Source: Dicyema japonicum
Taxonomy: Eukaryota; Animalia; Dicyemida
NCBI GenBank assembly: GCA_011109175.1
Contig: RDEW01000056.1
Location: 62,001-126,000 of the forward strand
Length of the DNA stretch: 64,000 nt
Direction: 5' to 3'
A program made the translations under genes and the position numbers. The first letter of the stretch is position 1, and each line of letters starts with the position of its first letter. Of this stretch, positions 1 through 64,000 are shown piece after piece. The notes under the pieces were generated by a model. The model saw only the letters and a program-made list of their open reading frames with translations. It made no database searches and had not been told where the DNA came from.

Positions 1-1064
1 GGTCTTAGTATCCATCGATATACAGAATGTCTTTGATTCTTATTCGAGGAAACTCCTAACGCAAAAGATTTTAAATTCGAGCTTACATCCGAACATCAAG
101 CTATGGTTGGAAAATTTCTTAACTGGGCGACGCGGAAGGGTCCGGATTGAAAACCACTTCAAAATAAAGACTACTTCCCAATGGGGTCTCGCAAGGCTCT
201 CCTTTATCTCATTTTCTTTTCAACCTATTTCTACATGACCTACCTACTACCAATGACCAGGACACTATGTTTTTATTTTATGCGGACGACCTAATTATCG
301 ATGCAAGAGATAAATCTCCTTCCGTGGCTGTAGCAACCGTTCAGTCACATCTAAACCGGGCATGTGACTGGCTATCTGCAAAAATATTATGTGTGTCAGC
401 ACCTAAATCCATGTTCATCATTTTCATTACTGATAGAAGATTTAAGGATGAACTCGAACTGTGTTTTTGAGATACTTCTATCCCTTCTACGCGGACCCAA
501 AAGATCCTTGGGGTAGTTTTCGACTCTATGATGACCTTCTCGAGTCACGTGAAGGAGGTGCTTGTAAAGGGTCTTCGGAAATGGAACATTTTAAAAGCGA
601 TCATAATGAAAAGCCCCTTCCCCCTTGCTGCTTGCGTCAAAAAGATCTACCAACTAGCCATTGTTCCTACTATTGAATATGCCTGCTCCGCCTAGAGATT
701 TGCCATTCTCTCTTCGAGAATTGATCGTTTGAACTCTCTCAGGCGGAAAATTATGCACCACACTGACATATTCGTTTCTGAGGAGGCGACGTTGAAGAAT
801 GGCCAGGGATTTTTATGTTTTTGCAAGGAACTGGGAAACTCATCCAAGGAAAAGGTGGCCCATGCAGAGGAATTTCGGTCGATTATAAAAAGTGCATGCC
901 GATTGAATTCCTATGCAGAAGGAAGAGAAGGCGCATCCGGAATGTGGTTGGGTCATCAGAAGACCAGGCGAAGAGAGTTCGGATGTTGTTGGAAGGCTGG
1001 GATCACCTTAGTTTTGACCTATTATTCTTGGTGGTCTTAGAGTTAAATAAATAAAAAAAATAAA
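1..1064 (+). mobile_element. Degenerate I/Jockey-like LINE, RT C-terminal part and 3' end
   Basis: Translates in shifting frames to GVSQGSPLSHFLFNLFLHDLP and YADDLII (RT motifs); ends in GGTCTTAG followed by an A-rich tail at 1045-1064. Confidence 0.8.
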
Positions 1065-1065
1065 A

Positions 1066-1740
1066 TTGAAAATGAGAGATCCACGTCTACATAACATTGA
1101 CCGACTTCATTCGGTCGGATTCACAACCAAGCCGAGACACTTTAAAACAGTGCTCTGCTCGATTGCCATACATAAAGCTTTTGACTCAGTCTCGAGGAAG
1201 ATTCTATCGAGAAAAATATTTCAATCGGAGATCCCAGGGAAGCTAAAGCTTTGGATTACCAAAGCTTCCTAAGTGGACGAAGGGTACGTGTTTGTTTCGG
1301 AGGTCTGAAATCAATATCACGGAGTCCCTCAAGGATTTCCTTTATCCCCTGCTCTGTTTAACCTCTTTCTAGCTGATCTCCCGACTCTTGAATCTGATAT
1401 TGATGTTCTACTTTCTTATGCGGATATATTGTGTTAGTTTCGCGAGATCTGGACATCCAGAAGGCCACAAAAAGAATACAAATAAACCTGGACAGGTTTA
1501 ATAGCCGGATAATTGAAAACCGGCTCGTGGTGAATGCAAAGAAATCGTCTACTTCACTATTTACCTCTGACAAAAGATTGGGAAGGAAGACAGTCACCTT
1601 GAAGTTAAACAAAGTCGGCATTCCTTTCAACATATGTCAAAGGTTCTTGGGTGTGACAATTGATATGCATCTCTGTTTGACACCACACGTAGAAAACATT
1701 CTATTGAAATGAGATAAGAAATTGAACGTATTGAAAAAGT
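1066..1740 (+). mobile_element. Degenerate LINE RT fragment (I/Jockey-like)
   Basis: KAFDSVSRKIL, GVPQGFPLSPALFNLFLADLP, LSYADI and FLGVTIDMHL motifs; frameshifted. Confidence 0.75.
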
Positions 1741-2305
1741 TTATCGGGAATATGAAGAGTGGTACTCACCTCGTCATTATGGATTTTCCACAATCCAATC
1801 AAATCAAAAAAGTTCTATACCACATGAAAGAGACTGTTTCATTTTTCAACTATAAAAAAGCAAACTGGAATGAATATTCAAAATACATCGATCAAGCTCT
1901 ACTAAACTTTGACATGATATTCCCTCAATAGATGAAGCTATTGACTTTTTGAACAAAACTATTCTCATGGCACGGAGAGCATTATTCCGTGTTGATCATT
2001 TAAATTCCACAATGAAAAACTCGATCAGAACACCAAATCATTAAAGAAAGGAATCGCCTGAAAAGACACGTAACTTCCTTTCCCGGATAGAAAAATCAAA
2101 CAAAAACTTTCAATGACGAAATATCAAAAAGGATTAGAAGAGTTGAAGCCAACAAATTGGACAAACTAGTATCTTCCCTTCCACTTCAGAATTCCGCTCA
2201 GACGATGTGGAGAGAAATTAAACAATTTGGCCCAAAAGGAAATTTTAACAGACAACATACGGATTAGCACAGTCTTAATAAACTTATGAAATATTACGCC
2301 AGTAT

Positions 2306-5300
2306 TATTATTATTATAAGCATCATATAAACTATAATTCTATTCGTGCCGCGTCTGAACAATCCTCTTAATTAGCCTTTCCCATCCCCTCCTGTCCGAT
2401 GCCAAGTGCCGCAGACTACTAAGGTCTTCACCGTCCTTTAGTAGTCTGGTTACTGATCTCAGGTCACCATTAAGGACTTCCGGAAGAGTTATTCTTGGAC
2501 GACCTCTGAACTTCTCTCCTGACGTATCGAAGTATTCTTCCATGACGACGTTTGCTGGCGTGTTTTGTACCAATCTGAGAATATGGCCAAACAATCTCCA
2601 GCGAGCCTTCATGATCATGGTGCTCAGAGGTCCGGAACCGCATCTTCTATATAAATTTTCACTCCCTACACGCATTGGCCACTTTAGTCCCAAGAGAGAC
2701 CGAAGTTGCCTTCTGTGAAAGGATTCAAGGTTTTGTTCGTCCGTTTTCGAAATTCCCCACGTCCCAGAGTTGTATGTTAGTATGGGCCTCACGAACGCCT
2801 CATACAACCTGAGTCGGAGTGATGGCCCGACCAAGCATTTTCTTATCCAACATTTCATAAGTTTTTGCATAGTAACCGTAGATAACAATTTTCTTCTTGC
2901 AATGTCTTCGGAGTCTCCGAGAAGAGAGCCAAGCTTTACGGTCTTCCTCCAACATTCACTATTGCGTAGTTCCATCCGCTTAATTTCAACAATATCCGTT
3001 TTCTGAACATTCAGTGATAGACACCATTTGGCCAAACAGCCTGATGCAACCTCCAAGAGACGTAAGAGTGCTTCTTTGTCAGTCGAGATAAAGTCAACAT
3101 CATCGGCATACACGATCTCCATAATATCATTGTTGTAATACTTCCGGAGGTCTTGCAGAGCCGATTCAAGGTATATAGCAAACAATACTGGGGAAAGGGA
3201 ATCTCCTTGGGGTGTGCCCACTGTTGAAATAATTTCCCGTGACAAACATTTTCCAATACGCACTCGTAACCTCGTGTTTGATAAGAGTATCCGTATCAGA
3301 ATAACCGAGTCCTTATCCAGGAAACTTTCAAGCACTTCAATGAGTTTTCCCCGACGGACAGTGTCGAAAGCTCTGGTCAGATCAATTCCAAGGATAGTCT
3401 TTGAGCTCCGGAATCTTTGTTGAATAGCACATTGCCATCTATGGCACCATACTACATCAGCCGTTGATCTCCCTGTCCTAAAACCACTCTGGCTCTGGGC
3501 CAAGTACCCGTCCACCGGCTCTTGGATCCGATTAAGAGTAATTAGGGCAAGGATCTTCCTTAAGGTGTTTAGAAGGATGACAGGGCGCAGGTTTTCAACT
3601 GGCCCAGGGGGTTTATTACCTTTTTGAACTGGTACTAGTATCCCCTTTCCAATTTCTGAAAAGTCCTTGTTTTCTATCATGTCATTCAGCAATTTTGAGA
3701 GTTTATCTGCAAGTTCTGGAGGGCCAAATTTTAGCAATTCAGATGGTATATTATCTGGTCCTGGAGAGCGCCCAGATTTAAGTTTCCTTATCGCCATGCA
3801 AACCTCCTCCGGTGAAATGATCCGTTCAAGTGTTGTGTTCTTAGGCGTGAAATCTGATTTTTCTCCTTTTACAAAGAACAGTTGTTCAATATGCGATGCT
3901 ATGAACTCTGTCTGTTCTGCAACATTTCCTATTGTTTTTCCATTTCTGTCATGCAAAATAAGTTTCACTGATTGGCTCTTCCTCCGTATTAGTCGTATAG
4001 CCATGAATGTCGCAGCATTGTCTTTAAGGTTTTCTACCTCTCTGATCTTGCTTTCCAACTGACTAGTGTGATGTAGTCTGTTTAGGAGTTTGATTTTTCT
4101 CTCAATTTGCCTTCGTTCTTGTTTCAGTTTGCAAACAGTCTGAGGATCGACAGTATTTTCGGATCTAAGCCTTAAGTTCTTCTGCAAATTCAATAGGGCT
4201 GACACTTCCGGGTGACGCTGACTGCTATGGGGTTTAAGTTCCCCCAAATGTTTGTCAGCAGCGGAAATGATCCCTCTCATAGTTTCGAGCCATGCCTTTC
4301 CTGGTGAAAGATCCGATGCCGTATTATTAATTGAATCCGATACACATTCTTTATAGTCTGCTTGTACTTTTGGTGAAGAGCCCAAGAGTTCAGTCATATA
4401 CCTTCTTGATCGCGTGGAATCTCCACCACGATGTGTTTGGAAGAAGCATCTTCTATTAGTTATCCCGTAGAGGAACTCCTCCGCAGTTGGACCAAGTCTT
4501 AAGCTGAATCTTGCTGACACAATTTTGTGATCACTGTTAACAGTTAGTCCTCCATAAGATCTCGAGTCCCGTAAGAGAGATTTGTCTTTTACTCGACACA
4601 GAATATAATCGATCTGATTATAAATCCTTATCAGATTTCCGGTGGTCGATAGTCTAGTGCCCATCCACGTTGTCTTGTGGCGTGCGGAATGTTGGAATTG
4701 AGTATTGCACAGGAATAAATCAAAGGATTCGCAGAAATATGCCAGAGCAGTACCAGAATAGTTCCTGATCCCCCTTCCATGTGGTCCAATAAAACGTTCG
4801 TGTCCTTGATGTACCCCAGCTTTAGCATTCCAATCACCAGCGATAAAGAGGAACGATGAAAACTTCAGAGAAGATACGACCTCGACAAGTTCTTCGTAGA
4901 AAACGTCCAATTCCTCTGGGTTTTTGGAAACACGGCCACTATGTACACGTTCACAATGGAAATTAGTTGCCTGGACTTCCCTTTGGGTCCAATAAGAAAT
5001 TGAATAACACATATCCTGTCATCAATTTTCCAATATCGATGTAATCTGGGGAGCAAATTCTTGTGAACAGCGAAACCCTGTCCATAGTGTTTACAGTACG
5101 ATGGAAGGAGGATTAGTCTGTAGTCTCCAAGGTTTTCATCGAGTCCTTTTCTGAGCTTCGTCTCTTGGAGACAGCAAACAGAGCATCCATATTTTGCAAG
5201 GTCCAGACATAGTTGGTGCCTCTTCGACCAGTCATTAAGGCCCCTGGCATTGAAGGTAAGGGTAGAAAACCAGAAAGGATTATTCAAATACGTATTAGAC

Positions 5301-5340
5301 ATATGTTGCTATAGGAGGGACGTCACCACCTCAACCAAAA
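2306..5340 (-). mobile_element. Full-length RTE-clade LINE (~3.0 kb) with 10-bp TSD and (TAA)n tail
   Basis: TSD ACGCCAGTAT at 2296-2305 and 5341-5350; (TTA)n on + strand at ~2303-2317; single APE+RT ORF; ~40-nt 5' UTR. Confidence 0.92.
2340..5302 (-). pseudogene. RTE ORF (APE endonuclease + reverse transcriptase), one frameshift near 4940
   Basis: APE motifs FNARGL, CLQETK, AGDWNAK, NQIDYI, SDHKIV; RT motifs QSGFRTGRST, IDLTRAFDTV, GTPQGDSLSP, YADD. The conserved VYAPHSG is broken by a ~7-nt deletion relative to the 20.4 kb copy. Confidence 0.9.
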
Positions 5341-6539
5341 ACGCCAGTATAAGCCATAAAACTTTCAGGAAAATGAATGGTCTTCTTTATCCTTAATGAG
5401 ACTTTATCTCACATTTTTCCCTCTCATGTGGGCCTGATTTTTCTAAGACCTATTGATGCAATCACAGTGATTTTCAACTATTCAATAAACATGAATACAA
5501 TTCCAACTACCTGGAAACTGTCCTATATACGCCCAATCCTCATGCATGGGAAGCCTAAGGACAATCCTGCATTATTTAGACCAATCTCTTTACTATGCAC
5601 TCAAAATTATTGGAAAATTGATTCTTAATCTTATAATTCTGTCCCTTCCTTTATCATCAGAAAGACTACAAGAATACCTTCACAAGATTCAAATTTAGCT
5701 AAATTATAACCGGCTTGATATATCTACTGAAAAATCTTCTTCGTCCTTATTTACCTCAGACAAACGACTTGGACAAATGACAGTGGATATATTTATCAAC
5801 TATACAAAAATACTTTTCACGAAGAAACTAAAAATCTTGGAAATAACCTTCGACACACACATGTCTTTTTCATCTCACGTCGAGGCATCTATGGAAGCTG
5901 CTAAGAAATCTAAGGATAATCAAACTATTTTCGGTAACATTAAAGCCCTTTTCGTAGCTTTAAAATTGTTGTAAAAACAATTCATTGAGCCATAGGGAAT
6001 CAATCTGTCTTGAACGAATTAGTAATCTAGTAATCTCTCATCACTTGAAGACCTTATCCGACAAAATAGAAAGTGATTTGCCACCCTGTGCAGGCAGTGC
6101 AACTCTCAACAATACACAGCCACGACGTGTCTTACGAGAAGAGTATAAATCACCCCAATTACTATTCCCCAAACCAACCCGCCTACAGAGAAATTACTTT
6201 GGATCCAAGAAGGCGCACGAAGAGAAGATGAGAAATCTGATTGAGGCCTTCCTAGGAACTTGATAATTTGTCAGGACAAGATTCCTCTATATTCTTAACC
6301 CTTTCCCCAAATGGGTTTGTTGGTTTCCTTGCAAAAGATCAGATTAAAATTATAAATTTAATCCACAAATACCCAAGCGTGATCATAATGTGATTCTCAC
6401 TACCATCTTCATCTTTTACGGTACTTTTATTTCGTACCGCACATTCGGTATGACTGAACTGGGATTTCCAGTAAGGATAAACGACCGCTAGATATTATGG
6501 CAGAGTTGTTCCTCTCGATGATTAGTCTGATAAGATTTT

Positions 6540-7830
6540 CTCTTAAGCTAGCTTAGACGGGAGATCAAAAATGAACAACCACGTGCAAATAGACTATAAT
6601 GACCCTGACATCCATAGTCCTTACAGATCAGGTACTCCGAGGAAAATATCTCAACGTTTTTGCTCATTAATGAAAAAAATAGTTTGTACAAAACCAAGAA
6701 TTACTCGAGAAGAATTGGCTGATGATTTGAATATTACAGGAACATCAGTGTCCCTTCGTACAATTATTTTTACACAAAGGTATCAATAAACGAAAGCCCA
6801 GTCGTGTTCCGTTATTAAAAAATAAAAATTTATGTACGAATTAAATATATCTTTTAAATAAAGAAAATGAACTCATGTTAGGACTAATCAAAAATAAAAC
6901 TTTTCGGACTGAACTACACGCCATCAATTTGGCGTAAATCCAATCAGGCGTATAACAAAAAATGCACCATACTTACCATAAAGCACGGGGGAGGTAGTAT
7001 CATGCTATGGGGCGGTTTTTCATCTAAAGGAGTCGGTGAACTACTTGTAATTGATGGAATAACAAATTCACTCAAATATTGCGAAATCTTAAAAAAATGT
7101 CTGTTACCTTCTGTCACTAAATTAAATTTGACAAAACACTGGACATTCCAGCATGACAACGATACAAAACACAAAATGACTGTTGAATTGTTAGAACGAA
7201 ACGAAATAAATGTTTTGGAATGGCCAAGTCAATCGCTAATCCAATCGAACATTTATGGAAAATTTTAAAAATCAAAGTTGATTTAAGGAAACCGAAAAAT
7301 ATTTAAAAATTGAAAACAATTTGCGATGAAGAATGGGAAATATTACCCCATTTGAATGGCGGAGGCTTATTTTGCCTTACAAAAAAGATTGTAAGCAGTG
7401 CTACTAGCAAAAGGGAATGCAACTAAATATTAATTAGATTTCGTGCGTTGACTTTTTTGCTCCATTAAATTGAATTTTAACAATAAATCGCTAATTATTG
7501 CACTATACTCGATTTAACATTCATTTTTCAACAATTAATCTAAAGAATCTTATATTTATTTTTTCGTTCTAAAGTCCAGCGGATATGATCGAGTGGCTGT
7601 TACCTCTGACTACTGCCAGGGATATCCTTTGGAAAAGCCACTCGGTTTCCCGACGCTCCCTCGAAACTTTGGTCAATAGACACCCAAGTGCTCTAAGGAA
7701 AGAGACCGTCTTGGGGCCAAAGACTCCGCTCCGCTCGTTTATTTTTTAAACTACAGTATTTAATAATATTTTCGTGGAGAATTATTAAATCTAAAATTTG
7801 CAAAGGTGCCGTGACTATTTTGCCCCACTA
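6540..7830 (+). mobile_element. Degenerate Tc1/mariner transposon (transposase remnant plus putative right TIR)
   Basis: HTH segment KPRITREELADDL; DDE motifs KHGGGSIMLWG, FQHDNDTKH, LEWPSQS. The reverse complement of 7814-7830 reads TAGTGGGGCAAAATAGT (Tc1-like end). Left TIR not found. Confidence 0.85.
7565..7737 (-). mobile_element. 5'-truncated CRE-like LINE 3' end (173 bp) with 10-bp TSD, inserted in the Tc1 element
   Basis: Near-identical to 21569-21735; flanked by TTTATTTTTT at 7555-7564 and 7738-7747. Confidence 0.85.
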
Positions 7831-8112
7831 CCTAGTTTTTGTGTTCGATTGGCCATATTTAAGTAACTATGAGCTAATATTATCAGGTACCGTTGAGTAT
7901 CAATATTTGAGGTTCTTTATTACTCTGGAGACCTCTTACAATGAAATTTATCTTTAAATTCATAGACCTTATCAAAGTTTGGTTTCCATTTCAAAAATAA
8001 AAATCGACAACTAATAAGGACTACAAGTACCCACGTGGATCATGAAAAATTTGTTATAAACCACGTGAAAGAAATGTGGTAAAAACTTTATTTTGATCAT
8101 AAAGTGAAAAAA

Positions 8113-8550
8113 TCAAGCTAATCTTAGAATTAGATGAACTCCAGAAGATGTGAAAACCGGTTTACTCAACTCGTTAGGGGATATGGCGAAAGCGACGTCC
8201 TCAAATTCTTTCTGCATTTGGTCTCTCCCAAAGAAGCCCAGGTCCCCGCCTTTCATGGCTGAAGAACAGTCACTCAATTTGTTGGCTAGATCAGCAAAAG
8301 AAGCCTCATTGGCCATGATTTGTCTCCGGATGTCCTCGATTCGACACAGAGCCTCGCCTTCAGTTATAATCACAGCCCCCGTCCTCCAGGAGTTTGGATT
8401 ACGGGATTTGTTGTGCTTCACAAGAATATGGGAGCAACGGACTTTTTCATTATTCGGGGGATCCCATTGAGACTGCTTGGTGTTCTTATTGTAGTAATAT
8501 GGACGTCCTGTTTTGCTTTCGCACTTAAACCAACCAGCGGGCAATTCCAT
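8113..8550 (-). CDS. PIN1: Pin1/Ess1-type peptidyl-prolyl cis-trans isomerase (WW + parvulin), 145 aa, intronless
   Basis: WW domain (LPAGW...GRPYYYN...SQWDPP); parvulin motifs HILVKH, SDCSSA, GGDLGFF, QMQKEFE, SGVHLI; intact ATG to TGA. Confidence 0.97.
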   Translation of the reverse strand: MELPAGWFKCESKTGRPYYYNKNTKQSQWDPPNNEKVRCSHILVKHNKSRNPNSWRTGAVIITEGEALCRIEDIRRQIMANEASFADLANKLSDCSSAMKGGDLGFFGRDQMQKEFEDVAFAISPNELSKPVFTSSGVHLILRLA

Positions 8551-8639
8551 TTAAATTATATATTTTAATTTTATTTATTTGTTATATTTATGAATTGACT
8601 ATTCATATTTTTGCGTCACGTGGTTCATCGGTTGTGATG

Positions 8640-10300
8640 GAGATTGAGCTGGTGTCTTGGGTCTTAAAAATGAACTCTAAAAGGCCTTAATCTACTCTCG
8701 TATCGTCAGGGGGATCTCGAAGAGATGGACGAAGAAAGGACTGTGCCATGATTTAACGAAGTACCGTATCTCTATCGGATTTATCAAGAAACGAAGGTCT
8801 CTGATGGATGCTGTGAACACCGTGGAACCCATAAACTAATTCTCTTCTCCCAATGAATTGAAACATTACGGAAAAGGTTTCGCAGTCCATGACCACCTTG
8901 TTCCTCGAATAAATCAATTATGGAAAGTCAATGACAGGATCATTGTCTTGCAAATCAATATGAATTACATGTTTCTTTCAAAAATTACATGATAATCATT
9001 AACATGTATTCTCCACATAGTGGTATATTTTGAAAAACCCTGGTCAACTGGATGACTTCTGTAATTATCAAGGAATTACTCAAAATATGAAACTTCATCG
9101 CTGATTTTTATTGCCGGAGACTTCAACGCAAAAGTTGGGATACCATCTGATGGAGAGGAATCGTTCATCGGAAGACACGGAATGGGGCGGAGAAACACTC
9201 AGGGAACACTACTGGCAAATTTTTGTCAAGTGAATGATCTCTTCCTCAGAAACACTACCTATATGCATCCAGCTCGCTTCAGGAGTGCATGGACTGGCCA
9301 TAGAAAGAACTCTGAAAACGAAAGTGTCAATATATACAATCAAATCGATTAAATCATTTTTTGTACTAAGGAGAAACGTCTACTGCATGATGCCATTCTT
9401 ACAGAGGGTCGATGATAAATAGTGACCATAAAATGGTTGACAAGTTCTGCCTGAAGAAATACTAAGAATCCGAACCTAAGCAAAGCGTCACCACCTTATT
9501 ATACCCATAAATATATGACCGAGAAGCTCTGGTCCCAGCCGCTGCTGGGAATAAATTACCAAAAGCATATTGAGAGCCACCTAATTACATTACCGACTAA
9601 TATGACTATACAAGACCTATGGGACTATACTAGAAGCATTATTTGCCTTGCCGCAAACACACACCTTGATATGAGACAATGGAAAGCTGGAAACATGTCA
9701 CTGGGAAATATGCAGTCTTAATACGACGGATATGAACATCAAAAACAAAGTTCGAGCTGAACGAAATATTATCAAAAAATAATTATGATACTTAATTATG
9801 CATATTCAAAGGACGTCTTTTATTACACCTTAGAGAACTGGAGCAATTAAAGGACAATGCGCAAATGCTGAAATTTGGACATATACATCTTTTCGAAACC
9901 ACGACGAAATTATTTAATGTTTACATCTAACTCGGTCCTACCTCTTGGAAAGGGGATACCTATACAATAGCCTAACAAACCAAAAAAACCACTAGAAAGC
10001 CTACATCCAGTAATATTGTTAAACACATTACGCAAAGTTCTTGCATCCGTTGCTTTGGACCGCTTAAAAACCCCACAAGAAAATACCTGTCAGCAAGCCA
10101 AACCAAATTTCGTAATGGAAGGTCGACAGCGGACATTCTATGGAGTCATAGGTGACGGTGAGCAACATCTCAAAGATATAAAAATGCCACAACTAGGCTA
10201 ACAATTCCCACGTGCCAATCACATGTGAATGGTACAGAAGAGGCCAACCGAGGTGTTTCAACTTCAACGCTATGAACACATATCCTCTTTCTGTAGGGTG
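8640..10300 (+). mobile_element. Heavily decayed RTE-clade LINE (5' part: APE and start of RT)
   Basis: NMYSPHSG, FIAGDFNAKVG, YNQID, SDHKMV and LLNTLRKVLA motifs in broken frames; 5' TTGAGCTGGTG motif near 8644. Confidence 0.8.
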
Positions 10301-10579
10301 AAGATGAGATGTCTCTGTTGGCACGGGAACACGACCTGAATGCGTATGGAGAAGAAAGAAAAGAGTAATATAACGAAGGGATACAATTCCGTGGAAATTT
10401 TATGGAAGGCTGGAGAAGTTGCTGGTACAGGAACGTCTATTTTCTACCGGGACTGCCACAGAATTTGTAATCTAAAGGTCGTTTGTGATATAGACGGGGA
10501 AATCTTATCTGTCAGATTAATGATGATCAAGAAGTCAATCAGCAGTATATGGAAGGCTGAAACTGACCGTATATGGAAA

Positions 10580-11855
10580 AGAAGATTGATGTAAAAATAT
10601 CAAAAGTGTTGGAAAAGTTGATCCTATCTGAAATTACTCCTCCCATAACTCAACCGAATTTCCAACACGGATTCCGTTCTGGAAGATCAACCACGACTTT
10701 CTTATCAACCCTTTCGCAGTTCATTGTGGATGGTTTCAACACTACCCCAAAACACATACGGACAACAATGGTCTCGATTGACATCAACAAGGCGTTTGAG
10801 TCTGTACCGAGGAAACATTTGATTGGAAAAATCTTTTATTCAAAAATTTGCCCTAATTTGAAGCTATGGCTGGCCAATTTTTTATCTGGATGACGTGGAA
10901 GGGTCATCATTGGCCACCTCAAATCACGTTAACTACCAAACGGAGTACCCCAAGGTTCGCCTTTGTCCCCCACTCTATTCAATTTTTTTATCAACGACCT
11001 GCCATTGACAAGAACTTCCTACTGCTTTCCTATGCTGACGATATCATCATTGCAACAAGAAGCAGTTCGACATCAGAAGCAGTCTCACTCGCACAGAAGA
11101 AAGTGGATTATATCCACGATTGGTTGATAGCTAACCGTCTCTCGGTATCGGCTCCAAAATCATCATGCACTCTATTCACCTCCGACCGGCGGTCCAAAGA
11201 AGAACCAGAAATCTTCATCGGACATACTCGGATACCTGTCACAAGGAACCCCTCAATCCTGGGAGTGACATACGACAGGCTGCTTCATTTTACCTACCAT
11301 GCCAAACAAGTCTTCACCAAAGGACTAAAGAAATTGAATGTCACACGTGCCCTCATCCAGAAGACCCCAGCGAATATGAATAAAGCAATCGGAACCATAT
11401 ACCGCCAGACAATCGCGCCGGCTGTAGAATATGCCTCTGCTGTGTGGAGATTCGCGCTATCAGAGGCCACAATCCAAAAACTAAACTTACTGCCAAGGAA
11501 AACAATACGTATGCTGGGACCACAATGTGGAACAGAAATACCTCCCCTGCTGACGGAATCTACAACTCGTAGATGTGGTTCCGGATTTCTTCGCATTTGC
11601 GTAAAAGATGGACACCCACTAAGCCTCTCACTGTTCCACGCAAAAAATCGGTTGGCTAAGAAATTTCCTTCCCCAATCGCCTTCCTTAATGTATGGATGT
11701 GCATGTTTAATGCATTTGCGAACCCAATGCTAACATATGAGCTGGTACTTGGGCCTGTTCAATTGCCTAATCGATGGCTCTCTATGCGTTTCACAGAAAA
11801 CAGCTTAAAGTGTTATTTGGCATGCAGTGTCCTGGAATTTATAAAAATGTAAGTG
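10580..11855 (+). mobile_element. I/Jockey-like LINE RT and C-terminal region (frameshifted)
   Basis: FQHGFRSGRSTT, IDINKAFESV, SYADDII, ILGVTYDRLLHF, EYASAVW. Confidence 0.85.
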
Positions 11856-11879
11856 TAGGTCTCTAAGCCTGAACATCAC

Positions 11880-12390
11880 TGACGCCCGATGGAGACTGTT
11901 TGGAAAAATCCGGTTTTGACACCGAAGCACTTAGGCCATCAAGCCTTGTAACTATTATCCTATATCTTCAACCTATCCATCACAATCCCTGAAATTCGGA
12001 AGAAGTCTCTAATCGAACCAACAACAAACCAATAAATGAACTATCATCCTATCGCCCAATATCTATTCTGAGATCATTGAAAGGCTTGTTATGGAAAAAG
12101 TCAGGATTCAATCTCAATACCTTCAACCCTGCACGGATTCTGGAGTAACCATTCGACCACAACACACCTAACACCCCTCTCACAATTCATTGCAGTAGAA
12201 TTTAACTCCGTCAAACCCAATCAAAATACAGTACTTATGGACATTACAAAAGCATTCGACTCAGTCCAAGGAAACTTTTTAAAAAGAAGATATTTGAAAC
12301 GAATATCCATCCGAACAAGCTTTGGTTTGGAAACTACCTACATGGAAAACAAGCACAAGTACTCTAAAATGTTTTATTTTCGAATGACAG
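11880..12390 (+). mobile_element. Degenerate LINE RT fragment
   Basis: NYHPIAQ (RPIS-like), HGFWSNHSTTT and MDITKAFDSV motifs. Confidence 0.65.
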
Positions 12391-12399
12391 TTATTTTAT

Positions 12400-12570
12400 A
12401 TTTATTAACCCCAAGTTTACGATATTTTGTAATCCCAGCACAAACACTCACAACTAATTAATCCAAAGGAGAATGTCTGCTTGTGCTAACTCCATCCTCC
12501 AATAGTCCATCACATGCTTCAGAAGAGGCTTGGGGAATTAGATTTTCCCTCTTCCATTTTAGACGCTATT
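12400..12570 (-). mobile_element. Non-LTR retrotransposon 3' end (same family as 27636-27850)
   Basis: Aligns by eye with 27644-27830 (TTATTAACCCCA...CCCAGCACAAAC...CTGCTTGTGC); both encode WKR..L....SSEAC..LLE.G on the minus strand. Confidence 0.7.
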
Positions 12571-13126
12571 TCATGCAAATGCATTGTGAGTAAATTTCAC
12601 TGTCACGCTATGTTGTAGTACACAATAGAAGACAAAAATTTCAATTGTCCACATTGATAGTGACTAAAAAGCAAAGGAAAGTGTTTAAGGTGAGATTCTT
12701 CACTTACAGACATCTTGTCTAACAATTTAGTGAATGTGGGATTGGGGTACGATAAAGACATTCATTACTAGAGTAGTGTTAACCAACAAACCTATTTAAT
12801 TTCTCGACCACCTCTAACTCAAAGATCATTCCTTTCTTGTCAGTGTTTTGATACCAAAAAGATCATTTTTTATTTTGGACCGTTTCCTTGTACATGGGAG
12901 CATTCGTATGTTTTGAGATGACCATGAAAATCTAAATTGATAAACATTATTAACATAAAGACTGCACATGCTGTAAGAACATATGGTATATACTTATACT
13001 AATACTTGTTCTATCTTTAATGCCAAAACGATAAATTTAAGGAAAGATCAAAGATTTGTTAACTATGAAGTAGCCAATTACTACATTCTGGGATTTTAGT
13101 CAATTTATAAGCGGAGGATGGCTTAA

Positions 13127-16100
13127 ATGATAATGCTAGGAATTCTATTGTTATTTGCAAGTAATTTTAATCATAATCAAAGTTTGTGATAATTATTCTA
13201 AATATGGAAGACCAGTAAAAACTAAGAAAGAAATATCGACAGCATTTTGTCCGTTGAATACCCATATTTCTAACTGTCGCCCTAAAAATAAATATTATTC
13301 CGACGGATCATATGTTCAGGGTAACTTATGCCAAGTAAGAAGCAATGGAAGAGGAATAACCAATGTAAAGTATTTAATAATAGATAGGCCATCGCCACGT
13401 GTTTACCTATATCTGATTACGTGGTAACGGTATGTAGAAAAATTGCCAACACTGGTATACTCACGTGTCCTAGTGGGACAACTCTGACAGATTGTAGGAT
13501 TCACAACTGGTTGATTCTCTTATTTTAAACTAAGGATGAGTCCATACGATAAATATACGGTTTCAATAAAAGACAATAAATGTGAATTGATATCAAATAA
13601 AAAACAATATGCTGTCACATTTGAGGTCACTTGTCGCAGTATGCCTGTTATCTCAACTTAAAGAATATGCTATTCATAGGAGATTATTGAAAACAAGAAA
13701 ATCAATAGCGCGGATTACCTGTCCACCGAACTATGTTATGAAGGTTTGTAAACTTCTGCAACTTGCAAATCGAGTATCATCATACGTTTCTGGAAACTCG
13801 TGCATTGGAATATATAAACGTCATCGTAAAATATTTTCAGTAAAATTATAAATTGAATCTGTTCTATGCTGAATGTACACTCGACACTCAGGTCGTGGGG
13901 AGACTGGTCAATCAGGCGGAATTAGCGACCAAGAAATACGACTCCTTCGTTTTAGGATGCTCAATACATGTGAGGTTTACTTGGAAATTATCTTTAGGAA
14001 TTATAAAATAAATTATGATGCGATTCTCAAATTATTAGACAAAAATTGTTATTCCAAAGTATCAATTAGGGGAGTAACTGTCCACGGGATTGCAATACGT
14101 ATTTTTGGTTGTAATTCAGTCCCGAAAACTGTTCCGATGATATCTAAAACTCCAAAGAAATGTTCCGCAGGGTATGTTATAAAATATTGCTATTCCGAGA
14201 ACTCGAATGGCTATTATAGTAAAGGATATTGTAAAAGCGACAAAAATAATTATGTTTTTTTATTTCTCAATTTCTAGATTTATATGAGTTGTGAAAATGT
14301 TCGAAATTATTATTTGTCATACAAATGCTTTAAACCAAAACAGAGAACAGCAGTTTACGTTTACGGACAGTGCCCAAATGGTTATACATTGGTGAGCTGC
14401 CTAGCCACAACGTAATTCTTTTACGTTAATTTATAGTCCAGGAAGTGTTAATTTTATATATGTTAACAATCGATGTTATATGTTATCCAGGATACAAATT
14501 GTAGTAATTTGCAAAACAGTAATTATGTATAATATTCAAGCTTACTTATCCAGCAAGTAGTTCAAATACAGCAACATCTACAATTACAACTAATAAAATA
14601 ACAAAAAAACCTGAAACAATTACAACAAACAATCCGACTAAAACAAAAACAACAACTAGATGGAGACCAACAACAACTACCACAATCTATCCAACTACAA
14701 CAACACATAATTCGAGAACAACTACAACACCTAAATTCCGTCCAATAACGACAACAAATACTCCAAGACCTACAACAACAATTACATTTCGTACGACTAC
14801 GACCACAACAACTCCAAGACCAACAACAACCACATTCCGTTCGACTACGACCACAAATACACCAAGACCTACAACAACAACAAATTCCGTCCAACTACGA
14901 CCACAAAGACTCCAAGACAAACAACAACCAAATTCCGTCAACTACGACCACAACTACACAAAGACCGACAGCAACAACCACATTCCGTCCAACTACGACT
15001 ACAACGATTCCAAGACAAACAACAACCACATTCCGTACGACTACGACAACAACTACACCAAGACATACTACAACAACCACATTCCGTCAACTACGACCAC
15101 AACGACTCCAAGACAAACAACAACCAAGTTCTATACGATTACGACCACAACTACACCAAGACCGACAGCAACAACCACATTCCGTCCAACTACGACTACA
15201 ACAACTCCAAGACAAACAACAACCACATTCCGTCCAACTACGACCACAACGACTCCAAGACAAACAACAACCAAGTTCCGTACGATTACGACCATAACTA
15301 CACCAAGACACAACAACCACATTCCGTCCAACTACGACTACAACGACTCCAAGACCAACAACAACCACATTCCGTACGACTACGACCACAACTACTCCAA
15401 GACATACAACAACAACCACATTCCGTCCAACTACGACCACAACGACTCCAAGACAAACAACAACCAGATTCCGTCCAACTACGACCACAACGACTCCAAG
15501 ACAAACAACAACCAAGTTCCGTACGATTACGACCACAACTACACCAAGACCTACAACTACAACCACATTCAGTCCAACTACAACCACAACTACGCCAAGA
15601 CCAACAACAACCACATTCCGTACGACAACGACACAACAACTCAAGACAAACAACAACCACGTTCAGTCCAACTACGACCACAACTACTCCAAGACCTGCA
15701 ACAACAACCGCATTCCGTACGACTACCACCACAACGACTCCAAGACAAACAACAACCAGATTCAGTCCAACTACCACAACGACTCCAAGACAACAACCAA
15801 GTTCCGTACGATTACGACCACAACTACACCAAGACCTACAACTAACCACATTCAGTCCAACTACAACCACAACTACTCCAAGACAACAACAACCACATTC
15901 AGTCCAACTACTCCAAGACCTGCGACAACGACCGCATTCCGTACGACTACGACCACAACAACTCCAAGACTACAACAACAACATTCCGTACAACTACGAT
16001 GACAACTACTCCAAGACCAGCTACAACTACATTCCGTCCTATTGTCACTACAACAACACCAAGATCAGCTACAACAACAACCACAACGATACCGAGACCT

Positions 16101-17574
16101 ACATCAACCATCGTAATTCATCCAGCTACCACCACAACTACACCGAAACCAACATTTACTAAATTCCACCCAACTATTACCACAACCACACCGAGAAGTA
16201 CTACAACTACTGCATTCCGTCCAACTTTCACAAAAACAACACCAAAATCCACTTTAACTAACACATTACCTCCAACAATCACTACTATTTCTGGATATTT
16301 TCCAACTACCCAAAGATATTATACAACCACACAAATAATCCAACTATATTATCCAACCACACAAAATATCATCCAACTACCCAAAAATATTATCCAACCA
16401 CACAAAGATATTATCCAAACTACCCAAAGATATTATCAACTACCCAAAGATATTATCCAACCACCCAAAGATATTATCCTACACACAAAATATTCTCCAC
16501 ACAAAATATCATCCAACTACCTATTAGAACCACACACAAAGATATTATCCAACTACCCAAAGATATTATCCAACCACACAAAGATATTATCCAACCACAC
16601 AAAGATATTCTCCAACCACACAAAATTTTATCCAACACCACAAAGATATATCCAACACACAAAGATATTATCCTACCACACAAAAATTTTTCCAACACCC
16701 AAAGATATTCATCCAACTACCAAAGATATTATCCAACCACACAAAGATTTTATCCAACTACCCAAAGATATTATCCAACCACACAAAGATATTATCCAAC
16801 ACACAAAATATTATCCAACACCACACAAAGATATTCATCCAACTACCCTAAGATATTATTCCAACCACACAAAGATATTATCCAACTACCAAAGATATTA
16901 TCCAACACCAAAGATATTATCCAACCACACAAAATTTTCCAACTACCCAAAGATATCATCCAACTACCCAAAAATATTATCCAACACACAAAGATTATCC
17001 AACTACCCAAAGATATTATACAACACACAAAAATATTATCCCTACCCAAAAATATTATCCAACACACAAAGATATCATCCAACTACCCAAAGATATTATC
17101 CAACCACACAAAGATATTATCCAACTACCCAAAGATATTATCCAACCACCAAAGATATTATCCCTACCCAAAGATATTATCCAACACCCACAAAGATATT
17201 ATCCAACTACCCAAAGATATTATCCAACTACCCTAAGATATTATCCAACTACCCAAAGATATTATCCAACCACACAAAGATATTATCCTACCACACAAAA
17301 ATATTTTCCAACCACACAAAGATATCATCCAACTACCCAAAGATATTATCCAACCACACAAAGATTTTATCCAACTACCCAAAGATATTATCCAACTACC
17401 CAAAGATATTATCCAACTACCCAAAGATATTATCCAACTACCCAAAGATATTATCCAACTACCCAAAGATATTATCCAACTACCCAAAGATATTATCCAA
17501 CTACCCAAAGATATTATCCAATTACCCAAAGATATTATCCAACCACACAAAGATATTTTCAAACTAGAACTTAA
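13127..17574 (+). CDS. Multi-exon gene for a secreted protein: signal peptide, six Cys modules, Thr/Pro mucin repeat, (YPTTQRY)n tail
   Basis: Introns 13161-13182, 13365-13387, 13510-13534, 13639-13663, 13840-13861 (GT-TG), 13975-13997, 14099-14119 (in-frame, uncertain), 14254-14277, 14412-14436 and 14519-14540 give one stop-free frame from MIMLGILLLFAICDNY to LTYPASSSNTATST and into the Thr repeat. The repeat part has frameshifts. The final frame ends PTTQRYFQTRT* at 17574. Confidence 0.85.
14700..16250 (+). repeat. Coding minisatellite, ~51-nt unit (TTTTFRPTTTTTTPRPT-like 17 aa)
   Basis: Repeated ACAACAACCACATTCCGTCCAACTACGACCACAACGACTCCAAGAC; many small indels. Confidence 0.95.
16310..17560 (+). 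repeat. 21-nt tandem array (CCAACTACCCAAAGATATTAT / CCAACCACACAAAGATATTAT), about 55-60 units
   Basis: Directly visible; most homogeneous at 17360-17540. Confidence 0.97.
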
Positions 17575-17796
17575 GAAGACCGTTTACAACTTCTACTTAT
17601 CGGAATTTTAAAACTACTCACCGCTAGATAGCCTCTATTAATTTATAATCGTTAAATTAAATTATTCCTAGAATTTAATGGTGTTATCTCCAATAAAATT
17701 AATATTGGAAGTTATTATTCAAGAATTATTTTCATAGCACTGTATAAAAGGAAAACCCGGTGGCGTGTCAAAGAAAAAAAATCCTAGGTTGGTTAT

Positions 17797-20700
17797 TATT
17801 ATTATTATTATAAAGCACAACGTCTTGCCATTGGAAATGACAAAACCAGTGCAGTACCAAACATTAATTTTTTAGTTAATTTTCTCCACTTTCCACGATC
17901 CTGAGCCAAATCCCTCAAGTAATCCAGGTCATCTCCCGTAGTTAGAGATAATCCTATTCTCTTCAGGTCTTCATTCAGTGTCGTGGCCAGTGATGCTCTC
18001 GGACGTCCTCGGAACTTCACCTCCTCGGTTTGAAAGTATTCCTCCATGGCAACATTAGCTGGAGTTTCGATATTTCCCTGTAGGATGTGTCCAAATAGGC
18101 TCCAACGAAATTCCATGATGTCTAGTGAAATCGGTTTAGAAGACGTAATAGAGTATAGTTCTCGACTTCTTGTTCTCATACGGTCCCAGCACGAATGAAT
18201 TTCCTTAGTTGTCCCCGATGGAAAGAGTTTCGTTTTTCAATGTCATTTAGGGTTAATGACCAAGAACTTGCATTATATAGGAGTATTGGTTTGACTAACG
18301 AATTGTATTGCCGAGTTCTGATCTCTCGATTCAAGCCCTTCTTTCTTAGAAACCAATTTCTTCTCAAGTTGTATAAGGCCGTATTTGCTTTAATCTTCCG
18401 TGCAATGATGTCTTCTTTATCTCCAAGCAGGGATCCCAGCTTTTTAACCTTTCGCCAATGCTCTTCCAGAATAGATTCCTTCCTCATCAAAGTTGTCAGC
18501 TCTGTCTTGTCTTTGTTGATATTTAGTGACCATTTTTCGAATACTCTTGGTGCCGTCTCGAGTAATCCCAATAGGGCCTCCCCATTTTGCGAGACGAAGT
18601 CCACATCATCTGCATAAGCTAGGATGCTAGTTCCCTCCACAATAAAAGGCTTGAGATCCCGTAGCGCAGACTCAAGATATGCAACAAAGAGGAGAGGAGA
18701 CAATGGATCTCCTTGTGGAGTCCCAGTATTTGTCGAAAATGGCATGGCTTGAGTATTTCCAATTTTAACAGTTAGTTGTGTTTCAGCCAGTAGTGCCCTA
18801 ATCATCGAAACTGACGAGGCGTCGAATAGACCCGTGATAGATTCCAATAGTTTACAACGGTTAACTGAATCAAACGCTTTCGATATGTCAATCCCAAGGA
18901 TCCCAAAAGATGTTCTAAATCTTTGAATGGTTGAACATCTCCATTTTAGGCTCCATAAGACGTCTGCCGTTGATCTCCCCTCGCGGAATCCACTATGGTA
19001 TGGTGAAAGATAGGCTTCCAAATTCTCTCTTACACGTTCGAGAGTGATAATAGCCAGGATCTTCCTGATAACATTCATTAGGATGATCGGTCTCAAGTTT
19101 GTTACTTTTCCTTTCGGCTTATTTGGTTTGGGAACCGGAATCAAATAACCCTCTCCAATGGGTAACAACACACGTTCTTCAAACTTTTTATTCATGATCA
19201 ACGCAATGATTTCGTAGAGGTAGTCACCGCCGTGTTTGAATAGTTCAGGACGTAGTCCATCCGGGCCCGCACTTTTATCAGGTTTCAGCCTTTCACATGC
19301 TAATTTCACCTCATAAGGTGCAATTTTCATTCCCAGTTCACCGGATCCACAAACGAATGCCGAAATCACATTCTGAGTCGTATTTAGCCCCGACCTGAAG
19401 TGATCAGTAACCAACTCGGCAATCTCAGATGGGTTCATTATTCGTCTTCCATTTTGGTCGTATAATATAGGGGTACTCTTCTTATTGTGACATTTAAGTA
19501 GCCTAACAGCTTCGTAGTATCCCCTGTTACCCTTTAGCCCTTCCAGGTGCTCTAATTTGTTTAAGGCATCACATCTAGTAGCAGTCCTCACAGCTTTCTT
19601 TATTGACTTATGTATTCTTGCTTTTTCTTTCCTGAGTTCATCTATTGTAAATTTATTCATAGTTTTCTTTTCCTGTATTTGCAGTCGAATTTGCCTCTGC
19701 AGTTTGATTAGATTAGAGATATCTTGACTTGCACTATTCACATTTATCCAGCTTGGAATCTCCATATACATTTCATCATATGTTTTATGCATCGCCATTG
19801 ATACGTTTTTCCATACGTTTAAACATGATTGGTTCGTGTTAATATTCTCCAATTTGTTGGTTATTCGTTTTCTGTATATCTCCTTAATTTGTGGATCTGA
19901 GAAATTAATAGTCTTATTGTAGGCGTATTTTTTGGGTGGGTAGTATATTTGGAGTGTTTGTAATAGCTTACTCGAAATTTCGCAATGACCATCTTATGGT
20001 CAGTGTCAATGGACGAACCTCCGTAAGATCTCGCATTTGTCAATAATCTCTTATCTTTGCATCGACATATTATATAATCGATCTGGTTAAAAATATTTAT
20101 TATTTCTCCGTTATTTTTCTTGGTTGTCCCACACCAAGTCTTCATATGTCTTGCAGCGTGAGCGAATGATGTACGACATAAGAACAAATCGTTTGACCGA
20201 CAGAAGTTTCCTAACAGCGTTCCAGGAAGGTTTCTTTTCCCCCTGCTGAATCTCCCCAAGAACGTTTCGTCGGTATCTGTTCTCCTCCCCACCTTGGCGT
20301 TCATATCACCAGCTATAAATAAAAGTGCGGAGTCGGCCAATTCTAAATATAAATCTGAGTAGAAGTCATCAAATAGAGCCGGATCTTTGTTAATCCAACC
20401 ACTGTGAGGTGCGTATACATTGATAATGGAGACAATGTCAGTGCTTGCTTTGGTATTCATAAACTTCATTTGTAGAACTCCGTTGCGGTCATTAACTGCC
20501 CATACTCTGTAGATATGGGGGAGAAATTCCATTTTGATGGCAAAACCCAGTCCATAGTGCCTGTTGACAGTCGGAAGAAAGATCAATTTGAATTTACCAC
20601 ATGTTTCTTCGTGGTTATCTTGGATTTTGGTTTCCTGTAGGCAACCGATTGCGACATCGTAATTATGTAGGTCTTGACAGAGGGAGGTCCTTTTCCAAGA

Positions 20701-20817
20701 AGAGGTTAGGCCTCGGACGTTGAATGAGAGCAGCGAGAATTTCTCCAAAAGATAAGGTTCGTACTTTTCAGATATGTTAATACTTTCTTAGAACCACGTC
20801 ACCAGCTCAACCAAAAC
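17797..20817 (-). mobile_element. Full-length RTE-clade LINE (second family, ~3.0 kb) with 10-bp TSD and (TAA)n tail; ORF broken
   Basis: TSD GGTTGGTTAT at 17787-17796 and 20818-20827; (TTA)n at ~17793-17811; ORF pieces 19861-20748 (APE), 18176-19852 (RT: GTPQGDPLSP, YADD) and 17808-18179. Confidence 0.92.
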
Positions 20818-20875
20818 GGTTGGTTATAGAAAAAAATGTTGTTATAGAAAAAAGGTTGGTTATAGAAAAAAATCC
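20818..20875. repeat. Three ~19-20 nt tandem copies of G(G)TTG(G)TTATAGAAAAAA at the RTE insertion site
   Basis: Directly visible. Confidence 0.8.
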
Positions 20876-21564
20876 TAATGTATAGCTATTATAATATTAA
20901 CTAGAGATGAAAAAATTAAAATACTTGAAAAATAACTATTTATGAATTATCAAAAGGATTCCTAATGAATATCGTACCGTTGTCATCGGGAATAAGCTTC
21001 TCAGTAACAAAATCACTTCAAAGTCAGGACAGCAACAACAAAGTAGTAAACATCCGTGCTGTGTATCAGAGACACTTTTTACCACATCTTAAACATACTA
21101 AATACATGTTGGCCACAAATTCGTCAATACAGTTGGGAAAATATTTTTGATTCGTACTCAAAAACAAAAAAAGAAAGCAGACCTACTAGAAAATTTACTT
21201 CGAGCCATTCTATAGTGCACACTCTATTCAAAGCTCTAACGTTGATTATTAACTAGTACAAGATGTAAATTCTCAATGAAAATGTTATCAGATACAGTTT
21301 GGTCCCACTGATGGTCAAAAATACAAGTGCGTCACGACAAAAAGACTTTGGTTGAGGTATTGGCACGAAATGACGATTATCCTAGGGAACTTGTTTACAA
21401 TTCTGTTCTCTTAACTAAATGAATTTAGTTTTTTTAATAACCACATGTGCTCTGTGGTTGTCTATGAAGATTATGTCATCTACATAGTATTTAATTTTTA
21501 ACTGATTAAAAATATTTTTAAAAAGAAATCCAAAACGATAATATCATATTTCGGCTAACAATAA

Positions 21565-22116
21565 AATCGTTCTAAAGTCCAGCGGATATGATCGAGTGGC
21601 TGTTACCTCTGACTACTGCCAGGGATATCCTTTGGAAAAGCCACTCGGTTTCCCGACGCTCCCTCGAGGCTTTGGTCAATAGACACCCAAGTGCTCTAAG
21701 GAAAGAGACCGTCTTGGGGCCAAAGACTCCGCTCGTCTCGACGACCACTGGCTGTACATGAAAACGGTTTAGGAGGCTGCTGTATTTCTTTATTTTTGAG
21801 TTCTCATATAAACGGGCGGCCTCTCCCGCTTTCATTGCCGACCTCAAAAGTTTCGACTGGGAAAAGCTGTCAGTACAGGCAGCATCCCAAATTAAGCATT
21901 TGCCCCGAGAGAAGGGGAAGACAGTAATTCCATCGGGTCGCTTCCCATCATCCCTACTCAAGCCCGTTGGCTCTAGAATGGATGGGTATCCCGCCAACTC
22001 GAGGCGCGCTTCACCACTTCATTTATAGCCTTGTGTCTAGCGAATCGACCTGCGCTTTTTCGACAAGAAAGGGCATGATGTCCATAGCAGTCGACCTTCC
22101 GGCCGCATCGGCACTC
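21565..22116 (-). mobile_element. 5'-truncated CRE-like LINE (restriction-like endonuclease domain)
   Basis: CRCG...GHHALSC...RH zinc motif; RPDG, WDAAC, KKY and PVVVETSG RLE motifs. Confidence 0.85.
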
Positions 22117-22119
22117 ATT

Positions 22120-22310
22120 TTTAATTTATTAACCCAGGATACTCTGAGAATGAAGTTAAAGTAAACAATTAGGTAAGTGTATCCAGTTTCCACTTGCACA
22201 GAAAAAGTCCATCCTGAATCAGCATACAGTGGAGTGGGGAAAGAGTAAATGATCCTTTTTCGTGCCAGCCAGGCATCACATGACTCCATTTTAATAAGAA
22301 GGAAGAGAAG
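22120..22310 (-). mobile_element. Non-coding dispersed repeat, candidate non-autonomous retroelement (second copy at 60130-60370)
   Basis: Shared blocks AAGTAAACAA, TCCAGTTTCCACTT, AAAGTCCAT, GAATCAGCATA, ATCCTTTTTCGTGCC. Confidence 0.65.
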
Positions 22311-22479
22311 AACAAACAAAACAAACAACCAATTATCCAGGTAGTACTACATGACGCCACCGGCAACCACATAATATTTGTGAATAATTAAATTATTTAT
22401 TTTTAAAAATACAAAAAATTAAACAAAAATGGTCCCCGACATAATCGTCATTGATTTTCCTCTTGCGATCACAACAGAG

Positions 22480-22960
22480 ATCACTGGAGAAGCCACCAAG
22501 TCTCACGTGCGTCATGGCTTTTTAGTGTAGCTAGGCGTCCAAGTTTCTTTAGGAAACGAAGCGATTTCACGCTTATTCCTTCTGTTGTCTCAACAACGAT
22601 GAGGTAGAACTTGAACCGATAAAGCAGCGTTCGTATTTTTTCATTTGTGTTCATTGTTTTTTTCCGCAGCATACAGTGTCTCTACCGCACTCCTACAATG
22701 TTGGATGGGCAAAGGGGGTCGACGCACGTAGCATCTCATACAAAAGGTTTCCCTCCTTGAATGGAAAAATTATGATTTGGTCAGCCTGTTTTCCGTCTCA
22801 TCTGTCCAAGCCAACAGATTCATGCATGAAGGGGTATCCAGCAGACTCAAGGGCTAGCTCAACAATTCCGTTGACCGCTTTATGTCTTAGGAATCGTGCT
22901 GCATTTCCTCGACAAGAAAGGATGTCCATAACAGTCGACGGTACTACCACACCGGTACTT
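22480..22960 (-). mobile_element. Decayed CRE-like RLE fragment
   Basis: LSCRGNAARFLRHKAVN, LESAGYP, IFPFKEGK, VVETTEG and RETWWLLQ motifs. Confidence 0.75.
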
Positions 22961-23370
22961 GTGAGTCTGGCAAATCTTCATTCCAAGTCAGATAAAGATA
23001 CAGGTGTGGACGGTATCATCATCATTAGTGAATTGAAATTAAAAATTAAATTAATTAAATTTATTCCAAAGACCTACTTACCGGTAATTCTATATTAAGA
23101 AATTATAAATCTTTCGATTTTAGCCAAATTCCATTTATTAGTTTTAATAACTCGCAGAATCCCCGACTTTCGCAAAAACAACCGAATTCTTTTAAATTTT
23201 AAGGAATTGAAGGAGTATCAGTTCAATTTAGAACGAAACCAAAGTAATTCCTCTTCCAAAATTGTGTTTAAATATAATCTTTTCGTTTTTGCTTGTTTTA
23301 GACGCAAACACAGAATAGTAAACAGATGAAGTATTTCAAAGTCAATATAATCGAGTTCAAATTGTTAGAT

Positions 23371-24660
23371 CAGTGGTCTCAAACTTATATCGCTTTGAGA
23401 GTTGCATTTATAATAATTTCTCATCAATGGAAAATTTATATATTTATTTAACAACCCAATACCACGGTAAAACCAAACTAATTATCACATGATACCAATG
23501 CATTCTAACAGCGACCTCATCTTTGCCTGGTGTTCTTACCTCGTCCACCACATGAACGTACAGGACGGCTAATTAAATTTTCATGGACACATTCCCGTAA
23601 TCTGAAGTCTAGTCTCATAAGCGCCTCCAGAGGTCCGGTTCGGTGATATTCACAAATCCAACGTTCCCTTACTCTGTAAGCTCTCCTTTGCATTCCCGGG
23701 AAAATTAATTCTGATTTATTATTTTTTAAAAATATATTTATTTATTCTAATAAAAAACCAAAAATAAGAGAAACTTAATTATTTAATCACCACTTTTTAA
23801 TTTTGGTGAGAGCTACTTCCAGATGATTGATATATTTTTTTAATACAATTTTTTGATATGTCGGGCTCAGCTATTTGTGTAGACTTTTATTAAATCGGAT
23901 AAATTTTCATCAGTAAGTCTTGTTTTTTGAGTAGTTTTTGTCAATTTCATAAATGAAATAAGCTGCTAACATACATATGTAGAACCAACATAACATTGAT
24001 TTTTGTCGCTAACTTAATGTTTTTAAACTTTCAGGAAGATATGAAAAGAAAGCTGGTATTCCAACCTCCAGATATTTAGCTTTAAGTATAGAATCCGATT
24101 GGATTTTAATAGTTCTATTTGTAAGCTTTCATCTGCATTGGAAACATTAAGAGAGAATTGTGTTATGAATAATGAAAATTGATTTTTTTGAAGTGATAAC
24201 CAGAGGGCTAAAGTATAAAAAAGAATTCATTGAACTGATTATTCATATCTATTCGCAGTTTACAAAACTGCCGGTGGTTGAGGACATCTGATATAGTTTA
24301 CTGTTTTCGTGACCGAACTTATCGTATTTTCCATTATTAAAATCTTTGGGCACAAGTTTTGCTGATGAATAATACAATGAAAGCAAGATTACCAGGAATT
24401 TAAATTTTTTATTTCAGCTCGTAATTTGGAAGCAGTACCAGCATGTCGTAAAACCATATTCGGACACAAATACAAGCTTCTTTTAATTCTTTAATCAAAT
24501 CCATAGTCAAAGAGAATTTGTAGTAGTTTTACAAATATATCTTTACTTGAATAGTATCGTGATGAGCAGTTCGAGAAATTCTTCATAATCACAATATGAC
24601 TTTCCATTCATTGCAATCATTCTGCTGATTTCATAGCTTGCAGTAACTGATGCATGATGA
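23371..24660 (-). mobile_element. Decayed, internally deleted Charlie/GTF2IRD2-type hAT transposon
   Basis: Terminus CAGTGGTCTCAAACT at 23371; minus-strand ASYEISRMIAMNGKSY, LQIELL, VGIPAFFSYLP and RLTDENL remnants. Confidence 0.7.
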
Positions 24661-24699
24661 TTAGACCTTCTTAGTTAATAAGCGTTCTAGTGGGCCGCT

Positions 24700-27510
24700 T
24701 TGATATTCGATTGAAATGGAAAATCTCACTACCAGAACAAACAACAATGAACTGAAAGTGGTCGTAATAAACCGTGTTTCCCGCAAGACTCTTCCCTGTC
24801 TAATCTGCAGCAAAGCAAACAAGAGGAAATTTGGTATTCAATGTTCCTGTTGCCTTAATTTTAAACACATTGGATGCTATAAGCTAACAAGAAAGACCGC
24901 ACAATCTCTGCCAAATTGGTCATGCCCCTAATGCCTTGGGAATAACGGCAGAAGAAGGGTGCTCGCCCTTGGACCTGTCTTGGACCTATCTAACACTGAT
25001 GAATGCTTACGGCGTTTAAATCGTCTTGAGTCGAAGAGGATCATCCCCACAGGATCTCAAAGTCTGTGCGTCTAACAGCTGCCAACTGTCTTGAAAGCTA
25101 ATTACCAGGGCAGTCGATGACAATACTCAAGATGCCTGGATACGCCTTTTCTGCTTTGCACCTCTTGTCCACGGATCACATCAGACCGAACTGAAAGAAG
25201 GGAACCTCAATTCAATCATCATGAGAAATGCCTCTAAATACGAAACTGTTAACCTGGCGACTTCACTGGGGAGTCATTCGATTGCTGATCTTCCAGGATC
25301 AAGAATGACTAGTGGGATATGCGCAAAGAAGTGAATAAGAAGGCATTGGTGGTGGACATTCGGGGTTGCCTGCGTACGCTCTTCAGCAATGACAAGGTTC
25401 TTTCACCAACTAAAAAAACCATCGAAATCATCATACAAAATCATCCACCCGCCCGGTCAGATCTACGCGAAACAGAAATTGTGAAAGACATTCCTCATTT
25501 GTCAACCACCAATGGTAATATACGATCTGCTAATTCATCTTTTCCAGGAAGCAGCGATGCTGGCTTGGACGGCCTACGTCCTATGCCAGAGGACTCCTCT
25601 TTGCATTCAAATATTGCCTTAAGAAAGCCGGCCTGCTTGTATACTAAAATTATCTTATGGGGCCCCTTGAGCTTTATTAGTTTGACATACTGGAATAGAA
25701 TAATAAGATTGCTGCCAGAGCAGCGAGCAAAAGTCTAAGTTCCCAAATGTACCCTACTCAACGTGGGGTTGGAGTTCCTCATGGATGCGAGGCAGTAATC
25801 CACTCAACCAGGAACTTTGCTTCCAGCCTGCTAGGCACCAAAAATGCTATAGTAGTCAAACTGGACATCCACAATGTTTTCAATAGCATTCGCAGAGATA
25901 TAATCATAGAAGCTAGCATCTCAAGGATCCCGGAAATTAGCAGAATTGTGAAACTTGCACATGGTTCTCTATGTATGTTGATATTCGGGCAACACATAAT
26001 CAAATCCTATATTGGAGTTCAACAAGGTGACCCCTTTGGCGCACTGCTCTACCTTGGGTATCGGCTGTGCAGCGTCGTCTACGCGAACTCCATTGAACCT
26101 ATAGTACCTTGATGACGCGACCGTCGTAGGTAATTGGGAACTTGTGGTTGCGGAAGTCGAGTCCACCATCTCTGCAATGCGTCACTTGAGTTGTAACCGA
26201 AAACGTATAAATCTAAACTCATAAATGTGCTTGCGTTGAGTAAGACTTCGGCCGTGCAGTGACTACGATTTCTAATTATCTCCTGGATGTCTCGGTCACC
26301 CGAATCGAAAACGCAATTTTTCTTCGCAATCATGTGTCAACTCTCCTAGAGAAAAAAATACATCATTTCAACAATTCACAGCAAGATTTAAAAACCATGG
26401 ACTTCCACATGTCTTCTACTGACAGCCCCATGTTTCGAGGACATGAACTTTTTAAGAGTCATTGACGAGAAGCTGAGGACTGCCGTTGAAGAAACGCTCA
26501 ACATTTCTTTTGATAAAACTAGCTGGATCCAATCCAAACTACCTTTTCGCTACGGAGGAATCGGAATACGCTCACAAGTAGAACTTTCCTTCCGGCCTTT
26601 TTATGTTCGACACATGGATTCAGTGGTCTCACACGCCAGATTAACGATCGACGCAGAACCAGAGGTATGTATGGCTCGGGATGTCTAGACGCGACTGGAT
26701 GTTGGATTCCCGAAGAACGCTAATAAACGACGAGAATGGGACAAGTTTTTATGCACAAAGATAATCGAAGAGATAAAACCTGTGTTTGATAAGCATCGTC
26801 TGGCTTGTGTGGTTTCTACATCGACGAACGAAAGTGGAGCCTGGTTCAGAGCATTACCATGCACTTCACTTGGGACACGATTAGACGACGACGTGAAGAA
26901 GATTGAAGTATCCGTTCGCCTCGGAATAGATGTTTGCAAAATCCATCGGTGTAGATGTGGAGGAATAGTCGACGCGAAAGGTCTTTACGCTCTTTCCTGT
27001 CGGACGAGTGGTAGAAGGAGTCAAAGACACTCCCTAATCAATCAATTTATTGCATGTGGACTTGAGTCTGCTGGATTTTCTGTCTAATTGGAACCGCTTG
27101 GACTTACTAAAGCCAACTGAATACCAGATAGAACCACTTTCTTCCCATGGGAAAGTGGTAAATACGTTTCCTGGGACGCCACCTGTGTCGATAGCCTCTC
27201 TCCCTCCAACCTTGCAACGACAGCAACTAAGTCAGACTCTTCAGCGGAGAAGATTGAAAACCTAAAGTTAATGAAATACGCATGCTTTGGTGGACAGTTC
27301 ATTTTTGAACCAGTCGCATTGGAAACGTCAGGAAACATATAAAGAAGGTCACCAATCCTGCTAAACAGAATCAGATCGCTCATAGCGAAAAAAATGATAG
27401 GATAGATAGGAGCTGGCTCATTCAACTTAATATGTCGCGTCCCGCCCGGGATACCCATCCAATGCTGGTAACATTTCACCTGTAAATCGACATGTCGCCT
27501 GTCATTCAAT
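24700..27510 (+). mobile_element. Near full-length but decayed CRE-like LINE (PHD-like finger, RT, RLE)
   Basis: N-terminal C4HC3-like finger (CLIC...CSCC...HIGC...WSCP); QRGVGVPHGCEA, KLDIHNVFNS, GVQQGDP; CRCG...LSC...RH; PVALETSG. Confidence 0.85.
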
Positions 27511-27635
27511 CGATATTAATTGGTTTCTAATCAAAAATCAAAGAATTTAATTTTTACAGTCTATATTTTCTTGATTCGACTCATGTTGACTATTATCGAT
27601 TTTCCTGATCCTGCCTAAATCTGCGATAAAAAATT

Positions 27636-28075
27636 ATTATTATTATTAACCCCAGGCATACCATTGTAAGCCCAGCACAAACAGTCATAACTAACTAATC
27701 CAAGAAAGGAACCAAAGGGAGAACATCTGCTTGTGCCGACCAAATCCATATTCCAATACTTCATTACAGGCTTCTGCTTCCGAAGAAAGGTGGAGAAGTA
27801 GGTCCGTCCTCTTCCAATTTTGTCCCACGTCCTACTGTCACGGACATCACTTCATTATTTAGCGGAATAGTTTTCATAATGCAATCTTCATTAGAGGGTT
27901 TGGTCAGGGAGAAAGGTAGGAAGATCCCTGTTAACAATTGTGTCGTGCCAGAAGGACTCGTCGCCTCACGTGTCGGATCTGTTTGAAAAGAATTGACCTT
28001 CGCTGAAACTACATTTTTTCGGATTTGAACTCACGACTTTCAGATCCGATGTCATCAGATTCAGCCAGAAGGTTG
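27636..28075 (-). mobile_element. Non-LTR 3' end with (TAA)n tail; possible tRNA-derived head upstream (SINE-like)
   Basis: (TTA)n at ~27633-27648; similarity to 12400-12570; B-box-like GAGTTCAAATCC on the minus strand at 28021-28032. Confidence 0.55.
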
Positions 28076-28179
28076 ATAAAAAAATTAAATAAACCTTTTT
28101 TCGGTTGTTTGACAAAATTTGAGTAATTTTACTTGATATTCAATTTTTCTATATGGAGATTCAATTTTATTAATTCAAT

Positions 28180-28470
28180 AAATCAAAAACGTGCCTATTG
28201 CAGATTTAAAAATATTTCTTGACTATGGTCTTACAAAGTTAACAATCCAACGTGGTATTGAACAGTCCAATACATGAAATAAAAATCTATGATCAACAGA
28301 ATCAATGGCTTTCTTCACATCAACCCAAGCATAATCAAAAGCTTTTCCACACTTCTTATTTGAGCATTAATTAATAAAGGCCTGTTCCTACGCCCTGACA
28401 ATGTTTACTCGTCCCAGCTGATTTTCAGATAATAGCCCAAACGAATCCACAAAATCTGAGAGTTTGTAAT
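28180..28470 (-). mobile_element. R4/Dong-like RT fragment (same family as 54650-56600)
   Basis: WVDVKKAIDSVDH and LDCSIPRWIVNFV; nucleotide match to 55578-55820. Confidence 0.8.
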
Positions 28471-28923
28471 ATTAAAAAAATTTAATTATATGTATCAAAT
28501 AACAAAATGATTTTTGTGTTTTATAGCCATTAAATCGGGACACATTATACTTGTCGAGGGCCGCATGTTTGACACCACCACTGTATATGATTCAATGCAA
28601 TAATTGTTTTCTTGTAGTGCTTGTTTCTACCGTTGACAAAGAAGCATTTTTCCTCGACAAGAAAGGATGTTCTTTTTTTGTCGTAGTACAGTGGGATTCT
28701 CAATTTATTCATGCTCTCTGTAAGGTACTTGAAATTAATTTGGTCAGAGTTCTTTTAAATAAATCTTTAACTAATTTGCCATGCTGGTAACTCAATAACA
28801 CGTAGCGCCTTTTTTCATTGAGATTCCTGTCACATTAAATTGTTGACTGAACCCCATTTATATCTGCAAATTTAATGACTTAAAACAACAAATTTCTCAT
28901 TAATTTGGAATAAATGTAATAAG

Positions 28924-30768
28924 TAGGGCAATTTAAGTGCTAAAATGCTATTTTTATTTTTATACTTATTTTAATATAAATTTGAATTTGGAATAATTAT
29001 TTTTTAATTTTGTTAAAAAAAACATACATTATAAATGCTATAAGTGCTTTTTTTGATTTTAAATGCTAATTTTTTTAATGCTAATTTAAATTGCAGTTAA
29101 AAAATCATTTTAATATCACCCATAAAATGATAATAAAATAATTTAGCACGCTATATAGTATTTTTTGTGATGCCAAAACCAAAGTGTTCGTTGATTAAGA
29201 AAGCTAAGCGTATAGTCTCGGAATTCAAAGATGATTTCTGTATTGCAGACGATGGCCTTCTATTTTGTTCTCTTTGTTTATCCAAAGTCAACTGTTCAAA
29301 AAAATTATCAGTTGATTCTCATCGGTCTTTAAAACATCAGAACAATATGCGTATAATTTTGTTAATGCAATTGTAGGTCATTCATGTAATTAAGTTCAAA
29401 CAACATTAACTGAATCAATCCAAGTAGATTCGGTTAATGAAACGATCACGGAAGCTTTTGTAAAAGCAAACATCCCGCTGTACAAATTAAATAACGATTC
29501 GATCAAAAAAATGTTTAAAACATTTAAAATTAACATTCCGTCAGAATTTTCATAGAGAACTACGGTCAAGTTTTTGCAGAAAAAAAGATAAATGAGTTGA
29601 CAAAATTATTAACATATTAAAATTTATTTTTAACTTTTAGAAACGAAAAGATTTTTATAATAATTGATGAAACAGATATCCGAAGGAAAAGTTTTGTAGT
29701 GATTCTAATTGGGAGCATTCGTTTCCAACAAAATCCTATATGGTTGAATGCAAAACACTGGAAAATCATGCCACTGCTGCTATCATCTACCAATTAATAG
29801 ATGACGTCATTAAAGAAATGAAGATTATTCGTGACAATTTTTATCTACTAATTTCAGATGCCGCTCCTTATATGATCTCTGGTGATATAAATTTATTTAA
29901 ATAAATAGGTGGTAAAACATTAATGGACATGTATAACAGCATGCATCATGTGACGTGTGTTTCTCATTTGTTACACAATACGATTTTACGTATAAAGTGT
30001 GCATATCCGGAAATAAATGGCTTAATTCCAAGCATTAAAGCTGCTACAGTAAAAAACCGCAAACTTCGTAATTTGTTCAAGGATGTTGGATACCCACCTG
30101 ATGTGGTAATTACTAGGTATTCTTTTGCTTAATTTATGCAGATGGGGAAGTTGGTTTCAAGCAGTGAAATATTATTTCATGAATTTTGAAATAATTTTTG
30201 AAATTGTTAACGTATTTCAGTCAGATGGAGTTTTAGTATCAAATGCTAAACATCATGTCAACAATCCGGATAATAAGTTTCAATTAACGGAAATCATTAA
30301 ATTATTCGCAAATAGTAGATCTTCTTAAACTTTTGGAGTGTTGTGACTACTCAATCAATCGGGCATATTATGATATACAAGTACTACATTTTGATAATGA
30401 CAAGGCAAATATCAAAAATTATATAAATAAAAAAATGGAGACAAATGGATTTAAACCTATTATTGAAATGACTGGACCAAAAATTAGCCAACAAGATTAC
30501 GCTGTCAGGCATCTTCTGCATCTGTTGAAAGAACTATTAAAATGCTAAAAAATATTTTTAAAAAGGATAGGAACTTCCATCCAGACAATATCAAGCATTA
30601 ACTTTTATAAAATTAAATGTTGTATTTTATTTTTTTAAGTTATAGATTTTACAATTTTAAATGCTAGATTTTATCATTTTAAGTGCTAATTTTTATAATT
30701 ATAATTGCTAGATTTTGTGATTTTTAGCGCTAAAAAATTTTTTTAACTGCTAGAAACAAATTGTCCTA
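28924..30768 (+). mobile_element. Complete hAT-superfamily transposon (1845 bp); decayed transposase with mini-introns
   Basis: TIRs TAGGGCAATTT / TAGGACAATTT(rc); 8-bp TSD GTAATAAG / CTAATAAG. Motifs LFCSLC, ANIPLYKLN, IDET, LISDAAPYM, HVTCVSHLLH, PPDVVITRWGSW. Introns 29351-29376, 29882-29908, 30117-30141. Confidence 0.92.
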
Positions 30769-31553
30769 CTAATAAGCCATACTCACTAAGCGATGTATGT
30801 GCTGAGAGGATAGTCATTAAGGAGTAATAGCCAGACTAGAGACATGTTTTACTCTTTCTTTTGTAGAGATTAATATTTATTAGGGATCTCCATGCAATCT
30901 ACGTTAGAAGAGTGTACGATTAGACTCAATAAGAATTAATTGCAATTACTATCTTTAGCATATATGAAAATGAAGATTCATGGAACTTGTTAAAATAAAT
31001 TATCAGAATAAGAAAATCGAATGTTTGTAAAATTGTAGACATGACCTCAGAATTACGTATCTACTCATTATAATCAGTATTAGCATGGCATGTCATCATC
31101 GGTCTCACGTACACCACGTAAATAACGTGGTAATTTATAAAACATTAACTAATATTTAAATTCAGATAATTATAAAGAATAAAATAAATTAATAAAAGAT
31201 TTAATTTTTACGTCGATTTATTGTTGAATGGCCTCATTTTGCCATACTGGCTCTTTGACCTCGAAAAACGTAGAATTATTAAGAACACCCGCAATAAACT
31301 TGAAGGAAAAGTCACGAATATAATAAAAAAGAATAAAGATAAAAATTAGAACAGATTTATGTTGTCTTCTGTGCTATGGAGTTCTACGGCGTACACAAAC
31401 AAACATACGTTGATCCAAATACATACGTATTTTTATAAGCATTCGTAACAAAATTTGGGTAGTTTAAAATTGAAATTCTTATTGATGAGTTGTGATTTCC
31501 TAGCTATTTTCTGGATTACCGACAAACAGCATTCTTCTGTGAATATGAAAATA

Positions 31554-32010
31554 CAGTAAAACCTCTCGAATCCGCCGGATTTTTTTAAAATATAAAATTC
31601 CATATCAGAAATTCTCGAATCCGCCGCATTTAAAAATAATTTTTTTCATTTTCTTATTATTTCTATTTTTAAGTCAAAAAAAACCTTCTACATAGACATT
31701 AATAAGTGTCTATCAGAAAAACATTTTTTTGTGTCGTTGGTCCTAATGAATCGTATTTTTATAAGATTAAAAAATTCTGAAAGGCTCCAAATTATAAAAT
31801 TTATCGGGCAAAATCGAGGGATTTCGCTCACAAGAGTGTCTGAAATCTTTTCCGGAAAATTCAGACATGTTTTTTAAAGACGATCCTTAGATGACCTGAG
31901 GAGCAAAGAGAATCCAAATTCGAAGTTCAATGAAATCGACGAGGATACCATGTCGTGGATTGAACTGATAGAAACCAGAAAAAGGTAGTCCTTATTTTTG
32001 AGTCCCACAC
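31554..32010 (+). mobile_element. pogo/Tigger transposon 5' fragment
   Basis: TA followed by CAGTAAAACCTCTCGAATCC terminus; CENP-B-like HTH MNRIFIRLKNSERLQIIKFI and KFNEIDEDTMSWI. Confidence 0.75.
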
Positions 32011-32386
32011 AGCGATGGATTAATTGGTTTACGTTACAATTAATTTCAATATCAAAATCTTTCGTAGATAGGCCAATGAAAATGCTTTTTTGTCAACAGT
32101 AGAAACAAGCACTACAAGAAAACAATTATTGCATTGAATCATATACAGTGGTGGTGTCAAACATGCGGCCCTCGACAAGTATAATGTGTCCCGATTTAAT
32201 GGCTATAAAACACAAAAATCATTTTGTTATTTGATACATATAATTAAATTTTTTTAATATTACAAACTCTCAGATTTAGTGGATTCGTTTGGGCTATTAT
32301 CTGAAAATCATATGGGACGAGTAAACATTGTCAGGGCGTAGGAAAAGACCTTTATTAATTAATGCTCAAATAAGAAGTGCGGAAAA

Positions 32387-35018
32387 TACGACAACCAACA
32401 CAACAAGTATAAGACGAACACAACAACAACATTCCGTACGAATACGACAAATATCACATTCAGTCCAACTACGACCAAAACAACTCTAAGATCAACAACA
32501 ACCAAATTCAGTTGAACGACGAGCACAACTATTTCAAGACCAACGACAACAACCACATTCATTCCAAATTCGAACACAAATACACCAAAACCAACTACAA
32601 CAACCACATTCAGTCAATCTATGAGCACAACAACACCAAGATCATAAAAAACTCATACGGTCCAACTACGAACACAACTATTACAAGATCAAAGACAACT
32701 ACCACATTCTGTCCAACTAAGAAGACAACTATTCAAAGACCAACGACAACAACCACATTCATTCAAAATTCGAACACAAATACTCCAAGACTATAGACAA
32801 CAACTACATTCCGTTTAACTACGACAACAACGAGTCAAAGACATACTGCAAAACAACCGCATTTCCTAATACTACGACCAATTTACAAAGACCACAATAA
32901 CCACATTTAGTCCAACTACGACCAAAACAACTCCAAGATTAACAACAACCACATTCAGTCCAACTACGAACACAACTATTCCAAGACCAACGACAACAAC
33001 CACATTCAGTCCAACGAAAAACACAACTATTCCAAGACCAACGACTACAACCTCATTCCGTCCTTCTATAAACAACTACTCCAAAACCAACAACAACCAC
33101 ATTCAGTACAACTACGAACACAAATATTTCAAGAACAAAGACAAAAAACACATTAATTCCAAATTCGAACATAATACTCGAAGACTATCAACAACAACTA
33201 CATTCCGTTGAACAACGAACACAACTATTTCAAGATTAACGACAACAACCACATTCATTCCTATTTCGAATACAAATACTCGAAGACTATCGACAACAAC
33301 CACATTTAGTCCAACGAAAAACACAACTATTCCAAGATCAACGACAACAACCACATTCTGTCCAACTATGAAGACAACTATTCCAAGACCAACGACAACA
33401 ACCACATTCAGTCCATTTAAGAGCACAACCACTCCAAGATCATCAAAAAACTCATTCAGTCCACTATGAACACAAATATTCCGAGACCAAAGACAAATAC
33501 CACATTCAGTCCATCTACTACCAAAACAACTCTAAGATCAACAACAACCAATTTCAGTTGAACAACGAACACAACTATTTCAAGACCAACGACAACAACG
33601 ACATTACTTTTAACTACGACAACAACGAGTCGAACACCTACTGCATAACAACCGCATTTCCTAATACTATGACCAATTTACAAAGACCACAATAACCACA
33701 TTTATCGAACTAGAACCACTACAACCCAAGACCAACAACAAAAACATTCTGTCCAACTAAGAACACAACTATTCCAAGACCAACGACAACAACCAGATTC
33801 AGTCGAACTACGAACACAACTATTTCAAGAACAAAGACAAATACCACATTCATTTAAAATTCGAACACAAATTCTCAAAGACTATAGACAACAACTACAT
33901 TCCGTTAAACAACGAACACAACTATTTCAAGACCAACGACAAATACCGCAATCATTTCAAATTCGAACACAAATACTCCAAGACTATCGACAACAACTAC
34001 ATTCTGTTTAACTACGAAAACAACGAGTCAAAGACCTACTGCAACAACCGCATTTAGTGCAACTACGACCACAACAACTTTAAGACCAACAACCACATTC
34101 AGTTTAACTTCTAACACAACTATTCCAAACCATCGACAACAACCACAATCAGTCCAACTAAGAACACAAGTATTCCAAGAACAACGACAACAACCACATT
34201 CAGTCCATCTATGAGTACAACTACTCCAAAACAAACAACAACCACATTCAGTCCAACTTCGAACACAACTATTCCAAACCATCAACAACTACCACATTCA
34301 GTCCAACTAAGAACACAACTATTCCAAGAACAACGACAAAAACCACATTCAGTCCATCTATGAGTACCACTACTACAAAACCAACAACAACCAGATTCAG
34401 TCCAACTACGAACACAACTATTTCAAGAACAAAGACAAATACCACATTCATTCCAAATTCGAACACAAATACTCCAAGAAATCTCAACAACTACATTCCG
34501 TTGAACAACGAAATCAATATTTCAAGACCAACGACAATAAACACATTCAGTCCAAATTCGACTCAAATACTCAAGACTATCGACAACAACTACTTTTCGT
34601 TTAACTACGACAACAACGAGTCAAAGACCTACTGCAACAACCGCATTTCCTAATACTACGACCAATTTACAAAGACCACAAAACCACATTTAATGCATCT
34701 ACAACCACAAAAACTCAAAGACTAACAACAACCACATTCAGTCCAACTACGAAAAAAACTATTTCAAGAACAAAGACAAATACCACATTCATTCTAAATT
34801 CGAACACAAATACTCCAAGAAATCTCAACAACTACATTCCGTTGAACAACGAAAGCAATATTTCAAGACCAACGACAATAAACACATTCAGTCCAAATTC
34901 GACTCAAATACTCCAAGACTATCGACAACAACTACTTTTCGTTTAACTACGACAACAACGAGTCAAAGACCTACTGCAACAACCGCATTTCCTAATACTA
35001 CGACCAATTTACAAAGAC
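32387..35018 (+). repeat. Second Thr-rich mucin-like coding minisatellite (~51-nt unit, TTTTFSPTTNTTIPRPT-like), no upstream exons
   Basis: Repeated ACAACAACCACATTCAGTCCAACTACGAACACAACTATTCCAAGAC with higher-order blocks; many frameshifts and stops. Confidence 0.9.
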
Positions 35019-35609
35019 CGAACTTTCGCTACTCTGTAATGCCAAGTGATGATTATTCCAGTGGTTTTGACATAAGATGGAGTAATCTCAAGATGCTTCA
35101 AGAATCATATGCATAAATTATCTATTAAAGAATCAACGAGGATATACACCCAATCTGTTGTGCTGAAGAGATCGCTAGAAAGTATGCTCATTGAACATGA
35201 GCATGAAATGAAGGTATACGATGAAGAGTACGCCTCTGCTATTTCCCAACTTGTAGAACTGGCATGTCGTGAGAACAGCTCACTGGATTCTAACAGAGAT
35301 ATTTCGACTGAATCTGAGGTGGAGATGGGAAGTAACAAAAAGTTTATGGCACACTATTCTTCTAAAAGAAGAAGAAGGATTAGCAGCAATCTGGATTAAA
35401 ATTTGCTTAATTAGTTAATTTACTTGTTAATATTATTATAGAAATAGAAAATAACGATAAAAATGGCAAATTCAAGAAAGTTTCTGTATGTAATATTCAA
35501 CTCTGAAATAAATAAATTATTCATCGCTGATAAATTATTCATCACAGATATAAATAAATTATTCATCGTTAATAAAAAGTAAAATTCACATGGGTATTTG
35601 ACATATCAG

Positions 35610-36487
35610 CAAAAAATCAATTTCTTGCTTTGTTTGACCGTTATTTATATATTGTTGTTCACGATTGATGTAAAGAGTTTATAATATTTAGACGAATGAC
35701 AGAGCTTACAACAAAGACATCTTATTAGTCAGTGGATACTATAATGGGGGGTTTCGTAGACCTCAAGAGTATTTTATGTGGATGAAAAAATTTGCCTTTA
35801 TTGAAACCCATCTTGTATTTTTCTCAGACGACAAGAAAATCCTCAGATATATGGGCAAGATTAGAAAAAATCTTCCTACCACTTTAATTAACCTAAACAG
35901 GTCAGAATTGATTGGGTTTAAAAAAATTGAAGAAATAAAGCATATTTTAACACTTCCTGGATTTGGGTTGCATTTTAAAGAAACTGGAAATTATAACTAC
36001 TCCGCCGTCACGAATTCCAAACACGATATTTCGAAAAGAGCAATCGTAATGTTCTCCCATAATTTCTCATACGTCGCCTGGGTTGATGTCGGTCTTTTCC
36101 GCAACGTGAAAACTACAAAAATGTATAAACTGAAAAAAAACAAAATACGTGTACGATACACGTATCACTATGAGTCAAGTAAAAAAATATGAAGAATATC
36201 CTATCGAAAATGTCATAAAAAATGCAAGAGTTTGGGTATCTGGAGCTGTATTTATAGGTCCTGTTGACCTAATGTACAAATTATGTGATAATTACGAAAA
36301 GTTTTTTCTTAAATTGTTATCTTTGAAACTGATGGCGACTGACGAACAAGTACTATTCTCAATGTACACACTCGAAGGAATCGGACTTTTGGATAATAAA
36401 ATAAGACTGAGCCTCTATCAATGCAATTATTATCCAATTTACACGCTTCTAACAAACGTGAAATCATCTGATCATTGTTACACTTAG
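35610..36487 (+). CDS. HtrL/YibB-like protein with N-terminal membrane anchor; 22-nt intron 35670-35691; frameshift in A8 run near 36135; 5' end unresolved
   Basis: FLLCLTVIYILLFTI anchor; ILLVSGYY...EYFMWMKKF, HLVFFSDD, YVAWVDVGLFR, WVSGAVFIG and TDEQVLF resemble recalled HtrL/YibB-family motifs. Confidence 0.7.
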
Positions 36488-37199
36488 TTTTATTTTCTAA
36501 ATATGGGTTTATTTGGTGTTTTACTGATTATTTATCAGTTTATTTCCCAACTAGTATTTCCAACTAGTTCCACTTCTCCTTTAGGGACCAATGATGTGTG
36601 TAACATAGTCTTGTAGACTCCAATTCGTATGTTGGGTCAAGTAATGTGGGCCTGGTCTAACGTGGAAAATATCCAGAAATTTCACCCATTTGGGTTACTA
36701 CGCTTTTCAATAGGTTCCTTCGTTCTATAATATGACCCTTTGTCTTGTAATATGTTCCTTCGTCTTGTAATGTTACTCTTTCTTAGGTGAAATGTCAATT
36801 CTTTTCTTACGATTTCCATTGGAGAATATCTTTTGAGTTGTAAGTCACTATGATGTTTGTATGATCCCGGTTCATATTTTCAATTTCATTTGTTGACATG
36901 GGATGAACTTATCCAAAACCTGAGAAAATTTATCGGAGGCAATTTTGAATGGGAACCGCAGCAACGTATTGCAATGAAACGAATTCGCGTTGTGTAGCAG
37001 AGACGATAATCGGGTTCCGTGCTAGTAGGTCATCACGGTAGAAGAGGGAGGTTCCCGTACTGGCATTGGTATTGCTATCGAGCTACATTCCTTCGATGTA
37101 GTAGTATTGGTCTTTTTTATCTTGGTCTCGTTGACCACCAGGAAATCAATCCTGGTTGGCCGATTTTTCTTACTTTCTGTCTTGATTCCATTTTATTGT

Positions 37200-37950
37200 T
37201 GCGAGTATCAAATTTTTGTTTAGGATCTAATATCACTGGACATCCTCCATATTTGCCCCGTGTTTAGAAGATCAAAAGTTGACACAGTTTGTTTTCGATC
37301 TCGGATCTATCTTGCATTCGGAGATATCTTGTTCCCCTGGACATCGGATACAATTCTTCCTCTCATTGCATTTGTATGCAAAGTGTCCAATTTGTTGGCA
37401 GCTATAGCAAATCGAAGGCACTCTTCGCATCCATTTGCAAGTGACCACGTTTCCTCCAATGAAAAAGCAGCAACGGTCTATCGATTGTGGCAATGTGTGT
37501 TTTCCTAGATTCAAGGAACAGCTGGATTCCATTCTTTCTGAGACAAATGTTAAACTTTCGTTCCAAATCAGTCATGAACTGATACAACATACATTCAATT
37601 TTATAAGAAATTGGAACAAGCTGTCCCCGTTCAAATTTAGAATTACTTTCCATTAGCTAATTAGTCCATTTAAAACCCCCCAATCCACGTTGAGGCTAGA
37701 ACAGTACAAACATTATAGAGAAAGCTATGGTCCACCGATCGTACCCTTTCTTTACATCAATTAAACTGTTGAACAAACTTTTTCCATTTTGGTTTACTAA
37801 GAGAGAGTTTTCTACTTCAGTAATCTGCCTTCCAATGATATTGAGCGACTTTAAATTTTTATCTATTCCCACACCGTCTCCCAAAACGAGAGGTGTTTGT
37901 CATTTTCAAATCCAAACTCAGTTCTCTGGTCCTCATTGGTAGGGTTAGAA
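37200..37950 (-). mobile_element. LINE ORF1/gag-like remnant with CCHC knuckles
   Basis: CYSCQQIGHFAYKC followed by CIRCPGE...C and CVNF. Confidence 0.75.
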
Positions 37951-38989
37951 TAGAATCTCCACAATTTTCTTAAAAAACACAATTATCATTCCTGAGTGCC
38001 TTCTTCTCTTCATAAAATTATTATTTTCTCAATATCTTGATTCTGTGCTTGATAATAATAAAAACTTTGTTCGCTCGCCTTTCTCAGATTTCTTATATTT
38101 ATCTATCCTTTTCCCTTGGTTTTTTGATTAGGAAAGGTATTGGGAAAAATAAGGTTCTCATAAAGTTTAGAAATTTTCTTTTCTGGATTTTCTTTCCTAA
38201 AACTTGTCGTTGATATTCTTCATATTAGAAAACCATAAATCCCATTTGGCAACATCGGTAAATTTCTGTGAGTCACATTCAAAATGCGCATGCGTTACTC
38301 ACGTCGAGTCGAAAACATGATAGGAGCATTACGTCAAACCATTCATTTCATATGCTATGCTTCATAGACCCGTCTAGCTCTTGGACAAATTCCATGAAAA
38401 TCGAGGCTTGCAAAAAAATGGCTTCCAAAATTACGAATAGATGAACTTATAGAAATTCGCAGTCTTCAATGGCTCTCAAAACCTTAATAAGTAAGAACCG
38501 AGGAACGTGTCGTTGAGACTACAAGGAACCAGTTATTCGTAGACTTGCGTAGACATGAGGGAGGATCCAAGCTGAAGTCTCTTTTGGACCTGCTAGGATC
38601 ACTTGATTAGTTTATTTAGTGTTACTGTTGTCTTTAGAATTCATTTTCTTAAAAAAATAAAATTTCTTTGATAAAGTTATTTTTAATAAATTTGTCACTT
38701 CATCGCTCATATAAATTAAATTATTCATCTTTGATAGAATAAAATTATCATGTTTATTGGATGTCTGAGAAAAAATATTGTTTTTTAGTTTTTTGATTGT
38801 TATTTGTATATTGTTGTTGAAGCCTTTTGGTCCAAGAAAGTCCAGCATATATGTCATCGCTATCAAGTGGAAGCCTTTTGGTCCAAGATTCCTACGTATT
38901 ACAACCGGACTTTCTTGGGAAAAAGTCTTCGACAAAGCTCGTTGCGAATGGTGTGAAACGGTTTGGATATGCCGAACGATCCTTCGAGG

Positions 38990-39240
38990 CAACGTGACTG
39001 GGATGATATTTACTCCAAGAATATCTTCGATGTGCTAAAGTCTGAAGCCAACCAGCATCGTCTTGCATGCCTCATGTCCGCCGCCAACCATGGGAGCGGA
39101 GTGTGGCTGGATGCATCCCGTTTTCCTCCCTGGGGACCCATTGGACGATGACTGTATTCGGATTGGGATCGCACAACGCCTGCGAGCTGATGATGGCGTC
39201 GAACACCAATGTCGCTGTGGATCCCATTCGTATTCAGTTG
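38990..39240 (+). mobile_element. CRE-like LINE fragment (pre-RLE region)
   Basis: HRLACLMSAANHGSGVWLDA, LDDDCIRIGIAQRL, HQCRCG; parallels 26780-26960. Confidence 0.75.
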
Positions 39241-39460
39241 TATAATTGTAAAACCTCTCCATGGACCAGGATTGGTTTCGACGACTCCACATAGAAGAAT
39301 CAGAAATCTGAACAAATGGGGATACCAGACAGGGTCGAACACACAGGAGATGAAAAGACCACTGGACGGTGAGGAGAAGCTGTTGGCTATTTTCGTTCTT
39401 TTTTGGAATGGATGAAACCATTTCTGGTGTCCCACATGACACCACGCTAACCACATTTAT
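39215..39460 (-). mobile_element. 5' fragment of an APE-type LINE ORF2 with a 2A-like motif
   Basis: LILLCGVVETNPGP immediately followed by FTIIQLNTNGI (start of an APE domain). Confidence 0.7.
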
Positions 39461-40071
39461 TCCTCGAACCTTTTATAATTATAATTTTAGACTTTTTTGA
39501 TTAATGAATTAATGAAAATTAGATTATTATAATTATAAAATTATTATAAATATCATTTTTTTAATTATTAATACTAAATTCATCAATATAACAAGTAGAT
39601 ACTTCAACCAATTAGCCACGTAATAATAATAACCAATTAGCCACGTAAACCAACAAATTAAGTGATCCCGGTACGCCTCAACAGGAGCGAAAGGTTTTTA
39701 TACGTGCTAGTTTGCCAAATAGGGGATTGATCTTGATGAATTTGATTTCGAAGTTCCATAGGCCCATGAGGCACAAGCATACTCAATCGTCGGTTTTAGG
39801 AGTTGATTGAACACGACAAGGGCGCATTCCTGTCACGACCTTGACTTCAAGAGCAGTTTAATTATATTCAGTTTCCTTAGACCCTTTGTCAAAACGTTTT
39901 TCACATGTTGAGAAAATGTCATCAAAGGGTCAATTAAATTTTAGACTTTTTTGATTAACCAATTAATGAAAATTAAATTATTATAATTATAAAATTAATA
40001 TAAATATAATTTTTTTAATGATTAAAAATAACAAGTGACCTAATTTATACACATCGACGTGTTCACTTTAC

Positions 40072-41248
40072 ATGTTTATGTTATTGTTAATGATTTTGTT
40101 CTCAATCACGAAGTTCGACTTTATACATAAAATGTCAGTAAATTTTAAAAGTTTATTGAAAAGTACGGTTACAAATGTAATTTATAAATAATAATGGTAG
40201 ACAAGCGATAATTCAATTGAACGGATTTTTCATTTTTTTGAGGATGGAATGCCGTCTACAATCAAAATGAATAACTTGATCTACCAATTTTTTATTGAAT
40301 TCTCAGACGAATTTTACAACATCTCAATAAAAATAAAATTAAATTCTAGTATTTAATAGTTAACACATAAAGATAATCGAATCTATACAAATACAACAAA
40401 TGTTCAGAATATTAAACAAGGAAATTATTACAGATGCGGATTTATATCCGTAAATTTTGAGAATGGTGATACTCTCACATTATATGCTTTGGTGATAGAA
40501 TTTTACACTAATCGATCATATTCAGCTTTAATTGGAAAAGGTTTTATATAATTTAATTCAGCACATGACTGTGATCCATCTAACAATCCAAAAGTTCGAA
40601 ATTGGTATTTTATTTCGGAAAATCGACTCAAAGCTATATTAAGTGGGCATTTTAAAATCATAATTTTTCATAAACGTAGTGTTGAAATAGTAAGTTGTAT
40701 ATTTTAATATTAGATTAATGATTTAATAAGTTTTTTCGAGAATGTGGAAACGAAGATCAATTTTGATAACAAAAGTGTTGAGTTATCTCTTAAGGGGAGT
40801 CATTTTGAAATACTTTTTACATTTATTTTGTCTCAAGACAAATATTATATGTCTAAAATACAGTTAATCGTCAATAATATCTATATGGGTCTTGGAGTCT
40901 TAAAAAGACCAAATTGATTGATGTTGAAAATTCATGTTACTTTGAATTCTCTCTCACTAAATTTTCTGATGAAATATATGCTGAGTTTTCACAATTTAAG
41001 GCACAAATTCTTCGGGATGACTATAATTTCCGTTATACTGGAAAAGGTTTGATTTTTCATGAATTTTAGAGTTGAAATGTTTTGAAAAAATAACTCCTGG
41101 AAAAAATACAATTTCTAATCATTCAAAAATATATATAATTGTAGGATCTACACTCACCGTTTTAACATTTACAATCATCGGAGTCATCGCACTTGTTTTT
41201 AAGCGCCGAAATGTGATAAGACAAATGGTATATGTACCTATTCTTTAA
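40072..41248 (+). CDS. LAMP/CD68-like lysosomal membrane glycoprotein (two LAMP-like domains), 5 mini-introns, one frameshift near 40900
   Basis: Introns 40177-40200, 40349-40372, 40541-40561, 40690-40713, 41047-41069. Signal peptide MFMLLLMILFSI; domain ends GNYYRC...GKAHDC and ENSC...GKELKC; TM IYIIVGSTLTVLTFTIIGVIALVF; tail KRRNVIRQMVYVPIL* with a terminal YxxPhi motif; several N-x-S/T sequons. Confidence 0.8.
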
Positions 41249-41899
41249 CTGTTATAATTTACTCGTTGTTTCTTTTTTTAAATACTCCCAAGCACGTTGC
41301 ATAATAATTTCGTTAATCATCCTCTTCCAATTAGCTCTTTTCTTGTTTTCTCACTTACGTAGTCAAGGCATTCTGCAATTTCAACTCTTTCTGATATCGT
41401 GATTATGGGATACTTGCAGACAAGATCACAGTTTTTTTCTCTGAAAAATCTGATTCGTAATGTGGCATCTGCACCGTTTTGCATTCAAAATTATAGGATT
41501 CCAATTGAATGCTTAGGAGGCATCGCTAGTATTCGAGAACTTTAAATAACCAAATACAACAGCCTCTGACCAGATTTCATCAGTAGACCGTCGTCGTCCA
41601 AACGAGTGAAGTCATAGGGCCTTAGAAGATCTTTTTTTAAGATCGCTTAGGTCAATGATATCAACAACAACAACGATTTATTAACAAAAGAGTTAAGGAG
41701 TTTTCTGGAGAATATTACATCTGAGTCCTACCATAAGGCATGGAATCCACACCTGGACATTATTCCTTTTTTTATTAATTTTTCTCAGGACGTTTTTCCC
41801 AGCTTTATATACGTGTCCTGGATCTTTGATCTTCTCCTGAATCCATTGATCTAATCCTCCATAATCCTGCTAATCGGTTCTAAGAGCTTGTTTTCGTCC

Positions 41900-43245
41900 T
41901 CGCTTAGACAGTCTTTCAATTTCTTGTTTAAGGAGAGCTTAATTGCAGCTCTCCTAGTCTTCTCTAAGAGGGATAAAATCTTCTCCCTTTTCAGAGAGAA
42001 AAACCACCCTTCGCACCCATAAAGTAGGCTAGGAAGAATAACTTCCTTGAAGATGAACGTGTAACTTTAGGTAGGTGTCGCAGCTAACATGTAACTTACG
42101 TGTACATAGGAGAGACTGAAAGGCTCTCTTTCTCCACCCTTTTATGTCGTCCATGTAATCTCCTGCGTGTCCATAGTCGACCCCCAGGTAGCGCAGACTG
42201 TGTGAATTGTTTACTCCCAGTGTGTATTCTTGTTTCAGGTGCTTTTTCACATTGCTTATTCTGATTGCGCAGGATTTTTCAGCAGAAAGCTTTAGCCTTT
42301 TCAAGTTGCACAAATGCTCAATCTGGTCAACATACTCCCGAATTCCTTCTTCAGATATAGAAGATTTTAGAGATGTGTCCACCACGATTACGTCATCCGC
42401 ATAAATAAGAAGACTAGTATTAATATTCCTCGGACGCGGAAAACTCGCCATGAATATGTTAAACAAAATAAGGCTTAACACCTAACTTTGTGGTACTCCC
42501 TTCTTGAATGATATTGCATCGGATATATTTCCACACACCTTCACAAAAGAATGTCTTTCCAGAAGATAATTTCTTATCCGAATAAATAAATATCTTTGAA
42601 CACATGCTGATACAAGCTGTTTTAACAACGCTTATAGCATCACTGTCGAATACTTTCGAGATATCAAGACATAATAAGTTTATTTACATTTTGGAATCCC
42701 TTGCTTCATGATTTCAGAATTCAGTAGAAAGAAACAGTCTGCACAGCCTCTTCCGGGACGAAAACCCCACTGTTCAGAAATCAGAAAGTCATTCTCTTCG
42801 ATATGTCTCCTTGCCTTTTGAAAATGATACGTTCACACACTTTCGCTAAAGAACATATTAAGCTAGTTGGTCTGTACCTTGCCGGATCTCTCTTGGCATT
42901 CCTGGTTTTGGAATTATCCTCACAACAGCTTTCTTCCATATTAAAGTGAGGTGGCCAAGTCGTAAACAACCATCATAAAGACATCGCGGATAGTCAAATA
43001 CAATATCTGGACACTTTTTAATAAGTTTCTTTGACATGTGGACACATCCTGGAACATTAACCTTGCATTCTCTGATAGCTGTCATCACTTCAAAGACGCT
43101 GACTGTTATCAGTAATAGGCAGTTCCTCGTCAATTTGTTTAAATATATCGCCAGACACCTTCTTTTGTCATCAGGAATCAAACTCAACGGAACCACGCCC
43201 TGATTTTTGGAGCTGATCCCTGAATATATAAATATGTTTCCTCCG
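41900..43245 (-). mobile_element. Decayed LINE RT (CR1/Jockey-like)
   Basis: YRPTSLICSLAKVCERII, GFRPGRGC, KKGVPQS, LIYADDV, LRYLGV. Confidence 0.8.
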
Positions 43246-43247
43246 TT

Positions 43248-43440
43248 ATGCATACTCCCCCGTCTCCTTTATTCAATATAATTTTTTTGGAGCCATTGAG
43301 TCGCCCCCTCAATGACCGGTTTGAGCAAATACCAGTTCATTGTGAGGGAGTTTGTTTCAGAACAAATCACCTTCTTTTTATCTATGACCTGAAGATGTAT
43401 GCTCGAACAGCCGAGGAGCTCCACTCCATGGGAGTCTGTG
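43248..43440 (+). mobile_element. R4/Dong-like RT fragment (same family as 60700-63270)
   Basis: LEPLSRPLNDRFEQIPVHCEG...HLLFIYDLKMYART; near match to 61590-61740. Confidence 0.85.
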
Positions 43441-43479
43441 TAAACCGAAATATTTTGAAAACTTGTAAAACGAAATAAG

Positions 43480-44098
43480 AATTGTAAACCGAAATATTTT
43501 GAGTTTCCACTTTTGTTTGGTGAAATTACTCTAAAGATTTTATGATGCCAATATCCAAGGGTTGAAGCAATCCTGTACTATTTTTTGTAAGAAACAATAT
43601 TTTTATAAATTCGGTTCAGCGGGACACAATGTGCTGGGCAGTTGTCAATCGATAGTAAAGTTTATTCTTGAGCTGAATATCAAAACCAATCCATAGACAT
43701 CCAGTCAAATTCGAAAACATCGAGGGATTATTGGTCTTGCAATCGTCACAAGTTCCAACTTATGCCTTCTGCTCATGTTTGAACAAAGCATAACAGAGAC
43801 ACGGTAATTTTTAGAATCTTTCAGAATAGTGTCCTTCTTCAGTAAAAGATTATTTATTGTTCGAGAATCTATCTGCTAACTCTTGGCACGAAATATCATC
43901 ATTTCTCTATAATTTACAATTTGAGTTTTTTCGTTAAAAGCAAGGCGCATATAGAGTCCACGAGAGGAATTAGAAAACACGTTTCAATTAAATTTTTATT
44001 TTTTCCAATTTTATTAAAAATTGGCCAATTAATAAGGAGAATAGGACTTAACTAATAATCTGAAAATTTTTGAAAAATGTTTTTGCGAGGTTTGACTG
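43480..44098 (-). mobile_element. Decayed pogo/Tigger transposon
   Basis: Minus-strand RVSVMLCSN, PRCF, IDNCPAH and LQPLDIGIIKS DDE remnants; CAGTCAAACCTC terminus near 44098. Confidence 0.7.
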
Positions 44099-44799
44099 GA
44101 CTGTATAATACAGTGATGTTTAATGTCACATACCACTACGGTTACAATAAAATAAACTTTAAAGTATTTGACATTTTTAATGCATTAAGCTAATTAAAGA
44201 CAAAAACTAACAATTTCTAGCTGCTCTCATAACCGTTACTAGAGGCAATACCACATCAGTTATGCAATCCCATGATGATTTGCACGGAAATGCGCTCAAT
44301 AAGCCAGCTCATTTCTCTTCTACCATTTTCATCTTCGCAATGAGCGATCCGATGATCTTTATTATTAACGATCTTTATTCACAGCCCTGATTGACCTTAT
44401 TTGCCACTTTAACCGTAGTGGCATGCGACATTTAAAATTATTTTTATTGAAGTTCCTAGCGTTTTCAATATTTTTTTAGCATTTTAATGGCTCTTTTACA
44501 TATGAGGATGCTTGACATTGTGATAAAACAAGGTAATCCTCGTTACAAAATTTTAGCCTAGTCATCTCAATAATATTTCCAAGAAGATAAATGGAAGAGA
44601 GAATGCTCCAAACTCTATCGTAATAATCCTAAATTCTGGAAACTTTTTTCAAAAATGATTTCTTTGGATAGGAAAGGTGAAGAGATAAATCTCAAGTCTC
44701 GTGAGGGCTCTCGGATCGCGAAAGAAAAAATTCCAAATGTCTTAAGACAACAGCTCGCAGAGGTATAAGAATTGGATCCTCTGTTAATTATTACACCGA

Positions 44800-45380
44800 G
44801 GAATGCAAACTAGTTTTCTTGAAGAGGAGCCATTCCCGCTTGTGGAGAGGCCTTTTTGTAGAACAATTTCTATGGTGGAGATAATTCTATTGATGGATGC
44901 AAAAATAAAGCTCCTGAATGGGAATTTGTCTCCTGACTGTATTCAAAAATGCTGGAATGCCATTATTGAAAACGTTATGGACATTATTTATTCTTCGTAG
45001 TGTTCTATACATGTTCCTTCTACGTGGAAGAACTCATTTGTACGGATGATCCCGAAGAAGGGAAATTATAGTTTAAATCCAGAAAACTATAGGCTAATAA
45101 GCTGATGTCCAGTATCTCAAAAATCATGGAAAAATTATTTTCAACAGATTATCAAAGTATATTGAAGATAACAAATTTTTCTCGATGATGAGGGACTGGA
45201 GATTGTTTCTCAATATTATCAAATTTTATGCCCACCAGAGGGACTGGAAATTGTTTCTCAATATTATCAACTTTTATATGTGTTGCTAAAAAGAATGGAG
45301 AATGTCTTACGGCCGTATGTCTAGACATATCAAAGGCTTTGGCATGCTGGGTTGTTGAAGACTGTCAAATTTTAATGTTG
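44800..45380 (+). mobile_element. Decayed LINE RT fragment with internal ~49-bp tandem duplication
   Basis: NPENYRLIS and CLDISKA; GAGGGACTGGA(G/A)ATTGTTTCTCAATATTATCAA occurs twice at ~45190-45270. Confidence 0.65.
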
Positions 45381-45384
45381 GGAG

Positions 45385-47790
45385 TAGATTTTTGTCAATA
45401 AAGTCATAAATTGATGTGTTCTTTAAAATTGTTTTTAAACTTAAAAATGTATTTTTTAATCATTATTTTCAGGGTTGTTAAAAATCATGATTTTTATGAA
45501 AAAAATCGAAAAAATCTGATTTTTTGAATTAAATAATTTTTATTCGGAAACACAGTAAAATAAAAATAAAAACAATGGAAATCGTATTTATTTAAAAGCT
45601 TGTAAACAAAGACAAGTTTGGCAGCTTTCTCAATTCCAGCCTAATTTGTACATTTGAATGTAAGAATCCAAAAGTCAAAAAAATTTGTCCTATTCCACCT
45701 GTGGAAGCGACTGCTCCAAGAATTTTTTTGCAAAGTGAAATTACTTCAGAAGGTAACTGGTAAGAGTTCCACCAAGCTATAGGTGATACTTTGCTCAATA
45801 AATTCGGAGCGAACATGTATTAATTTGAATGGATAAGCTTTTGCTCTGAAATTAATCAGAGTCGGAAGAGCACATTATAATGTTCAGCAATACTCCAAGG
45901 CGAGGTCAATCTCAGCAGTTGAAAGAGATCTCCCACAACGTGTTGGGTCCATTAGATTCGCAAGTACTGGAAAGGTGTTAATCTGTTCGAGTTTTCACTT
46001 TTTCTAAAATAGTAGTACATTCATAGTCAAGTCTGTTCAAGTTCTTTCCAAATTTCTAAAGCATGACTAATCGTCGTAAAATCATTTTGAATTTTGTCTA
46101 AAGCGACAGCAATTGGTTTAATCAGCCGTTTTAGGCAAATATTTTTTACTTTGGAAGCAATCTCTGTATCAATATTCGATCTGTGTTCCTCACAAATTCT
46201 CAAAATGGTTTCTTTAACGTCAGCTACTTCGACATCCTTTGAGATAATGTGCCGAGCAACCAGATGTGGTAATTTCATCGTCATCTTGCATCATATCCGC
46301 CTCATATTTGCAGCATTGTCCGTTACAAGACTCCCGATTTTACATCCAAACCGTTGTTCGGCGGACTTCGCAGAGGCTAAAGCAACAGATTGAAGATACT
46401 TCGCGGTGTGGCTATATCCAGAGGTGTCCACAGTGTCAATTAAATAGCTTTCTCCATCCGATGTTACAACTGACAGGTTCATTATGAATGCCACCGTCCA
46501 AAATCATAGACACTGTTTTGTCCTGGAGTTTTTGTCGACAGTCTTCATGTATCTGGTCGTACACAAGATCGAGCAATGGACCATTATTTGATGACGAGAG
46601 GTTAAACGATACCTAGGAAGAAGCAGTTGGGCGAATTTGACAAATTCCGGATGTTCTACAGCAGGAAAAGGGGTGTTACTTAAATATATGTATCTAGCGA
46701 GTTGCATGTCAATCAAATTTTTCTTCGATGATGTCGTCATAGTAACGAAATTGATTAAAGACTGGTCCCTCATCATTGGGAGGAATTCGCTGATCAAATC
46801 ATTTTTAGGTTTTGACGGATTTTCAGGGTTGTCAATATTAGTTCGACATAAAAAATGATGCTGCCTTATCCGAGATACAAGATCTTGTACCTCCTTCACG
46901 CAATTATGGTATCTGGCTCGACTCCCGGTCTTTCCAGGAATAATACGTTTATCGAAGTGAACCCACAACGCATCACGCTTTCTTCCAGACATTAAAAAAT
47001 TTAAATATTTTTTTAATGATTTAAATCATTGATTTTTTTGTTGATTAAAATCAAATGATTTAAATCTAACAACCCTGATTATTTTGTTTAAAAATCAAAA
47101 ATATTATATAAGTCAAAATTTAATTTTTTAGGTCAATAAAGTCAAAATTTTTATTGATTTTGATGTTTTTAAATAAAATACTAGCGTGGAATCAATTATC
47201 ATCAATAACTGTAATGCTGCGTTCAATCAAGAATGACACTGAAAAGATTAACCCAGTTGTTTGAAAATATCCTGATGAATTTTTTATCAACTCACAAGGA
47301 AATCTTATTTAAAATTTGTGTGGGACATTTGTATCTGCAAATAAGCATTTTTTATAGAATCGAATAATCGTCTAAGAAGCATATCAAATTAGCAGGTTTA
47401 TTATTTTTATTACTATTTTAAAGGTGTCAATATTATAAAAACCCATTGATTTTCTCGTCCCATAACCTACACATGGGTCGATAAAGTCACTAAAGCTTTT
47501 GTCGAATCCGATATTCCTTTGCATAAGTTGAATAGTAAAGCTTACGAGACTTGTTTGAGAGTATTGGAGTTATCTTTTGATAAGTTTTTTTTATTACTAT
47601 CTAAAGACCGAAATTTTAAAAACGAAAACGTTTTGAATTACATTATTCTGTATTTTAATAAAGATTTTGATTAGTTTTTTATATTATAAAAGATTTTTTG
47701 TAGATAAATTTATCACATAGTCAAAAAAAGTCAAAATTTTGAAATTTTAAAATCAATAAAGTCAATTTTTAAATCAAAATTTCCGATTTA
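45385..47790 (+). mobile_element. Degenerate hAT derivative hosting the 45470-47077 element
   Basis: AAGTCAA subterminal repeats on both sides; TWVDKVTKAFVESDIPLHKLN near 47470 resembles the 28.9 kb hAT (EAFVKANIPLYKLN). TIRs not clearly identified. Confidence 0.45.
45470..47077 (-). mobile_element. Complete hAT transposon (1608 bp), BED-finger/DUF659-like transposase, decayed
   Basis: Perfect 11-bp TIR CAGGGTTGTTA; perfect 8-bp TSD ATTATTTT (45462-45469, 47078-47085); MSGRKRDALWVHF, PFPAVEHPEF, LVTDNAANM, PIAWWNS. Confidence 0.93.
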
Positions 47791-48500
47791 CAAGTCGAAG
47801 TAAAATCGCCCTAGTTGGGAGCAAAGCACTAGTTTGGATGAAGGATTTTATTTCTGGTAGAGAATCTTTTAAACGTGTTGGAAATCTTATATCTAAGAAA
47901 ATTTTGTTAAAAAGAGGGGTACACAAGAGGTCTGTCTTAAGTCCCCTCTTATTCAATTGTGTTATGTGTGAAATACCGAAGGTTGAACACTAAAATTCGA
48001 AACTGCTTATTTATGCTGATGATATTCTTCTGCTTGACATTTATAAATTGATTTCCTGGAAACGTGTTTCAACACATTTCGAAAAAATTAAATGCTGGTG
48101 CCGACATAAAGTTTTATCCTTATCTCTTGAAAATTGTACTGCTTCATGGATTGTGAATAAGAAAAATAAGTCAAAAATTTGTATTAACACTGGAGCAATC
48201 AAATGCATGGAACAGTTGCAATATCTTGGTGTTTGTTTGAACTCAAAGGCTTCCTTTATAAATTACATCGAGAAAAAAAGGATAAAAGCTACATCGATGT
48301 TGAAATAGATTCTACGTTTTCAATTGAGTACAACAAAAATTTTTTTTTATTTTTAAAACCAAGAATCACCGACAAAATAAAAATAAAAGAGATTGGGCCA
48401 TCAGGTGATCCCAAGATTAGAAAGATAATTGTGATCTTATCCGGTCTTTTAGAATAGGTTGTTAATGACTCAATACATTTCTCACTTTTTTCAGTGAAGT
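47790..48500 (+). mobile_element. Decayed LINE RT fragment
   Basis: GVHKRSVLSPLLFN, LIYADDILL, LQYLGVCL. Confidence 0.7.
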
Positions 48501-49292
48501 GAATCATATCAGGTTCCTTTTTCTGTTCACTGAGATATAAAGGGACTTCGAATTGTCCTTATGGGATATTTACACGTAATATTTTATTAGGTTATTCAAA
48601 TCCTTTAGGCTGTGATTCACCTCGGATGATCTTTTATTTTTTTTGAAACGTCTCGAATAGTCTTCTAAACTCTTTAGGCTGTGATCCACCTCAGATGATC
48701 TTTCATCTTCTCCTGAGACGTCTAGAATCTCTCTGCTTTTTTAATTCATTATTCAAAGCCCTCAGTCTAAGCTTATTCTCAGTAGTTAATAGATCAGACT
48801 TTTTGAGTTCGTTTTTTCCTTGATTAATGCCGACCTGCCTTATCCCCTGGCGTAGTTAAGGCGGTGTTTAGGTACAAATAGTGATCTTGCATCCAGGATA
48901 GTACGGTTTACATAAGCGAATATTTTGTCCATGGAAATAGTGCCGTCCAGGTAAAGGTACTGCAGTAGATTGTCAGTATGTTACGGTAAGTCTCCAGTCT
49001 ACACGTTTGTAGTTGAATTGTTCTGGGAACCTTCTCCCACTTGAAGTTTCTCTCTTAAATTAAGATTATTCCTAAGACCAAGGGTATCCAAATTAACTAA
49101 CTCATTGATCCTGACTCGTTCCAGCGTTCCAGAACTTGTCTCCAGGTAACGACATTGAACCGGGGGAGAATAGTTGAATCCTCTTGATGAAGGCCAGGCA
49201 TTGGGCGTCTCCACAGTAAGGTGGATCCAATGATGCCATCAGAGGGAAGGAAAATAACTTTTGACCAACTAGCCACATAGCACCACATAAGG
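48500..49292 (-). mobile_element. I/Jockey-like LINE pieces: a 3' end (49060-49292) followed by an ORF2 fragment
   Basis: FNYKRVDW motif; 49075-49292 matches 58245-58450 and ends in GGTCTTAGGAATAA, like the element at 1033. Confidence 0.6.
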
Positions 49293-49620
49293 CAGAGGTC
49301 GGCAACTTTTTCAGCCAAAAATCCAATTTTTTGTTTTTGTGGCAACTAAAAAATTGAAGAGCCACTTTAAAAAAACATAATACTTTTTAAAATAATAATA
49401 AAAATAACAAAATTATATTTAATTGACCATTTCCTTCGCCAATAGTGTTATGTTTGGGTCGTAATTTGTCATTTTAACAAGATTCCAAATTTGCATCAGT
49501 ATTTGACTCCTTAATATTGATTTTATTAAATTCATATGTGAAAACGCTTGCTCAGACAAATAAATAGACCCGAATATCGAGAGGACGATATGATATGAAT
49601 CTGGTCTCCATGTATTCATG
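49293..49620 (-). mobile_element. Charlie-type hAT 3' fragment with terminus
   Basis: Terminus CAGAGGTCGGCAACTTTTTCAGCCAAAA at 49293; SIFGSIYLSEQAFSHMNLIKS...YDPNI dimerisation-region motif. Confidence 0.8.
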
Positions 49621-50314
49621 TATGCACCGGCAATGTTTTCTCCACAAGTTAGACCCTTTACGGAAACAATGCCAAAAGTTCTTCTCTAAGAAAGTCCCGA
49701 GGAACATAAGGTATTAATAGGAACACCTAATATAATATTAAGTTCATAAAACCTGACTTTTTGTGGTTGAAAGTTTCCTGGCAAAAGATACATTTTGGAA
49801 GGTGATCTGATATAAGGGCAAGAGTCTCAGTCCATTGAAATTGCTTATTTTCATATTATTTTCCACGTGAAGCCAAAGTTAGTGTGGTGCTATGTGGCTA
49901 CATGAATTGTAGATTATATGTTTGATTTTCTTTTCCTCCTCTTCCCTTTTGACTCCAGGGAGCTTCAATTGTTACCGTGCGTCGTGTGGTTCACCATCTC
50001 TGGTGGCGCCAGATAAAATCCTAAATTATATCCAAAAAAAACTATTAGTCAACACCCATCCAGAGTAGTTCCCCCTGGACGGCATCTCCTTCAAGTCCGA
50101 ATATGAGAAAACTGCTGAGGAGCCGGGATCACCTGAATTTTTTTCATTCTGGCTATGATGGTGTTTTTTGGTTCAATAAATTTAAATTTATAAACATATT
50201 GAAGAGCCACAAACAGAATTTATGATTAAGCAAATAAAATTTTTAAAATTAAAAATGAAAAAAATATGTAATTATTTAAATAAAAATAACAATTTGATAT
50301 AAATAGCATTTATC

Positions 50315-50455
50315 TGGAAGACCAAGAACAACCATCTCGGTCGTTTTAACAAGGCGATCTGAAAACCGTAAAGAAAACATTGACATCTGGCGACGACCTG
50401 GACACACTGAGGAATCTGGCTAAGAACAGAAAAGCCTGGAACAAGTTAAGTTAAC
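50315..50455 (+). mobile_element. RTE LINE 3' end fragment
   Basis: GRPRTTI...TLTSGDDLDTLRNLAKNRKAWNKL, like the C-termini of the 2.3 kb and 17.8 kb elements. Confidence 0.75.
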
Positions 50456-50699
50456 TCTTTGCCTATTCCTGATAAAGGCCACTCAACCAGTTGATCAGTT
50501 TAGAATAGTTATTTATAACTTTTTAGTCAAAACCTTTTTTTTAATGCAAGTTAAATTAATTAATTTTTAATTACACACTAAATTGTCGTTGTGTTAGGTT
50601 TTCTATCAACGAAAAAATTTAATCCTTTGCTATATATCTGAAAACCCGTCATTGTCTGGGTCTCAAATTTCCATGATTTCTTCCAAATCGAAAAAGGCA

Positions 50700-51650
50700 A
50701 ATCTCCGAGAGCTATAAACGACCTTAAATCAAAATCCGACCTTTTGATAGGACTGATATAAAAACATTAAAAAAATCCTAAACTAAAATTCAATGAAATT
50801 GGTGAATCAGTGATCGCATGGATTAATTTATGGAGTCAAGTGATGTAGTTCCATCAGATTCTATAATAATCGCAAAGTTTTTAAATTTGGACAAAATGAT
50901 CCGCCATTTATAACAAGTCGTGGGTGGCTAGAAACGTTTAGAATTCGGAATTAAAGACACTTAAAAATTTTAACTTTGGAAATTGTGTTACCTACACATA
51001 TTCTAAAAGAGCATGGAGAATTGTGAAATTTTAAAGAAATGGTTGAGTGATTTTGAATGTGAACTAATATTCGCACTTCTCGATGAACCGTATCAGTTAT
51101 CGCTCCCCTCTGGCAGAGCACACACTTTAAGCAAAGAACAGTTATAATAGCTAATCGAGGGAGGATCAAGGAATGCTCTTCACTTCTTTGTTTTCTTTTT
51201 CTTGACTGTATGTCCTTTATAGACGATCCGGTTCCGCAGTGAAGTTCACTGATGACGGCGTCACTCGTCAAACCAACGCATATTGATGCGTGGACCGTCA
51301 AAAATATTTCAATTAGTAATTGATTTTATTTATGATTAATTTGGACACATTTAATGAAGAAAAATGTAATGAAAATAGTTGAACTTTCGGAATCCCTCAG
51401 AGCTCTGGGGACTATTAAGACTTAGATTATCAAAAGTGCTGATATTGATGATCATGCAAATATTATGGAATTGAAGAAATGCTAAAAAATCAAATAAAAT
51501 ATAAAATTTATGGTTTTTTCGAAAATAAATATTTTTGTATTTATTATTTTTATATTCAATTTTGATTGTACGCTTTAACTAGAATAGATTATTTAAAATT
51601 TAAATTGATTTTATCGAGTCCCAAAATCGGGGGATTATAAGGTTTTACTG
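50700..51650 (+). mobile_element. Decayed pogo/Tigger element with right TIR, interrupted by a SINE-like copy
   Basis: KFNEIGESVIAWIN and FITSRGWLETF (CENP-B-like); GGATTATAAGGTTTTACTG ending at 51650 matches the 31554 terminus. Confidence 0.7.
51097..51294 (-). mobile_element. 5'-truncated copy of the SINE-like element at 58696-58982
   Basis: Shared TTTGA(C/T)GAGTGACGCCGTCATCAGT, ACTGCGGA, A-rich AAGAAGTGAAGA and GGAGC(G/A)ATAA blocks. Confidence 0.75.
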
Positions 51651-53550
51651 ATTAGGGTGATTTTCTGACGACTTTTCCCTTTGTAGGGTGGGAAATACCC
51701 GTCTTGGGCCACCACACGTGCCAATGTCTTCACTTCCAACCTCACGTTGACAGCCGCTTACCAAAGATCAGTCTCACCGAAAGCAAAAAACTCCATGAAA
51801 GAAATATGTGACCTCAGAAAACCAGTCCAGTTTCATCCCCGTCTTCTCCGGGACTAGTCCCAATTCGCCTTCATACATCCCCTGAACCGTCGACAGCCAA
51901 AAGGAGAAGAAAGCCAAGAAAACAGAAGGCTGATTGAGCGCACCTCCATACAAATCGTAGGAGCAATCAATTTAAGTCACTTAAAATCAACAAAATTTCA
52001 CGGAACTACGTAAAAAAGGTTTCCTCGTCAATCGCGTTGGAGGATATGGTAATCTTGCTCAAAACCTCAACTCCCAGAGGAGACACTTTTTGCTAACTTC
52101 AAAACGTTTGTGCATAATCTGTAACTCCTCAAAGTTCAGGTTTTCATATTTCGAATGGACTGTCCTCTCTTCCTCCACGTTTGAAAAACTCTGAACGATT
52201 GAAAACCGGCAGACAAATGCCTAATCAATATTAAGCCCAGGTGGTACATCTATTATTGACTTTTGATCTCAGAGTAGTCCAAAAACGGAATGTCCCTTAG
52301 GCGGAGACCTGTTTTGTAGTAGTAGCGTTGCTGAATGTTGATCACAGTGGCATCAACGAAGAATGTCCCTTTGAAGTTGTCTGTAGTGATATGGGACGTC
52401 AGAAGGCTCCAAAATGAGGTGACTCTGGTCCGCCAAAGGGACCACCACCCATATTGGGAAGTCGGCCTTGGTAATTTTCCCGACTTGCTCTGTTTGGATC
52501 GACACCGACCAAATCTTTGATTGGTCTTAGTATTTTGCAGGGAATATTCAATCTGTGGACAAAATGTCGCTTATACAGAAATAATTTGTATAAAGCAAAT
52601 TCATAACCACACATCACTTAAATTTTCAAATTTATTTATTTAGAACTCAAATTTTTAAATGTCTGAAAATTTAAATATTATTTTATAAAAATATATTTTA
52701 TCAACCCCTGCCAACAAAGTTATGGATAATTATTTCATGTCGGATTGAGAGATATCCACGTGCTGACATCGATATTAAGCTTAATAAACAGATGATCTGA
52801 ACGTGCTGAGGAGCATAAAGGGCGGTCGAAAGAGGTTAGTGAATGGAATCGTTTTGGATGCTGCCACTTGGAAATATAAAAATGTATGTTATAAGGTCTT
52901 TGGGCCGATTGACAACGAAAACCCAGCAAACCTCTCAAGCAATCCACTCTAAATTCTCTTCAAACACTTTATGAAAGTTCATTGATTTCTTTACTTCAGA
53001 ATCTTACATAGGGAGAGTTACTTGGTATTGACAGTACTGTCATATGTGACCTACACAAATGTGCGAACTTGTATTCACATAAGCCACCAGCCTTTTAATG
53101 TAACACTTGTTCAATATGAACACAAACTAGTTTCCTGTGAGCGGTTTCTACTGGTGGAAGGATCCTTTCCCAAGTCACGTCCTACCCACGTTTCCGACTT
53201 TATGGGAACACTTACACTGAAGTAGGTAGAAGAGAGATCCTTTTCGGTTACCGGTCAGTCATTAGACATCTCCTGATTAAGGAAGATTCAACGACGCCTA
53301 TAAGAATGGAAAAAACCAAAAAGCATGGAGGAAGTTTTTACACAAGCGACAGCACTAACCATTTCGCTACCAATTCCTTTTGGCAGCTACTTTCCTGTTA
53401 GCCACCTGTTCCTTTCACTTGAAAGGTGGGGGTAAAAAATAAATAACACGTTTTCATTAAATGCTATTTTAAGCTGCGTTTGTCGTAAATGCTTATGTTC
53501 AAATTGGGAAATTTGTAGTAATAAATGAATGACAGATAAGGGGAGTTCGA

Positions 53551-54016
53551 ATGACGATCTGTTCGCCAGCATTGTGGACCTCTGCTATTGTTGGGTTAAT
53601 AATTAAACTAATCATCGTCTTCGGTCCCTTCTACCAACTTGACAGTAATTTACGTCATCATTTTAGTCATTGTAAGTGATATTAAGTCATTTAAACGGAA
53701 ACAGAAGGAACTTCGCGACTCCAAACGCTTCCTGGTGTACCAACCCTGCCATAAGGCTTGCCTTGAGTTTTCCCCGGAGACTTTTACAGAGATTTTCTTC
53801 CATTCCCCGACTTCAGTGGATTTCTATAAATACGAAAGTTCAGACAAATCCAATTTCTACGTTGGACGCCATGTGAGAACCGTTGGACTTTGTGGGGACG
53901 GAATCTACGTAGTCGTGTCCCCCTCAATAAGTGACCCCAATAATGTGAAAATTATTCATTTTATTGACGGAAACATGCAGGATTCGATTGATCACGGAAA
54001 AATTTACTGTCATTAA
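53551..54016 (+). CDS. Tentative orphan 147-aa protein with N-terminal hydrophobic segment; 22-nt intron 53645-53666
   Basis: GTAATTTACGTCATCATTTTAG intron joins MTICSPALWTSAIVGLIIKLIIVFGPFYQLD in frame to the downstream ORF ending IYCH*. Confidence 0.5.
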
Positions 54017-54049
54017 TTTATATTTCTGTGTAAATGAAGTCTGGAACTG

Positions 54050-54300
54050 TTATTTAGTAACTAAAGAAAGCAGGAGATAGAAGTTCTTTAAGGTGGATAA
54101 GTCGGTAACTACCCTCGACATAAAAATAAGGAGGACCCTAGCGAAACTACGTTCTGGACACTTCCTCCTTGAGACGAGTCGGCATCTTGGCTCCCATTAT
54201 TGAATCATCTACCAATGACACTACGTTAAGCTCGAAGACTTGTGAAAGCGTCCAGACATCTGACGACGGCTGGTCTTATACAAGGTAGTGAGGTCAGGGC
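54050..54300 (+). mobile_element. LINE C-terminal fragment
   Basis: RRTLAKLRSGHFLLETSRH motif. Confidence 0.55.
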
Positions 54301-54649
54301 TACCAGTTAACATTTAACCTATGAGGTGGAAGTGTCGAAAAAATTTCGTAATCTGCAAATCCCACAATCATGGAGACGTGGACGATGACTTGTCTTACCC
54401 AACTTCGTCGTCGTCGTCGAGTCAAATCATGAATTTTTTTCAAAGATACGCCAATTTAGATATTTATTAACTACGAGATACCTCTTCTTTTGACTCGCTC
54501 CGCCTCCGATTTCTGCGCCACACAGATATACCTCAGGAAACGTCCACTTTTGTAGTTACTGTCCTATTAGCTACCGGTTCCCTTCACTTAAAGAAACGGT
54601 AAATTTTATTTATTGTTATTTATTTAAATAATTATAATTGTTGTGGTGT

Positions 54650-56600
54650 TGACATGTCCGTTTCTAATCATACCGAGAAATCGAATCCTATGGGCCTTTC
54701 TGCAAAATCAAATAAAGAAGATAGTATAGTAGAAGCAGGACCGTTGTCTGTGGGGCTGGATAATGTCACAAGAACCAATATCAACATCGTGGGAATATTG
54801 GTGGCAAAATCAACTTGCATTCACTATCTGCCATTATTTAAGAGGTCGACTGTGTCTCTGAAGCTGAGTGAGTATCTCAGATTTTTCTTGCCACGAAATC
54901 AAGAGTTGGAAGGATACCTAGAAGTGGCTGGAACATCGTACTTAAAAAGTTCAATGAAAAGTACTCCAAAAGTTCCAGTCTATGTCAGCTAAAAAAGATG
55001 CTAAAACCTGAAAATCGGAATAACAATGTAAAAAGAGGCGAATGTTTCAAAGTGCAAAATAATACTAATGTGGAAATTTCCACCTTCAGAAATTGCCTTG
55101 AGGAACTAAAAGTACAAATTGAGAAAATTAAGTCAATTCAGAGGGATACTCGAAAACCAACACCCAAAATTCAGAGAAAGTATGTCAGAGTTAATGTTTT
55201 GTCGGGACTAAATTCTGCAATATATTATATTACGAAAGATAATCCGCCTCAAGATATCAATCAAATTACTGATATTCTATATGCTGCACAGTGTGCTTAT
55301 ATGGCTTTAACTGCGAAGGTTAAACCGCAAAGTACGTGGTTGGAGAACACTGCGATGGCTCATATAACTTCTTTATTAAGAAAATGGAATCTTTACATGG
55401 CTTTTTATGTACTGAGATTAACCGAATTATTAATGGGGAATATATGCCTGAAAGTTGGTTTTATACTGGAATAACCTATTTAATTCCTAAAAAGGATGAT
55501 TGTGAGACTCCTAATGACTTACGTCCTATCACGTGTATGCCAACTTTATATAAACTTATCACCAAATGTGTTATTCCAAACTCTCAAGATTTTGGTGGAT
55601 TCGTTTTGGGCTATTATCTGACAATCAGCTGGAACGAGGAACATTGTCAGGGCGTAAGGAACAGGCCCTTATTAATCAATGCTTAAATAAGGAGTATGGA
55701 AACGCCCTTATTCTGCTTGGGTGGATGTGAAGAAGGCTTTGATTCTGTTGACGCATGAATTTTTATTTCATGTATTGGACTGCTCAGGAATACCCCGTTG
55801 GATTGTAAACTTTGTAAAAGACCATAGTCCAGAAGTGGACTGTAAAATCTTCCACTTAGATGGAAGAAGAATTGGTTCTGTAAAACTGGGACGTGGATTC
55901 TGCAAAGGAGATTCATTATCCCCTCAACTATTTGTTATGGGTAATACCCTTGAGCAGGATTAACTTATGTTCCCAAGACTCCAAATTAATCAGGAGGATC
56001 CTTATACACTGACTTATTCTACAAATTATTGTTATTCATTGATGACCTAAAGATATTTGGGCTAAAAGAAGATACTTGTTATTAAAATGATGAAAGTTGT
56101 TCGCGATTTCTTTCATGTTGCCGGCCTGGAGATGAATTCGGAAAAGTCACTTTCTAATGTTAAATCATTATCATGTTGTGAGACTCTGGAAGGAGTCAGA
56201 GGATATCGATATTAGGGTGTTTTTGAAGACGAGGAAGTAATGTTCTTAAAAGCAAAGTTATGGAGTCCATACTTGAAAATGTTAAGAAAAGAATAACCAT
56301 GCATTCCAAAAACAAAGTTAAATTCTGTGAACTTATTTTGTGCAATAAATGAATACGCAATTTCCCTAACTATTATATTGGACTAACCTTAATGAATTTG
56401 ATGATATTGACCAACAAATACGACAACTGCTTGCGTCACTCAAGTTGCACCTCAAACCTGCAAATAAAGATAGGCTGTATTTGGACAGGAAAACTTTTGG
56501 ATATCGTCTCTTCACATTGGTGTACAGTAGCGGTGACACAAAATACACACCCAATCATGTCTCATCATGTGAGAGAATTGGATAGCTCATCTGATGTCAT
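54650..56600 (+). mobile_element. Decayed R4/Dong-like RLE LINE
   Basis: WFYTGITYLIPK, LRPITCMPTLYKLIT, WVDVKKA, KGDSLSPQLFV, LFIDDLK, NEYAIS. Confidence 0.85.
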
Positions 56601-56900
56601 GTCATGACCTCAAAACCTGCATCTCAGCCAAGATTTTCAGTCTTCTTCCGCCACATTGGTTTTTGTAGTATTCGTAACTCACGTTCTTAACATTTAGGTC
56701 GCCCACCAGAAATAGATATTGCATTTTCTTTCAAAGAATTTGTTAATCTATGTAGAACAGTTTCTTATTTCCTTCGATTCAGACCCGAGATATTTATTCA
56801 CGAACTGCAGCAACCGTGTCCATTCAAAAATGGCCTCCAATTAATTTTTTTTTAGGTTTTGGGTAAGTTCATCAATAAACATCACGAGATTTTAGCGAAA

Positions 56901-57085
56901 CGACATCTTTAGGTAAAAAAGTCATCTTTTTTAAATCTTATAAAAATTGATTTTAAGGGGTCCTATGGGTAAGTGAAACATTTACCAAGGTCCTCGACAT
57001 CTTTAGGTAGAAAAGTCATCTATTTAAATCTTATAAAAATTGATTTTAAGGGGTCCTATGGGTGAGCGGAACATTTTACCAAGAC
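56901..57085. repeat. Two tandem ~94-bp copies
   Basis: CGACATCTTTAGGTA...AAGGGGTCCTATGGGT starts at 56901 and again at 56995. Confidence 0.9.
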
Positions 57086-57089
57086 TCGT

Positions 57090-57700
57090 GTACTGGTGGA
57101 TCTGGAGTATTATAAACTACTTTAAATGTGCGAACTGTCAGAAATACTTCCCTTGCTACAAAAAAGTCGCCGAGGAAGGGAATTTTGTGACCCCCACGAG
57201 GACTGACTTTGATTCCCTGACCAACTCTGTGAGTAATTATTGGTCACTTCTCAGGGATGTGCACATCTTGACCATACTCTAGAATTTAGTTGGCGGGATT
57301 TTAAGGGAGAAGATCTCATTGGCAAGGAATTGTTAGAGGGACTTAAGATCAGTGACAACTACCATTGCTCGGTTGGGAGTGATGATGAGTTAGCAGTGCA
57401 GTTATTTTAAGATGTTTGGACCCCTCTGTTATTTTCCCCCACAAAGTTTACCTTGCGAGAAACAATCCCCCAAAAAGCTGGTTATTGTTTTTCTAAACAA
57501 ATCAGAGTACTGGGGAAGGCAATCATTTCATAATGGACGGAAGATGAGCATTGAAGAAAGTGGGACTGCCAAAAGTCAGTGAGACAAAACCAGGACATGC
57601 AAAGACGACAAGGTTACAACAAATGGAAATACTTAGAATACCTAAGAATGACAACCACGTCCAGTTTGGGGAAAGGAAGACGTTTTAGGAGTATTTACCA
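57090..57700 (+). mobile_element. Possible Gypsy-like LTR retrotransposon remnant
   Basis: YWW...C..CQ (integrase zinc-finger-like) and a weak RT-like IRVLG; very decayed. Confidence 0.35.
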
Positions 57701-58244
57701 CAGATTGGAAGTGAATACTGTAAGAGTAATTGTGGACGATAATCAGACGTATAAGTTCAATAACCACGCTTTAAGCGGTTCATTTATTTATTTGTTTCTC
57801 AGTGACGCAATGTAGCTTAGTGTGAGGACACGTGACTTTGTAGGATTTGTTCCATGATTAGAAGATTATTAGACTTCTCAGGAAAGGGTAGCTTAGTATG
57901 GGCGGACGTCGAATTCCTTTTTAGAAGGAAGTCAGGGAAACTCACTAAGTGCCTATGAAGATAGGGTCTTTACAAACCTCAGCCCTCTATCACGTCATGG
58001 TTGTTTAGTTAGAGAACAACGATCCCGACCTTGTAGAATAAAATCAAGGGGACATCTGATAAAGAAGTCCCAACGAGGAAAGGAAGGGTATTTTTGTCGT
58101 TACTCGAGAAATAACGTCAGCCTCCTCCACGAAGAAAATGAACACGCATCGAAATTATATTTATTAAATGTTATTTTTGTGATTTTTTGTTAACGATATT
58201 TTCTGTAGTTTTAGTTAAAATTAAAAAAAAATAAAATTATTCCA

Positions 58245-58450
58245 AAGACCAAAGGTAACTAAACTAACTCCTTGATTTTGACTCGTTCCAGAACTAGTCT
58301 TAAGGTAACAACATTGTCCCCTGGGAACAAATAGCTGGATCCTTTTGATGTCGGCCAGGCATTGGGCGTCTCATCAGTAAGGTGGATCCAATGACGCCAT
58401 CGAAGGAGGAAAATAATTTTTGACCAACTAACCACATAGCACCACACGGT
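58245..58450 (-). mobile_element. LINE 3' end, same family as 49075-49292
   Basis: About 200-bp nucleotide match (CCAGGCATTGGGCGTCTC...GGTGGATCCAATGA...CACATAGCACCACA). Confidence 0.7.
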
Positions 58451-58695
58451 GCCACCGCGGCCATATGTAACATTTCTTCAGGGTATCTCATCCATAGCTC
58501 ACCGTGGACTTTTAATTAAATTACTTATAATTAATTTATAACTATTGATTTTAATAGACTAAACAATTTTTTCTAGGCGAGTTTTTTATTTAATTTTTAA
58601 AAATATTTTGCACCCAAATGCCTGTAGTAAAAAGTACATTGGTTTTAAGACAAAAATTGTTAAATTCTTTTATTTTAATATTATCGTCGTATGTA

Positions 58696-58982
58696 CGCAT
58701 TGGTGGTTAGGTGTCGGGCTAAAGTGACTTAGGTTACGGGTTCGATTCTCGCTGCCGTTCACCTGGTGGAAGGTTCCACGCATTTACGATGCCAAAAGTG
58801 TTTGATGAGTGACGCCGTCATCAGTTGGATACTTACTGCGGATCTGGATTGTCTAGAAAGAACCCACACACAAGAAAAAAAAAAAAAGAAGTGAAGATCA
58901 TTCCTTGGTTCTACGATTAGTTAAAATTAACGGTTCTTTAATTAAAATAAAGCGTGTGTCCTGCCTATGCGGAGCAATAAAT
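58696..58982 (+). mobile_element. tRNA-derived SINE-like element
   Basis: A-box-like TGGTGGTTAGG (58701) and B-box GGTTCGATTC (58739); body shared with 51097-51294. No complete cloverleaf, so not called a tRNA. Confidence 0.7.
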
Positions 58983-59399
58983 ATTATGGCTCTCGTGAAA
59001 AGGGATATTATTATTTACGCATTGCTCTCACATTCCTCGTAAACACTACATGAAGTGTGGAAAAATTATATTTATTACATGTTTTTTTCTAGGCGAGTAG
59101 TCTCTCACCGGAAAGCCGGAAAAGAAAGAGTCATTTTGTCTTCATGTAAGGAATAAAATCAGTCTCCCCCACGTGGAGATGAACACAGATCAAAGAAACA
59201 CTAAACTCCTATACACTAATGATATTCGCTAGATCCCCTAACCATTAAGAAAATATATTTCATATTCCTAGCAGTCCCCTACGTTTCATTTTGGAGGAAC
59301 AGTCTCTGTTCAATACAGTGATCTTAGACCTCCCAATATTTGACATTGAAAACTCAGCTAGAATTCTATCACTCTCCCTACTGCATCTCTAAGCATATG

Positions 59400-60095
59400 G
59401 TATTCGTCAGCTTTGTAGTGGCTGTGATGAATAGGTGGAGTATTCACCTGAACTATAATAGGCACTGGATAGGCGAGGTAAAACTCAAGAGGGGGATCCT
59501 TCAGCGAGATAGCATGTCTCCGCTACTCTTTGTTCTCTGTTTGGAGCCATTGGCTAACAAACCAGTAACGATCGCGTTTCGTTTGCGCCTCTATAATGCT
59601 TTCGTAAAGCCGGTCCTTCTATATAACTCTTTCTGCTACGGGTCCTCGGTCTCAGAAACCAAAAATCATAACTCCTTCCACCAAAGGCAATTACGGATAC
59701 AACAATGAGGCACTGTACCAAAAGTGCTCAACGCGACCTGTGACTTGGGATGTGGTGGAGGCCCGATGGAGACTATTTGGACACGTCCTACATCACCTGC
59801 AAATTTGACAATGGAGGAATATTTCACTGCAAGTGGAAAGAAATATCGGGGAAGCCCACGTACTACGCTACCTGGGGTGCTGGATGAGGATCTCAAGGCA
59901 ATCAACCGGAGGCTCGTAAGTGGGGAGGATCTGGATGATATGAGAAGTTTGGCGTGTAACAAGGGAGGATGGGCGAGATTGATCCGAAAAATCGCTTTAA
60001 GGTGGAAATATGACAAGTATGTTTCTAGGATAGTTGCCTATAATAATAATTGCCTGGTCAAAAAGAAAGTCCTCAACTAACTAATAAATAAGCCA
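59400..60095 (+). mobile_element. R4-like RT fragment fused in frame to an RTE 3' end
   Basis: 59403-59550 nearly equals 61450-61600; then RLRLYNAFVKPVLLYNS and YRGSPRTTLPGVLDEDL (RTE C-terminus). Confidence 0.8.
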
Positions 60096-60129
60096 AGTTC
60101 CCACGCATAAAGCGATGAGTGTACTTTAC

Positions 60130-60370
60130 AATTTAATTTATTAACTCCGGATACACCGAGGAGTTAAAGTAAACAACTAAATAAGTGTGTCCAGTTTCCA
60201 CTTCCACAGAAACAAAGTCCATACGGAATCAGCATAAAGAGTAAGACGTCCATAGTTGCAGTTGTGGAAACCCCTCCAGTGAAGAGGGGGAGAGCAAATC
60301 ATCCTTTTTCGTGCCGGCCTGGCACTGGCCGCCACCTAGACAGGTGAATCACATGGCATCACTCTAATAG
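60130..60370 (-). mobile_element. Non-coding dispersed repeat (second copy of 22120-22310)
   Basis: Same shared blocks as 22120-22310. Confidence 0.65.
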
Positions 60371-60699
60371 GGAGAGAGAGTGAGTGGTCGATTGGTCTAA
60401 TATAAAAAGTGCTTGTTGGGCATAAACAAAAGCAAAAATAATTTGTACTTTACAATCATCACGTCTTCTGAATTCCGGTCCTTCCTGGACATGTGACATC
60501 TCGAAAATTGAAGAAGGCATAAAACAGAAAGACGTGGTAATTGAACCCACAACCAATCGGGAACGAGGGCAACAATAGCCAGTAGGCCGTCATGAGTTTT
60601 ATCTTCAGTAACTTAACATTTAAAAAATAAATATTTATTTATTTAAAACCAAGAATATAAACACAAAATATATAAATAATTATATTAATATAATAAGAG

Positions 60700-63270
60700 G
60701 AAACTCTATACACATGAAAGTCGGTGTAAGAGAAGGAGAGAAAATAATCTGGTTGAGTTTAATCGCAGATTGTTTTACCGTCGCCTACACGAAAATGGCC
60801 ATAGTGTATGTTCCCAGCAGGACGCGGAAATTCTTTCCACATGGGGTAGTATGTGGGAGGCTAAACCACGCAGAGGAAATGCGTGGAATGTCCCGTACAG
60901 CGCCGCTCCTTTCTTGGCGGAATCTTGCGGAATTTTCGATTTTCACAAGAAATTTGAGGCGGTAGTGAGACATCTCCCTGATTGGAAAACGACCGGGGTC
61001 GATAAAGTTTATAATTTCTTTATCAAAAGATGCACTTCATTACACGAGTCTATGTGTCGTGTATTACAGAAAAGCGTCACTAACCCGGAAACGATTCCTG
61101 ATTGGGCATGCACAGGGACAACTTATTTGATCCCAAAGCTGGACAACCCCCAGTCTGCTGCAGATTATCGACCGATAACCTGCATGCCAACCCTGTATAA
61201 GCTGATGACCAAATTGGTGGCTAATGAGGTCAGGAGCTTTGTAGACGCAAATGGGATTCTCTCCGAGAATCAGTTGGGAACTGTGCGAAATTGTCAGGGG
61301 GCAAAAGAGCAGGCTTTGATCAACAAATGCCTTTCTGTGTCTCACGGAAACTCACTTTTGTCTATGTGGGTGGATGTGAAGAAGGCTTACGATTCAGTTG
61401 ATCATTCTTACCTTGTCGAGTGCCTACACAGTCTGTGTATGCCTGTGTGGTTCATCAGCTTTGTAGTGGCTGTGATGAATAGGTGGAGTATTCATCTGAA
61501 CTATAATAGGCACCGGATAGGCGAGGTAAAACTCAAGAGGGGGATCCTTCAGGGGATAGCATGTCTCCGCTACTCTTTGTTCTCTGTTTGGAGCCATTGA
61601 GTCGCCGCCTCAATGACCGGTTTGAGCAAATACCAGTTCATTGTGAAGGGGTTGTTTCAGTACAAATCACTTCTTTTTATCGATGACTTGAAGATGTATG
61701 CTCGAACAGCCGAGGAGCTCTACTCCATGGGGGTCTGTGCCAGGGAATTCTTTGAGAGTATAGGCTAGATTTGAATTATTCAAAGTCTGCGACTAACACG
61801 CAAGTATGTAGCGAGTTAGTAAGAGTCCTAGAGGAACACGAAGGATATAAGTATCTGGGTGTTACCGAATCTCCAAAGTCCCTTATAATGCCTGAGACAA
61901 AGCGACAAATTACTGAAGGCATCCGTAAAAGAGCAGCGTTATTGTGTAAGACGTCTCTAAATGCAAGGAATTTGTTCCTAGCATTAAATGAGTATGCTGT
62001 CTCGCTGCTAAACTACTACATAGGTGTTGTGGAGTTTGAGCCCAAAGAGTATGATGAGATGGATGTTATGATCCGTGGAGTACTCAGAGAGAACCATGTC
62101 CATGTGTTGGCAGCCAATAAGGAGAGACTATATTTACCCCGTGATAAATTCGGCCGTGGACTGTGTGGAGTAGTCCAACTAAGTGAGCGTATCCTAATGC
62201 GAATGCACGACACCCTGATAGCTGGGTCAAGTGTGTCTGCTAGGAAGCACGCCATAATAACGACCGAGAAAACACGGGCAACCCACCTAGGCACTATCAG
62301 ACCTTTTTTGTCTGCTAAGTATGGTGTTGATGATGGTGGGCTAGTAAATGTGAAGGCGTTGATCGAATTACAATATAATAATTTGATGGAAAAGATCAAC
62401 TTAAAAAGCCTTCATAAGGTCCTCTTCAGAGCATTGGACAACCCACATGTCGACCTTAAGTCGTCGACAATATGGCTAAAATACGGTGACAACTCACCTC
62501 GATCGGAGGCGTTGTACACGTATATGCAAGACCGCAATATTTTTTGGGGTCGATCAACAAATACATGTCCCCACTGTAAGTCAAGGAGCATGTCGGTTGA
62601 TCATTTAGCCACTCGATGTGGATCCATGCTCTGCCACGACTATGTGTGGAGGCATAACGAGGTAGTAAGGAGTCTTCATCTTCTACTATGCAATAAGTAT
62701 GGTATTCGCCACACCAGAAAGTTGCGGACTCATAAGGTGCAATCTGTAGTAGAGAACACCAGGTTCTAAATTAAGGTAGACAGTGTTATCCGTACCTCGG
62801 TGCTAATCAAGCACAATAAACCGGACATTGTGGTACACGATAAGGAGTCTGGCCAAGTCCTTATCATAGAGTTGGCATCACGTCTCAAGACCGTTTGCAG
62901 ACTGTGGAGGTGGAGAAAAAAAGGAAGTATGACTTTCTTGCAAACGAGATGGGGCAGATTAGTTGCAAAGTCCTCATTATTCCTATAGTAATGACGTGGG
63001 AAGGAATTGCATCAAAGTACCACAAGGGTTATCTGAAGCAGTTAGGGGTAGATAGGAAGCTCCAGGCCTATCTACAGTCCACTGTGTTAAAGCGGACCCT
63101 AGAGAGCTTGACACTGGAGTATAGGAGGAAGAGCCCTGAGATGCCATACGGGCAGAGGGTTCAATTTGACAATGCGCTCTCGGAGTTGTTTCAGCAACCA
63201 GAATCGAACCTGCCTGAGGAGGCGGCGAACAGGCAGACGAGGATGGTTGTTGATTAATAAATATATTAAC
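60700..63270 (+). mobile_element. R4/Dong-like RLE LINE, RT to 3' end, few frameshifts
   Basis: ORF pieces 60770-61600, 61771-62769 and 62800-63257; CQGAKEQALIN, WVDVKKAYDSVDH, LFIDDLK; CPHC...HLATRC; RHNEVV; NKPDIV; EKKRKY. Confidence 0.92.
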
Positions 63271-63381
63271 TTTTTTATTGTTTGTTAAATAAAGGTGGTA
63301 AATAAGTTATTGTCTCTTTTATTTTCTTTTATTATAATAAATTTTTTGAATAATTTAATTAATTAATTGATTCACTATTGC

Positions 63382-64000
63382 ATGCCGTTTCTCGTTAACC
63401 AAAAGGGAAATAGAAGTTTAGAACATGATGGAATTTTATATCATTTGAATATGACACAATGCTTCAAATAATTAAACGTCTCATTCCGGATTTAGAACCA
63501 AGAGTTATTGTCTCAGATTTTGAAAAAGGAGCAATAAACTCTTTTCAAAAATCATTTCCAAACGCACGGATAAATTGCTGCATGTTCCATCTAGGACAAA
63601 ATATTAATAAAAAAAATATTGGAACTAGGAATTTTCAACGACATAAATAATGAAGATATAAATAGGTTAAATGTGATTTAAAATTAACGATAGATTTGTA
63701 AAACTGTTGAAATGCCTCTCCTTTATTCCTACACATTCTGTAAAGAACACTTTTGATTGTATAGTGTCGAGATCAGATTTTCCTGAAATTCTAAATCCAT
63801 TATATCAATATTTTTCAATCAATTATATTGGAAATCAAGAAAATGCATTTATTCCAAGATTTCCAATTAATTATTGGAATAATCGGGTTAATTTATATGA
63901 GGACTTACATCGGACAAATAGCTCAATTGAATGCTGGCACAACGTTTTTAGAAGTACATTTGGGACACTAAACAAGTCGCCAAGAAATTTTGTAAAGAAA
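63382..64000 (+). mobile_element. Internally deleted MULE (Mutator-like) transposase with a 28-nt intron at 63666-63693; runs off the window
   Basis: FLYWCH-like start (FLVNQKGNRSL...ILY); VSDFEKGAINSF..FP...CMFHLGQN; after splicing RFVKLLKCLSFIP, RFPINYWN and RTNSSIECWHN. Confidence 0.85.

Follow-up and report, generated by a model that had tools for sequence, protein, structure and literature searches.

The locus at 13127–17574 raises the question of whether a multi-exon gene with micro-introns lies hidden in this DNA, as the original prediction held. Within the window, by which we mean the whole 64,000-nt stretch of Dicyema japonicum DNA that was analysed, threading of the frame through candidate introns, homology of the encoded modules and periodic placement of the introns all agree that it does; the gene is real in outline, and its splicing is predicted. 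Reading from the DNA alone, we consider it probable that this is a native protein-coding gene with ultra-short introns, whose product consists of a cysteine-rich head, a stalk and a tail.

Gene model and its introns

The model joins ten exons from the ATG at 13127, which is preceded immediately by an in-frame TAA, and predicts nine micro-introns of 22–25 nt (eight GT..AG, one GT..TG); the earlier count of ten introns of 21–25 nt is thus revised, and one of the nine does not end in AG. The single continuous frame claimed for the spliced sequence extends through the head, which comprises 402 codons without a stop, 26 cysteines and six modules, but is not maintained through the repeats that follow, where it switches about 10 times in one array and about 28 times in the other. 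The predicted features are as follows.

13127–13160, plus strand: exon 1, with the start codon and a hydrophobic N-terminus, a putative short signal peptide (upstream in-frame TAA; hydropathy)
13161–13182, plus strand: intron 1, 22 nt, GT..AG
13183–13364, plus strand: exon 2, module 1 as far as its last strand (match to P0002; alignment to 20 PCSK9_C-like modules)
13365–13387, plus strand: intron 2, 23 nt, GT..AG, phase 0, four codons 5′ of the last Cys of module 1
13388–13509, plus strand: exon 3, last part of module 1, then the hairpin of module 2
13510–13534, plus strand: intron 3, 25 nt, GT..AG, phase 2, five codons 3′ of the hairpin Cys of module 2
13535–13638, plus strand: exon 4, remainder of module 2
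13639–13663, plus strand: intron 4, 25 nt, GT..AG
13664–13839, plus strand: exon 5, module 3 as far as its last strand
13840–13861, plus strand: intron 5, 22 nt, with the non-canonical ends GT..TG, phase 0, four codons 5′ of the last Cys of module 3
13862–13974, plus strand: exon 6, last part of module 3, then the degenerate start of module 4
13975–13997, plus strand: intron 6, 23 nt, GT..AG, phase 2, five codons 3′ of the hairpin Cys, matching intron 3
13998–14253, plus strand: exon 7, remainder of module 4 and module 5 as far as its last strand
14254–14277, plus strand: intron 7, 24 nt, GT..AG, phase 0, four codons 5′ of the last Cys of module 5, with an in-frame TAG inside
14278–14411, plus strand: exon 8, last part of module 5, then the hairpin of module 6
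14412–14436, plus strand: intron 8, 25 nt, GT..AG, phase 2, four codons 3′ of the hairpin Cys
14437–14518, plus strand: exon 9, remainder of module 6
14519–14540, plus strand: intron 9, 22 nt, GT..AG, linking the head in frame to a Ser/Thr-rich region
14541–16345, plus strand: first part of exon 10, Ser/Thr linker, Thr/Pro array and a less regular Thr/Pro bridge (TRF, composition, substitutions)
16346–17574, plus strand: second part of exon 10, about 60 copies of a 21-nt YYPTTQR unit, then YFQTRT and TAA (TRF, substitutions)

Two copies of CACGTG lie within exon 3. The window also contains ORFs for LINE reverse transcriptase/endonuclease, and its ORFs are translated with the standard code; on these grounds a ciliate source for the DNA was rejected.

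The predicted introns have a GC content of 0.22, compared to 0.34 for the exons, and each of the nine would break the frame if retained. In most of them a run of A precedes the AG. Apart from the one TG, they agree with the published description of introns of ~20–30 nt that begin with GT and end with A residues followed by AG; among animals, introns this small are known in D. japonicum and in myxobolids only (PMC13644364). In a threading test that allowed at most 10 introns of 21–25 nt, with 300 shuffles and 300 other places in the window as controls, the real sequence could be threaded over 1434 nt, while none of the shuffles could (best 773 nt).

AT-rich DNA could in principle supply eight GT..AG pairs by chance, and six of the 300 other places within the window could also be threaded. 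It might thus be proposed that frame-restoring GT..AG segments were simply picked by eye from non-coding AT-rich sequence; however, we find this hardly credible in view of the failure of all 300 shuffles, the homology of the head to a PCSK9_C-module protein in a whole-database search with six modules in register (see below), the periodic positions of the introns, and paralogue changes that are biased towards synonymous sites and keep the cysteines. Introns 2, 5 and 7 are all in phase 0 and lie four codons before the last cysteine of modules 1, 3 and 5, while introns 3, 6 and 8 are in phase 2 and lie four to five codons past the hairpin cysteine of modules 2, 4 and 6. Position and phase therefore repeat every second module, which is what genuine introns duplicated together with their exons should show, and it was a triplicated two-module unit that gave rise to the six modules.

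The TG end of intron 5 is confirmed by the Illumina contigs, and there is no path through this region that uses only AG ends with introns of 18–32 nt. A canonical 52-nt alternative ending in AG (13840–13891) is less likely, since it would remove the conserved last strand and cysteine of module 3.

The Illumina contig comparison, drawn from four DNA libraries of 2019 that fit those described with the published assembly (PMC6736024), covered 12900–14660 and revealed one segment with paralogues; no spliced joints were seen in these DNA reads, and a fifth run, tentatively labelled DNA, contained none of the words sampled from the locus.

13064–13922, plus strand: segment with further, ~8% diverged copies elsewhere in the genome (variant Illumina contigs)

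The variant contigs are present at about twice single-copy depth and have loose ends at 13064 and 13922. A Nextera junction adaptor was found in one loose end of the Illumina contigs. The exon variants listed include 15 synonymous changes and 21 that are not; within exon 2 the paralogue differs by six synonymous changes and one non-synonymous change, and both cysteine codons are kept. In the paralogue of intron 4 two bases are altered right before the AG, but the AG itself is kept. Three differences from the Illumina contigs are seen at full depth, namely a missing A at 13053 and substitutions at 14172 and 14555, which may be either allelic or erroneous.

The N-terminus is hydrophobic (MIMLGILLLFAI; 9-residue Kyte-Doolittle mean ~3.0 over residues 1–13). 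This leader is merely 11–12 residues long, lacks a charged n-region and stands right before the conserved first cysteine of module 1 (residue 13). As had been noted from the sequence, no transmembrane segment is seen: the head has no hydrophobic segment past the N-terminus (best 19-residue Kyte-Doolittle mean 1.35), and the C-terminus of the protein, ...YFQTRT, carries no membrane anchor.

Kinship of the cysteine modules

The head does contain six modules of the pattern that had been described (C-P/S-x-G/N-Y/T-x(3)-C, then C, then A/V/I-x-x-C), the fourth being degenerate and lacking the first hairpin cysteine. In a search of 1.84 billion proteins exon 2 alone matched P0002 (E 1.8e-4), a protein in which Pfam identifies PCSK9_C3 (6e-27) and PCSK9_C1 (5e-21), and the alignment to P0004/P0002 continues across the junction of intron 2. 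A family profile was derived from P0002 and its relatives (25 modules), with the window sequence excluded. It gave six matches, one per head module, in tandem and in register (residues 27–79, 96–135, 162–201, 232–276, 298–316 and 358–375), with module 5 sub-significant at -0.6 bits; its score on the head was 26.5 bits, compared to a best of 12.1 among 2000 shuffles. Profile-profile comparison with hhalign gave a probability of 94% (E 1.4e-7). The proposed resemblance to PCSK9 C-terminal and resistin-like modules is thus borne out by the exon 2 match, the family profile and hhalign.

In the joint alignment of exon 2 with 20 PCSK9_C-like modules, columns C2, C3 and C4 are common to exon 2 and all 20 family modules, C1 to nearly all, and a DG column is likewise shared. 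Searched against the PDB, the profile of this alignment, in which 20 of the 21 rows are modules of the bridging family, found PCSK9 as its sole match (1.7e-18). Superposed on residues 458–518 of PCSK9, the AF2 model of exon 2 fits with 2.0 A over 55 residues.

More direct searches with window sequence gave little. Foldseek with the exon 2 model returned no significant match, Pfam on eight exon pieces only noise (HTH_74, a CC domain at 0.005, FinO_N), a window-only profile of three pieces nothing in the PDB, phmmer of exon 8 against the PDB only antibody noise, and exon 7 drew no candidate in a word-indexed protein search. P0001 and P0003, found in the representative search, were rejected as low-complexity or repeat matches without Pfam support. 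A literature search for PCSK9_C-type domains in invertebrates or dicyemids found nothing relevant.

Each PCSK9 module is built on a framework of six cysteines forming three disulfides, with a terminal CC doublet. Here C2-C3-C4-C5 are kept in five of the six modules, the first cysteine in module 1 and perhaps module 5 only, and the CC doublet in none, which speaks against the assignment; on paper, all 26 cysteines of the head can be paired. Sequence comparison places the head modules in kinship with the PCSK9 C-terminal (CHRD)/resistin-like module, indirectly, via the bridging family.

Repeat arrays and the broken frame

Both of the repeats attributed to this gene are present. The Thr/Pro array occupies 14664–16039 with a period of 48/99 nt (TRF) and a unit of 16–17 residues (TTTTFRPTTTTTTPRP); its in-frame pieces contain 43–48% Thr and 12–13% Pro, and the Thr/Pro-rich repeat region as a whole amounts to ~580 residues. 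The Tyr-rich tail is encoded by a 21-nt array at 16346–17566 (TRF) with about 60 YYPTTQR heptads. Over its final 130 codons the frame is unbroken, with a composition of Y 25%, T 27%, P 14% and R 14%, and a TAA at 17572–17574 closes the YYPTTQR frame right at the end of the array. Searches with the tail found no homologue, and Atlas gave generic repeat proteins only. Micro-introns within the Thr/Pro units were also considered and rejected: the GT..AG pairs there are 28 nt apart and GC-rich, and would leave exons of 20 nt.

It is possible that the coding sequence stops at the head, intron 9 being unused, and that the arrays are adjoining non-coding minisatellite. If intron 9 is kept, a stop follows 13 codons later, just past module 6, and a similar Thr/Pro array lies at 32444–34989 without a head (tblastn found no second head copy within the window). 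In addition, the 21-mer is by composition free of stops in all three frames, so that an open frame there proves nothing. However, intron 9 resembles the other eight (22 nt, GTAA...AAG, GC 0.18) and joins the head to exon 10 in frame, and the proper stop of the YYPTTQR frame falls exactly where the array ends. Of the substitutions between repeat copies, 64 of 124 in the Thr/Pro array fall on third positions of the TTTTFRP... frame, and in the tail the ratio of synonymous to non-synonymous changes is 47:28 in the YYPTTQR frame, compared to 8–13:62–67 in the other two. As this third-position bias is confined to the TTTTFRP... and YYPTTQR frames, we take both arrays to have evolved as coding DNA, and we regard a gene consisting of the head alone as very unlikely.

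A gene extending through both arrays, the reading we prefer, has to account for the state of its frame. As assembled, the Thr/Pro frame is left after ~110 codons of exon 10, with a stop near 15840; composition and period fit a long Pro/Thr/Ser tandem repeat, but it is not in a single open frame. Switches of the Thr-rich frame fall within 14877–15957, those of the Tyr-rich frame within 16359–17181. No break is found in the opening 330 nt of exon 10, in the 400-nt bridge or in the last 390 nt. The published assembly is a merger of Illumina and PacBio RS II assemblies (PMC6736024), and avoidance of the stretches beside unique sequence leads us to lean towards errors of long-read assembly; uncorrected long-read indel errors are more likely than real lesions as the source of the ~40 frame breaks.

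Were the lesions real, this would be a recently dead or dying copy, with an intact head, a lost intron 5 acceptor and ~40 genuine frameshifts in the arrays, giving no full-length protein. The TG at intron 5, present in the Illumina contigs as well, would fit such a copy, as would the switches and the stop in the assembly and the ratio of frameshifting indels to substitutions in the Thr/Pro array (~1:10), which is in keeping with neutral decay. Partial paralogues exist, and the array at 32444–34989 is clearly decayed, with in-frame stops, so such arrays do decay here. Yet the nine head exons stay open and in frame over 402 codons, their introns retain all nine GT donors as well as eight AG acceptors, and the breaks shun the parts near unique anchors. 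In the Tyr array, moreover, indels outnumber non-synonymous substitutions (42, of which 34 are deletions, against 28) and are mostly 1-nt deletions, unlike neutral decay. We therefore consider a dying copy the less likely state of this gene, although it is an alternative to be taken seriously. The frames of tandem-repeat genes are broken in this assembly, and accurate long reads are needed before any such gene is called dead or alive.

Comparison with known proteins and possible role

The closest likeness is to the PCSK9 CHRD (Pfam PCSK9_C1/C2/C3) and the globular domain of resistin/RELM, which are likewise made of small cysteine-rich modules, in tandem. Shared features are the hairpin C-P/x-x-G-x-x-L-x-x-C, the D-G after it, the cysteine of the next strand and the last strand A-x-A-x-C. 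Here, however, there are six modules and not three, there is no protease domain, a single cysteine replaces the terminal CC doublet, and the modules sit on a mucin-like stalk. The nearest sequences, all with PCSK9_C modules, are P0002, P0004 and P0005 (a JGI sample and ENA assemblies) and the snail GH10 xylanases P0006 and P0007. In these sequences a multi-module PCSK9_C array comes after a signal peptide, as it would here, and module 1 of the head shows 30–38% identity to them over ~47 residues; unlike the protein predicted here, P0002 ends with a membrane-spanning segment and the snail proteins bear a glycoside hydrolase, while neither the Thr/Pro array nor the Tyr-rich heptad tail occurs in any of the five. 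The architecture had been described as unrecognised, and so it remains after the searches with exon 7, exon 2 (1.84 billion proteins) and the tail.

In its leader, its cysteine-rich end domain and its long Thr/Pro tandem repeat the predicted protein is similar to secreted mucin-like glycoproteins with PTS repeats, although it has no VWD, CK or SEA domains and its glycosylation is conjectural. The repeats lie in one large exon, in contrast to the one micro-exon per repeat of micro-intron mucin-like genes. Mussel foot protein 1 consists of the decapeptide AKPSYPPTYK, in which Tyr is converted to DOPA (PMC6282983). Like the tail, it is made of short units repeated in tandem dozens of times, with an abundance of Tyr, Pro, Thr and a basic residue. 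The unit here is a heptad with Gln/Arg, whereas that of the mussel is a decapeptide with Lys, and no sequence kinship was found between them; the resemblance is one of functional analogy only, and DOPA or dityrosine here would be pure conjecture.

We propose that the protein may be secreted. Its cysteine modules could form an extracellular binding head, perhaps lectin-like or adhesive as first proposed, a reading suggested by the protein contacts that such modules mediate in PCSK9 and resistin; the Thr/Pro part would be an extended O-glycosylated stalk, and the Tyr/Arg-rich tail might adhere to, or be cross-linked into, a surface or matrix. The whole would then serve the parasite as a glycoprotein of its coat or matrix, or as one used for attachment. 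A more specific proposal is that this is a dicyemid-specific attachment or coat protein, whose head binds a ligand of the host (cephalopod kidney) or of the parasite and whose glycosylated stalk bears an oxidatively cross-linkable tail, from a PCSK9-module family that has expanded in the parasite and with one micro-intron spliced at TG; in this full form we think it unlikely.

The published D. japonicum annotation reportedly contains only ~5,000 genes, and ORF-based views miss micro-intron genes of this kind. The locus adds a candidate GT..TG micro-intron and a clean case of introns copied with a two-module unit. The PCSK9-CHRD/resistin module is best known from vertebrate metabolism; here a highly reduced invertebrate parasite uses it to head a putative mucin-like secreted protein, which is a candidate for the host-parasite interface.

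Gene model, micro-introns and partial copies

The gene opens with an ATG at 13127 (plus strand), preceded by an in-frame TAA just upstream. A frame-keeping path search restricted to AG acceptors found four clean GT..AG introns and then stalled at 13851; permitting a TG acceptor and using module homology gave the model listed below. The original prediction had claimed ten introns of 21-25 nt, a figure corrected by the frame-keeping path and module homology to nine of 22-25 nt, with intron 5 being GT..TG.

Predicted introns of the gene
13161-13182, plus strand: intron 1, 22 nt, GT..AG
13365-13387, plus strand: intron 2, 23 nt, GT..AG
13510-13534, plus strand: intron 3, 25 nt, GT..AG
13639-13663, plus strand: intron 4, 25 nt, GT..AG
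13840-13861, plus strand: intron 5, 22 nt, GT..TG
13975-13997, plus strand: intron 6, 23 nt, GT..AG
14254-14277, plus strand: intron 7, 24 nt, GT..AG
14412-14436, plus strand: intron 8, 25 nt, GT..AG
14519-14540, plus strand: intron 9, 22 nt, GT..AG

These introns have a GC content of 0.22 compared to 0.34 in the exons; retention of any one would shift the frame, except for intron 7, which would introduce an in-frame stop. After splicing, the cysteine-rich head (exons 1-9) comprises 402 stop-free codons. Threading with up to ten introns of 21-25 nt traversed the full 1434 nt of the real sequence, whereas none of 300 shuffles succeeded under the same rules, the best reaching 773 nt. Among animals, introns this tiny are reported only in Dicyema japonicum and myxobolid myxozoans (PMC13644364). 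Four sequencing runs of 2019 contain this DNA, all from a single sample (one larger library and small ones), and a Nextera junction adaptor is visible in a loose contig end of one of them; this is consistent with the paired-end and Nextera mate-pair libraries described for D. japonicum (PMC6736024), the probable source. Judging from sequence, we regard this predicted micro-intron gene, hidden until now, as real.

The strongest internal evidence for real introns is their periodicity. Introns 2, 5 and 7 share phase 0 and precede the last Cys of modules 1, 3 and 5, respectively, by exactly four codons (junctions N/AIATC, S/FYAEC and Y/IYMSC, with the slash marking the splice). Introns 3, 6 and 8 share phase 2 and follow the second hairpin Cys of modules 2, 4 and 6 at a distance of five codons, five codons and four codons. 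The recurrence of both positions and phases therefore indicates that the head is a triplicated two-module unit which carried its introns along.

Intron 5 must end in TG rather than AG if module 3 is to retain its conserved last strand. Illumina contigs across this intron carry TG and differ from the window solely at 14172 and 14555; the TG is thus not an assembly slip, since the covering contigs agree there. At full depth, all four Illumina libraries depart from the window at three sites: they have one more A following 13053 and two synonymous substitutions, G>A at 14172 and A>G at 14555. These represent either assembly errors or another allele.

Over 13064-13922 the Illumina contigs exist in two versions: one matches the window without any difference at a depth of about 400, and the other has diverged by about 8% and is about twice as deep, with sharp divergence and loose contig ends at both borders. 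It follows from the two versions and the loose ends that a part beginning 60 nt upstream of the gene and extending through exon 6 has further genomic copies. The PCSK9-type module family seems to have expanded in this genome. Among the 40 of 90 paralogue differences listed, 15 of 36 exon differences are synonymous (6 synonymous vs 1 non-synonymous in exon 2), and replacements are clustered in one loop of module 2. Both Cys codons of exon 2 have changed from TGT to TGC in the paralogue, and intron 4 has kept its AG with two adjoining bases changed. As a sequence pattern, these changes point to selection acting on the exons.

Identity of the cysteine-rich modules

Exon 2 (13183-13364, 60 residues), searched against 1.84 billion representative proteins, returned three matches; two were rejected as repeat noise, which leaves P0002 (E 1.8e-4). 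This protein of 626 residues runs from a signal peptide through six modules to a membrane segment, and Pfam recognises PCSK9_C3 (6e-27) and PCSK9_C1 (5e-21) in it. It is encoded by one complete ORF (123-2003) on the 2.1-kb contig L001 (JGI sample 3300017282), which suggests that arrays of PCSK9_C modules have a wider distribution outside vertebrates than the family name implies. P0002 has few relatives: two proteins derived from assemblies, and GH10 xylanases of snails in which Pfam finds the same modules.

A profile built solely from 25 modules of these five bridging proteins matched the spliced head six times, once per module and in register, the match to module 5 being weak (-0.6 bits). In total it scored 26.5 bits, whereas the best of 2000 shuffles scored 12.1 and the reversed sequence 0.2. 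When the six head modules were compared with the family profile to profile, the probability was 94% (E 1.4e-7). Pairwise family alignments span splice junction 2 without a break, and this junction is therefore supported. The first Cys, both hairpin Cys, a DG and the next Cys are common to exon 2 and the family in the joint alignment, whose profile (20 of its 21 rows being bridging-family modules) matched only PCSK9 in the PDB (1.7e-18, residues 456-527). The original recognition of PCSK9 C-terminal/resistin-like modules is thus supported by the exon 2, profile, profile-profile and PDB matches, the link from window to PCSK9 being, at the level of sequence, transitive via the bridging family.

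Pfam on the exon pieces, phmmer with exon 8 and a profile from three window pieces alone each gave no match, and Foldseek gave no significant match with a folded exon 2 model (module 1 minus its last strand, pLDDT 71). In contrast to the PCSK9 modules, none of the six head modules ends in the CC doublet, and module 4 is without one hairpin Cys. We regard the head as an array of diverged modules that belong to an already known family.

Repeat arrays and their frame breaks

Tandem arrays of exon 10 (TRF)
14664-16039, plus strand: Thr/Pro array, 48/99-nt period, 6-7% indels
16346-17566, plus strand: Tyr-rich array, 21-nt period, 6-7% indels

Repeat copies were aligned to their own consensus, and the resulting substitution counts are not independent events. 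Third positions account for 64 of 124 substitutions in the TTTTFRPTTTTTTPRP frame of the Thr/Pro array and 48 of 75 in the YYPTTQR frame of the 21-nt array; in the latter frame 47 are synonymous vs 28 non-synonymous, compared to 8-13 vs 62-67 in the other frames, and two common 21-mer variants encode an identical peptide. The third-position bias therefore indicates that both arrays evolved as coding sequence, in exactly the frames originally proposed. The YYPTTQR frame closes with YFQTRT and TAA (17572-17574). The single continuous frame of the original prediction does not hold, however: as assembled, there are about 10 switches of the Thr-rich frame and about 28 of the Tyr-rich one, and the naive frame from exon 10 meets a stop near 15840. 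A 522-codon ORF is uninformative because the 21-mer is open in all three frames by composition.

A second Thr/Pro array at 32444-34989, on the gene's strand, is more degenerate (51-nt unit, 68% matches) and is not preceded by a Cys head; it resembles what is left of a related gene after decay. On its 3' side, at about 35120-35400, lies a stop-free, coding-like, Glu/Ser-rich piece in another frame.

The frame breaks could reflect real decay of the arrays: in the Thr/Pro array the ratio of frameshifting indels to substitutions is about 1:10, as expected under neutrality; its sister array, which lacks a head and carries in-frame stops, has plainly decayed; and intron 5 is without AG. However, no breaks fall within the first 330 nt of exon 10, the irregular bridge of 400 nt or the last 390 nt, which are the parts reachable by short reads anchored in unique sequence. 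In the Tyr array, 42 indels (34 of them deletions, mostly of one base) against 28 non-synonymous substitutions is far from the usual neutral ratio and favours errors. The published assembly, merged from Illumina and PacBio RS II assemblies (PMC6736024), also counts in that direction, and we lean, with some reserve, towards assembly errors as the source of the breaks.

Genomic surroundings and proposed function

The window is animal-type DNA with many LINE-like elements that have reverse transcriptase ORFs; in one case there is also an AP-endonuclease ORF. One element follows immediately 3' of the gene on the other strand.

Neighbouring features in the window
2340-5012, minus strand: LINE-like element
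8113-8550, minus strand: intronless Pin1-type ORF, 145 residues; WW domain (E 1e-13), PPIC rotamase (2e-21)
10866-11852, plus strand: LINE-like element
18176-20748, minus strand: LINE-like element
60770-62769 (ORF 60770-61600), plus strand: LINE-like element

Two overlapping ORFs at 35776-36487 (plus strand) look like parts of a single gene that a frame change or micro-intron interrupts, with a weak, sub-threshold Pfam hint of HtrL_YibB (E 0.06). CACGTG occurs 17 times in the window vs 6.8 expected, a count that none of 100 shuffles attained, including two sites in exon 3 (13396, 13462) and three around the Pin1-like ORF.

The predicted gene product has a hydrophobic start, six modules like those of the PCSK9 C-terminal Cys/His-rich domain (CHRD), a Thr/Pro domain in which 43-48% of residues are Thr, and a tail of Tyr/Thr/Pro/Arg/Gln heptads. 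We could not find this whole architecture elsewhere in the searches made; database searches found no relatives of the tail, and we found no literature on a PCSK9-type domain in invertebrates or dicyemids. As originally predicted, there is no sign of a membrane segment or anchor, the head being without a further hydrophobic segment and the protein end not anchor-like. Modules of PCSK9 and resistin mediate protein contacts. By analogy, the protein may be secreted, with the CHRD-like modules as a binding head and the Thr/Pro part as an O-glycosylated stalk. The heptad tail may be adhesive or cross-linkable, after mussel foot protein 1, in which Tyr of the Tyr/Pro/Thr/Lys decapeptide repeats is oxidised to DOPA (PMC6282983). 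The gene is of moderate interest, both for the question of TG acceptors and for parasite surface biology.
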